A DNA stretch of 64,000 bases, taken from contig OX597835.1 of assembly GCA_951406725.2 (NCBI GenBank), positions 2,666,001 to 2,730,000 of the forward strand, written 5' to 3'. Both the position numbers and the translations under genes were made by a program. The DNA comes from Octopus vulgaris. Lineage: Eukaryota. Shown in pieces: positions 1 to 64,000 of this stretch; positions within the stretch are counted from its first letter, which is position 1; each line of letters opens with the position of its first letter. The notes below the pieces were generated by a model. That model did not search any database. It was not told where the DNA came from and saw nothing but the letters and a program-made list of their open reading frames with translations.

Positions 1-964
1 GTCAAGGCCGACAGGAAGTGGTGCTTCCTAAGGCTAAATAGCAGTACTATTATTCCCTTTCATGGGACTGTCACATTGAGTTGAGTATATACCACCACTT
101 TAGAATGTTACTACTGTATGAATCTCCGAGAGATTTAGAAACGTATTATTGATATATATATATATATATATACACTAACGTAAATATGTACATTTATAAG
201 TGTACGCACCACAGATACACTTGCAAGTATGTATGTATGTATGTATGTATGTATGTATGTATGTATGTATGTATGTATGTATGTATGTATGTAGTGCGCA
301 GTTCATAAGGGTGTACTCAATGTCGTACAAGTAGTGATAAGCGTCAACAGAAATACTTGGGTTCTTGTTAAAGAGCTTGTTTCATTCTTGATATTTCCTC
401 CAAACCAGCGCCCTGAACTTATATATCACGTATCGACGAACAAAGGGCGAGAGGCAATATTGACCTAAGCAGGATTTGAAATCAGAACACAGTGAGTCGG
501 AACGAATACCACCAATGCATTTGGTCAAACGCTTTAAAGATTCTGCCACTTCGACCTCACCCATTCGCGCGCGTCCATATGTGTGCATATGAATGAGTGT
601 GCATACGTACAATGACATACATTTATACATGTGTAAATCTAGATTAGATTTCTTTTTTCTGTTCTCTCACATCTTTTGTGAGGAACTGGAGACTAAATTA
701 AAACGTTCCCAACCGTCTTCTCTTCTCTATGGAGCGGTTCAAGTATGCTTGCTTCCGATTGTATTCTTTTCACAGAATCTAATAATGTATTCAGTTTGGA
801 AGCCATGAAAAATATTAGAGATATTTTTATATTCTTCGGACAACAAATAACTCTCTGTGACAGCATTACGATTTCAAAGAATTTAATCAGAATCTCAAGT
901 TGGTAAATGTCATTAAAATGTCGGTAAAAACACCGAAATACATACATACACACACATACATACA

Positions 965-995
<31 letters not shown>

Positions 996-1236
996 GCGCA
1001 TTTATACACACACACATTTACACAAACAAACACATACACACATATAAACACACATACATTCATACATATGTGTGAGTTTCCGTAAGTGTTTTATTTTACG
1101 CATTATATTCAATGTTGCTATTGTTGCTTCGAAAGATGATAATGATGATGATTTTGATGATGAAGACGATGATGATGATTATGATAATAATAAGAACAAT
1201 AACAACAACAACAATAATAATAATAATACTAATTCT

Positions 1237-1578
1237 GAGACCCCATTCGGTCACGACACATACCATGGGATTGCACCTAGAAAGTTACCCTCCCAGGCAC
1301 AAGTCCGGGCAAGGTTGTTTTATGGAAGACCAGCAGTCGCCCATGCATACCGGCTTCCCCTCTCCACGCCACCAGTGTTATCCAAGGGAAAGGCAAAGGG
1401 GCCGATACAGCTTGGCATTTGTGACGTCGCAACTCATTTCTACAGCTGAGTGAACTGGAGCAACGCGAAATAAAGTGTCTTGCTCAAGAACACAACACTC
1501 AGCCCGGTCCGGGATTCGAGCTCACAACCCCATGGTCGTAAGCTCGACGCTCTAACCACTGAGCTGTGCGCCTTCACA
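1237..1578 (-). mobile_element. tRNA-derived SINE (family C, CORE-like body)
   Basis: Minus strand starts GAAGGCGCACAGCTCAGTGGTTAGAGCG (A box) ...GAGCTCGAATCCC (B box), then TTCTTGAGCAAGACACTT. A paralogue lies at 29717-30083. Microsatellites flank both ends. Confidence 0.8.
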
Positions 1579-1579
1579 A

Positions 1580-1650
<71 letters not shown>

Positions 1651-1679
1651 ATAATAATAATAATAATAATAATAATAGT

Positions 1680-1980
1680 AAGTGAGGTATGCCATAGGTA
1701 TGATAAGAAAGGGATGTCAAAATCATCTAGATATGCTCCCAGGAGAACCATGTCTCAGAGAAATGCAAAAGATTGTGCTGACAACTACTACCCACATCCT
1801 TAGAAAAACACTATCCATTTAAGTGTCTGTGTTGTATTACATGAAGATAGTTCACTAATACTTCTGCCACTTCCCCTCCCCAAGCTTTCAGTCATAATGT
1901 AAAGTCTCTTATCCACACTCACCCTAGGACACTGGGTGGGTCTCGGCAAGTGGTAGTAACAGACATGCAATTTAAAAGTA
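1680..1980 (+). mobile_element. 3' end of an RLE-type non-LTR retrotransposon (Dong/R4-like)
   Basis: Hand translation AIGMIRKGCQNHLDMLPGEPCLREMQKIVLTTTTHILRKTLSI* (TAA at 1820-1822) resembles the R4/Dong C-terminus. It lies between (TAC)n(TAA)n and (TAC)n. Confidence 0.65.
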
Positions 1981-2034
<54 letters not shown>

Positions 2035-2884
2035 GCTACTACTACTACCACCACCACCACCACCAGCACCACTACCACCACCACCACTACTGCAACTACA
2101 AATGGTAGTAATAGTTCGTGAACTAAACTGGTTTTTTGACAGTTTTAGTCTGTTATCTGCTCAGCAACCAGTGATTTTTGAGCATGTGTCCTGGTTATGA
2201 CTTTGTGTGAGCCCTTTAAAATAAAACGCGAAAGACGAAAGAAAAGAGAATTCATTTATGATTTAATTCGTGCTAGGACTATTAGAGAGTAGTTAGTCTT
2301 ATTGGCATCATTATCGTTTAAGCAAGGTCAATACTGATGAAGCAGACCTACGATTGAAAGCAATCCAACCGTGGCCTCATGCTTTACTTCTTTCTCAAAA
2401 TTAATTTATTCAGATTATATCATCCAGTATCATCAGCCTTTTATAAATAGATGTCCTAAGTATGATTTTAAACTACATCTACCAGCAGGACCCAGGTTGG
2501 GAAGTTTCACGGCTTTGAGGAGTGTGGAATCACCTCTTAGCCGCTGTTCTCCCTAGGGGTCTTAGCTACGGGTTTGGTGGCGTGTAACCACCCGAGCCAG
2601 AGTTAAGTTGAAATCATGGGATGCAAGTTGGTGGATGTGAATTATTTCGGTAAATGAATTTAGTGAATCGTTTCTACTGTAAAGGCTTCTTTTTGGAATC
2701 TCTACTGATTGTGGTGTCATCACTTATGTATATGATTTGCAATAATAATGACTTCTGAAGCTCTGTCAATGAGCAATGAATAATGTATTCGCTGGTTGGA
2801 ACAAGAAATAAATTATATATGGTAATTCAACAACGCTTTGGAGGCAAACCATTGTGGGAAAAAATACATATTCACACACACACA

Positions 2885-2930
<46 letters not shown>

Positions 2931-3113
2931 CACACACGTACACTCATACACACACACTCATTCCTTTTCAGATAGTTGCACATTCACAGACATTCACACA
3001 CTTACATACATTCCATACACACAAATGCACACACATACACGCTTATGAGCAATAACCTTCACAACAATACACACATTTACTCACCCTCGTATGTTCTCAG
3101 ATACATTTACATT

Positions 3114-3388
3114 TACTCACACACACATTCACACACACTCACACGTGATCACGCACACGTACCTATACTTACACACACACGCACTCACACACACATTCAC
3201 ACACACTCACACGTGATCACGCACACGTACCTATACTTACACACACACGCACTCACACACACATTCACACACACTCACACGTGATCACGCACACGTACCT
3301 ATACTTACACACACACGCACTCACACACACATTCACACACACTCACACGTGATCACGCACACGTACCTATACTTACACACACACGCAC
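3114..3388. repeat. 68-bp minisatellite, about 4 copies, (CA)-derived
   Basis: GTGATCACG recurs at 3145, 3213, 3281 and 3349 (exact period 68). Confidence 0.9.
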
Positions 3389-3556
3389 AACATTCACAAA
3401 ATCGCATCCATGTATATATGTGCACATATGTTTGTATACACACACACACACATATATATATATATACACATAAAGAGAGGGAGAGTTTGGAAACCCAAAT
3501 AGCTACACTAATGCACATACATATTCATATATACATTTACCCATAGACATTCAAAT

Positions 3557-3592
<36 letters not shown>

Positions 3593-3755
3593 GTACACAT
3601 ATATACATACATATTTACGTGTGTTTGTCTGTGTGTGTGCATATACAAATGCATTCAAATATACACTCATGCGTGTGTACACATAATTATACGCACGATA
3701 AATATACGTAAATGCTTCGTTTTTGCGCAGAGCAGCGACCATAATAGCTAATTAT

Positions 3756-3829
<74 letters not shown>

Positions 3830-3977
3830 AGACTAGAAAGTGAGGAAGAAAAAAAGAAAAGGAAAGGAAGAAAAGATAAGAGAAATAAGAGAAGTGAGAC
3901 GTTTATGATATTTCAGTTATTTGAACTGAATGTGTTTCCGGTCAAAACACTAATAATTGCTGTCATTTAAGGAGAAC

Positions 3978-3999
3978 AGCAACAACAACGACGACGATG

Positions 4000-4031
<32 letters not shown>

Positions 4032-4200
4032 CACTACTACTACTACTATGACCACCACCACCGCCACCGCCATCACCACCACCACCACTACTACTACCAC
4101 TACCACTACCACTACCACCACCACCACCACCACCACCATCACCACCACTACCACTACTACTACTACTACTATTACTACTACTACTACTACCACCACCACC

Positions 4201-4247
<47 letters not shown>

Positions 4248-4770
4248 CACTACTACTACTACTACTACAACTAGCGGTAGTGGTAGTATTACTGCTGCTA
4301 CTACAAGAATGGCATCAATTACAACATTACAACAACAACAGCAACAACAACAACAACAACTGGAATGGCATCAGTTGCGGCGACAATTACAAGAGCAGAG
4401 ATGGAAATACCTCAAGAATTACGGAAGCAAACACAATAAAAACAACGGCAGCGATAAACGGCCACCACCACCACCACCACCACCCAACCACCACCACCAC
4501 CACCCAACCACCACCACCACACAACCACCACCACCACCACCCAACCACCACCACCACAACCACCACCCAACCACCAACCACCACCACCACCACCACCACC
4601 CAACCACCACCACCCAACCACCACCACCGCAAACACAAACACAACTACAGCTACTACAAGATGAAGAACAATAACTACAAAGACAATAACCTCAACCACC
4701 ATGACAACAACAACAACAACAACAACAACAGGAGGAGAAACATGAACAACAACAACAGCGGCTACAACAA
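3978..4770. repeat. Compound trinucleotide microsatellite (TAC/CAC/CAA)
   Basis: Read directly. It is the source of the poly-T/H/Y/V ORFs in the track. Confidence 0.95.
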
Positions 4771-5061
4771 TATCCGGACCATAAAGCCGTCATGTTTATG
4801 AACCTTAGCTAAACAATTCCGAATGGATTGAGTGGAATTCCAATGTCACACTCTGCAAATACGACGCAGCAGCGCTGCAACAATTTCCTACTGACCAATG
4901 ATGTAATAAGCATGAAGACATATTTATTGCACGTCTCTGTCGACGTCCAGAGTTCAAATTACATCAGCAATCTTTCGTTATACGACTCGTATTAGTCATA
5001 GGACTGCAGCCACATTGGGTCTCGCTTGACGAGTTTAGGCGTTAAATTCTTGATATTTAAC

Positions 5062-5462
5062 TCTTTACTCTCTCTTGTACTCTTTTACTTGTTTCAGTCA
5101 TTTGACTGCGGGCCATGCTGGAGCACACAGGATATATTCTATCAGTCTCTTTTTGCCGAACCGCTAAGTTACGGGGACATAAATACACCAGCATCGGTTG
5201 TCAAGCGATGTTGTAGGGACAAACACAGACACACAAACACACACACACGTACACACACACACACACATATATATATACATATATATACATATATACGTCG
5301 GGATTCTTTCACTTTCCGTCTACCAAATCCACTCACAAGGCTTTGATCGACCCAAGGCTATAGTATAAGAAACTTGCCCAAGGTGCCACGCAGTGGGACT
5401 GAACCCGGAGCCATGTGGTTGGTAAGGAAGCTACTTACCACACAGCCACTCCTGCGCTTATA
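5062..5462 (-). mobile_element. tRNA-derived SINE family A, near full length, with internal (TA)/(TG) microsatellite
   Basis: Reverse complement of GCAGGAGTGGCTGTGTGGTAAG...GGGTTCAGTCCCACTGCGTGGCACCTTGGGCAAG...GACTGAAACAAGTAAAAGAGTA. Many paralogues occur in the window. Confidence 0.85.
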
Positions 5463-5571
5463 TATATTCTATCGGTCGCTTTGCCGAACCACTAAGTTAC
5501 GGGGATGTAAACCTACCAAAGCCAGTTTGTGAAGACAAACACGAAAACACACCTTCCTAGATATCTACAAA

Positions 5572-5857
5572 CGCCAGGAGTGGCTGTGTGGTAAGTAAGT
5601 TGCTCACCAACAACACGGTTCAAGGTTGAGTCCCACTGCGTGGCTATTTGGGCAAGTGTCTTCTACTACAGCCGCCGGCCGACCAGGTCCTTGTGAGTGG
5701 ATTTGGTAGACGGAAACTGAAAGAAGCCTGTCGTATATATATTATATGTATATAAGTGTGTGTGTGTGTTTATCCTCCAGCCATCGCTTGACAACCGATG
5801 GTGGTGTATTTACGTCCCAGTAACTTAGCGGTTCTGCAAAAGAGATTGATAGAATAA
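5572..5857 (+). mobile_element. SINE family A, 3'-truncated
   Basis: CAGGAGTGGCTGTGTGGTAAGTAAG...GGATTTGGTAGACGGAAACTGAAAGAAGCC. It lies head-to-head with the copy at 5062-5462. Confidence 0.85.
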
Positions 5858-5858
5858 A

Positions 5859-5905
<47 letters not shown>

Positions 5906-5906
5906 A

Positions 5907-6113
5907 GAGCTGCCAGAATCGTTAGCACGTCTGATGGAATGCTTAGCATTTCGTGCGTCCTTACGTTCCTGAGTTCAAATCCTGCCGAGCTCGTTTTTGT
6001 CTTTCATCCTTTGGGAGTCGATAAAATAAGTACCAGTTGAAACACTTGGGTCGATGTAATCGATTCATCCCCCTCCTCCCAAATTATTGCCCTTGTGGCA
6101 GAATTTGAAACCA
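5907..6113 (+). mobile_element. SINE family B
   Basis: GAGCTGCCAGAATCGTTAGCACG...GAGTTCAAATCC...CTTTCATCCTTTGGGAGTCGATAAAATAAGTACCAG, matching the copy at 53594. Confidence 0.8.
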
Positions 6114-6495
6114 TTAGTATTGTTGTTATTGTTATTACGGTTGCTGTTGTTGTTGTTACAGAATCACTGTAATAAGAAATCTTGGCGATATTTGTGCCGA
6201 TTCTTTACAGCCAAGTACCGGGATCGATGTGACTGATGATGCCCTTTCTTAAAAGTGATGGCCTTCTACCAAACTTTGAAACAATTCTTATTTTTATTTT
6301 ATATCTTCGTCGAGTGCTGAGATGCTTGAAACCCTCTGAGAATTTTAGAGATTTTTAATAACTTCTATAGTTAAAAATTACACTTTTTTCCATTATTATA
6401 CAAATAGGTAGAGTTGAAATGTCAGTACATCTGCCTAAATATCCGTGGTAGTTAGAACAACTGTAGATTCAATATCAGTTTATTCTTTGTTCGGA

Positions 6496-6828
6496 GCAGG
6501 TGCAATGGCCCAGTGGTTAGGGCAGCGGACTCGCGGTCGTAGGATCGCGGTTTCGATTCCCAGACCGGGCGTTGTGAGTGTTTATTGAGCGAAAACACCT
6601 AAAGCTCCACAACTTTCTCTCACTCTTACTTCCTGTTTCTGTTGTACCTGTATTTCAAAGAGCCGGCCTTGTCACTCTCTGTGTCACGCTGAATATCCCC
6701 GAGAACTACGTTAAGGGTACACGTGTCTGTGGAGTGCTCAGCCACTTACACGTTAATTTCACGAGCAGGCTGTTCCGTTGATCGGATCAACCGGAACCCT
6801 CGTCGTCGGAACCGACGGAGTGCTTCCA
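6496..6828 (+). mobile_element. tRNA-derived SINE family D with 14-bp target-site duplication
   Basis: A box TGGCCCAGTGG and B-box-like GGTTTCGATTCCC. Perfect TSD ATTCTTTGTTCGGA at 6482-6495 and 6829-6842. Confidence 0.85.
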
Positions 6829-7399
6829 ATTCTTTGTTCGGAATATTAATGTGTTTATAATAATTCTCAGTACTGTTTCTTCTGTTAGAAAAACTGAGAC
6901 ACGTAAGAGGAGGTGAGGTAGAAGTTAGTACGTCTCTTTAAAATAAAACTGTCATATAATCTTCGAAAACAAGAAAACAAATCCAGGTAAAACGAAGTGA
7001 GAAAAAAAAATGATAATTAAGAAACAGATACATTCTGTTGTGCGAGCTGTCATAAATTTGATATCCGGAAATACAAATTTACTCGATAGAAATAAAATTA
7101 ACGTTGATGAACTCACACTTGTAAAACACTGAAACCAACGAATTAAGAAAAAAGAATTCTCATATGTTTTTGCTTTACTCAAGCTGCCAATGACAGATTT
7201 TGAACATGGACTAACGAAATAGAGAATAAAAACTCACTTGGCAAAATCTTGTAAGTAAGAAAATTATGTTTCTCGAAGATCATTTTATTCACAGGTCAGA
7301 ATGAAACTAAGCTTTTTTAAAAAAAGTCTTGTGAGCAACAAGATGCTTTCCATCCTGCTCTTAACTTTCGCGAGATATCATCAGGTCGCTCTTGAGTGC

Positions 7400-7640
7400 T
7401 ATTGGTAATATGTAACCTAGTACAACCTGTTGCATGGCCGGGTCGTAGGCGACTAAACTGGCGGCCACACCGAGCTTGCTTGGTGAGCAGGGCGGAGCAA
7501 CTCATGAGTAGTGACGACGAGCGGCTACTGAGAATCTCAGGTTGTGAAAAACTGCCAAAGCACCTGGTTAACCTTGGCATATGCTCCTACAACTGCAGGT
7601 CTTTGGCAAGGGAGACCAACATGAATCACCTGATTACAAA
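7400..7640 (+). mobile_element. LINE 5' fragment (start of AP-endonuclease domain, RTE-like)
   Basis: Translation LGICSYNCRSLARE resembles the APE N-terminal motif (I-x-T/S-Y-N-C/V-R-S/T-L). Confidence 0.5.
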
Positions 7641-8329
7641 ACGCTTACATATGGCCTCGTATAGGCCATATGTAAGCGTTTTGCAATGTGAGAAATCGTG
7701 GTCCAAGAGATTCTCTGCAGTATATGAGTGTATAAAAGACAGAACAGTCTGTTTTTGAAAATAATCGGAACTGGCGTTCATTGCTAATCGTTATCAATTT
7801 TACCCTTAGTTCATATTTTCTGAGTTTATTTTTACGGTTGATATACAGGTTCAATACTTCTTTCACTATCCTGTTACTTGGCATTGCTGATATTATTCGT
7901 ATCTCATGACTATTTATATTAGTTATTTTACCACATATTCCGTCTATTTAGTGATGACTATCGATTGGTAACTGATTATTCATAAACTGTAAAAAGAAAA
8001 GAAAAATATATTTTGATGTAGATTATTCTCTTCTTGAAGTACCGTCGCCAGCCTATCACGTGAAACAGAATCATATTCTCTAAGCCTTCGGGCGTATGCA
8101 GACATTGGTTTTTGTCGTTTTGTTCTGGTTTCTTCGGATCCAAATGACCTTCCCTCCTTTTGATTTTGTTCCTTTACTGCAAACGTTTCGGTTTCAGTCT
8201 CGTGATTTTTGGTCGCATGTTGAACTGAAAAATTCTAATGTGGTTACAAATACCGAAGTATGTATATGTAGATTAAGCGTGCTGTAATAAATGGTAAACG
8301 AAATTAATATACACCTTGATGATAAACAA

Positions 8330-8930
8330 AGTCGATGTGGGCAAAGAAAATAACAGAATGCCTTCCTTATTGGCTTCCTTATTGGCTGCATGGGGAGCAA
8401 ACCACCCGGCTTGGGTGGTCTGCATACGAGCTTTACTTTTTTGAAAGCCATTTGGCAGATATGTACAGAAAATGACAGCAGAACGGGAGAATTACCATTT
8501 CTTTGAGTCGCGGAGTACTGCTAGCAAAGGATCCAAGCAAAGAAATCCCAGAAAGGTTGATGCTTACAACTCTGCCAAACACAGCCATTAAAATTTTGGC
8601 GAAGCTGTTAACTAAGATGCTGACACTTTTTGCCGATGTCCCGTTTGATGAGGAGAAATCATACACCGTTTCAAAGAAATCTATCCACGAATACATCCCT
8701 CTCATGCGATACATGTGATGCGGTCATAGGAGCATACCGTTCAAAACTAAAGTGGGATGCTGAACAGATGGATGACTTACACTACGCAGAATTTGGTTTT
8801 GACCAGGTCTCCAAGTAGAGAAGAACTGGGATATGCTGATGAGAATGGTGGCCAAGCTCACCCAGAAATGCTCTGACAGATGCCATCGCTGAAAAGCTAG
8901 ACAGAGGTGGTTAACAAATCCATCGACGCC
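8330..8930 (+). mobile_element. Decayed L1/Tx1-clade LINE reverse transcriptase fragment
   Basis: RGVLLAKDPSK...TTLPNTAIKILAKLLTKML...KSIHEYIPLMRY matches the 'RPITLLNTDxKILAK...GRSIxDN' region of RT domains 1-2. Confidence 0.7.
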
Positions 8931-8998
8931 GTCATATATTATCGTCTGACCTTTAGAAGTACGTACATTCATATATACATGAATCTCTCTCCCTCCTC

Positions 8999-9107
<109 letters not shown>

Positions 9108-9254
9108 TTGCCTGTCTGCCTATCCGTCTGTTAATATTTCTATCTCTCATTGTCTATAGTCATGTGTATCTATATCTATATATGTGTGAGCATGAATATA
9201 AATATGTATGTCTGTGCATGTACTTTAGAGAGCGAGAAAGTGATAGAGGGAAAG

Positions 9255-9339
<85 letters not shown>

Positions 9340-9804
9340 ATGAGAATAGAAATTTGCAATTACATGGAAGTAAAAATATAAAAACTTCTCTGTCAGAAAA
9401 TACCTTTTCCAAGGAATAAAAACGGAAAAGTAACATTTTTATTTTCCTTACAATTTCTAGAAACTTACCTAAAATTTCAGGAAATCTTGTTTTGAAGAAT
9501 ATGAATTAATAATAAAAAAAAAGGTAATGAACTACGTAGTTTCAACAGTTGTTGTCTGTTCGTCTGTGTGCGTGTGTATGTGTATGTATGTGTGTCTGTG
9601 TGGGTGCATGTACGTGAGATTATATGAGCATGTGAGTGAATGTTATTGTTTACGCATGCGCGAGTGTGTGTATATATTCTCGCTTAGATACGCATGCAAG
9701 CGTGAGTATAAATATATACATACATACACATATGAATATATATGTACATAATACATACATATATATATTATATATCTATATCTATATCTATCTATCTATC
9801 TATA

Positions 9805-9914
<110 letters not shown>

Positions 9915-10384
9915 TACTTACATAATACATATAATCTATATCTGAAAATAGTTTTCGGAAAAAAAGCAATATCACGGACAAATTAAAATGTTGTTTTCTT
10001 AAATAACAAATATTCGAAATCTTACATTTATATAATATTCACTGTCAATAATGATACGAGATAGAATATTCAGGTATTGGCTTATTTATTGCCTTCTTTT
10101 TGAATTCTTCATCCACTTATTTTTGCAGCTGAGTCTCAAAGAGTTTCATGCATGTTGGTAGATCGATGGATTTTGCAAGAAGTCTTTGAGATAAAAATTT
10201 CTACTTTAATTCTGCAGAAAACTGATATAATCTTTTCAATTTTTTTTTTTTAGTTTTTTATCCATTTTAATTTTCCGAAAGTAATGGTAATGCCTTGACG
10301 TATGCAAAAGTATTTTAACATGTATGTGTGTGTTTCGGTATGTATATATGTGTGTATGTATGTGCATATGTATGTAAGGATCTC

Positions 10385-10447
<63 letters not shown>

Positions 10448-10465
10448 GTCTGTCTATATCTCTCT

Positions 10466-10512
<47 letters not shown>

Positions 10513-10736
10513 CATATACATATAAATATATATATATATATTTATACATAAATATATATAAATATATATGTATGTATATATAATTACATATAACTATATA
10601 GACAAAATATACATATATGTATAATACATACAAACATACTCCTATATATATATATAAATATATATAATATATACATATATATACATATATAAATATATAT
10701 ATAAATATATACAATATATATATATAAATATATATA

Positions 10737-10837
<101 letters not shown>

Positions 10838-11521
10838 ACGTATGCATATATGCTTGACTGTGTTCAAATATCGGATGAGGACTTGAAGACTGATTTAAAC
10901 GAAAAAAGAGAACAGAAAGCAAATTCGCTAGGTCCATTATTTCGTGAAATATTTTTCTCCTAACCTAAAATACCATATAACGTTACGTTTCATCTATAAT
11001 GCTTACACGTTCGCTTGTATTAAATGTTGCATGTAGAAATATATCCAAAAGCACGCAGGTTGAATAAAAAAACAAAAACAAAAACAAAAACAAAAATAAG
11101 TAGATTTTTTGCGGAAGAAACACATTCCACACTATGTGTAAATGTATTGTATATGTATCGTGTGTATATGTGTATTGTGAGTGTGTGTTTGTGTGTGGTT
11201 GTGCATGCGTTTCTGTGTGTTGTGAATGTGTGTGTGTGTGTGTGTGTGTGTATGTGAAACTGGTGGCATGTATCCGCTGATGCACACACAGACATTTACG
11301 CATGTTATATCAGGTAAACCTTTAATGCTAACTGATACATTTTAAATGCTGTGTATATCCGCATCCATATTGAAAAAAGTGTCGGCCGAAATGAATAACA
11401 CATTCACCCACGTAGAAATAGGCGCTTTTGCATGGCTTCATATGCATGGTTACCATCACAGCCCTTTTTTAGTTGCATATAGAGTTTATACGCGTGCATG
11501 TGTGTGTATACTTTTATGTAT

Positions 11522-11960
11522 ACTCTTTTACTCTTTTATTCTTTTACTCGTTTCGGTTATTTGACTGCGGCCATGCTGGAGCATTGCCTTTAGTCGAGCA
11601 AATCGATCCCATGACTTATTCTTTGTAAGAGTAAGTCCTGTAAGCCTAGTACTTATTCTATCGGTCGCTTTTGCCGAACGGCTAAGTTACGGGAACGTAA
11701 ACACACCAGCATCGGTTGTCAAGCGATGTTGGGGGGACAAACATAGACACACACACGCACACACACACACACACACAATTATAAATACATATATACGATG
11801 GGATTCTCTCCATTTCCATCTACCAAATTCACTCACAATGCTTTGGTCGGCCTGAGGCTATAGTAGAAGACACTTGCCCTAGGTGCCACGCAGTGGGACT
11901 GAACCCGGAACCATGTGGTTGGTAGGCAAGCTACTTACCACACAGCCATTCCTACGCCTA
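11522..11960 (-). mobile_element. SINE family A, full length
   Basis: Head (rc TAGGCGTAGGAATGGCTGTGTGG), body, internal (CA)n and AGTAAAAG tail are all present. Confidence 0.88.
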
Positions 11961-12033
11961 TATATATATATATGTATATATATATTGCATAAATATATGT
12001 ATATGCACATATATGAGTGTGTGTATGCTCGTG

Positions 12034-12069
<36 letters not shown>

Positions 12070-12651
12070 GAAACACGTTTTATGTTCGTCAGCTTGGGAA
12101 ACACTGCAGCACACTCAAAGTACATTTGAAAATTGAGATTTTATAAGGTAAGATCGACGCAATCTCGTGCACAGTGTTGTATAACGCACAGGCATTTAAG
12201 TACTAACTTTTTTGCAAACCCTGCTTCACTGAGTAGTTCCACATATTCTACCATTTTCTTCCAATTTGAAGTAAAAAAAAAAGGGCAAACTACTTTCGAC
12301 TTGCCATCATATAACTTAAATTTCCCTCTAAATCGTCCTTATGACGCATAACTGGCTACGGGCGCTCGATATCACAGACATCATATGTGACAGTGAAGAT
12401 TTACATCAGTATAGTTAATAGACATGATTTTAGCCTCACTCTATAAACAGAGTTTGCGTATAACGGGAAGGATTCCTCCTCTGCGGAACAAACTGAAGAA
12501 CGGCACGTTGTATTTCGTCCGCTGACTCTCCATTCGCTGAGTATGTCTATAGCTAATTGCGGGAACTGCTTTGAATACATGGCAGGGATATGAATCCTGT
12601 ACGTTCGTAGTTAAGTATAAGGATATTAGGCAGAGGGATATGAACTGAAAT

Positions 12652-12977
12652 ATTGGTTTCAGATTTTGGCACAAGACCAGCAATTTGAGGGAAGGGAATA
12701 AGTCGATTATATCGACACCAGTGCGTAATTGATACTTAATTTATCTTATTTCTTTACTACCCACAAGGGGCTAAACACAGAGGGGACAAACGAGGACAGA
12801 CAAACGGATTAAGTCGATTACATCGATCCCAGTGCGTAACTGGTACTTAATTTATCGACCCCGAAAGAATGAAGGGCGAAGTCGACCTCGGCGGAATTTG
12901 AACTCAGAACATAGTGGCAGACGAAATACCGCTAAGCATTTCGCCCGACGTGCTAACGATTCTGCCAGCTCACCACC
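12652..12977 (-). mobile_element. SINE family B (full copy 12747-12977 plus adjacent 3' fragment)
   Basis: Reverse complement of GGTGGTGAGCTGGCAGAATCGTTAGCACG...GGGTAGTAAAGAAATA. Confidence 0.85.
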
Positions 12978-13018
12978 TTTGTTTCGTCAAGCGACTCCGT
13001 TTCTCCCTTGGCTTTGGC

Positions 13019-13111
<93 letters not shown>

Positions 13112-13172
13112 TATATATAAATATAAATATAAATATATATAGATATTAATATATAAATATATATATATATAG

Positions 13173-13211
<39 letters not shown>

Positions 13212-13254
13212 GATATAAGAGATATATATAATAATATATATATATATATATAGA

Positions 13255-13285
<31 letters not shown>

Positions 13286-14068
13286 GACTTTCACCCTGTA
13301 ATATATTGAATTTATGTCACATGGCTGCAGCTTCTCCCAATACTCAACAGTACTCCATTACTTAACAGTAATTTTGTAGTCGTGGGAATATTTTGCTGTA
13401 ATTATTCCTGCTCCCTGCGCTTTGATTTCGAATCCCACCAAAACCAGTCGGAACATGGAGTGGGACTAGTTCTGCCGGATATGAAATGTCAAAGGCACAT
13501 GGTTAACATGACGTGGCCCTGGTAACTTGATGCTGATTTCAGGGACCAACGATATCAACAGATTTTGTTTCATTGTCCTTAAAGAATAACCAGTCTCTCC
13601 GTGTGGCACCAAATAGAAATTTATAAATTGTGTTGAACTATATTAGAGTTGGTAGTTATCAACGTATCGTTCTATCACCGTTTGAGTGTGTGGGGGCGAA
13701 AGCTGGATACACAATCTACGTACAATAAGGGATTAACAATTTAGATCTCACTTGCTCTATTACGAACCCGTCTTTGTATATGTCGCCCTTCTCTCTCACG
13801 CTCTCTCCCTCTCTCCTTTCTCTCCCCTCTCTCCTTTCTCTCCCCTCTCGTCCTTCCTTCCCTCACTATCTCCCAGTTTCATTCATTCCCACATTGCCTG
13901 CATATTTTTGCAGTCGTTCTCTATCTTTGCAAGGCAGGTGGTATCATAGATGATGTCACAGAAGAACATTTAGCCTCAGAACATACATACAGCCAAACAT
14001 ACGCGAGCACGTGTGATTACATATACATACATGTGTGTCTGTGTGTATGTATATATATATATATATAT

Positions 14069-14111
<43 letters not shown>

Positions 14112-14289
14112 ATACATTTATATAAAGATATATAAATGAAATATGCACACACACATACACACATATACATATATGTGTATTTATCTATATGCACATATAT
14201 ATGTATGTATATTCATGCAAATATATATGTATATACATATATATTTATAAATGTATATCTATATATTATTCATATATAAATATATATTG

Positions 14290-14414
<125 letters not shown>

Positions 14415-14593
14415 TATACATACATACGTGTGTTTGTGTAAAAGAATCTAATTATCTTTTATCACACATTCGAAACCCGAATGTCACCAGACTATTTATC
14501 ATACGAATGATATAGTAGACCATCATGCAAGCTAAGTTGCAGCTTTCCTTTTAAATACGTGAGTGTGGGTGTATCTCTCGCTCTCTCCCTCTG

Positions 14594-14658
<65 letters not shown>

Positions 14659-14669
14659 TTGTGTGTGTG

Positions 14670-15157
14670 TGTTTTATCTTTTACTTGTTTTAGTCATTTG
14701 ACTGTGGCCATGCTGGGGCAACGCCTTGAATTTTTTTAGGTAGAACGATAAACCTTTGTGCGCATGGACAGCAGAGTTCAAGGCCAATCTGTGCCAAGCG
14801 GCTTCACTCTGCGTGCTTTAGTTTTGTTACTACAATAACAGTTCGGAAATTTATTGATCACAGGAACATACATACATACGTACATACACACTCACACACA
14901 CGCACACACACACACGCACACACACACACACACACATACACACTCACACACACTCACACACACGCACACACACACAGACACACACATATATATATACAGC
15001 GGGCCTCTTTCAGTTTCTGTTTACCAAATGCACTCATAGGCTTTAGTCAGCCCATGGCTATAGTAGAAGACACTTGCCCAAGGTACCATGCAGTGGGACT
15101 GAACCCAAACCATCTGGTTGGGAAGCAAGCTTCTTACCACACGGCCACGCCTGCGGC

Positions 15158-15191
<34 letters not shown>

Positions 15192-15383
15192 AATATGATT
15201 CATATATACACACGCATACACGCATACACGCATATATGTATCTCTCATCTTTTACTCGTTTCAGGTACATTATCAAGCGACCACGCTGGAGTATCGGCTT
15301 GGAATTTTTAGTCGAAGAATCGACCCAAGTAAATACAACTACACCGGTTGTCAGGCAGTGGTGGGGCCCATCCTTGAACAAAA

Positions 15384-15459
<76 letters not shown>

Positions 15460-15645
15460 ATATATATATATATAGAGAGAGAAGGGGGCTTGTTTCAGTT
15501 TCCATCTACCAAAACTACACATAGGGATTTGGTCGGCCCGAGCCTCTAGTTGAATACACTTGCCCAAGCTGCCGCCATGCAGTGGGACTGTAATTAGAGT
15601 GCTCTGACTGCGAAGCGAACTCCTTAACAAACTCCCACGCCTACC
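14670..15645 (-). mobile_element. Two diverged SINE family A copies (about 14670-15158 and 15248-15645)
   Basis: Family A head and tail motifs on the minus strand, interrupted by (CA)n. Confidence 0.7.
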
Positions 15646-16073
15646 GACAAACACACACTCGACGCACAACGCATCTATTCGATTCGCTTCCTTCATTTCT
15701 ACTTTATTCTGCCAATCTCTTCACGCCTCTCTCTTTCTCTCACACATTCAATACAACTTTCTCTTTTCCCAAGTTTCTCTCTCTTCTTCTTCCAATCTCA
15801 GTGTCTTAGGTCACCTGTTTCCCTCAATAACCTTACTTAAGTTTCTCAAAATCCAGTCACTTCGCTATCAAAGGTAGGTTTGCAAGCATAAGAATATTTT
15901 GGCCATTAGTGTGTTTTGCCATTCATTTCCATTTTCTCTCTTTCAGATCAACTAAATCTTTCGTCTTCTGCCATTATATTGTATTGAGATTTTTATTACA
16001 TATCCGCACGGGCAAATGTTATAAAATGTGAATCTACCTATATACATATAATACAGTCTGTATGTGCGTGTGC

Positions 16074-16127
<54 letters not shown>

Positions 16128-16264
16128 GTGTGTGTGTTTGTGTGCAAGTGCATGCATCTGCATAACAAGAGCTCCAGAGTGCATTACAAGAAGCAGATGG
16201 TTCTTTCATGTATAACGAGTGAAGGCATTATGTAAATAACGACATAAGCGTAATTGATGGTAAC

Positions 16265-16338
<74 letters not shown>

Positions 16339-16495
16339 ATATATACATATGTTTATCTATGTATATGTATGTATATGTATGTATATGTACCTATTTATAT
16401 ATATATATATGTATGTATATATATATGTATATATATATATTCGTATGTATATATATATATGTATGAACATACATACATATATATACATGTAAATA

Positions 16496-17356
16496 CAGAG
16501 TGAGCTGGTTAAACTTGACATTTTGTCTCCTCTTTTGAGAAAAAAGCATGATGTGTTGGTAAACAGTTAACTGCATTGGAGAGCACGAAAGATGAAAGTT
16601 GTAGTTGAGTGAAAGTTCGCTGATGTGAAGGAGCAAATGCCATTTGTATGTTGGAGAAAGTGCTACCTGTATCATAATGATTCGAGCCGGATATCAAAAT
16701 GCCGACATCACAACTATCCTTCAATGCTTTGTGAACATTGTAAACGAATCATAACACGTACAGCAGTTACAGCTGAATCTAGGAAGCTATGAGCGACACG
16801 AAGTGACACAGTAAGCGTTCTAACAGCGTCTGCACGCCATAGTTCACCCCACACCTTCGAAGAGAGCTTTAAGCTCAATTCAGATGGCTATGTGAAGCTA
16901 CTACGGGCTGCGGTCGATCCCTGGCTGAAGAAGATCTGCTACTTGAATTCCAATTGTTTTTTCTTTTGCAGCAACAGCAACAGGATTCAGTTTCTTGCCA
17001 TACATTCGTAAAAGATCAGTAACGGTTGTCGGAAAATTTTTTAGTATTTTACTAGCCAAAATTTCTGGCCCCTAATTCCCCTTCGATTGCAATCCCATGG
17101 ATTATTACGTGGGGAAAAGACACCAGTGGCTGTGCGTGCAACACTTAGGCCAAGCTTGTGCCCAAGATCAACGAGGTATTCGAATATCTCTTGTGCCAAG
17201 TTCCGGATCCATGTGGAGGTTTTGGTCGATGTTGGAGGTGACTACTTTGATTAATCTCTTATCATCCAGCCATAATCCATTTGATATTTTTTTTGTCTTT
17301 TTAAGCTCTTTTGCTTTTGGATGGAATATTATGTTTTGTTTACACCGAACACCTTG
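16496..17356 (+). mobile_element. Internally deleted Tc1/mariner-superfamily (maT/DD37D-like) transposon
   Basis: Ends TA|CAGAGTG ... CACCTTG|TA. Remnant motifs QQDSVSCHT and FWPPNSP..NPMDYYV. Confidence 0.7.
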
Positions 17357-17609
17357 TATATATATATAAGTATATATATATACACATATTTAGATAAACA
17401 TATGGATAAATACAAACACAAACACACGCACAATATCATACCGTATAAAACAATGAACTTTTTTGAATTTAATATTGGGTAAATTTAGTCCGAGTGAAAG
17501 GAATAGTAAGAGAGTGGGAAAATGAGAGAGAAAGGAGAGAGAAACAAAGAGGGAGAATGTGGCGATAAGAAACAGAAAGGAAGTAACAGAAAGTAACAAC
17601 CACACCCTC

Positions 17610-17639
17610 ACCCGCGCGTAGAGCGGGTCACCTTAGCTA

Positions 17640-17641
<2 letters not shown>
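17610..17641 (+). mobile_element. Helitron 3' terminus
   Basis: GC-rich hairpin ACCCGC-GCGTAGA-GCGGGT, then an 8-nt spacer, then CTAG|T. Confidence 0.6.
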
Positions 17642-17700
<59 letters not shown>

Positions 17701-18519
17701 GTTATCTGCCTCCGTATGATCACCTCTCTCTCTTTATCCTCCTTCTCTCTCCACCTGTTATTCTTTGTATATTTATATAATCATAAAACTATTAGCATAC
17801 GTTGTATTTCGCTATATTCTAATTGACCAGCAAAATTCTTGGAAAACAAGAATCCACTTCTCTCTCTGAAATTCATTGGACTTTCTTTGTTACACTGAAA
17901 CAATATTAATTTCTCTGAAGATCAAAGCCAGGTACTTTGTCAGCGAATAATTTAGATGTCACCTTTTGCGACGTCGCTGGCAGTGCTGCCATTGTGCTTT
18001 GTCTTCTGTTGAATCTTTTATGTTCTCTTAGTAACGAAACAAATATTTACGTCAAGAACAAGAGAGAAATCAACAATGGAAATGAATAAGAAAAAGGAGA
18101 CACGGAGTGAATTGGACATTTCTAATTGACAATGGCAAGAGCTGAACGAGAAGTGAAACAAAACAAAAACAATGTGAAATTTATTGACGTGTTGAATGAA
18201 TCTGTCACCGATGTTTTGTTCTCTTCCGACGGTACCACAACCACCAACACCACCAACACCACCAACACCGCAGCCGCCACCGCATCCTCCCTCTTCTTCT
18301 GGTTGTTGTCATCACTGTCATTATTGTCAAATGTCATCATCAAAAGCATAATCACCATCATCATCATCATCATTATCACGATAACCACCACCACCACCAC
18401 CTCCATCTTCAACTTCCTCCTCACATTACTGCGACTGTCACCATTGTTGTCACCGTGCCATCATTCTGTCGCTATCGTCGTCCACATCTTCTTACTCCTC
18501 TTTTTCTACCTCTCCTTCT

Positions 18520-19240
18520 CTCCTCCTTTTCTAAATCCTCTTCCTCCTCCTCCTCCACCTCGCCTCCAACTCGCTTCAACCTCCTCCCCTCCTCCCCTCC
18601 TCCCCTGCCCTCCCCTCCACCTCCCCTCCTCCTCCCCTCCCCTCCCCCCTTCCTCCTCCTCCATCCACCTTCCTCCCCTACGTGGTCGTCCATTACCTCC
18701 ACCCACCACCACCACTACCTCCTCCTCCAGCTCTTCATTCCCTCCCTTCTTCCTCTTCCACTTCCTCCACTTTGTCATCCCTTCTATATCCTCTTCATTC
18801 TCCCCTTCTTCATCCACCTTTTCTTCATCCTCTCTCCATCCTCTTTTCCTCCACTTCTTCATCCACCTCTTTCTCATCTACCTCCTCTTCACCTTCCCCT
18901 TCTTCATCCTCTTTTTCTTTATCTGCCTCTTCTTTCAACTCCTTTTCCTTCTCCCTTCAACCTGCTCTCCCTTCATCCTCCTCTTCTCCATCCTCTTCTC
19001 CAACCTCCTCTTCATCCTCCTCTTCTCCATCCTCCTATTCATTCTCCTCCTCATCCTCTTCTCCATCCACTTCTTCATCATCTTCTTCCCCATCCTCTTC
19101 TTCCTATTCCTCCTCCACTTCACCTTCGTCACCCTCTTCATATTTCTCCCCTTCATCTCCCTCCTCTTCATCCTCCTCCTCTTCATCATCCTGCTCTTCT
19201 TCTTCCCCCCATTCCCTGCTCTTTCTTCCCCTCTTCAATC
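18520..19240. repeat. Polypyrimidine low-complexity tract (CCT/CTT-rich)
   Basis: Read directly. Confidence 0.9.
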
Positions 19241-19339
19241 CTGCCGTGGTCGTACCGTTGTCGTGGTCATTCTCCCTTTTCTCCTGCTCCTGTTCATCTC
19301 GCGGAGGCTATTACTCCATTCCAAAATGATAAACGCCAA

Positions 19340-19720
19340 AATCTTTATCCTCACCGTCCTCCTTCCCGAATGTGATGGGCGGAGCACCTACTTTTCTCTC
19401 CTACAGGGAACCACGGGGTATTTGGCGGCCAGAGCATCAGTCTTGAAGTGCCCTGAAATGTTTGCAAACTGCTTTAATCTCGAGATATGCTGAATACCGG
19501 GCATTATCTCTGTCAGTGTACCTTCCACATCTTCCTCACTAGCCGACTCCGGCTCCTTTGTTTTTATAGAAACACATTTATAAATATCTGGGGTATTTTT
19601 TATTTCTGTGTTTCTGCCAGCACCTCGGATGGATCTGTGGCAATGTCCGTCTGTGCTTTCTCAACCCTTATCCGTCTGGCCACTTGGGCCAGACATATTC
19701 TTCTGCAGTATGTCCATCCT
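19340..19720 (-). mobile_element. Possible LINE ORF1 remnant (L1/Tx1-like)
   Basis: Broken frame ...LTEIMPGIQHISRLKQF...PITFGRRTVRIKI. Resemblance only. Confidence 0.3.
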
Positions 19721-19899
19721 TTATAGCTTTTCGTCCGTCGCAGCTATTGTTGCTGCTATTGTAGTTATTGTTGTCGTTCTTGGTCACCCGGGAAATATTG
19801 TTGCTGTTTAAGTTGTCAAGGCTACTATTGGTTTCTGCTTTTATCTTTATCATAATTATTGTTGCTTTAAGTGGGAGATATAATTTTTGTGCAACTTTA

Positions 19900-20855
19900 A
19901 GAAGGTTAACCAATGAAGACTAAATCAAGAGACAAAAAAAATCAAGAATGTATTGAGACACATTGAAACAAAGAACATCACAAACAAATAAACTCATCAA
20001 GGCTTCAAGTAGGATTGTGGAAGAAAGGATGGGATTGTGAACTATTAAGAACAGAACATCGACGGATAGAAGAGGAAATAAACAACCTTGGTGGAAAAGG
20101 AGATTTTCAGAAGATATAAACTCCCCGAACAGTGAAGTGTCAATACTTGTCTGGAAAAGGAGGATTGATGAATGATCAAAAGTTGAAGAAATTTGGTATA
20201 GATGCAAAAGGTTTGACTTTTGTAATTGAAGGACTGAAGTAGCGAATTCTTGTCAAAAAAAGTGAATGTAAATAGGTTTGAACAACGGATTAAACAATAT
20301 CGACAAAACCAATTGTTTAAAATCGACGAAAAAGGATTTCATTCAAGAAATTACTGATATAGAATGTGAAACATTAGGTCCTGATGTTGATGAAAGTCGA
20401 CAGTTTTGGGGTAAGATATGAAGTAAGCAAGGACAACGTAATACTGCAGCTGAACGGCTCTTGCAGCCTGGAGCAAAGTGTTTCTCATCCCCAGCAAGAG
20501 GCTATCCACTTCACCAAAGAAAGTCTCAGAAATTGGAGTAAAAAGATAAACAATTGGAAAGCAGCAGGACGTGATAGTATACAGAGGTTTTGATAGGTGC
20601 CATGAATTGAATGCAGAGCAAATCAATTCATTGATCGATGGAGAAGAAATCCCGGCTTGGTTGACAGAAGGACGAACAGTGTTGTGTCTGAAAGATTAAG
20701 GGAAATGCTGCCGGCAATTACAGGCCAATTTCTTATCTTCTATCTGCCAGGAGGAATTGCAGAAGAACGGTATAAATTTCTTGAGGAGAACGATGTGTTA
20801 CCGGCGGGCAAAACGGTTGGAGGAGATGCAAAGGCACCAAAGATCAATTATTGAT
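19900..20855 (+). mobile_element. Decayed Dong/R4-clade non-LTR retrotransposon (pre-RT and RT N-terminus)
   Basis: KQPWWKRR, FEQRIKQYRQNQLFKIDEKGF, KKINNWKAAGRD and GNAAGNYRPISYL, separated by stops and frameshifts. Confidence 0.75.
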
Positions 20856-20939
20856 TATTTGAACTCAGAACATAATGTCTTATAAAATGCAACAAAACAT
20901 TTCGGCCAGAGTGCTAATAATTCTATCAGCTTGTCGCCT

Positions 20940-21475
<536 letters not shown>

Positions 21476-22109
21476 CAGCAATAGCAATTGTATTAGCTCT
21501 ATTAATTATAGCAACGAAAAGAATGATGAGCGCGTGCTTATTCCCTTTAATTGTAAGGTTCGTCATATTTACGTTAATAATAATGGAAATATCAATAACC
21601 ATTCCATGAATTGCAGCATCTTTATTATTGATAATAGAATGAGCAATATCAACCTAAATAGGAATAATAGGCGATGATTGACAATGAGTGTAATTTAATT
21701 GGTGAGAGTTGAAGGGAAGCACAAGTCGAGATGGGGGCAGGCAGTAAGTGTTGAGGGACAAATATTTATTCTGCTGGAAGGTCATTGAGAGTGACAATTG
21801 GAAATATTCAAATTATCATTAAGGATAATCCCATGAATGTTGTTCAGTAAATTAGTTGATATGTTGCGTGTAGTTGTGTTGGCAAACTTTGAGCATAGAG
21901 CTCGAGATGTAATTTCTCGTCCTGGAGAAAGCAATAGCAAGTACAGTTTGGTTATAATAAGGTGTGTGGTTAATGAAAATACTTTCGTAAGCGGAGGTGT
22001 TAGAAATCCTGATGGAAATGCTAGTCTTAGTGTATTCAAAATAGCCCTAGGGTGGTTAAATTTGACATTAATATATTTGAGCTAATGGGTATGTAGCCCT
22101 AATGATAAG

Positions 22110-22500
22110 TCGACGTCGGTGGAATTTGAACTCAGAACGTAGAGAAAGCAATGAAAAATCGCTAAGCATTTTATCCGGCGTGTTAAAGATTATATCTTTC
22201 TACTATAGGCACGATGCTTGAAATTTAGAAGGGGCTAGTCGAATACATCGACCTCAGTAGTCAACTGGTACTTACTTTATCGTCGCCAAAATGATAGAAA
22301 GTAAAGTCAACCTCGGCAACATTTCTGTTATATGGCCACCGCCTGAAAGGAGGTTACCGATTACATCAGACCCAGTTTTCAACTGATGCAGCCCGAAAAT
22401 TATGAATGCAAAGTCGACCTCGGCAGAATTTGAACTCAGAACGTAAAGACAGACGAAAGTGCCGCTAAGAATTTTGTCCGTTGTGGTAACGATTCAGCCA
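22110..22500 (-). mobile_element. Cluster of SINE family B fragments
   Basis: Repeated AAAGTCGACCTCGG...ATTTGAACTCAGAACGTA motifs. Confidence 0.7.
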
Positions 22501-24353
22501 AATCTCTGTCATAATAATAGAGAATAATAGAGAAACGTTTCAAGTTTTGATAGCGTCTTGTAATATTTATTTCATGAAGGTTTAAAAGGAAACCTCAGAA
22601 GTAAACAAATTGATTTTCAGAAGCAGATGCTATGAAAAAGACATTCAGTGCGCTTTTATGGCCTCTTAGTGAAATATAGGGAAATGAGTAAGTTTTGTTG
22701 GCGTTGCCGAAATAGAAGCTAGATAGTATTTTTAATAAGTTCACTAGGTGTCAAGAAGGAGGAAGCAAATTCAATGGTTTCTCTTTCATGAATACGACAG
22801 AGACGAATACTTAAGGTTATCAATATCCGGACTTATGCATGGTTGAATTGTTTAGAAGTTCGTTTTGCAACGTTGAGATTTCGAAAGCTGATGGTTCTCG
22901 GATACAACAACCTTCTGTGTTGTATCTTAGAGAAGTATAATTTATACATGCCTCGGGCCGACTCCAATCTTCTGAGTCAAACATGGGGCAGACGATATAT
23001 TTTAGGAAGCCTATTTTGATGGAGTGTACTTATAATCTAAAGTTTCATCCCCAACCATTTTTCACACTCCGTATCACGTTAATTGTAGGAGAGAATTACG
23101 TTAAGGGCAACCGCTTCTTTGGAGTAAATGGGACCAGAAGAAAAAGTCCAAATTCACTACTTCTACCTTCGAAACTTGCTACTACACTCTGCAACCTGCG
23201 GCGAGATATCTTACAGCTTCTTTCATTGACATTCGGACATTCTGGATTATAAAGTTCTTCCATAGAATACATATTTGCATTATATTTACCTCTACAACGT
23301 TTTGATATGTTTGATCTCCGGAGATTATCATTATCAGGTGGTGAGTTTTATTAATAGAAGCGTATACGACACAAGTCTAAATTCAAACTAGGAGCATTTA
23401 TATCTAAACAGAATGTTTCCTAAACATTTAAAAATAATTTGCCGAACGTCCACGTAAAATATATTTGATACTTAGTAGCGTGTGAAACAAGTGTTTCTTA
23501 ACCATTCTTTTAAAATTTGCCGAACGTCTGCTTAAAATATTTCTGGTACGTATCAACGTCCACAACTCAAAGTTCACACATATTCCACTGTTCCCTTTAT
23601 AGCACTTATCGCTCCTTAGTGGGTAGTATTTAATTCACTAGGAACCGTTGCTCGAATCATCTAAACCACGAACTTCCCAGCTCGAAGCCAGACATTTACC
23701 ATGTACATACTCACAAATAAATCAGCTGGAGATCGAAGTAATCGAAAACTAATCGTAATATAATTATCGGAAATATACACTCAAATGCCGGCCTAAATAA
23801 TGGCAAGCGCAGAAAAAACAGTTGTCGTGTATGAAGGACAGAAATGTCGAATCAGTTCTTTCTTTTTTTCCTACTCAAGGCAAGAGGTTGGTAGCGAGGT
23901 TTGGTTGGTAGTTATCGTTTGTCGATTGTTGATGCTAGGAATATTAATGGAAGCTATCTCACAGCTTGGAAGGGACAGTGAAAGCGAAATCGAGCGCAAC
24001 CCCTTTCCTACACATCAGTCCCATGGAACCCCCACCACTCAAAAAAAAAAAAAAGAAAAATTAATGACTAATGGGAAATTTTTTGATTATGTTTCCTCTA
24101 CATGTGTCTATCGCGTGATGTAATATCATCAAACATTCCGAAGAGAAAGAAATGTCACTGATTGGTAATGGATGAATAGGAATAGATATACGCGCGAGTG
24201 TGTTTGTGCGTGCGCACACACAAACACACATACATACATACATACATACATACATACATACATACATACATACACACACATACATATATACATACATATA
24301 TGCATACATATATATATATATATATATATGCATATATATATATATACATATGT

Positions 24354-24404
<51 letters not shown>

Positions 24405-24529
24405 TATATACGCACACGCACAGACACACACACTTACGCATATATATATATATATATAAATACGTATGTGTGTGTCTATATATATATATTTATATACACA
24501 CTCATTTATATACATAAATACATACATGC

Positions 24530-24619
<90 letters not shown>

Positions 24620-24689
24620 TACGTCAGCTTTTTGAGGACAATGTTTTTTCTGTCTTCATTTGAATATAAATAATATCAGACACCAGATT

Positions 24690-25110
24690 GATTCAGCAAA
24701 TGAAGAGTCACACTGCAATTGTTGCCTTAAAATCTCAGCGTAGCGATAAAGCGATCGCTTGCTTTCTGAACGTTGACCGATCCTTCGTTGTCAAAGTTCG
24801 AAAGGAGCTGGAAGGAACCGAAGGGTTTCCAACACAAACAGCTTAACATAAAATGCCTGTACAGAGTCTTTATACAATTAGAACACATAACTTTGAACAA
24901 AACCTCCAAGAAATAATCGATAAAAAACCCCCCCAGAAAGTCAATCGGAAGCATTGCAAAGGACCTCGTGGTTTCGGAATACGCCGTCAGAAGAGTTGTG
25001 CATTAAGGTATTCGGTCCAAGTACGCGATGAGCTTATGTTCGGTGCGACAAGAGAGAATCGTTGGAACCATGCCAAGCGCTCGCTAAGCAAGTTGAAACA
25101 CTATGAGGCC
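24690..25110 (+). mobile_element. maT/DD37D-like transposase N-terminal (HTH) remnant
   Basis: TAIVALKSQRSDKAIACFLNVDRSFVVKVRKELE...IRTHNFEQNLQEIIDK. Confidence 0.55.
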
Positions 25111-25159
25111 AGAATGCTTTGGTTGCTTTCTAGTTGTCAGGCGGTGGTTGGGGTAGATG

Positions 25160-26055
<896 letters not shown>

Positions 26056-26339
26056 AAGGGTGCGAACATTCATAAACATTTATGTACAACGGACTTCTTT
26101 CATTTTCCGTCTAGGAAATCTACTCACGCGACTTTGCTCGATCCGGGGATATATGTACGACATTTGCTCAAGTAGATACGCAGTGGGGCTGATCTCGAAC
26201 TCTTGTGGTTAGAAAGCAACAACCTTGTTACATCACAGCCATACCTGAGTGTGTATGTTTGTATGGATGTACGTACAAGTTGTGAGAGGTGTTTGATATC
26301 AATTTTAGAAATTTAATAAAGCAATTCCTAGCTAAAACC

Positions 26340-26790
26340 AAATGTATTGTAACAAAAGAAGTTGTGCCCATGATAGGCATTTTCATATTTATATTTGCAT
26401 TTTACATCTTCATTTTATATCTTCATAATTGTACTTTATAATCTCTGACGAGGCCTTGAGATATATTTATATAAGTAACTCATTTTTAACTGCATATTAC
26501 CTCAATACATCTGACTAATATAGGCAGAATGAGATACCTTTATCTACAGGCTGAAACAGCTGTAAGATCCATTTTATATGTATCATTTTTATGGTATTAT
26601 CTTACTTATTGATGTAGATTGTTTTATTCTGTTTTATTCTGTTGGATTTGGATGTTCCTATCTAATTAGTTAATAAATTATATGGATTGGTGTTATCTGT
26701 AAATTGATGATTGAAAGGAATCTATTCCTCCATTTTCTTATTTTGTATTATGAATTTGAGGTAAAACATTTTACCTTCGCCCATATAATA
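26340..26790 (+). mobile_element. Penelope-like element terminal repeat fragment
   Basis: Contains a type I hammerhead followed by a T-rich tail. Boundaries are approximate. Confidence 0.5.
26441..26568 (+). ncRNA. Type I hammerhead ribozyme with long loop II
   Basis: ATCT-CTGACGA-GGCCT-[about 90 nt]-AGGCT-GAAA-CAGCTG-TA|AGAT. Confidence 0.7.
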
Positions 26791-26920
26791 CAATAAATGA
26801 ACTAATTGCATTGCAATTGTAAGCATTTATGTATTAGCCTTTTGGGTACTTCACTGGCAGTATATTGGATAAATGATAACCCATAGTGGGTTACACTCAT
26901 AACCCCTATCTCACTTTGTA

Positions 26921-26988
<68 letters not shown>

Positions 26989-26996
26989 GTGTGTGT

Positions 26997-27056
<60 letters not shown>

Positions 27057-27704
27057 AAATAAATGGAGTTTAACGCAGGTATAAGTCAAATACTTTTACT
27101 TCCGACACATTTTTCGAAGATTTCACTGATATTATTCAAAAGAATAAAAGGTGTAAAGCAATGTAATCTTCTCTTCAGGGAAGTGAAGAAATGAAACTCG
27201 CCAATAAGACATTTTAACAGAAAATGATGGATGGATATGTATGGTGATTTACTGAACGCTATTAATATTGTTTGAAAAAACGTTATAGGATATAACATCA
27301 GAAGTAGCCTATAGAAAGAGGAGGGATAGTTTTTTTTGTGAATGTTAATGTTATCTATTTTTTCCGTGTTAATTGTTAACAAGGGAAATATACACTCATC
27401 TCTCATCGCAGTGGGATTGAACCAGAAACGATGTGGCTGCAAAGCACATTTATAACCATACAGCTATGCATGCGCATAGAAATGTATGCATATAAATAAA
27501 GTTCTTATATATGTAGATATACATAAACATGTGTGTGTGAGTGTGTGTGAGACCGTGTTAGGGTGTGTATGCATATCCCTGTCTGTGTGTTTGTGTATAA
27601 ACTGCATATCGTATATAATATATAAGAATAATTGAAGCAGCGAAAGCAGGCAATATATCAAACGTTTAAATAGCTAAAGGAGAAGAAACGGTTGGCCACT
27701 AATA

Positions 27705-27790
<86 letters not shown>

Positions 27791-27989
27791 GGTGTTGAGT
27801 TTGCTGAGATCAATAACAAGGTGGCTTCCTTCACACATGCAACAAAACGATGAAAAATTGAATAAACCAGCATGACGGAATCCGATGGAGATGAAGAGAG
27901 AAAAATGAGGAAAAGATTCCATAATTAAGAAAAATGATGCTACATATTAATACATTTTTACTCCGTGGAAATGTATATTATGGCTGGTA

Positions 27990-28078
<89 letters not shown>

Positions 28079-28222
28079 GCTGTCTGTTTATCTGTCTGTC
28101 TATATATACATATATATAAATATACTTATATATATATACGTAATACATATATATACATATACATAAATATACATGCATATATATACCTATATATACTTAC
28201 ATATATACATATATATATATAC

Positions 28223-28280
<58 letters not shown>

Positions 28281-28306
28281 ACATATGTATATATATATAT
28301 ATATAT

Positions 28307-28343
<37 letters not shown>

Positions 28344-28689
28344 GCGAATTACCAGTCTCTTTTCCTATGCATGTATATATATGTCAGTTATATGTATATA
28401 TATACGTGTATTTATGTATGTATCTATATATCCATGTTTCTACGTACATGCACTTTTGAATTCCTTATTAATGCTGCCGGATGTGGATAAATTAGTATCT
28501 ATACAAAATTGGGAAGATATATATATATATATTATAGGTATACACACACACGCGCGCGCATATATATATATTCACGCACATAAACATAACGCATGAGGAA
28601 GAGATGGTAGGGTGCGGGGTCAATCGATTTTTACAACGTGAGTAACCCTACCTACCTATTGGACTGCCATTTATTATTTGCGCATTTAA

Positions 28690-28822
28690 TTTATATCCTG
28701 ATACACCAATATAAAGACATATGTACTAAGCACACATCCATTCCCACAAACATGCACCACATGCAATCCATAAAAGAGAGTTGTTTTGGCATCCTGGAAT
28801 CCTTCATTCTGACCAGATGACC
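28690..28822 (-). mobile_element. RTE-clade LINE RT C-terminal fragment
   Basis: GHLVRMKDSRMPKQL matches the RTE 'GHVxRMxDxRxPKQL' motif. Confidence 0.7.
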
Positions 28823-29604
28823 ACATACATACATACATACATACATACATACATACATACATACACACATACATACATACATACATACACACATACATAC
28901 ATACATACATACATACATACATACATACATACATACATACATACGTACGTACATACATACATTCATACATACATACATACATACGTACGTACGTACGTAC
29001 GTACATACATACATACATACATACACACATACATACATACATACGTACATACATACATACATACATATATACATACATACATACGTACGTACATACATAC
29101 ATACATACATACATACATACATACATACATACACACATACATACATACATACGTACATACATATATACATACACACATACATACATACATACGTACATAC
29201 ATATATACATACATACATACATACATATATACATACATACATACATACATACATACATACATACATACATACATACATACATACATACATACATACACAC
29301 ATACACACATACATACATACATACGTACATACATACATACATACATACATACATACATACATACATACATACATACATACATACATACATACACACATAC
29401 ATACATACATACGTACATACATATATACATACACACATACATACATACATACGTACATACATATATACATACACACATACATACATACATACACACATAC
29501 ATACATACACACATACATACATACATACACACATACATACATACATATATACATACATACATACATATATACATACATACATACTTACATACATACATAC
29601 ATAC

Positions 29605-29635
<31 letters not shown>

Positions 29636-29685
29636 CATACACACATACATACACACATACATACATACATACATACATACATACA

Positions 29686-29715
<30 letters not shown>
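28823..29715. repeat. About 890-bp (CATA)n tetranucleotide array
   Basis: Read directly. Confidence 0.95.
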
Positions 29716-29716
<1 letters not shown>

Positions 29717-30083
29717 GACTCCATCGGTGACGAATGACCATGGATTCACCTAAGAGGTTCCCCTCCGGGGTTCAAATCTGGATGGAAAGTCGCCCCACCG
29801 GCTAACGTACAACCTAAGGGTTGCTTTTATGGAGGGCCAGCAGACGCCCATGCATACCAGCATTCTCCTCTCCATGCCACCGATGTTATCCAAGGGGAAG
29901 GCAGAGGACCGTACATCTTGGCACCAGTGATGTGACAAATCATTTCTGTAGCTGAGTGAACTGGAGCGACGTGAAATCAAGTGTCTTGCTCAAGAACAAA
30001 CGCGCAGCCCGATCCGCGAATCGAACTTGCAACCTCACAATCGTAAGCTCCACGCTCTAACTACTGACCCATGTACCTTCACA
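29717..30083 (-). mobile_element. SINE family C
   Basis: Colinear paralogue of 1237-1578. Confidence 0.8.
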
Positions 30084-31089
30084 CACACACACACACACAC
30101 ATACACACACACATATCTGTGTGTGTGTGTGTTTTACATCTTTCTCTCCTTCCTCTGGGGAGTAGGGTCTCGGTTCATTTAGCCTCTCCCAGTTGCTCCT
30201 CTTTAGCCCCACAGCGATTTCCTTAACATAATAGCGTTGTATTGTCTTGTGTTCTGCTTTCAATTTGACGCTTTCTGGTGATCATAACTCGTAGCTGTAT
30301 TCCAGGCGAGTGGGTATGGATGTTTTTCAAGGGTGTAAAACGGTTTCGTTCTGCCATGTTTTTAAATGGTCTCAGAATTCAACCCGTCATTTTATCTTAC
30401 ATTGTCGCTGTTAGCAATATACACTCGGAGAGGTACATCACCACTCGTACAAGAATAGATACACACACACACACATATATATATATATATGTATGAAAAG
30501 GGCACTGGAAGCACCTACCTGCTACAACGTGCAGTTAAAACTCCCAGATAAATTACCAATAACACTGAAACAAACACAACTGAACGCAACAGTATTCGGA
30601 CGAACGGGTCAAGAATTTAGACATACCATCACAGCTAAATGCTATATTGTCTGGCATTTGGATACTCTTGTATCGTGAGTTCGACTTCTGGCGAAAAAAA
30701 CCTTAAATCTCGCTTAACTCTAGCTTTTCCCCTTTACGTGTTAATCCCAAATCCCACGAAAGTAGACTTTGCTGTCCTCCATTCTGTATGAACAAGGTGG
30801 GATACTTTGCTATCATCACCAACTTTTTGCAGATATCTGATGGGTAACATAAACAAGTTGGACAAATTCGAACTAAATGAAAGAGATGATAGATTGACAC
30901 AATCGATAAAGTGGCAGACGAGATTTGACGTATTTAATTCAAAACAATGGGAATAAATACGCATTATATTCGACGAAATAACCAGAATGCTGGTGGGTTA
31001 AAGAAGCAGAACGTATGTATTTTTTTGTCAGTCCTTAATTAGAGAGTATGATGACAATAATGAAAGAAACAAAGATCTCCTTTCTCCAG

Positions 31090-31187
31090 GAAAGTAGAGA
31101 ACTCGTTGAGAGCTGAGGTGTCAGCCGCCATTTAGATCTAATCTTTGTTGTAAAGCAGACATGAATGGAAACAATGGAAAAGCGAAA
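31090..31187 (+). other. Candidate exon (possible start MNGNNGKAK)
   Basis: Acceptor CTCCTTTCTCCAG|G, donor AAA|GTGAGT, ATG at 31161, in unique sequence. No partner exon found. Confidence 0.25.
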
Positions 31188-31781
31188 GTGAGTTATTTTT
31201 CGTATTTAAACGTAAATCTCTAAATAGACCGATTCTTCATCCTTGTGGCTTAATCGATCTCGATGCTGTCAGCTTCCAAAATAAAATGTCAGTTGCCGAT
31301 TAATTAATTCAACGTTTCATAACAATCACTGTTTGTTTAATTTATTGCTATGTCGGTTGCTAATTAAATGTGTATGCTCATGTGTGAGTGATTGCATGCG
31401 TATGTATGTGCGTATGTGTGCATGAGAATGTCCAGAAATGTGTGTGATTGTGTGTGTGTGTGTGTGTGTCAGTGTGTGCGCGTATGTGTCTTGGTGAGAG
31501 TAGAAGGTGGAGGAGTGCTGAAAAGGAAAGGGATTGGTTTGTGCTTTGTCCAGTACCATTGGATAAGATAAGCTACGAACCATTTAAGTTCAATGTCTGT
31601 GTCAGTCTGTGCATGCGCATTGATTATATGATATAATATCACATGAAAAATATATATGTAAATATATATGTATATATATCTCTTTCTCTCTCTCTTTCTC
31701 TTTCTCTCTATCTATCCACAATATATATATATATATATATACGAAAGAAGGTTTGAAAATGCAATTTTAAAAGATGTTTAT

Positions 31782-31826
31782 TTACTTTACCGGTTTCACT
31801 CTTTGGAAAAAGATTGTCAAAAGTAA
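31782..31826 (-). ncRNA. Decayed type I hammerhead in a PLE terminus
   Basis: TTACTT-TTGACAA-TCTTT..AAAGA-GT-GAAA-CCG-GTA|AAGTAA. The core differs from CTGACGA at two positions. Confidence 0.5.
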
Positions 31827-32970
31827 CATGTAGAAGTTTGGTTGCGTTAATTATTGGTTGTTGCAAAATGCTACATTACATATATACAGTCTTTGGTAAC
31901 AAGGACATGTTAAGGACATAAAAAGTTCAACAAGTTCCTTAAAATATTGGGCACAAAAGATTACAACATAAATAATCATTCTCAAGAACATGTTAAAGAT
32001 AAGTATTAGATTATGACTCTAGCTACTTCGAGAGTCTGCGTTCCGAAAATGAAATATTTTTTGTATTATTTCGTTTCTATGTGAAATCGTTGTACATAAT
32101 TTTACATATTTTACATAATTTTACATATTCTTTGTGTTTACTGCATTCCTCCAAACGAGAAAGGATGTCCAATAATGAGAAAATCTGGAAAATAAGTAGA
32201 TTGAATTCTCCGACAATCACACGCTACAATTTCTCGCCAAATTATTGTGATCTCTCTCTTGTTTGGATGAATTCAAATCGAGACAATTAAGAGATTTCCA
32301 CTTGATCCTTAAGGGCTCCGTGACTCTTAACAATTTCTTATTTTTTATCCTAATCCTAGCAACAAAAGAATAACTATCGATTTTTCCTTTTGTAAGTGTG
32401 TGATAGTAGCTTCTTTGTAAACACCTACAAAAGCAGGAGATATCACAATTCATGTTCTCAATTATAATCATTATAGAAGTTGATATAAATATGCCGGCTG
32501 ATTATCACCAAGAATATTTATATTAAATCCTTCCCGAATAGTGGCTTAATGACGGGATATATAATATATAAAAAGTGTTATATTGATCGATATACAAATA
32601 TAAGTTTCAAACGATGTACAAAGTTCACAGAAAGGCTGATAGACAGAGAGAGAGAGAGTGATTTCACAATACATTTTGCATTTTTAAGGCTACATTTTCA
32701 AGTACTATTAATGGTGGTTGTGTTTTCTTAGAGTTGACTAAACCAACAAGTAGTTTACAGAGACGTATAAGTATGTAATGTGAGTAGTATCTGAGATAGA
32801 AATAAAAGTGGAACACTGAACTCCATACAAAAGCTGAAAACTCATATGTTTACGCAAGCCAAGAAAACGAAAATAAACGGGGAGATACTCCAGCGTCACC
32901 GTCAAATATTGGAGAAAAGGATGGAAACACATTCTACATTACTCTATTTCTCCTCCATATCTATCTATCC

Positions 32971-33064
<94 letters not shown>

Positions 33065-33088
33065 TTGCACGCATATATGTATATATGC

Positions 33089-33128
<40 letters not shown>

Positions 33129-33153
33129 TAGATAATTAGATAGATAGATAGAT

Positions 33154-33326
33154 GGGCGCAGCAGTGGCTATGTGATAAATAGCTTGTTTACCACGCACAT
33201 GGTTCCGGGTTCAGTCCCACTGCGTGGCACCTGGGGTAATTGTCTTCTACTATAGCCTCGGGCCGACCAAAGCCTTGTGAGTGAATTTGGTAGACAGAAA
33301 CTGAAAGAAGCCTGTCGTATATAAAT

Positions 33327-33420
<94 letters not shown>

Positions 33421-33698
33421 ATATATGTATATATTTGTGTGTCTGTGTTTCACTCCGACCATCGCTTGACAAACGATGTTGGTATGTTTACGTCCCTGTA
33501 ACTTAATGGCTCGACAAAAGTGAGCGATAGAATAAGTACTAGGCTTACAAAGAATAAGCCCCGGGGTCGATTTGTTCGACTAAAGGCGGTGCTCAAGCAT
33601 GGCCGCAGTCAAATAACTGAAACGAACAGAAACAATAAAAGAATACACACACACACACACAAACACACATACATACACACACACACACATACACACAC

Positions 33699-33742
<44 letters not shown>

Positions 33743-33964
33743 GAATGTATTTATGTGTGTCTTAGTGTCTGTATTTGTCCCCACTACCATCACTTGGCAA
33801 CCGATGGTCGTGCGTTTTCGCCCCTTATTCGATAGAATAAGTTCAAGATTTACAAAGAATACGACCTGCAATTGATTTCTTCGACAACAAGACCCTGTAC
33901 CGTGGTGCTACAGTATGGCCGCAGTCAAATGACTGAAACATATTAAGAATAAAAGAATAAAAGA
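33154..33964 (+). mobile_element. SINE family A full copy (33154-33642) plus a second 3' half (33765-33964)
   Basis: Family A motifs with an internal (CA)(TA)(TG) microsatellite. Confidence 0.8.
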
Positions 33965-33999
33965 ATATATATATATATATATATATAAATACCTCCCTG

Positions 34000-34078
34000 C
34001 TTCCATTTCCTGAGCGCCTATTAATAATAATACTGTAATTGTTCCATTGTTGTTGTTTTTTTGTTTCCCGTTTGGATT

Positions 34079-34085
<7 letters not shown>
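34000..34085 (+). mobile_element. PLE terminal fragment, same family as 52066-52255
   Basis: TTCCTGAGCG...TAATACT...TTGTTCCA...GTTTGGATTAA is shared with the reverse complement of 52066-52145. Embedded in (TA)n. Confidence 0.5.
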
Positions 34086-34126
<41 letters not shown>

Positions 34127-34255
34127 AGAGTTTACGAAAAAACAAAAGACGAAGACAGGTGGTGTACAAAAGAGAGGTGGTGTATATATGTATGTGTGTG
34201 TATGTATGTATGCATGTATGTGTGTGTATATATATATATACACATATACATACAT

Positions 34256-34399
<144 letters not shown>

Positions 34400-34424
34400 T
34401 ATATACATACATACATACATACAC

Positions 34425-34459
<35 letters not shown>

Positions 34460-34984
34460 TACACACATTTTATATATGTTATTACATTATATTGTCTATG
34501 GAATCATATATGTATTTATTTAATATATACGTTCCTTTATATGCATATGTGCTTCTATGTGTGTGTCTGTGTGTGTTTAAGTATGAGTATTCATGTTTCA
34601 TCAGTATTATTATATAAATCAATAAAGCAGTCTACGAAAAATTCATTATCGCCGCTAATGTATATTGGATTGACTATTAATTAGAATGGCTTTTAGTGTC
34701 CAAATTAACTTTTAATGTAAATACAGTATATTTATACATTAAAATCATTAATATATAATACTGATATATATTAATACTAGCAGTAATACCTGTCGTTCAT
34801 CGGATAATTACTTTTACTCTTTCTCAGGAGTCACATTCAAAGTATTATTATATATATAATAGATTTCTCAACGGGGATTTCAGGGAGTCGCTGGCGATGC
34901 ATCGTGATGATCAAAAATCCGGCCTGCTAAAATTTGGTTAAAGTGATTCAAACTGCAGACTCAACGCAATATGGTCACATTTAA

Positions 34985-35490
34985 TTCAAAGCGGGGAAGA
35001 GAGGGAGAGGAAGAGAGTAGAGGAACGGTCCACGGAACGTGTTCTGGCAAGGTCTGTATAGATAGTGGTGAAGGGATATCCACGAAGGATGCTGTGGCGA
35101 GCCATGAGTTGAGACTGAGTCTCCGAATCATTGTTATCACTGCAGAGACTGCTGAGATAGAGGAATTGGGTATAATTGGGTGAGAAGGAGAGATGTTGGG
35201 GTATGAGGATGAGTCGGTGTGTTTGTAGTGGACGGGAGTAGCGAGAGCGGAGTCGTGTATGTTGACCGAAATGTCGGGAATGGCGACGGGAGTGTTGGAA
35301 ATAATACAGGAGAATTCGACAGCAGGATGGAAAGATTGGAGAGAAGAGAGAAAGGAGTCTAGTTGTTCAGGAGAGAGTGAGGTCGCGCCGATACAGTCAT
35401 CAATATAACGACCGTACGGTTCGGGAGTGAGACCAGGGAATCCTGAAAACATTTGGGCGTTAACGTAGCCAACGAACAGTTTCGCATAGT
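34985..35490 (-). mobile_element. Penelope-like reverse transcriptase fragment
   Basis: YAKLFVGYV...YGRYIDDCIG...FHPAVEFS...VHYKHTDS: YIDD catalytic motif in a PLE-typical context. Confidence 0.85.
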
Positions 35491-35514
35491 TGATATATAT
35501 ATGTATGTATATAC

Positions 35515-35582
<68 letters not shown>

Positions 35583-36828
35583 GCGGAAGCACACTCTCAG
35601 ACACACACATACATTGTATATGCAAACATATACATACATACGAATGATAGATGTTCACTCATTTCGCCTTCCATTTTTATCTTTTGTCTCAATTCCTTCA
35701 TGGTTTTTTTTATTACTTTTTATTTTCCTTTAAGAATTCCATTATTTAAAATACGATTAATATTCTTCTTTACTTTCATCAGGTTAATTTATTCACACCT
35801 TTGTTTATTATAAGCTCTTTAGGAATTTGAATTCCCAATCGGAAAAACATAACGGTCCATCATTGAAATATATTAACTGGCAACGATAAGCCTCGGTTTA
35901 TGTTTCTTTAGGTAATAGGAAACAGTTAATTCTGTTTCGTTTCTGTTGCTTCTCCGAAACTTCGTCAAATCGATTCTTCATTGAACGTAATTCAATTACA
36001 TTTTGAATGAGGTTTGTTGTTTTTTTTTTCAGAGAAGAAACGAAGTGAATTTTAATTCTCACTCATAGCAATTTCGGTGGTGTGAGTAAGTCGATTACGC
36101 CAAACCTAGTGATAAAATGGTAATATCTTATCAACCCTTAAAGGATCGAAAATTGTCTACTTCTGTTTTTCTTACAAAATACTCGCTTGTCCGGTGAGTA
36201 AAATTCATTGAGTAAAATTCATTGGCTCTTAGAGACCCAACACAAACAGTCCTTCAAACAAATTAAATTTTTTATGAGAGACGATTAGAAATGCTAAATA
36301 ATATTCCGAAATCAGTCATTTCAAAAACTTTTATTGTATCTTTCGATGTCGTGAAGGTTTGTTCAAACATCCCTTGTGACTTTGGAATTGGAGACATTTA
36401 ATTGTAGTTGGACAAATTATTCAGGTGAATGACCGCAAGTCTTAGAAAAATTATTAATTATAGAAAAATAATTAATCATGAATACAATAGATTTTTCATG
36501 TTCAGTGAAGACTTTTATCGGCAAAAACACATTTAAAAAAGAAATGGAAAAGTTAACTCGATGACGGTAAAAGAATTCAAAGCATCACTCAATGGAATTA
36601 TTAGAAATATACATTTTACTACTGAATATAGTGAAGACTGATTCGATTTTTATACATTCTGAGAAAGAATGACCACAACAAAATAAAATCAGATATTCAT
36701 TATAAACCTACAGACTCCAAAACAATATATATCTTTCAATTAGTGCCACCCAAGAGACACAAGATAATATGTTCATTAAAACTTAGGCAAAATGATCTGT
36801 ACAACTTTTAACGACAAATTATTTGAAG

Positions 36829-37660
36829 AACTAAGATGAGATGTGTGGACATTTAGTTCGAACCCCGAGAAGGTGCCGCTGAGCATTGCAGAGATCCGGC
36901 CTATGAAAACGGGTCCGAAACCGGCTGCTTTAAGGACAGCTTCCAGATAGCGATGGCCCACACTATTAAATGCCTTCGACTGATTAAAATTGATCAGGCC
37001 TCCTCCGAAGCAAGCTTTAGTACCAGCTTGCTCTATGATGAGTCGCATACAGTAGGTATTGCAGATAAACCTCTTCGGGAGAGTACACGTTGGCACTTTC
37101 TCGACCAGGCTACCGACGGCAAGTGTCCACATTTTCGCTAGCACCTTCGTCAAGATCTTAAACTCTATGTTTAACAGAGTTATTGCCGATAATTACCTAG
37201 CACGCCCCCTGTCAGCGTCTATCTTCAGCAATGTCATCACATTCGGCTAACAGCACTAGGAATTCTCCCGTTCTATTACTAGTTACGGTAGACGTCTGCC
37301 AAGAGGGCGCCAAACAAATCCGGCACGAACACATAGAATTCATAGAGCAAAACACCCAAACCAGATGACCTACAACTTGTGCAATCGCTCATCGCCACCC
37401 GAATTTCGGCGGCTTTTATCGGATTTTCGCAGAACATCGTGTTTGCTGCAGTCCGTACAGGTACAAACTAAAATACACTACCGTCGGTGACCCTCCTCAA
37501 TTAGCCGCGTAAAGTGCTGTTGGAAAGCTGCTGACAACTGCTCGGAACCGAGTAGCACGCGCCCATCCCAGTCCATCAAAGCCCCAATCGTAGTTTTGCT
37601 ATCGCGTCGCGTTTCCGACGTTCGAATCCATCGAGGGACTGTAGTTCTTTCGCATTTTAG
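36829..37660 (-). mobile_element. L1/Tx1-clade LINE RT fragment (inverted part)
   Basis: KILTKVLAK...LINFNQSKAFNSVGHRYLEAVLKAAGFGP (DxxKAFDxV-type motif). Confidence 0.85.
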
Positions 37661-37665
37661 CTTCG

Positions 37666-37875
37666 ATCTGGAAGCTGTCCTTAAAGCGGTCGGTTTCGGA
37701 GCCAATTTCAGAGGCCGGATCTCTGCAATGCTCAGCGGTACCTTCTCAGGGGTCAAACTAAATGTCCACATATCTCATCTTAAGTTTGGTCAGTAAGGGC
37801 TGCCAGCTGTGATATCTGTACGTGCTAGCTCTCGAGCCACCTCTGCGTGAGTGGGAACAATCGAAGAGCATTCAT
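37666..37875 (+). mobile_element. Same LINE, forward part
   Basis: LEAVLKAVGFG...KLNVH continuing into GC...LYVLALEP. Its first 120 bp or so are an inverted duplicate of 36829-36948. Confidence 0.8.
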
Positions 37876-38059
37876 GTTTTGCCCCAAAGAAATGGTCTAT
37901 GGCCATTCCACTCGCAAATCGGTCTCTCTGCCTCTTCTAGTTTGCTAATCTATCTACAACGCTAAGATAGATTAAAACCAAGTAGATTCCCAATGTAGGT
38001 TATGCAAAACAAAAGCGGAAAGTGTTATTCATGCAGTAAGTGAATGTAGCTGACACAGA

Positions 38060-38570
38060 AACAATACAAGAAAAGACAACCCAGGGAGAGTAATCCACTG
38101 GGAGTTATGTAGGAAGCTAGGATTTGACCATACTGATAAATGGTATGAAAATGAACATAGGAAAGTATTGGAAAGAAAGAAATGAAACTAGTTGTGGGAC
38201 TTTAACATTCAGACTGACAGAGTAATAGAAGCTAGAAGGCCTGATTTATTAGTAGTAGATAAAGAGAATAGAAAATGCCAGATAATTGACTTTACAGTCC
38301 CAAATGATGAAAAAATCAATATCAGAGGTATAGTAAAAATAGCAAAATACCATGACCTAGCCATTGGATTACAAGAAAGTGCAGGTAAAATGTATCCCAG
38401 CAGTTACAGGTGCATTAGGAACTATCCCTAAAGATCTGGACAGCTCCAGAAAACTGTGTTATTAGGGACATCTAGGATATTTAGAGGGGTTCTTGGCATC
38501 TAGGGTTAGTTGTTGTAATCCGATGTTAGGAATATTTCTTTTCCAACAGTCTAATCTGTTGTGTGTATAC
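38060..38570 (+). mobile_element. Dong/R4-clade 3' end with restriction-like endonuclease
   Basis: IHWELCRKLG..KWYE, WDFNIQTDRVIEARRPDLLVVDK..IIDFTVP, VTGALGTIPK and LQKTVLLGTSRIFRGVL*. Followed directly by (TAA)n. Confidence 0.9.
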
Positions 38571-38598
38571 GATAATAATAATAATAATAATAATGATA

Positions 38599-38658
<60 letters not shown>

Positions 38659-38907
38659 TGATGATGATGATGATGGTGGTGGTGGTGTTAGTGGTGGTAG
38701 TGGATCGTCGCAGCGGCTAGAATGTCTTTGATCATAAATCTGCTCGGTTAAGGCTGACCCGGGGGTTAAGTACCAACAACATCGGCCATAAATTTCAAAA
38801 GTCATGAAATTCTTGGTAACTCTACTGGTAATAACATATATTATTTGAAGGGGATGATCATAATGATGATGACGATGGTGGTGGTGGTGGTGGCGGTGAT
38901 GATGATG

Positions 38908-38956
<49 letters not shown>

Positions 38957-39173
38957 CGATGATGATGATGATGGTGGTGATGATGATGATGATGATGGTG
39001 GTGATGATGATAATGGTGATTATGATAATGATGATAACGATGTTCATGATAATGATGATGATAGTAGTTGTCGCGCTGATGGTAATGATGGTGGTGGAGG
39101 TGGTGATGATTTCTTTTTTTTGGTGGTGGTGGAAGTGATGACGACAACAACAACGATGGCGATGATGATGATA

Positions 39174-39210
<37 letters not shown>

Positions 39211-39517
39211 CAGTGATGATGATGATGATGGTGATGATGATGGTGATGATGATGATGATGACGCAGAATATTGGTGAAGCCAATGCATATTAATGAGTCA
39301 ATTATCGTCTCAAATGTTAACCAAAACCATTCTGTTGTACACGTGACCAAAGACAGAATTTTCTAACCTAAAGTTCAAAGTTGTTCTTTGCAATTATTGT
39401 TCAATATACAACAGACTATTCTATTATTATCCAACAGTTGCGACATCATGAATCGTGTGTGTGTCTGTGTGTCTGTGTGTATGTGCACGTATGCAAATAT
39501 ATATGCATACACACACC

Positions 39518-39626
<109 letters not shown>

Positions 39627-39643
39627 GCATACACATTTCTTAT

Positions 39644-39812
39644 ATAGGCGTAGGAATGGCTGTGTAGTAAGTAGCTTGCTTACCAACCGCATTGTTTCGG
39701 GTTCAGTCCCTACTGTGTGGCACCTTGGGCAAGTATCTTCTACTATAGCCTCGGGTTGACCAAAGCCTTGTGAGTGGATTTCGTAGGCGGAAACTGAAAG
39801 AAGCCCGTCGTA

Positions 39813-39871
<59 letters not shown>

Positions 39872-39972
39872 GTGTGTGTGTGTGTGTGTGTGTTTGTGTG
39901 TCTGTGTTTGTCCCCTGAACATCACTCGACAATCGATGCTTGTGTGTTTACGTCCCCGTAACTTAGCGGTTC
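39644..39972 (+). mobile_element. SINE family A, 3'-truncated
   Basis: ATAGGCGTAGGAATGGCTGTGTAGTAAG head and internal (TA)n(TG)n. Confidence 0.85.
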
Positions 39973-40834
39973 TAAACATAAGCTTTTCTCAAAAACGCTA
40001 AGAGTAAAAGATATTTTATATGACACATTCTACCAGTGTCCGAAGTTTGAAAGTGTTTAGTTACCAAAATTATTTTTCTAAATCTGTCGGTCAAAAGGTA
40101 AAGATCGAAATAATGTAAAACCGCGCTGCCAACGGAGTACGAACGTTGCGTTGACTTATAAAAACGTTTAATATCGTACTTTATCGTATATTATGGTTGT
40201 ATTACGAAATATCACGTACCTATAATTAGTTATCATATCGTATATTGTTTAATGAATGTGTTACGTTTAAGAAACAATTTTTAATTGTCTAAATGAGAAA
40301 TTTCGTGAGAGAGATAAAAGGAATGTTAGTAAACTTTCATTTACCTGTCAAAGAGGATAACAACAAAACCAAATATGCAACGCGCCACCCACGTGGTGAA
40401 TCTCGCTACTACAAGCAGAAATCCGAGTTCCGCATCTTGTGCGCCAACTTATTTGAGCAAAATAGTAAGAACTACATAATTGATTTATAAGAAGTTAACA
40501 TTGTGATACGTAGTTTAATAATGATAAGTTTATGGCTTCATCCTTCGCATATGAACTGTCCATGATATTGTATTTACGTGTGCAGAATCAAACATTGCTT
40601 CCATAAAAACACTTCGAAATATCTTTCAATAAATGTAAGGTGAACCATATTAGATTTGTTAGATGCACAATAAACAATGCTACACGAAATATAGTTATGT
40701 GATGTTATATTTCATATTTTTGTGTACATTCGGAAATACAAATACAGTGCGCTGCTAAGATTGTCTCTAGAGAAGAAACTCTCCTTTTTGACAATATGGG
40801 TATAAACACATCAATAGTCCATCAATGGCATTAC

Positions 40835-40966
40835 CTGACCTTTGGGCACATGCATTTTCACTTCATCAGCTATGTATACCGTCTGTCATGGCCGCTAAGA
40901 TCTGGTTGCTCTCAGATTAGAAAAGCAAACGGTACAATTGTTGACTGATGTGCGAATAGTATCGAC
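40835..40966 (-). other. Candidate non-coding or UTR exon
   Basis: Acceptor CTTTATTCCAG|G and donor CAG|GTAATG. Stops occur in all three frames. Confidence 0.25.
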
Positions 40967-41267
40967 CTGGAATAAAGTACAAATTCACTAAACAGCGTTG
41001 AATATAACTGTACATGAATGGGTTAAACATGATGGTATATTTAACGCTAGCTGCAAATCTTTGATAAACTACATCTGCCAACATTGTGGAGTAACTTCGA
41101 GCCACTAGAAACAACTGTCGGACTTATAAGACTTTCCCCTCTTTAGTCTTGTAATCTTTATTCTATGTAATCTGAGTAAGTTTGCTCTGTTAGTACATAC
41201 ATCTATGTATATTTATACTAGAATGTTAATCATCTGAATATTTTGCATTTTCTTATTTAAATGTATA

Positions 41268-41339
<72 letters not shown>

Positions 41340-41402
41340 TAGATAGATAGATAGATAAATGAAAGAATGGAGTCGAACGACGATTTAACAAAATTCCTTT
41401 AT

Positions 41403-41483
41403 TCTCGACATATGTTTCGAAGACTGCATATTCTTAATTCCGAAGGAATAAAGGGTGCATTATGCCGCCTTCTCATCAGGAAA
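41403..41483 (-). ncRNA. Intact type I hammerhead ribozyme in a PLE terminus (element about 41355-41670)
   Basis: TTTC-CTGATGA-GAAGGC.GCATA-[loop]-TATGC.GTCTTC-GAAA-CATATG-TC|GAGA. Confidence 0.85.
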
Positions 41484-41668
41484 GACAAGAAACCTATGTC
41501 AGCATCATGACGAACAAAAACTTTTAGATGACTGCCCACACAGAGTCCATAGTGATAATGAGTGTTTCTTTAAAATATTCCGTTATAAGCAGTGACGTCA
41601 AAATTGGTTGGACGGAGAAGATTCTAAAAAGTTCAAGAGTTTAAAAATGGTTGGAATACTTAAACATT

Positions 41669-41709
<41 letters not shown>

Positions 41710-42152
41710 ATAGTGAAACTGTACACCCTTCCTAGTAAAAGGTGGTAGTAACTAGCCATTATAAATAGACCAGTAGCCAGTCGAAAGAAGAAGGTCAAGA
41801 AGATCGAGAGTGCGTGTAGGCTTTGCTTATAGTCGTGTCTGAGCTGATATAGTAATTATACTGATACTGAGTGGACGTTATAACGAACCAAGCATGTGAA
41901 GATTGTAACACTGGACAAGAGGTGGTACAGTGCCAGATAGAACAATTCCGTCGTCGTTTTCGGAATATAACAATGTCTGTCGGAGCGACAACCGTCGTCA
42001 AACACAGATACAATAGTGGCAAAATACCGTTTTACAACAGATACATGAAAATATTTAGCGTTTATTCGACCCGTTCTCATTCTTTTCACATACGTATACA
42101 TACCTTTATAATATTATATACATGCACATGTCTATATGTACATTTATGTATA

Positions 42153-42213
<61 letters not shown>

Positions 42214-43914
42214 GCATCCAGGTTGAGATACTGATCATCTGGTTTAGGTGTATCCTTCGGTGTAGATGTGTCTCCTCATGTGATTGCAAGAGTTATCTCG
42301 ATAAAAGATACAGATTCTCAAGATTTCTTCTCGGTCTTCGTTTATAAAAATGCCAAATGAAAGTGTACAGCTTCATACTTTTAGAAGATCCTTAATTAAT
42401 ATCAGATAAAAAAAAATAACAGATACCCAAATCAGCGAGCAAAGTATAAGATACAGTCTTTAGTATATATAGATGTATAAACGCCCAAACACACATGTAA
42501 TGTGGCGCACGTACACTCGCTCGTACAAATGCACACAGACATAGAAGCACACACATATAGGTGTCCTTCAGAGCAGTCGTCCTTTTGTGGATTACAGAGC
42601 AGTTTTATACAATACTAGAGGGGGGGGGGTGATGCCCATAATAGCACGTATATATTACGTATATATTCTACATGTATTATATAAAAGATACTCAGTATAT
42701 TACGGTAGGGAATAAAATAGAAATAGAATTTTAAAAATTTATTCTTTCTGTGCGGTCAAGTTCCAAATAATCCTCGGTTCAGTGCTGGTCCTTAGCCCGG
42801 TAGTTGAGACCCCTGGTGGCAAGTATTCAAACCGAGCTTACTGTTCGAGAACACTCTCCTCCCCGCAACCAGTCTTGGAACCCGCGATAAAGGTCTTAGC
42901 CAACGTCTTTTTCTTCTTCCCTCGACTAAACTAATAAAAAATTCTTCACAACTTTCCACTGCGTTGTCACTCAAACAAGTGAGAAATTGCATTACCTATT
43001 TCAGCTTTTTATTTTTTATGAAACATCATAAAAAATTGGTCATAAAAAACTAATTGTATATAAATCAAATATGTCTATCAGCAAATTATATTTTATTGTG
43101 CTATATTGTATAGCTTATTTCTGAGTCAAAATATCAGCGACCAACCGTAAAAGTACAGTTGACTCTGTTTTAACTCTTTCATGCCTTGCATTTACTTATG
43201 TTTGTTTGTTTCTTTTTATTTTTCATTCTTTTTCTTATCTCTATTTCTTTCTTTCTACCTTTACCCAACCTCTCCTTAACCCTATTTTTCTTTTCGCTTT
43301 CCTCTCATCTTTCAGAGCATTCATCTCTGCCTTCTAACTTCTGTTGTTGACAACGTTTGTTCACGAAACGAGGAATTTAGCCTTTGACCCTGTCGTACCC
43401 CTGTCGTACCCCTGTCACCTCGAATTAACAGACAAATACCCCCCCCCACTTCATTCCTCATATTCTAACAAAACAGGACGTATTGAATGATGAAGTCAAT
43501 GATTCGTATTACTTGAAGATAAGTCATCAGTGGAGTGTTATGGATCGCGGGTGCAGCAGCATCAGCTAACCAGCGCTGATGAGAGGACAGATGTAGACCG
43601 ACGAAGCACCAACTAGACATGATACACTTCGATCAAATGCTTTTTGTCATAGGCCTGATCGTTCAAGTTTGACCCGGGCTAAATGCCTTACGAGAGAAAT
43701 AGGAGAGGCATTCGACCACTGTATCTAACTCGGTTGAACGACTACGTTGATACATCCCTGTCAGCCTTATGCGTGAGTGTATGTGTGAGCATCTGATGGT
43801 TGGTGTATATGCTTATGTTTACGCGTGCGTGCATGTGTGGGTGAATGTGTTCAATGATGCATATAACAAACCCCCTTATATAGGGTTGTTATATGTACAT
43901 AGACTCCATGTATA

Positions 43915-44130
43915 TAGGCTTCAAATTTTGGCACAAAGCCAGCAAGTTTTAGGTGAGGGGTAAGTAGATTATATCAGTCCCAGTGCTAAACTGGTACTTA
44001 TTTTATCGATCCCGAGGGGATGAAAGGCAAAGTCAACCTCGAGAAAATTTGAACTCAGAACGTAAAGACGGACAAAATGCCACTATGCATTTTACCCGAC
44101 GTGCTTACGATTCTGCTTGCTCATCTACCT
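43915..44130 (-). mobile_element. SINE family B
   Basis: GATGAAAGGCAAAGTCAACCTC...TTTGAACTCAGAACGTAAAGACG. Confidence 0.8.
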
Positions 44131-45230
44131 TAAAACATCCCATTGTATATTAAACGTGCGATATCCATAGCCTCCACCACTAGACGGATATTCAATCGCA
44201 GCCCACAGGGGATTATCACCTCACTAAGTTTCGGATTAATATGGTTTGTGATGTTTGGCTTGGTTCCTAATTAATTTGTCTTCAGCAAATTAAAACTAAC
44301 AGCAAAGTTTTAAACGCGCAAACATTTACGTATATATGTATGTACGTATGGACACATTTACAGATACACAGAAGAACGCATACACACACACACACACACA
44401 CATATACACAAGAATACATAGGTGCAAGACCATATATGCACACACGCTGAGATGCATATACACATGTTTACAAATACATAGATGCACACATATACAAACA
44501 TTCATAGATATTTAGATATTTACGCACAGGTATATAAATGTATATTTTACATGCATGAATAGTGGTTACTAACGTCGGAGCTTGTTTGGACAGTTCCGTC
44601 TATGACAGTCGATCGGATGAGTGTAAGGCAATATGTATCTTCCTGTGTGTAATTAGATGTGAATGGGAACAACGGTTTGGGAAACAGATGTAAAAGGTGG
44701 TTCTGGCATTGTATTGGAGATTGTGTTCCTATAATTTCTGGTCTTAATTTGAGATCGCTTGGTCGTAAAATCTGCATTGTTCATTTATAACTGTATTTCT
44801 GAGATTTTTTTCATGGATCATAGTCAAATCGCTTTCTGTAATTTTGAAACTGCATAAAAGGTCCATTTCTTTATCCTTAATGTAGTCTGAGCATTGTTTA
44901 ATTAATGTTCTGGTTTTGGCAATTGTGCCTTAATTAGCAGAAATATGTCCAACTTCACCCTTTTTTGAGGAAGTGACAAACACTTAGGTCGATAGATTGA
45001 CACGATGTATAAATTTCCATGTGGGACTCATAAATGTAAAGAATCCTTCGTAAAAAAGTGGTTCTACTGCCACTGAAAATTGATCAGTAAATTATCTTAA
45101 AGAAGATGAGACGGATGAAGCAATAGTTATTATGAACAGATGTTCATTATAAAAACAGGATATTAAAACAACATAACTGACTAAAAAGTATTATAACGAA
45201 GAAATGAAAAAACACTCCTGCGCCTATGAG

Positions 45231-45327
45231 AAAAAATACGGAATGCTTCACGGATTTGCTGCTGTCCTTGCGCAGGGGCCATGCTAATCTTCTCTGTAAC
45301 GTTCCAATTTTAGAATATGTACCGCCG
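45231..45327 (-). pseudogene. RNU6: U6 snRNA-derived copy, 5'-truncated or diverged
   Basis: The reverse complement reads CGGCGGTACATATTCTAAAATTGGAACGTTACAGAGAAGATTAGCATGGCCCCTGCGCAAGGACAGCAGCAAATCCGTGAAGCATTCCGTATTTTTT. The ACAGAGA box and AGC triad are intact, the 3' side of the ISL is altered, and the first ~10 nt are missing. Confidence 0.92.
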
Positions 45328-45381
45328 TATTCACTATGATGCAAGCTTCCAATTCAAATTCATAATAATGAGAGTGAATGT

Positions 45382-45808
45382 CGCAGGAGTGGCTGTGTGG
45401 TAAGTAGCTTGCTAACCAACCACATGGTTTCGGGTTCAGTCCCACTGCGTGGCATCTTGGGCAAGTGTCTTCTTCTATAGCCCCGGGCCGACCAATGCCT
45501 TGTGAGTGGATTTGGTAGACGGAAACTGAAAGAAGCCTGTGGTATATATGTATATATATATATATATGTGTGTGTGTATGTGTGTGTGTTTGTGTGTGTG
45601 TTTTTGTCCCACTAGCATTGCTTGACAACCGATGCTGGTGTGTTTACGTCCCCGTCACTTAGCGGTTCACCAAAAGAACTGATAGAATAAGTACTGGGCT
45701 TACAAAGAATAAGTACCGGGGTCGATTTGCTCGACTAAAAGGCGGTGCTCCAGCATGGCCGCAGTCAAATGACTGAAACAAGTAAAAGAGTAAAAGAGAG
45801 TAAAGAGA
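45382..45808 (+). mobile_element. SINE family A, young, near full length
   Basis: CGCAGGAGTGGCTGTGTGG through to the AGTAAAAG tail. Confidence 0.9.
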
Positions 45809-46208
45809 GAAAGTGAAGGGAATCTGCAAAAGCAGTGAGAAAAGCTACGTGAAGTAGAAGCGAACATTATACCCCAGTGACGCAACGTTCTTCATGAGTT
45901 CAATGACGTAATTTTCTTACAAGGAAGTTTTCATTTAGAAACATTTGTGAATAGAGCCATACATGACAGCGAGCACTCTTTATCTACGCAGCATCCGCCT
46001 TGCCCATCATTGATACACAAACTTACAAAATATGAAAAATGTCATTTCTGCTCAATTCCCTGGCTTCAATATTTCAATTTAATTACTTGCTCGGACAGCA
46101 AAAGGCGAATCAAATCAGGCACCAACGAAGACACAGAACACATTCCAAGAGTATTTTTCCTTTAATTCAATACGCCATGTTTCATTTTATTCATTATTTA
46201 TCTGTCCC

Positions 46209-46420
46209 AGGTGGTGAGCTGGCAGAATCGTTTGCCGCCGGGCAAAATGCTTTGTCAGATTTCGTCCGTCTTTACGTTCTGAGTTCAATTTCTACCGAGA
46301 TCGACTTTGCTTTTCATCTCTTCGGGGTCGATAAAATAAGTACCATTTGAACACTGGGGTCGAGATAATCGACTTTCCCTCGCCCTCAGAATTGATGGCC
46401 TCGTGTCAAAATTTGAAACT
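46209..46420 (+). mobile_element. SINE family B
   Basis: GGTGGTGAGCTGGCAGAATCG...GGGGTCGATAAAATAAGTACC. Confidence 0.8.
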
Positions 46421-47519
46421 ATTATTTATCTTTCCCATTCTGGAGCCATTTCTTTAAGATTCAGGAAAATTTCATATTAGCAACAAACTGACGTCTTAAA
46501 AGTACTTGAACATTAACAGCGTCTGAACACTAGAACTGTAGCTGGAGGGTTTGTAATATTAATTCTACGCAAATTTCATTGAAAGCTATATATTATTCAG
46601 TCATTCAATAACCTTTACTACTACGTTTCTATTTTCTCTCGTTTCAACCAATTTAGAAGTTGGCTCTACTTTCTGCATCTTCCTTTTCACATGACACTGA
46701 TTCAGACTGCAGCCATAAGCAAGAGAAATTGCTATTTCTATAAACACCATCAAAGACGGTTGTGGAGACAGAATCACCATACTGCTTCATTCCTTTATCA
46801 TTCATTTTCACTTTTCTGTTTCAGAATTTAGTTTGCGTTTTATTATTGTTCTGTGACAATGAATATTCAACAAATTCTAAACGGAATTCAAGCCATGAGA
46901 CATCTTCACTTGGACCGTGTGTGTCACTCTCGTCCACCTTTCAGTCGATTTGTTGGAAGTTAATGCTTCCCTATTCACCCTTATTTTCTATTTCGAGTGA
47001 AACTTGTATAACGATGAAGGTATTGATGATGATGTTGATGGTGGTGGTGGTGGTGGAGAGGATTTCTTCGGCAGTATATATGCATGGACTGACATGCTAA
47101 AAACGGTAATCAAATCTTTGTTCAGTTCCACCATACCGTCTTAATGAAGAGAAGAACATTAATATTGTCGATGCAGATTCAGTCTAAAAATACGGTCGGT
47201 CTAAGTTGGTCTGCTTCATCGGGATTCGCCTCGAAACCAATACTAACAAGAGCAACTTCAACAACATTGATTTGTCTTTGACAACCATGTATCGAAAGAC
47301 CACCAAATATTATCGGTATATATAGAAACAAGTTATGAGGCATGAAATAACTAAGAGCTGGCTTCTCAGAATAGCGTAAATCCAGAAACGCATTTTCTTA
47401 ATATTCTACTCTGAAATTGTTTTACACTTTCGCCAACACTTGGCCATCTTCATCGTCATCAATATATATTGATATATTATATCGATATATTATATTGTCA
47501 TCGATATAATCTCTCTCCC

Positions 47520-47636
<117 letters not shown>

Positions 47637-48829
47637 ATCTGTCCATTTCTCTCTATTTCCCTCTCCCCCTCTCCCTGTCTCTCTCGCTTTCTTTCTCTCC
47701 GTTGCCATAAATTAATATCAGAAAATATTTCAGTACCTTGCTTCTATCTCCAAATATTTGGAGAAAAATACACTTATATAATTCCAATCAATATCTCAGA
47801 ATGAGTAATCGAATTATAATTTTATCATCGTCACACGCCATTTTTTCGTGAAATAATGTAGTGTAACTATCGCAATGAGATAAAACAGTTATCAGCATTT
47901 AACCTTAGTTCCAATATTATTTTATTGTTGTTGTTGTGTCTAATGTCTAACTGAACTTCCCAGTGTTGTCTTAAACATCTGGAATTTGATAAAATGTCTT
48001 CCCTTGTATGGGCTGATCCCGCCTCCATTCTTGATAATTATTTGGCATTATCACGAATTGCTTTCACACATATGACAATTATTTTCACAGTTTCGGAACT
48101 GTCGTTCCATATTGATTGCTATGTTGTTTGTGCTTGTGCGCTGGTAACACGTGCGAATTAAGTATGTGATACTTTTTTTTACCAAGTGGTGAGATAAACG
48201 TAAATTTGTTAAAAGTCATGCTTTAGCGTTTCTGAGAAGGTGGGAGGAATATATTTCTAGGTGTTGTTGAAGTGGATACAAGCGGAACAAGACGTTTTTT
48301 TTTTACCATATAGATAGGTGAAATAGTATAGATAAATAAAATGTCAATAAAACTGAGGTGGCATGAGTTGTTGCAGTGCAGTGAACAAATGTAAAGACTG
48401 TGGGTTCGAGTTGGCAATTTGGCAGCAGAGAAAATGACTAATTACTATACAAATTCACGCAGAATATCCAAAAGTATTAGAATTAATTGCAGCTATTGTA
48501 TTTGGGGTGGCTGCTTCTGATGGTGGTGTTGATGTTGTGGTGTTAGCAGTATTGAGAACTTCTTTCAACAGGCATTTGTTGAGATTAGAAAGACTGGAGA
48601 TGATTAACGTTTCCACAGTAGAAGAATCCAAGCCTTCCCTCCGATACCGCCAACTGCAGTTTCTGGCCTCCAAGGATCACTATTAAGATGTCCACTGCCT
48701 TAATGGTGTCTATTCCATGCCGTACGGCGCCTCACTTCGTTCTTAGAGGGTTCCAATAAATTATTAGTGTTTCTATGAGAGAATCTTGCTCGATCTTCGT
48801 TTGACCGTTTGCTGTTTCTGGAGGAAGGG

Positions 48830-49330
48830 ACGCGATGGAATTGGCTAACCACGATCCTGCTTACAAACTCAAATTGGCTGAATCGTAGAGAAAGTGAGAG
48901 AGCGCGAGAGGGAGGAGGAAGAGAGAGAAGCGGGAGAGAGGGAGTAGGAAGCTGAGGGAAAAAGAGGGAGGATAAGGGAGAGTAAGGGAGGTGGAAGGGA
49001 AGAGGGAGTTTGAAGAAAGAGGGAAATTGAATAGAGAGAGAGAGAGAGAGAGGAAGGAGAGAGCGGGAGAAGCAAGACGGAGGGAAGATGAACAGAGAGA
49101 GGAGGGGATGCAGGAGATACTGAAGGGTGAGAAAGAGAGAGAGGGGAGCACATAAGAGGATATTAGAGCGAAACGATTTCCAATTGGCCGCCTCTGCCGC
49201 CGCCGCCGCCCCGGCGTCCCCGATTCCTTCTCGAAAGCATGGAGCTGACGTGACATTCCTAAGATTATAAGAAACCTGATACACTTCAGCTTGTGGCAGC
49301 CGTGATTAATTTCCAATGGAAACACTTTTG
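48830..49330. promoter_or_regulatory. Promoter-like island
   Basis: Four CCAAT/ATTGG boxes (~48840, 48873, 49181, 49313), a (GCC)n CpG-rich patch at 49187-49222 and a CRE-like TGACGTGA near 49246, next to about 1 kb of repeat-free DNA. Confidence 0.4.
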
Positions 49331-49515
49331 ACCCGATTACAAGAATCCGTTTAATGCAACGTATTTGCTTTCCTTGTGTATTGGACTGTTTGGGACGTCA
49401 AACTAGAATCTAACCTTTTAAAGAATTCCTTTGTTACTCTGGACGGCGTTTGTTTGGACTCTGGCTAGCTTTTGCTTTAGATTCACAACCATCTTGTTTC
49501 CCCGCACCCACCTTA

Positions 49516-49724
49516 TTTCTAGTTGGTGCATAATTATTGCGACTTGTTTTTTTTTTCGATAATATTCAGGAGTGGCTGTATGGTAAGTAGCTTGCTAACC
49601 AGCCACATGGTTCCGGGTTCAGTCCCACTGCGTGGCATCTTGGACAAGTGTCTTCTGTTATAGCCTCGGGCTGACCAATGCCTTGTGAGTGGTTTTGGTA
49701 GACGGAAACTGAAAGAAGCCTGTC

Positions 49725-49772
<48 letters not shown>

Positions 49773-50202
49773 GTGTTTGTCTGTGTTTGTCCCCCTAGCA
49801 TTGCTTGACAAACGATGCTGGTGTGTTTATGTCCCCGTTACTTGGCGGTTCGGCAAAAGAGACCGATAGAATAAGTACTGGGCTTACAAAAGAATAAGTC
49901 CCGGGGTCGAGTTGCTCGATTAAAGGGCGGTGCTCCAGCATGGCCGCAGTTAAATGACTGAAACAAGTAAAAGAGTAAAAGAGAAAGAGTAAAGAGTAAA
50001 AACGATAATATGTAACAAAAACATCTTTAAATGTTTATTCCGGAGCATGTTCACCATCTACTTCAATTACTGCTTCCCATTTGCTTGGCAGACAGTCAGA
50101 CCGTCATTTAAAGATGTGTTTATTAAATATTGTTATTGTTTTTTCTTGAATAAAATTTGTTGAAAACAAAAAAAAAGCCGCAATAATTATGCACCAACCC
50201 AA
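49516..50202. mobile_element. Mariner-derived MITE interrupted by a SINE
   Basis: TIRs GTTGGTGCATAATTATTGCG and CGCAATAATTATGCACCAAC (Hsmar1/MADE1-like). Confidence 0.8.
49566..50002 (+). mobile_element. SINE family A with 9-bp TSD
   Basis: TSD CGATAATAT at 49557-49565 and 50003-50011. Confidence 0.9.
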
Positions 50203-50234
50203 TATTTCTTAAAATATTTCCTCCTTTTTCAATC

Positions 50235-50645
50235 TTTTCGTTTCCTTGTTTCAGTCATCTGACTGCGGCCATGTTGGGGCACCGCCTTGAAGGGTTTTAG
50301 TCAAACAAATCGCCCCCCACCCCCACGCCATTGACTAATTTTTAAAATTGATACTTTAATCTGTGTGTTCTTTTGCCGAGCTACTAAGTTACAAGAACAT
50401 AAACACACCAACACCGGTTGTCAAGCGACGGTGGGGGGACAAACAGGCGCATAGACGCACACACACATATATATCTCTATATACGAGAGGCTTCTTTCAG
50501 TTTCCGCTTATCAAATCCTCTCACAATGCTTTCATCATCTCGAGGTTATAGAAGACACTTCATCCAAGGTGGCACGCAGTAGAACTGAACCTGGAACCAC
50601 ATGATTTAGAAGCAAACTTCTTACCACACAGGCACGCCTTCTCCT
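50235..50645 (-). mobile_element. SINE family A, diverged
   Basis: Family A tail and head motifs on the minus strand. Confidence 0.75.
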
Positions 50646-51129
50646 ATCGAGATAATGGAATTCTTTACTGCAGATTCCTGCTGTTAGTAATTTACCATTT
50701 CTTCTCCTTTCCCAGTCTGATATGAAAATAGCCCCTCATTTGGTTTTAGCATTCGATTATTATTACTTTCGAATTCAATTCTGTGTTTAGCATTAGCTAT
50801 GGCACTTAAACTCCTAAAATTCCTTTAATTACTAGTTACGCTTGATTGCTTTACTTTTAGTGATTACCAAAAATCAAAAAAAATCTAATGCACTTTTCGA
50901 CAATCACTCCCAGATTTCATACACACACACACACACACACACATGAACACACCCGAACACACACGCATACACACACACACATTATCTCCTTTGTTTTCTC
51001 CCACGTTCATTCTTTACAAATTAAATTCGTCAACGTATCACTGGAATTATTTCTAACGTTTACCATTTTAGACGAGCTAAATACACTAAATACATGTCCA
51101 GTTTTTAAGTCTTTCTATGTTTTTCATGG

Positions 51130-51182
<53 letters not shown>

Positions 51183-52000
51183 TACTACTACTACTACTAC
51201 TAGTTGTAGTTGTAGTATCACCATCAGCCTCATTATTACCACTACTACTACTTCGTAATTACTATTACGTTACTTAAGATAATGACTATTTTCGCAATGT
51301 CTTCGGCTCACATTTTTTTTTTCCTTTTTCCTTCATTTTACTTTCACATATCAAACGATTCCTTGCAAACCAATTAGTTTAATGTTTCATTCAGTTAAGC
51401 GTTTGGCTTTTTCTCACATACACTGAGGATTTTTTTCTTTTTAAGAAGAGAAAAAAAAGATGTGTACATTGCTTTATTCTGACAGAAGTCGTGTTGTACT
51501 GGTGGCCGATTGGTCAAAGCGATTACTAATCCTTTTATGGCAAAGAATTAATACCGTCACCAGTACAACGAACAGAATGTCGTGCGATAATCATTTTAGT
51601 TCGTCGGCCTCTAAGAACAAGTTCCGTCAACATCAGCTTCGTCTTGCATCGTTTAGGGACCGATGATAAAATGTTTAAGTATCCGGGACGACCGATTCAC
51701 AGACACATTGTTTTCGATTCCATCCTGCTGAAGGACAAACGTTTTTCACTATGGTACCAAGCTAACAATGCCTTGTGAGTGAATGTGTAAGGCAAACACC
51801 ATAAACAGCTCGTCCTATGCATGTGTGTGATTGTGTTATCTGACAACCAGTGTTGATTTCTTTACGACACTAACTCACTGGATCGGTAAAAGGGAACGTC
51901 AGAATAAGTACCAAGATTAATTAAGTACTTGGAAAGATTAGTTCAGCTAAACCCTTCAAGATGGAGCCCCAGCAAAACCACAATCCAATGACTGAGACAA

Positions 52001-52065
<65 letters not shown>

Positions 52066-52066
<1 letters not shown>

Positions 52067-52255
52067 TAATCCAAACAAGAAAGCACAAAAAAACACAACA
52101 ACGCGAGGACGTGGAACAAATATAGTATTATTGGACGCTCAGGAAAGAAGGAGGGCGTAACGTTTCGAGCGGAGCTCTTCGTCGGAAACATAGGAGAAGG
52201 AAAGATCCAGAGAAGGGAAGACAGAGGGAAAAAATCGCCACGGTGCACATGCGAT
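52066..52255 (-). mobile_element. PLE terminal fragment with minimal hammerhead variant (52155-52190)
   Basis: The reverse complement reads GTTT-CCGACGA-A-GAGC-TCC-GCTC-GAAACGTT. TA repeats flank the fragment. Confidence 0.6.
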
Positions 52256-52982
52256 ATATATATAGCAGCCACTTATAGAAATTTTCCAATCAAACAGACA
52301 ATGCACATTCTTATCTCTATTTCGTTTGCCAACATTATAAAGCGGGTAGATATACAGACGTAGAGGTTGATTTCATTCTTAAGAACGTGAGAGTATTAAA
52401 TTTACTCCCTGACTGTAGATTTTTTCACTTTGTAATTTAGATCTGTCAGTGGGGAGGGAGATTTTTTTTTGGGTTGGATGGAGACAAAGAGTTTTTCTAT
52501 TTATAGATATCGGAAGGGGTAGAAACAAATGTCGAAACCAATAAATTTATTCCTATTCTGAGGAACCCAGCCCAGATACATTTGAATGCAGTATAGCAAA
52601 AAGCTAGTATGTTGAGGTTAGAGGGGTGGGGGAAGATAGACTATTAGTGTTCCAGAGGTTTTAATGTCTACTACCGTTTGACATCCAGATTCTACATTAA
52701 GAAATTTAAGTAAATATTCTTTAGACAATTTCAAAAATCTGAAAGATGTATCAACCAAATCATCTTCTGCTGTCTACGATAAGAGCATGTTGGTTAGGGA
52801 TGGTCATCGATGGAAATATCATTGACCATAGATTTGTTTAATCAGGTCTGATCTGGGACTAAATAACAACAGCAACAGCAACAACGTTATTACCAAGAAC
52901 GGCTGTTACTGCTATAACTCACAAAATGAAGGAGCGTAAACATGGTCCCTGCAGGAAATAACGACCAAATTTCAACCGAAAC

Positions 52983-53331
52983 CAGGAATTTTCAACAATT
53001 TTTTTTTATCTATGGGTCCCTATGATTACTATTTTATTCTGGTGGACTCCATAACCATTCGATGTCTAAAAACTAGTTTTATAGAAACTGATTTCAAAAT
53101 TCCTATTTCGTTTTGAACACATTAACTTGTGAAGGTTCAACTATGTAAAATGTTAGAGAAAGAATTCTAGCTGTTTCTTGCTATACATACCAATACATAC
53201 ATCTAAAGCAAATTTCTTTTCAGGGGACCTTAAAATATTGCGGGTCCCCAATTTTCTACCTTGCTGCGTGGACCCTCAAAAATCTTATATGTACCCTCAG
53301 GAGCCAAATGAACCCCGGTTGAGAACCATTG
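52983..53331. mobile_element. hAT (Charlie-like) MITE
   Basis: Ends CAGGAATTTTCAAC ... GTTGAGAACCATTG with subterminal GGACCC motifs. No TSD seen. Confidence 0.55.
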
Positions 53332-53593
53332 ATCTCCATCCAGTGTCTTCAAAGTGGAAGAATCCAATGGATAATATATATGGACATATACATTGGTCGG
53401 GTTGTCAATGTGTGGAAAATCTTTGGTTGTGGGCTGATGTCAGTCCTAAATGATTAAACCTATGTTCAATAAGTTCTTTCCGGCTACGACCATCCCATCA
53501 AAATTCTTATGCGCACGGGACCCAGAAACACGTTGGCCTGCATGTCCTTTTCTTTCTAAAATCGTATGTAATTTAAGGGAAATTTATCTGTCA

Positions 53594-54162
53594 GGCGGCG
53601 AGCTGGCAGAAACGTTAGCACGCCGGGCGAAATGCTTTGCGGTATTTCGTCTGTTGCTACGTTCTGAGTTCAAATTCCGCCGAAGTCGACTTTGCTTTTC
53701 ATCCTTTCGGGGTCAATTAAATAAGTACCAGTTACGCACTGGAGTCGATATAATCGACTTAATCCGTTTGTCTGTTTTTGTTTGTCCTCTCTGTCTTTAG
53801 CCCCTTGTGGGTAGTAAAAAAATAGAAATAGGTATTTCGTCTGCCGTTACGTTCTGAGTTCAAATTCCGCCGAAGTCGACTTTGCCTTTCATCCTTTCGG
53901 GGTCGATTAAATAAGTACCAGTTACGCACTGGGGTCGATATAATCGACTTAATCCGTTTGTCTGTCCTTGTTTATCCTCTTTGTGTTTAGCCCCTTGTGG
54001 GTAGTAAAGAAATAGAAATAGGTATTTCGTCAGCCGTTACGTTCTGAGTTCAAATTCCGCCGAGGTCGACTTTGCCTTTCATCCTTTCGGGGTCGCGTCA
54101 CTGGGGTCGATGTAATCAACTTAATCCCTTTGTCTGTCCTTGTTTGTCCCCTCTACGTTTAG
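53594..54162 (+). mobile_element. SINE family B with its body tandemly triplicated (190-bp period)
   Basis: GGTATTTCGTC recurs at 53641, 53831 and 54021. Only one head, GGCGGCGAGCTGGCAGAAACG. Confidence 0.9.
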
Positions 54163-55579
54163 TCATTTCTATTGGTGGAGCAACAGACTATGGGCTCTTT
54201 AACATATAACACTTGCAATAAATTGTATCAACCGTCAGGAGAGAGAGGGAAATGTGAACTCGATCCAATAAACAACCTGATAAATTCGTGGCTGTTTATG
54301 AAAACAAAGTACTTCCTTTCGTTTCGACTTTATAAACGACTGAAATGATCGATCGATCGATCTAGATCGAGAGTAAATGAGATTTCAACGAGACAAGACG
54401 AAAAGCTAGCGTTATCTTGCTTTTCATTATCGTCATCAGCATCATCACCACAAGCATCATCGTCATCATCATCATCATCATTGTCATCATCATCATCATC
54501 ATCATCTTCTTTTTCTTGTTGTTGTTCTTTATCATCATCACCATTATCGTCATCAGCATCATCACCACAAGCATCATCATCATCACCCCACCATCATCAT
54601 GATCATGATGATGATCATCATCATCAGCCTCACCACAATCATCATCACCACTATCATCATCATCATCATCATAGTCATCGTTCTGCTCTAGTCTTTCTCT
54701 CCTGTTGTGGGGAGAATGAGTTTGTCTTGATGATATCGAATAATCTCACTTTCAGTTTCGGTTCATTGTCAACAGCAACAACAAAAAGAACAACAACAAC
54801 AACGATAACAACAAGCAGAACAGTTTCTATCAGGAATGACATCATCATCATCATCATTATCAAGATAATAATCATCGTCATCGTCATCATGAGCATCATC
54901 GTCAACCCCTTCCTCCTCTTCTTCTCTCCTGCCTCCTCGCCCCTCCCCTCCTGCCACCCCTCCTCCTCCAACTCTACTCCTCCACTTCTCACCTCTCCCT
55001 CTCCTCCTCATCATTCTCCTTCTCCTCATCATCACCATCATCATTATCATCGTTATCGTCATCATGAGCATCATCGTCAACCTCCCCTCCTCCTCTCTTC
55101 TCCCTCCTCTCTCCTCCCCTCCATTCTCCCCCTCCCTTATCCCTTCTTCATCCTCCCTCCTCCTCTTCGTCATCATCATCATCATCATCATCATCGTCGT
55201 CGTCGTCATCATCATCATACTCATCAACATCATCATCAACAACAACAACCACAACAACAGAATCAATAGCACCAACTTCCACGAGAAACAATATCCTCAT
55301 GAGGTAACAGCAAGAACCACAAGAGCACCACATTGTTGCCAAAATGGTGGTACTTACCAAAAAAAAAACTAGAAAAAAAGAAAAAAAAACAGAGAATTGG
55401 AATAGCAGAAAGGATCCAGCTATTGTTGCTGCACCGTGTTCCAATTCGGTGGTGCTTATTTGTAAATTTCAGTAAAAGACAGATTCATGAGATCAGAGAC
55501 TTTTGGGCGACAATTTGAGAAGATATCTGACACAAATATCACATTTCCCCCGATGGAAACTCGTAAAGAGGGGGCGGGG

Positions 55580-56200
55580 GGACAAAGATGACGGAGAAGA
55601 AGAAGAAGAAGAAGAAGAAGAAGAAGAGGAGGAGGAGGAGGAGAAGAAGAAGAAGAAGAAGAAGAAGTAGAAGGAGAAGTAGAAGGAGAAGATGATGATG
55701 ATGAAGAAGAAGAAGGGGAGGAGGAGGAGGAAGAAGAAGAAGAAGAAGAAGAAGGAAGAAGTAGAAGAAGGAGAAGATGATGATGATGAAGACGAAAAAG
55801 GGGAGGAGGAGGAAGAAGAAGAAGAAGGGGAGGGAGAAGGAAAAGAAGAAGAGGGGAGAAAGAGGCAGAAGAGGGGAAAAGGAGGAACAACAGATGGAAG
55901 AGAGGGAGCTGACGAAGGATGGAGAATAGGAATAAGAAAAGAAGAGGAGGAGAAAGAAAAAGAAAGGAAGAGGAGGAGGAGAAGGAAGTACAGGCGGAAG
56001 AGGAAGCAAAAGATGATGATGAAGAAGAAGAAGAAAAAGAAGAAGAAGAAGAAGGAGGAAGAGGAGGAGGAGGAGGAGGACAAGATGAGAAAGAAAAAGG
56101 GGAAGGGGAGGAGAAGGAGAAAAGAAAGGAAAGGGGGAGAAGAAAGAAAAAGAAAGGAAGAAAAGGAAGAGGAACACAACCACCACAAACAACTACAATA
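55580..56200. repeat. Polypurine (GAA/GGA) low-complexity tract
   Basis: Read directly. Confidence 0.9.
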
Positions 56201-56600
56201 GCAACAACAAGAACTAATTCATAAATTAATAAAAAAAACACATGAAAAACATATTGTGTTTTTCTTGGCAATAAAGGAAAAATAAGTCTATTAAAAGAGA
56301 GGAAACGGTTTGTGTGATGGCAATGGCTTGGGTGAAGGAATATAAACAAAAGAAAGAAAGAAAGAAACGAGGAAGGAAAGCGGGCGAAAGAAAACAAAGT
56401 GGGGCAAAAGACAATTGAATAAAACATCAACAAAAAACAAAAAAACCCAGAAAAGTAATAATTAATCAAATGAAATGAAATATATAAAAAAAGATAATAT
56501 AATCAAATATGACGAAGAATCTCATATTTGAACATTGATATTGTGTTACTGGATTATTAAAAACGACAAAATAACACTCCTCGTATCACACTATTCTCCT

Positions 56601-56659
<59 letters not shown>

Positions 56660-57337
56660 GGTGGTGGTGTCTGAAAATGAAGTTAATATCGTCGTAGTAT
56701 ATATAGCGGTGCATTTAACGTGTCGCTTCCAATCGCCATATTTGAGCGCCGATAAATGCAGAGAGAAGAATTTGTTTCACCGTTTGTAATTATTGAAAAT
56801 CAGTTTTTTTATAATACGAATCCTTTTATGGTATGTATCCTCAAAAGGACCATCACTAACACACTGCTACCCTACCTAACTACTTCCCCACCTACCTACC
56901 TACCTACCTACCTACCTACCTACCTACCTACCTACCTACCTACCTACACACATACCTACATACATACATACATACATACATACATACATACATACATACA
57001 TACATACATACATACATACATACACACATACATACATACATACATACATACATACATACATACATACATACACACATACATACATACATACATACATACA
57101 CACATACATACACACATACATACATACATACATACATACACACATACATACATACATACATACATACATACACACACACATACATACATACATGCATGCA
57201 TACATACATACATACATACATACATACATACATACATACATAAACACATACATACATACATGCATAAATACTTAAAGATATACATATATGCATGCATGCA
57301 TTCTTAGATACATACACAAACAACACACACGCATATA

Positions 57338-57405
<68 letters not shown>

Positions 57406-57409
57406 TAAA

Positions 57410-57929
57410 TAAATGAAAGAATGGAGTTGAACGAAGATGTTAACAAAATTCCTTTACTCTCGACACATGTTTCGAAGACAGCATGTTTTCATTCCAAAGG
57501 AATAAGGGGTGCATTATGCAATATTCTCATCAGGAAAGAAAGGGAGCCTCTCTCGACAACAAGACAAACAAAACTTTCGATTATTGCCTACATGGTAAAC
57601 AAAGCGATAATGAATTTAAAAAAAAAACCCGTTAGAAGAATTGACGTCAAAAATAGATAGTAGGAAGAGAAGGGATTAAGTAATAATAGGTAGGGAACAA
57701 GTGGAGAGGGAAGGGTACGTTGATTGAAAGAATGCCCGAAGGCTTAGGAAAGAATTTCTCTATAGAAGTGGGGTGGACGTAAAGCTAATTGTTCAAACCA
57801 CAGTGACTATCGTTATCATTTATATGAGTAGAAAGTGTGTTTCTGCCAGTGTTTACATTTGTATGATTTTTCTATGAGTGTGTTTACTAGGGGAACACAC
57901 TCATAGAAAAATCATACAAATGTAAACAC
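57410..57929 (-). mobile_element. PLE 3' fragment with hammerhead and terminal fold-back
   Basis: Paralogous to 41355-41670. Ends in a 36-bp perfect inverted repeat (57849-57929). Confidence 0.65.
57457..57538 (-). ncRNA. Type I hammerhead ribozyme
   Basis: CTTTC-CTGATGA-GAATATTGCAT-[loop]-ATGCTGTCTTC-GAAA-CATGTG-TC|GAGAG. Confidence 0.8.
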
Positions 57930-59052
57930 AACCGTGTGTGTAGGTGTGTTTGTGTATGCGTGTATAGCTGTGTGTGCGAGTGTGATTGACTGACATACAT
58001 ACATGTGGTGTGTGCTGCCGTGGACCCACGAGTATGATTAATAACGTGTGCGTCTGTATGTCTTTGCATTGATTTAAACGTATGAATGTGCGCGTCTGTT
58101 TGCCTGTGCGTCTGTCTAACTGTTAGAATCTTTCAATACAGCGAAATTAAGATGTAAATCTCCCACCTTAAAACCTTATTATCTCACCTGAGGTGTCATC
58201 TATGCACCGTGCGTTGCATCTGGTGTTATTGTGTCATTCCATGGCCACAAGGGCGCACGCACGTACGTACATACATACAAGGGAGTAAGTTCGATGTAGC
58301 AGTGGCAAAGGGATATTTTCTAAAAGTGGGTTTCCAACATGTTTGTTATGAATTGCGGGTGTTTTGCGGTGATAATATGAGACATAAGAAGAAAGTGTTT
58401 TCCATCTGAAATTGATTGCTTTACGCTTTGAGGTACTATATATAATTTGAAAGAGACTATCGTGGCTTCGGTTTTGATTATGAAAAGTGTAAGAACACTG
58501 CTGGCAACTGAAGCTGCTGAGACTCATACTCAAACCAATATATGATAGATGAGTTGTTTGTTTTACGTAGCCATGTATACAGTGTGAGGAATTTTATACA
58601 CACCGTAGCGTGGACAATTATTTGAATTAATGCAGTTGGAATTGTTTAAGAATAGCCAAGTTTATTGGATTAGTTTGCAAGTAGCAACATTTTGCACAAT
58701 GTTATATGTTGTTATATATTTCTACTAAATTTTTATCGAATAATTTATGGCATTTATTGAAGAAAATATTTATTCAACAAAATGAGGAATATTTATGTGT
58801 CTGTTTCGAGTTTAGATATTACGTGTATGAAGCGAGACTCTTTTGGTCTTTCTCTTGTTTTCTTTTCGGTTATTTGCCATTCTTCATATGTTGCATTTCC
58901 TCTTGAAATCTAATTTGGATGAGAGTAACATTCCTGTAAGACATTGAAAATTCGTTGGTTTGCTGCAAGGTCACATTGCCGCAGGAAAACATTTCAGTTG
59001 AATTATATATACATATTTATATACATGCAGACCCAAAACATCCCCATTACTC

Positions 59053-59106
<54 letters not shown>

Positions 59107-59115
59107 ATATCAACA

Positions 59116-59210
<95 letters not shown>

Positions 59211-59216
59211 ATATAC

Positions 59217-59266
<50 letters not shown>

Positions 59267-59272
<6 letters not shown>

Positions 59273-59398
59273 TTTATAGAAGGAGCTTCTACAGGACTAG
59301 AACTGTTTCATTCAAAAGAAATCGTCAGGAAGCTTCCTGATGATTTCTTTTGAATGAAACAGTTCTAGTCCTGTAGAAGCTCCTTCTATAAAATAAAT
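59267..59398. repeat. 132-bp palindrome with a hammerhead-like motif on each strand
   Basis: Centre 59332/59333, no spacer, a single mismatch (59324 G / 59341 T). Confidence 0.9.
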
Positions 59399-59481
59399 TA
59401 ATTTACTCTGCTATGTATTGAGTACCTTATTTACTGTGGTTAACCCCGACTCAACCCGGGACCTACATATATATATATATA

Positions 59482-59515
<34 letters not shown>

Positions 59516-59553
59516 CAAGCGTATATGTATATGTATATACATATATAAATGTA

Positions 59554-60575
59554 CCAGGTGGTACTCAAAAGTAATCGGAAACGTTTTCTGTGGGACTAGC
59601 CTATTGTAGTCCAGGCTTCCGCTGTTAAAAGCCACTTGATGTGACCAACCTCATACAGAGCTCTCCTCCACCTCCCGAACGAATGAAAACATCACGAAAA
59701 TCGTGAACTCATATTGGAGGACGATCGTCAAACAATTGACAAGCTTGTTGATATAATTGGTGTGTCCTGGAGATCCTGCGAACGAATTTTGCGCGAGGAA
59801 TTGCGAATGGAACGAGTTGCAGCAAAATTTGAACCTCGCTTGCTCAAGAAAGGTAAAAAGCAGTTACAACTTTTGATCCTTCAACTGAAAGAACAGTTGG
59901 AAGTCGATCCGGACTTTTATTCAAAGGTTTTCACTGGTGACCGAAAGCTGGTGCCAAAGCTACGACCCGTAAGCGAAGCAGTAATCAAGCCAATAGAAGA
60001 ATTTAATGTAACAACGCTCACCAAAAACAAGAAAAACACCCCACATCGAGTGCTGTCCAATATCAAGACGGTGCTGATTTGTTTCGTCGAAGCGAAAGGA
60101 ATTGTCCGCATAGAAATTGTTCCTACCGGTCAAACTGTTAACCAGACAACTTACTTGAAAGTTCTGAAGCATTTGCGGGACGCAGTGAGACGGAAACATC
60201 CCGATCAGAAGCAAAGTGTGTGGAGAGTGGTAGTTTCATCACGAGAATGGACCTGCGCCGCACACCGCCTTTAGTGTGAGACAGTTTTTGACTAAAAGTG
60301 GCATGAAGCCGCTTACCTACCCCCCCCCCCCTGCAACATTTTTTTGTTCCCTTGAATGAAAACAGTCCTTAAAAGAAAACGTTTTGCAGATGAGGAGTTG
60401 GTGAAGAAAAACAAAAAAGGAAGTCGGCGTTGAAAGGTATCTCTTCACAAGAGGTGTGGGACTGCTTCGAACGAAGGAAAACGCGCCTGGACAATACTTT
60501 GAAGGAGATAAAAACATATAAAACTAAGTGAATGAAATAATATTGCAAAACTCCGGTTTTTTTAGTACCCCCTCG
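59554..60575 (+). mobile_element. Mariner (DD34D-type) transposon, internally deleted and frameshifted
   Basis: TA-flanked TIRs CCAGGTGGTACTCAAAAG and rc CGAGGGGGTACTAAAAA. Translation includes RVAAKFEPRLL, VFTGD and KTVLICF..KGIV..EIVPTGQTVNQTTY. Confidence 0.9.
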
Positions 60576-60693
60576 TATGTACACACAAACACACAAACAC
60601 ACACACACTCATATATATATATAAATATATGATAGGCTCCGATTTTCAATACTGCCCAGAGTCACTCGCTTACGATCATCTTCTAGCAATCAT

Positions 60694-60763
<70 letters not shown>

Positions 60764-60769
60764 CGTGTA

Positions 60770-60920
60770 CATCGGGCTTCTTTTAGAGTCTAACTGCTAA
60801 ATCCACCCAGAAGGTTTTGGTGAGCCCTAGATTATAGTAGAAAGCACTTGCCCAAGGTGCCAGACATTGGGAGCGAAACAGAAACCATGTGGTTGAGAAG
60901 AAAACTTATTACCACACACA
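60770..60920 (-). mobile_element. SINE family A 5' half, diverged
   Basis: CACTTGCCCAAGGTGCC...ACCATGTGGTTG. Confidence 0.6.
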
Positions 60921-61410
60921 GTATATATGTATATGTGCGTGTCATTGTACTTTAAAGTAGCAAATTGTTGAGGCTGAACATAACATGTAGGATATTTGTG
61001 TTTGCCAGTTTTTCGCTTCATGTCGGCAAATGTAATAATATATAAGAAGAACGGGACACAAAGTTCAGAAATATTCACTTTCCCGTCCATTTCATTACAT
61101 ATTTCTCTCACTTTCAGTGCCCCCCCACCTCTCTCAATTCCTCTGTCAGTCAAATGCACACAGACATGCCATATACACATACAGATGTTTGTATATAGAT
61201 ACATGAAAGCATATATATATATACATATATATACACAATCACAAAGGCAACAAGTGTTCAATACAGGCGTGCATTAGAAGTTTTTACGATTTTCTTTGTG
61301 TAATTCACGTTTATTGGGCCATTTATTTCGATCTTATTGGTAAGAATTCATCAAGCACGCACATTCACACACACACACACACACACATATATGTATGTAT
61401 GCATAATATA

Positions 61411-61457
<47 letters not shown>

Positions 61458-61929
61458 GTATACATGTATGAACATATATATATATGCAGAGATGTATGTG
61501 TGTATGTATATATATATATAGAGAGAAAGAGAATGAGAGAGAGAGGAGAGGAGAGACAACGAAAGTCGAAAACTAAATGAAAGAAAAATACAAAGCAGGA
61601 GAAGCGATAAGGCAATGGAGAAGAGACTGAAAGCCATGGTCGATGGAGCTGCTTCCATTAGACCATTATATCGTCTTGTGATATTATCGTCTAATCCTCC
61701 AAGACTCATCGATCGATCGATCAATCTTTCAGCTTTTCAGTTCTCCCTTCTCCAGCCTCTCACCCCCCCTCTCTCTCCCTCTTTCTCTCCGCTGTTTTTG
61801 TATTCGTTTTGTTCTTGAAACACATATAAATAAAATAAAATAAAAAATAATCGAATACAAAACGAATCGTTAATGTACAAATAGGACAAATAGGATCCCG
61901 TCTGATAGTTTCGTGAAACAGAATTCGAC

Positions 61930-62003
61930 CACAACAACTACTACTACTACTACTGTTGTTACTACTACTACTACTACTACTGTTGCTACTACTACTACTG
62001 TTG

Positions 62004-62043
<40 letters not shown>

Positions 62044-62117
62044 GACTACTATTACTACTACTGTTGCTACTACTACTACTACTACTACTACTGTTGCTAC
62101 TACTACTACCACTACTA

Positions 62118-62181
<64 letters not shown>

Positions 62182-62267
62182 TACAACTACTACTACTACT
62201 ACTACTACTACTACCACTACTACTACCACCACCACCACCACTACTACCACTACTACTACTACTACTA

Positions 62268-62334
<67 letters not shown>

Positions 62335-62340
62335 CATCAT
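61930..62340. repeat. (CTA)n/(CCA)n array
   Basis: Read directly. Confidence 0.95.
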
Positions 62341-62889
62341 CAGTTACTATTTGTTGGGAAGTAGATCTCGTAGATTGTTCGTCCACCATGCCGTTCTTTC
62401 CTCAACCACAAAAAATAAGTCTTCTTCTTATGACGATGTCAAAGCGTGATAGCTAGACTTACTCAGCCGTTGTTTACGGAGGAGGCATCGTAGTTTCATG
62501 GTTCCCTTTCAATGTTTCTTTGTAGATTCTTGTGCCACGTTTTGTATGCTGTCTTTTATTATTATTGGAGCAAATGCTGCAGCCGCATCTGTTGTCGTAG
62601 TTGTTTATGATCAAGCAAGATGTATGGTCAAAAATGTACCAGTCAATACCAACTCGTCCACTCTTTTCTTTTATACAAGCAACTACAAGATATAATGTAG
62701 ACTTGGCTCTCATTTCGGTAAAAGATCACGTAAATGTTCTCTCGCTGGCTTGTTGGTCACTGCGTAATTGAATACTGTGTATCGACATACTTTTTGTATT
62801 CTGAAGTGTTACCAATATATGGAACGTATGCAAACATTTGTAAATCGGAGAAAATTTACTTAAGAAAAAACAAAAAAACATTCTCTTAC

Positions 62890-63560
62890 AGGGCAGAGTG
62901 ACCTTGGATCTATATGGATTTTTGTTTATATCTTCTTTCAATCAAAGATTCTTCGGATAATTCTTGCTGAAATATATTTCATGCTTCTCACCCAATCTTT
63001 GATTTCAAATGACCTTTTCGATGTCTATTATAATGTATACTTTGCATTATTTATATAACGACTGTAATAGCTGAGTTCTTGTGGCCTATTCTCTGTTTCA
63101 ATCGGAAACTTGCTCAACGATCTCACTTCCTCATTTTTGATGACTTTTATTTCTGTTCTTAAACAAAAGTTCAATGTTTTGCTTTCTTCAGCAATCATTC
63201 TTATATCATTTCTCGCATTTCTTCCAAGAATACACGTTTCTGGTCTGATTGAAGCGTTTATATTTGCTGTTTATTATTATTCTACATTCAAATTTTGCCA
63301 GCATTTGTCCTCACTCATCGTTTTTGTTCTTCAGTCTTTTATGTGATGTATTTTCTTTAATCTACATTTCCCTTGATCTTACTTTGAATTACTCTACTTC
63401 CACTCGTCTTGCGTGCATATAGCATCAGTTCTCTGACTTTCATTAACAACTGCTTTTGTTTCCGCCAAGGAATTTCCATGATAAATAAATGTCTTCGGGA
63501 ATAACAAAATCTCAAGCTTCGTTAGTCGACATGCTATCAATTGGGTGCGGAGAGAATGCC
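62890..63560 (-). mobile_element. Highly decayed Dong/R4-like fragment
   Basis: Remnants SDQKRVF and AEESK resemble the pre-RT region seen at 20290-20410. Confidence 0.35.
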
Positions 63561-64000
63561 TTGTCTAAACATCAAACCTGTAGCACAGAATGCAACTATC
63601 TACCACAGCAGTGTATATTTTTACGATGTCAATGAAACTCGTTGTTCATCGACGGATGCCTTAACTGCAAACATAGAAAATGAGTCAAGAAATATATTCG
63701 CCTCTGATTATCTCATATGTTGGGAAGTAACTTAATAAGGAGTACAAATATTTGCAATGAGGTGCAAATCAACGGAGGAGACGTAGAATAAAATAATGAA
63801 CATTGGTTCGTTATTTTATCGAACCAGGAAGATTTGGACCAATAATATCAAATGCTGTTTCTGTTGCTCCTCAGTCAGAAGTACAAATGTTTATATATAT
63901 ATCGGGTCATCGATTGATTGACTGATTGCAAATGAAATAGATACAAAAATGTAATTTTAATCGGAAAATAATATCGACAATGTCTGTGACGCACACGTTT

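Follow-up and report, generated by a model that had tools for sequence, protein, structure and literature searches.

A truncated Hydra-like Penelope element of Octopus vulgaris carries at its 3' end a type I hammerhead predicted to cleave as a dimer

The hammerhead motif at positions 41403 to 41483 (minus strand) of a 64,000-nt window of the Octopus vulgaris genome (contig OX597835.1, positions 2,666,001 to 2,730,000) is very probably a type I ribozyme that belongs to the 3' end of a Penelope-like element (PLE) copy truncated at its 5' side and lying within a TA microsatellite; cleavage is predicted only for a dimer held together by stem III. Because cutting is predicted to need two paired copies, the lone copy is likely silent. 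The anatomy of the motif, its copy number, its linkage to an open reading frame (ORF) with reverse transcriptase (RT) followed by an endonuclease of GIY-YIG type at the C terminus, the TA targeting, and two fixed 3' ends are direct observations from the genome. The motif is an ordinary PLE pseudo-LTR (pLTR) hammerhead of a known kind in a truncated Hydra-like insertion, and nothing sets the activity of the window copy above that of its sisters. The features of the locus are collected in Table 1.

Table 1. Features of the hammerhead and its host insertion, in window coordinates
Feature	Positions	Strand	Basis
5'-truncated 3' end (3' UTR/pseudo-LTR) of a Hydra-like Penelope element; short-ended arm, stops 52 nt after the cut	41355..41656	-	Copies, sisters
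Type I hammerhead: 4-bp proximal stem I, core, stem II of 11/12 bp, palindromic stem III	41403..41483	-	Descriptor, folding, 21-copy alignment
ACAUAUGU palindrome, predicted intermolecular stem III	41408..41415	-	Duplex -7.0 kcal/mol; cis probability ≤0.03
Predicted cleavage site after C17 (GUC)	41406..41407	-	Descriptor
30-nt loop II with inner hairpin; part can pair with the strand after the cut (predicted inactive alternative fold)	41431..41460	-	Folding
Distal continuation of stem I past the 3x3 internal loop (predicted)	41391..41495	-	Folding, 21-copy alignment
Likely a stub of 11 nt, inverted, from the distal "long" 3' tail end of the family; second arm of the insertion	41657..41667	+	11 letters identical to the long end of L021, L023, and L030
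(TA)n tract flanking the stub	41670..41703	.	Sequence
(TATC)n/(TA)n repeats next to the short end	41262..41354	.	Sequence

The first-pass annotation, made from the sequence alone, had described a full hammerhead core on the minus strand, and its anatomy was recovered in every part: CUGAUGA at 41479-41473, GAAA at 41418-41415, and GUC; a 4-bp stem I (UUUC, 41483-41480, with GAGA, 41406-41403); the 11-bp stem II with one mismatch, found as 11 pairs and one G.A mismatch (41472-41461 with 41430-41419); and the self-complementary ACAUAUGU at 41415-41408 as the site of stem III. A descriptor scan placed the predicted cut, after C17 of GUC, at the same 41407/41406 position that had been proposed. The minus-strand order over 41483-41403 is UUUC-CUGAUGA-stem II-GAAA-CAUAUGU-C-GAGA, and all residues of the type I core are present (C3-U4-G5-A6-N7-G8-A9, G12-A13-A14, A15.1-U16.1, and H17), with stems I, II, and III arranged around it, stem I open, and the G10.1-C11.1 pair in stem II. 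Past the 3x3 internal loop, stem I is predicted to resume with 9 more pairs (41495-41487 with 41399-41391); 88.8% of the cells of this distal stem are paired across 21 copies. The inner hairpin of loop II has 85% of its cells paired in the same copies and shows no two-sided change. An AAUAAA at 41398-41403 (minus strand) starts 3 nt past the cut, with AGUAAA in a sister subfamily; it may serve as a poly(A) signal, which cleavage would part from the upstream RNA.

The descriptor found three hammerhead-like motifs in the window, all on the minus strand. Two hundred dinucleotide shuffles of the window gave loose matches at a rate of 0.015 per shuffle and no strict ones, a strict match being defined by a palindromic stem III and a stem II of at least 8 bp. 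The Rfam hammerhead models gave no match to the window motif at the gathering score or at E values up to 10, a failure probably due to the 30-nt length of loop II, and folding z-scores for the whole region were weak (-0.4 to -1.2). The second hammerhead, at 57450-57545 (minus strand), lies in an element of a sister subfamily at about 57408-57660; its stem III is ACAUGUGU, self-pairing through G.U, its stem II is weakened, and an inverted repeat at about 57850-57930 precedes it. The third motif, at 7328-7396 (minus strand), is unrelated (7-bp stem I, CUGAUGA, GAAA, AGCAUCU-U) and lies downstream of an inverted repeat at about 7640-7680.

The hammerhead sits within the last 302 nt of a 5'-truncated PLE in (TA)n. 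A first look with the 301 nt around the motif yielded 2530 candidates in the 2.8-Gb genome; 40 were scored, and the 39 other than the window copy were 96 to 97% identical to it. A 35-mer spanning the cut has 758 exact copies genome-wide, and further sister subfamilies gave 1059 pattern matches. Sister copies continue upstream for variable lengths into an ORF encoding RT and GIY-YIG domains. One of them, L061, is near full length and consists of an inverted short arm, a direct partial 5' pLTR, an 804-residue frame, and the 3' hammerhead, with its hammerhead positions 3560 nt apart. The frame carries IRW, DKT, and YRDD motifs followed by the endonuclease, in which there is a premature stop. The distance from stop to cut is 686 nt; the window copy retains only the last 250 nt before the cut and has lost the ORF and the upstream pLTR.

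Judged by its motifs, the element appears to be a Hydra-like C-terminal EN+ PLE. A single ORF carries RT and then GIY-YIG (motifs YRDD and IY..YIG), and the pseudo-LTRs, 5' truncation, inverted arms, and optional tail typical of PLEs were found in L061 and in 98 fold-back insertions. A Pfam search with the L032 frame gave no significant match, and a protein search among longer proteins returned one relative. The Hydra clade traits found are DKT, the absence of CCHH, CxxC and CxH flanking E and N, the hammerhead, and (TA)n targets. At the RWK site, L061 reads RWL; in an alignment with a second element, found in L033 (39% identity over 643 columns), this RWL falls on RWK. None of the 33 endonuclease frames of the clan contains the CxCX5C linker, which does occur in the single frame from another family; for this reason we file the element as Hydra-like rather than as a strict Hydra member. 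Clan frames (e.g., L002, L079, and L237) have an asparagine-rich stretch at the place of the linker, as in Adineta PLEs. The second element, L033:7166-10000 (minus strand), is another Hydra-type element with an open 945-residue frame, clipped at the locus edge, that contains RWK, DKT, and CxCX5C; this frame is 39% identical to the L061 protein. Membership in the Naiad PLEs was rejected: the endonuclease is C-terminal and a hammerhead is present, whereas Naiad elements have an N-terminal endonuclease and no canonical hammerhead. The CxCX5C linker zinc finger has been proposed to guide TA targeting, and the clan inserts in (TA)n without it, counter to that proposed tie.

Stem II is well preserved across subfamilies: in 21 chosen copies, 91.8% of its cells are paired, with both-sided changes at 2 of 11 pairs. 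Stem III is fully self-pairing, with G.U allowed, in 75 of 80 distinct copies, some of which were fetched by a pattern fixing most of the motif; the commonest variant, ACAUGUGU (24/80), retains full self-pairing through G.U. Proximal stem I has at least 4 bp in 78 of the 80 copies, and H17 is C in 65, A in 14, and T in 1. A conserved pseudoknot between loop II and the strand after the cut was considered and rejected, being partly broken in the sister subfamily and absent from subfamilies with changed loops. In the inverted pair L252/L253 both arms have the same deletion of the hammerhead core, which implies that insertion or conversion went ahead in a copy whose ribozyme could not work.

From the palindromic stem III, the first-pass annotation had classed the motif with PLE and retrozyme hammerheads that cleave as dimers. 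The PLE type stood, as did dimer dependence as a prediction from folding, and retrozyme identity found no support. Stem III amounts to 2 bp when formed in cis and to 8 bp when formed in trans. With nearest-neighbor energies at standard state, which leave out tertiary contacts and Mg2+, folding the monomer into its active form costs 4.1 to 9.0 kcal/mol relative to the ensemble, and the cis stem III has a probability of at most 0.03. A double hammerhead lies 2.0 to 5.2 kcal/mol below two monomers, and the best cofold beats the double hammerhead by 1.8 to 8.6 kcal/mol. The folding preference for a dimer agrees with the published picture of weak, dimer-dependent PLE hammerheads (PMC4209133; review, PMC6765202): PLE hammerheads carry a small palindromic helix III, and the one motif assayed from Schistosoma mansoni showed no activity by itself and weak activity in dimeric form (PMC4209133). 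The window hammerhead is thus predicted to cut only as a dimer joined via its palindromic stem III. In tandem or paired element transcripts, to judge from folding and from papers on other PLEs, two hammerheads would form a double hammerhead that cuts slowly, and the protein of the element perhaps assists this cleavage.

We consider it unlikely that the hammerhead instead cuts as a monomer, with a 2-bp stem III and a 4-nt loop propped by the long stem II and by a contact of loop II to the stem I internal loop. Distal stem I and its internal loop are preserved across subfamilies, and a 2-bp stem III with a tetraloop resembles the arrangement in axolotl Amex2 and in invertebrate retrozymes that cut as monomers. 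In retrozymes this arrangement permits some monomer cleavage (22% in 1 h for axolotl Amex2; PMC7229834), and the extended stem I could help monomer cleavage here. The rarity of partners on the same strand also favors a monomer: complete hammerheads in tandem on one strand occurred in none of 24 ten-kb loci (opposite-strand pairs in 8 of 24), and a sister subfamily contributed one same-strand pair, 3.7 kb apart, among the pattern matches. Against the monomer stand the low probability of stem III in cis, with an active fold 4 to 9 kcal/mol above the ensemble, and the full G.U self-pairing of ACAUGUGU, which is consistent with selection on the palindrome. Tertiary-stabilized hammerheads have short loops, whereas loop II here is 30 nt.

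The family has two fixed 3' ends, 52 and about 207 nt past the cut (~155 nt apart), and TA-type repeats adjoin 23 of 27 short ends and 18 of 19 long ends. Fold-back insertions (108 counted, 99 fetched, and 98 retained after one duplicate was removed) combine one short and one long arm in 94 of 98 cases by script, the remaining 4 being alike by eye. The window copy follows this rule: its short-ended arm (41656-41355) meets the 11-nt inverted long-end stub, which lies directly at the junction beside (TA)n, with TA tracts on both sides. Similar stubs occur in L240, L246, L248-L251, and L255. Fold-back junctions (L110-L208) often fall on short ribozyme palindromes (ACATATGT, TTCGAA, and TCGA), and 46 of 98 have microhomology of at least 2 nt. 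Of 196 fold-back junction arms, 93 run through the cut site, and the window copy also keeps both sides; therefore, the template held both sides of the cut and, for most templates, was uncut there or religated.

The Poseidon element offers an analogy. In vitro, its reverse transcription starts at two internal sites to yield a "tail," and its hammerhead is protein assisted and dispensable for insertion (Frangieh et al., PMC11167929). From the Poseidon result, we infer the same two-start process for the octopus element: its RT would have primed at nicked (TA)n from two internal RNA start points (52 and about 207 nt past the cut), one product being the arm with the short end and the other the inverted stub with the long end, and the two would then have been joined, on template RNA presumably uncut at the ribozyme site or religated.

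Insertion junctions were also examined for footprints of cleavage, since a cut RNA used as template would give arms starting at +1. In the 98 fold-backs, 9 arms (7 junctions) start cleanly at +1, compared to a neighbor mean of 2.9 and a next highest count of 7 (naive Poisson P = 0.003); this count is confounded, since CpG decay of C17 may account for 5 of the 9 and the cut falls inside a TCGA palindrome. In a matched pattern test across the genome, there were 9 matches at +1 versus 8 at -2, or 9 versus 6 without one internal-deletion insertion that had been counted twice, and patterns with three mismatches gave 5 matches (4 insertions) starting at the cut versus 0 and 1 at two control positions. 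A more far-reaching proposal is that two element RNAs stay paired during insertion through the stem III palindrome, one of them being primed at the long start and the other at the short start from the two nicked strands, that the modest excess of +1 arms is a genomic record of cleavage in vivo, and that for insertion of this kind in (TA)n the clan needs no linker zinc finger. RNA-RNA pairing via stem III would explain the near-strict rule of one long and one short arm; as a whole, we regard this proposal as rather improbable.

The first-pass annotation had singled out this motif as the best candidate for an active ribozyme, one that could cut a minus-strand intronic transcript. Special activity and intronic cutting are unsupported because the ribozyme is that of the family majority, there is no tandem partner, and no host exon was found. 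Positions 41403-41483 equal the majority of 29 sisters, and the copy is a lone truncated arm. Its five differences from these sisters all lie outside 41403-41483, and two weaken distal stem I: the nearest private changes, at 41494 and 41490, turn pairs into G.U wobbles. Positions 41613 and 41542 also hold letters private to this copy. The sole same-strand clan hammerhead in the window is 16 kb away, and a heterodimer with it is predicted to be 5 kcal/mol worse than two monomers. A Pfam scan of 150 of 175 frames of at least 58 aa, a size below which exons would be missed, revealed no host exon. In contigs of three runs guessed to be RNA, repeat parts were covered, including family-like pieces over 41375-41656 with the letters of other copies, and the unique flanks were covered only in a fourth run, a pattern that speaks neither for nor against expression.

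Several other features occur in the window. A U6 snRNA match at 45232-45334 (minus strand; 82.3 bits) is full length with changes in the 5' stem and may be a gene or a pseudogene. The stretch 48840-49260 is GC rich and promoter-like; besides several CCAAT boxes it contains one TGACGT site and an extended run of purines, and no exon was identified there. A mariner-type transposase remnant (Pfam Transposase_1) lies at 59687-60271 (plus strand), and an RT remnant with YIDD, likely of another Penelope type, lies at 34961-35596 (minus strand).

Uptake by the host, in which the copy would act on a minus-strand pre-mRNA running across it, by cutting or by regulation, is very unlikely. An effect on the host requires a minus-strand transcript because the hammerhead cuts the RNA that holds it. 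The intact core, the shared minus-strand orientation of all three hammerhead-like motifs, and the promoter-like stretch with CCAAT boxes at about 48840-49260 are compatible with such a role, but the copy is young (~97% like its sisters) with no sign of locus-specific constraint, the Pfam scan of 150 of 175 frames revealed no host exon, and it has no nearby partner, the one available heterodimer being unfavorable. Equally improbable is a noncoding retrozyme monomer that spreads through circular RNA: the type I hammerhead with palindromic stem III is shared with animal retrozymes (PMC7229834), and descent of retrozymes from PLE pLTRs has been proposed (10.64898/2026.07.22.740005), but the window locus has no tandem units, the sequence belongs to the 3' end of an element that codes for protein, and sisters reach variable lengths into the ORF, as expected of 5' truncation. 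A non-LTR retrozyme in the strict sense (tandem noncoding units of 150 to 450 bp, each with a hammerhead) was rejected on the same locus, a single arm continuous with a coding element.

The window hammerhead, read as a truncated PLE copy, adds one more member to a known class of PLE hammerheads already published for an octopus Hydra element (PMC8557442). The role of the hammerhead in EN+ PLEs is stated there to be unclear. The value of the clan lies in its use as test material: cleavage footprints can be counted at the junctions of its thousands of near-identical young insertions, its naturally occurring G.U palindrome variant lends itself to testing dimers, and its endonuclease targets TA while lacking the linker zinc finger.

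A literature search for octopus hammerheads, whose scope stopped short of bioRxiv supplements, returned only PMC8557442 as relevant. That paper reports hammerheads and (TA)n targets in Hydra PLEs, with Hydra-1_Obim in the supplement. The octopus element shares with the Hydra clade, including Hydra-1_Obim (Craig et al. 2021, PMC8557442), the order of RT then C-terminal GIY-YIG, DKT, the lack of CCHH, CxxC and CxH around conserved E and N, a hammerhead near the 3' end, (TA)n targets, and 5' truncation with inverted arms, and the N-terminal half of its protein resembles the printed Hydra-1_Obim protein, as compared by eye. It differs in that L061 reads RWL at the RWK site and that the CxCX5C linker is missing from all 33 clan frames, and in having a repeat unit of about 3.56 kb where Hydra elements usually have <3 kb, and a tail of about 155 nt where 30 to 40 bp is described; its hammerhead (12-position stem II, 30-nt loop II, and 8-nt stem III) is also unlike that of Hydra-1_Obim.

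The PLE hammerheads described by Cervera and de la Peña (2014, PMC4209133) are likewise type I motifs in the pLTR, with a 4- to 5-bp helix I, a large helix II, G10.1-C11.1, and a palindromic helix III, and most copies are solo and tied to truncated PLEs. In comparison, the octopus motif has no extra nucleotide between A9 and 10.1, a longer loop II with a hairpin, and a predicted distal stem I. Animal non-LTR retrozymes (PMC7229834; 10.64898/2026.07.22.740005) share the type I fold, a weak palindromic helix III, and dimer-enhanced cleavage but are tandem short noncoding units, whereas the hammerhead here is part of a coding element. Poseidon_Ac of Anolis (Frangieh et al. 2024, PMC11167929) belongs to another clade, and its hammerhead overlaps the ORF start, whereas here the ORF begins after the tail and the two ends are about 155 nt apart; the two elements have in common two fixed 3' ends past the hammerhead, AT-rich targets, and inserted copies that retain both sides of the cut.

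Follow-up and report, generated by a model that had tools for sequence, protein, structure and literature searches.

The locus described here is a dead U6 snRNA copy fused to nucleotides (nt) 1–15 of SINE family A (SINE A), which stands head-to-head with a nearly complete SINE A inside a dispersed repeat, termed repeat X. U6-SINE chimeras are a known kind, and the octopus locus, situated in a 64-kb stretch of Octopus vulgaris DNA analyzed as a whole (hereafter the window), is real and is another member. As a single locus it is a dead relic; its value lies in the family of precise end-to-end joints across the genome. As far as the literature searched shows, this family extends U6/SINE chimeras beyond vertebrates, and as a large natural set with 5′-complete partners it bears on the choice between reverse transcriptase (RT) jumping and RNA ligation, since ligation needs a 5′-OH end. 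The family further illustrates how new SINE heads (U6-SINE, tRNA-SINE, and U6-5S joints) can be sampled without becoming families.

A U6-SINE chimera inside repeat X

The features of the locus, in window coordinates, are as follows.

44556–44926, minus strand: Penelope-like relic, segment a (nhmmer E 1e-30; tblastn to amino acids 193–323 of an intact 775-aa RT + GIY-YIG open reading frame)
44918–45212, plus strand: Penelope-like relic, segment b, an upstream part of the element inverted relative to segment a (nhmmer E 9e-25 at 44938–45203; tblastn to amino acids 94–135)
45213–45227, minus strand: SINE A stub, nt 1–15, 3′-truncated (from the sequence)
45228–45230, minus strand: 3-nt linker (CTC) between the U6 T tract and the SINE (from the sequence)
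45231–45329, minus strand: retrocopy of U6 snRNA that begins at nt 9 and ends in the T6 tract, 45236–45231 (Rfam; alignment with the local gene)
45330–45381, plus strand: the "leader", a 52-nt fragment of the unclassified ~400-nt repeat X (matches to dispersed X copies)
45382–45809, plus strand: SINE A copy of a young subfamily, nt 6 to the simple-repeat tail (sequence comparison)
45806–45845, plus strand: the stretch of repeat X that follows the leader, through to its 3′ end (colinearity by score against shuffles)

On the minus strand, the sequence runs from U6 through T6 and CTC into SINE A nt 1–15, in agreement with the earlier note, which had described a U6 ending in T6 and followed after 3 nt by the head of SINE A (45227–45213). 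No other sequence of the window reaches the Rfam gathering score; this U6 does so at 45232–45334 on the minus strand, with 82.3 bits (E 2e-19), and differs from the local U6 gene by seven substitutions and one gap; three of the seven substitutions occur in none of 76 other copies, and the remainder in 1–9 copies. Its T-tract end is joined to a retroposon in the same orientation, and the gene promoter and upstream flank are missing, with repeat X lying 5′ of the copy; both features are those of a U6/retroposon chimeric pseudogene. The plus-strand SINE A, which shows 12 differences in 347 nt from its subfamily majority, starts at nt 6, so that nt 6–15 occur twice in inverted orientation, in the minus-strand stub and from 45382 onward; the missing first bases and the inverted 10-nt repeat had both been recognized before. 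The fold of the stretch from stub to SINE consists of the 10-bp stem alone (z −0.46). The SINE A copy at 39644, offered earlier for comparison, differs from the stub 15-mer at two positions. No SINE A copy beginning at nt 16 is present left of the stub within the window. As had been remarked, no clear target site duplication (TSD) exists: a TSD test at the locus found no repeat between the end of the left flank and the post-tail DNA. The 3′ end of the chimera is lost here. No tRNA was predicted by ARAGORN within the window, nor did the SINE A and SINE B heads of loci L008 and L045 match a tRNA in Rfam.

The 52 nt between the two pieces had been read as an RNA leader of about 55 nt. The spacer exists, slightly shorter than stated, and matches a dispersed repeat (74 candidates, the best 40 of which were scored, at 83–95% identity). 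Repeat X is ~400 nt long and has an A-rich 3′ end, with 70–87% pairwise identity among copies (L161–L169). The DNA behind the tail of the plus SINE gives a mean score of 34.8 against eight X copies, compared to 18.2 ± 1.6 for shuffles, of which 0 of 2000 reach that value; the reverse-strand control for this continuation is not significant. Since the leader and the right flank are colinear parts of X, the leader is target DNA and the plus SINE interrupts X, which removes the single leader-U6-SINE RNA that the earlier note had taken as template. By eye, X resembles SINE nt 6–14 at the leader/SINE joint, which accounts for the plus SINE lacking its first 5 nt, and the leader stands 5′ of U6 in no other chimera inspected. 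X sequence upstream of the leader is missing from the whole 64-kb window. A separate SINE A lies a few nt from the same spot in one of the nine X copies inspected (L162). Other assignments of the leader were rejected: as a part of the Penelope-like element, it gives no significant match, whether 5′ of segment b (shuffles: 122 and 39 of 500) or in the gap between segments a and b (426 and 185 of 1000), and its weak match to locus L123 (28 of 1000) is likely due to chance.

U6 junctions across the genome

A DNA search of the 2.8-Gb genome gave 703 U6-like candidates, the best 40 of which were scored, and a 25-nt pattern representing the U6 3′ end has 210 exact matches (control 0). The sample comprised 97 of the first 100 matches along the genome, classed by script into SINE A heads (26), SINE B heads (7), a short tail module (23), a tandem gene cluster (7), U6-U6 (2), and other (32). 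By eye, the last class comprises nine tail modules, one SINE A, one SINE-like head, six joints to one further repeat, one U6-5S joint (Rfam), one gene, eight palindromic or shared-flank cases, and five unplaced ones. Class counts and reassignment by eye together place at least 73 of the 97 sampled U6 3′ ends on a mobile element.

The joints fall at the very beginning of the partner, within nt 1–4 in 24 of 26 cases for SINE A and in 7 of 7 for SINE B. When loci retrieved by a query containing the SINE head are counted in, 30 of 32 chimeras start at nt 1–4, versus 19 of 56 plain SINE A copies (p 2e-8; two misclassed chimeras were moved out of the plain set and one internal head dropped). Uninverted U6-SINE junctions, on whose existence elsewhere the earlier note had staked its reading, occur at many loci. 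Counted genome-wide, as had been suggested, the exact U6/SINE A junction pattern has 43 matches including this locus, versus 0 for the reversed control, and the junction here is therefore not a product of chance. Stand-alone SINE A heads, with 50,626 exact matches to a different pattern, are about a thousandfold more numerous than these 43 chimeras. Among 38 distinct loci, 26 junction spellings are found, linkers differ between chimeras, and several partner families take part, as expected of independently formed junctions. The notion of a U6-headed or read-through SINE master fails on these spellings and on the private mutations of the present copy. Given the many loci, the use of the partner's first bases, and the varied junctions, U6-SINE joints arise repeatedly.

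True U6 genes carry an octamer 75–78 nt upstream (at −78 in the gene cluster), which is found at that position in no U6 chimera. TSD-type repeats of at least 8 nt are present in 5 of 50 other chimeras, slightly above permutation (mean 1.15; 2 of 500 permutations reach 5), and most of the 50 are without a TSD.

The likely source of these joints, judged from their sequences, would be repeated end-to-end template jumping from the SINE 5′ end onto U6, with RNA ligation by RtcB as the alternative. Ligation by RtcB is strongly lowered by a 5′ triphosphate (PMC6789731), and as most partners retain an intact 5′ end, template jumping may fit better unless SINE RNAs are processed to 5′-OH. Template jumping by the R2 enzyme requires untemplated nucleotides (PMC8857657), which would fit the variable linkers. 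Insertion of a SINE at the 3′ end of a pre-existing U6 copy is not favored, as the repeats of at least 7 nt expected of it are seen at 3 of 50 loci.

Origin of the head-to-head arrangement

We lean toward two independent insertions 52 nt apart, together with a deletion-inversion, as the origin of the locus. In the first step, a LINE RT would reach the 5′ end of a SINE RNA and jump onto the oligo-U 3′ end of U6, and the product, U6-T(n)-few nt-SINE, would enter the minus strand of repeat X; the pattern is seen in the junctions above, and the mechanism is the presumed part. Second, at or after insertion, a deletion-inversion could have removed SINE nt 16 to the tail along with upstream X and, in the same event, flipped the 295-nt Penelope segment b, with its breakpoint at the stub end. 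Third, an ordinary SINE A would have entered the plus strand of X at a distance of 52 nt; the target is evident from the X sequence, and the independence of this event is presumed. The 10-nt inverted duplication would then be mere overlap, as the stub runs from nt 1 and its neighbor from nt 6.

Several observations argue for separate insertions: the colinearity of leader and right flank in X, the separate SINE A near the same X spot in L162, the frequency of head-to-head SINE A pairs given the 50,626 heads, the ordinariness of starts at nt 5–10 (12 of 59 plain SINE A copies), and the occurrence of stubs by other routes. Such pairs are indeed frequent, with 33, 44, 55, and 52 matches at spacers of 3–33, 34–64, 65–95, and 140–170 nt, the four windows searched, with 30 loci retrieved per spacer window. 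Of 30 other U6-SINE A chimeras, 2 likewise have an inverted SINE A within 500 nt on their upstream side. Stubs of other origin are exemplified by L294, in which the rest of the SINE follows 946 nt further on, and L315, in which SINE B comes next after the stub. Among ordinary SINE A heads, 1 of 80 ends within 30 nt and 3 of 80 within 41 nt, in a sample that requires SINE nt 4–19 to be intact and is thus blind to stubs shorter than 19 nt, whereas 4 of 5 long-spacer stubs and the stub of this locus measure 15–18 nt.

A single rearrangement would account for three losses at one junction, namely the stub, the missing upstream X, and the Penelope breakpoint, and it is likely that this rearrangement cut the fused SINE to a stub. 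Segment b runs on the plus strand from amino acid 94 onward over 295 nt, with its other end abutting the SINE stub; that end lies ~30 profile positions ahead of the segment a start, exactly at the stub end. Pfam found nothing on the two partial Penelope frames, and the intact relative (L400:1158–3485) encodes a 775-aa ORF with RVT_1 and GIY-YIG domains (Pfam). No close copy of the relic was found, the best being 73% identical, and the relic is thus likely older than the chimera and not inserted into it.

The relative age of the pieces is a further, weak point in favor of separate insertions. U6 differs at 8 of 93 positions and the plus SINE at 12 of 347 (p 0.044), weakly suggesting a greater age of the U6 piece; the p value becomes 0.23 when a cluster of four changes is taken as two events, and the divergences of U6 and SINE are barely correlated in 17 ordinary chimeras (rho 0.17). 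Against separate insertions, two or three events are needed within 200 nt; inverted stubs are enriched at SINE A 5′ ends, so that a one-event stub mechanism exists in the genome; the 10-nt overlap fits that of human L1 twin priming, with a median of 12 bp (PMC12016303); and neither an orthologous nor an empty allele was observed.

One complex insertion of a U6-SINE cDNA, by a hairpin or a twin-priming-like route, is possible but seems to us the less probable course. Reverse transcription at the plus site would copy the SINE and jump to U6, while the target end would anneal at nt 6; a cDNA flap would join the leader start to give a hairpin, opened 10 nt into the stem, or, in a variant, a second primer would copy the stretch between nt 15 and U6. 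At the other broken end, resection and partial inversion would come before joining. Under this scheme, a single event would yield the 10-nt overlap and a stub of this length and would also account for the loss of upstream X and the flip of Penelope segment b. Local genomic inversions and deletions on the reciprocal side of L1 insertions have been documented (bioRxiv 10.1101/2024.12.14.628481). A fold-back or twin-priming-like process does recur at SINE A 5′ ends. By script, stubs of up to 30 nt occur at 7 of 22 loci with 3–33-nt spacing versus 5 of 62 longer-spacer loci other than this one (p 0.012), and by eye, short stubs are found in 8 of 25 loci. Locus L251 has the same polarity as the present one, with a stub from nt 3 and a forward copy from nt 8. 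However, an extra step is required to keep 52 nt of target between the pieces, and such retained target is clear in none of the 62 other long-spacer pairs. The five stubs among them comprise one SINE split later by insertion, one with SINE B next to it, two with pure (TA)n spacers, and L188, the sole candidate. Furthermore, 5′ inversions of SINEs are rare, amounting to 0.02% in Alu (PMC12016303) or 1 of 5554 (PMC2912911), and the older look of the U6 part weighs slightly against a single event.

A broader statement, which we advance as speculative and rather doubtful, is that most U6 pseudogenes here could be U6 placed end-to-end with nt 1 of a complete SINE RNA or of a 55–70-nt tail RNA through LINE template jumping and not RtcB, and that the present locus could be a frozen hairpin intermediate, with 52 nt of target caught by the cDNA end and the flank inverted in the same repair.

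It is improbable that replication template switching later scrambled a plus-strand U6-SINE chimera, leaving U6 and SINE nt 1–15 in inverted orientation across the leader from their original place. An uninverted chimera of the same young subfamily does exist (L026, with 156 of 159 nt of the head identical), but three switches would be required. Plain inversion in place is excluded, as the orientation of the leader relative to the right flank is unchanged. An in-place-inverted chimera with a 6-nt TSD was likewise rejected on the colinearity of leader and right flank, and its TSD score was equalled by 1 of 50 other flanks.

An assembly artefact is very improbable. Both junctions around U6 are unbridged in independent data, in which contigs of runs X3–X6 on the left flank end before the stub junction, while contigs from organisms B and C are mostly paralogues or short pieces. 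Nevertheless, a contig from another individual (run X3, 44560–45168) spans the adjoining a/b inversion junction of the Penelope relic, and all parts of the locus carry private, aged mutations.

Twin priming on one RNA made up of leader, U6, and SINE, whether U6-headed or read-through, is scarcely credible, as its topology of U6 and SINE pieces with a 10-nt overlap stands against a leader that is colinear target DNA, heterogeneous junctions, and a T6 that is a Pol III terminator at the end of a U6 with no internal promoter, as is generally known (see also PMC4494074).

Relation to known systems and further observations

Vertebrate counterparts include U6-Mon-1 and U6-L2 in platypus, U6-AnolisSINE2 and U6-RTEX-2 in anole, and U6-RTESINE1 in opossum (Doucet et al. 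2015, PMC4476161). The octopus chimeras resemble these in the joining of the U6 T-tract end to a SINE or LINE whose tail ends in simple repeats, in the frequent 5′ truncation of U6, and in short or absent TSDs. They differ in belonging to an invertebrate and having several partner families. The octopus joints lie mostly at partner nt 1–4; the chimera section of that paper gives no joint positions within the SINE. Human U6/L1 chimeras, which have been catalogued (PMC11838501) and attributed to RNA ligation by RtcB (Moldovan et al. 2019, PMC6789731), likewise join a U6 ending in 4–8 T to a retroposon, with every junction independent; their partner is variably 5′-truncated, whereas the octopus partner is mostly 5′-complete.

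In classic twin priming, two cDNAs are placed directly together. The earlier note's comparison with this process holds for the topology of U6 and SINE and for the small overlap of 10 nt at the inversion point, and it fails on the 52 nt of colinear target DNA between cDNAs that should abut and derive from one RNA. As in L1 twin priming (PMC12016303, PMC2912911), an inverted 5′ piece, a forward 3′ piece, and a small overlap are present; unlike it, the locus retains target between the pieces, shows no TSD around the whole insert and no poly(A), and would be a very rare case for a SINE. The L1 insertions with local inversion and deletion (bioRxiv 10.1101/2024.12.14.628481) share with it an inverted flank and a small gap at the junction, but are somatic or experimental events, while the octopus locus is a germline relic.

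In SINEU of crocodilians (Kojima 2015, PMC4494074), an snRNA sequence also heads a retroposon. SINEU copies descend from masters, whereas octopus junctions differ copy by copy, with neither a common junction nor variants inherited from a master. The passages of PMC4758252 on snRNA heads mention SINEU only. For Octopus vulgaris itself, a repeat table contains a single "SINE/U" family, with 19 recent insertions, and a single "U-L1" family, which are left undiscussed in the accompanying passages (PMC13282606), and the supplements of that work may already hold octopus U6-SINE chimeras as families. The literature searched, with subscription papers outside its scope, contained no description of a U6-SINE chimera in molluscs, and "U6 snRNA" was not found among the cephalopod and mollusc papers listed.

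Further arrangements of U6 were observed. A tandem cluster at G000:C1:139.42–139.43 Mb (L038–L044) holds seven promoter-bearing U6 genes with one 5′ stem variant, and a second U6 variant with the octamer is present in L059 and L055, the latter with another U6 directly after it. Palindromic duplications centered on U6 occur at L071, L072, L078, L084, L110, L116, and L117, most with the 3′ flank, and one flank is common to L071, L072, and L098. A full 5S rRNA copy is joined to U6 at L081:1123–1347, and a triple tRNA-U6-U6 joint is found at L048:1364–1570. The palindrome at L190:1350–1800, with a tRNA copy and trailer joined to a SINE A head on both arms, is a tRNA-SINE chimera doubled by fold-back. 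Elements of 55–70 nt correspond to the last SINE tail module and have a common start position, with or without U6 (joints at L031, L036, L046, L047, L053, and others; stand-alone at L008, L110, L168, and L254); they are likely tiny retroposons or mark a processing site.

Among SINEs, inverted head stubs of 15–27 nt lie at the 5′ end of complete SINE A copies in both polarities (L230, L231, L239, L242, L244, L251, L252, and L255). Tandem arrays of SINE A head pieces are present at G000:C30:5.512 Mb (L258–L259) and G000:C1:2101874–2102790. At L030, L089, and L315, SINE A head pieces are followed directly by SINE B or repeated heads, a pattern that suggests jumping or slippage close to the start of the SINE. 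Finally, an open frame of the 775-aa Penelope-like length is listed at about 10 places, which suggests that the Penelope-like element was recently active.
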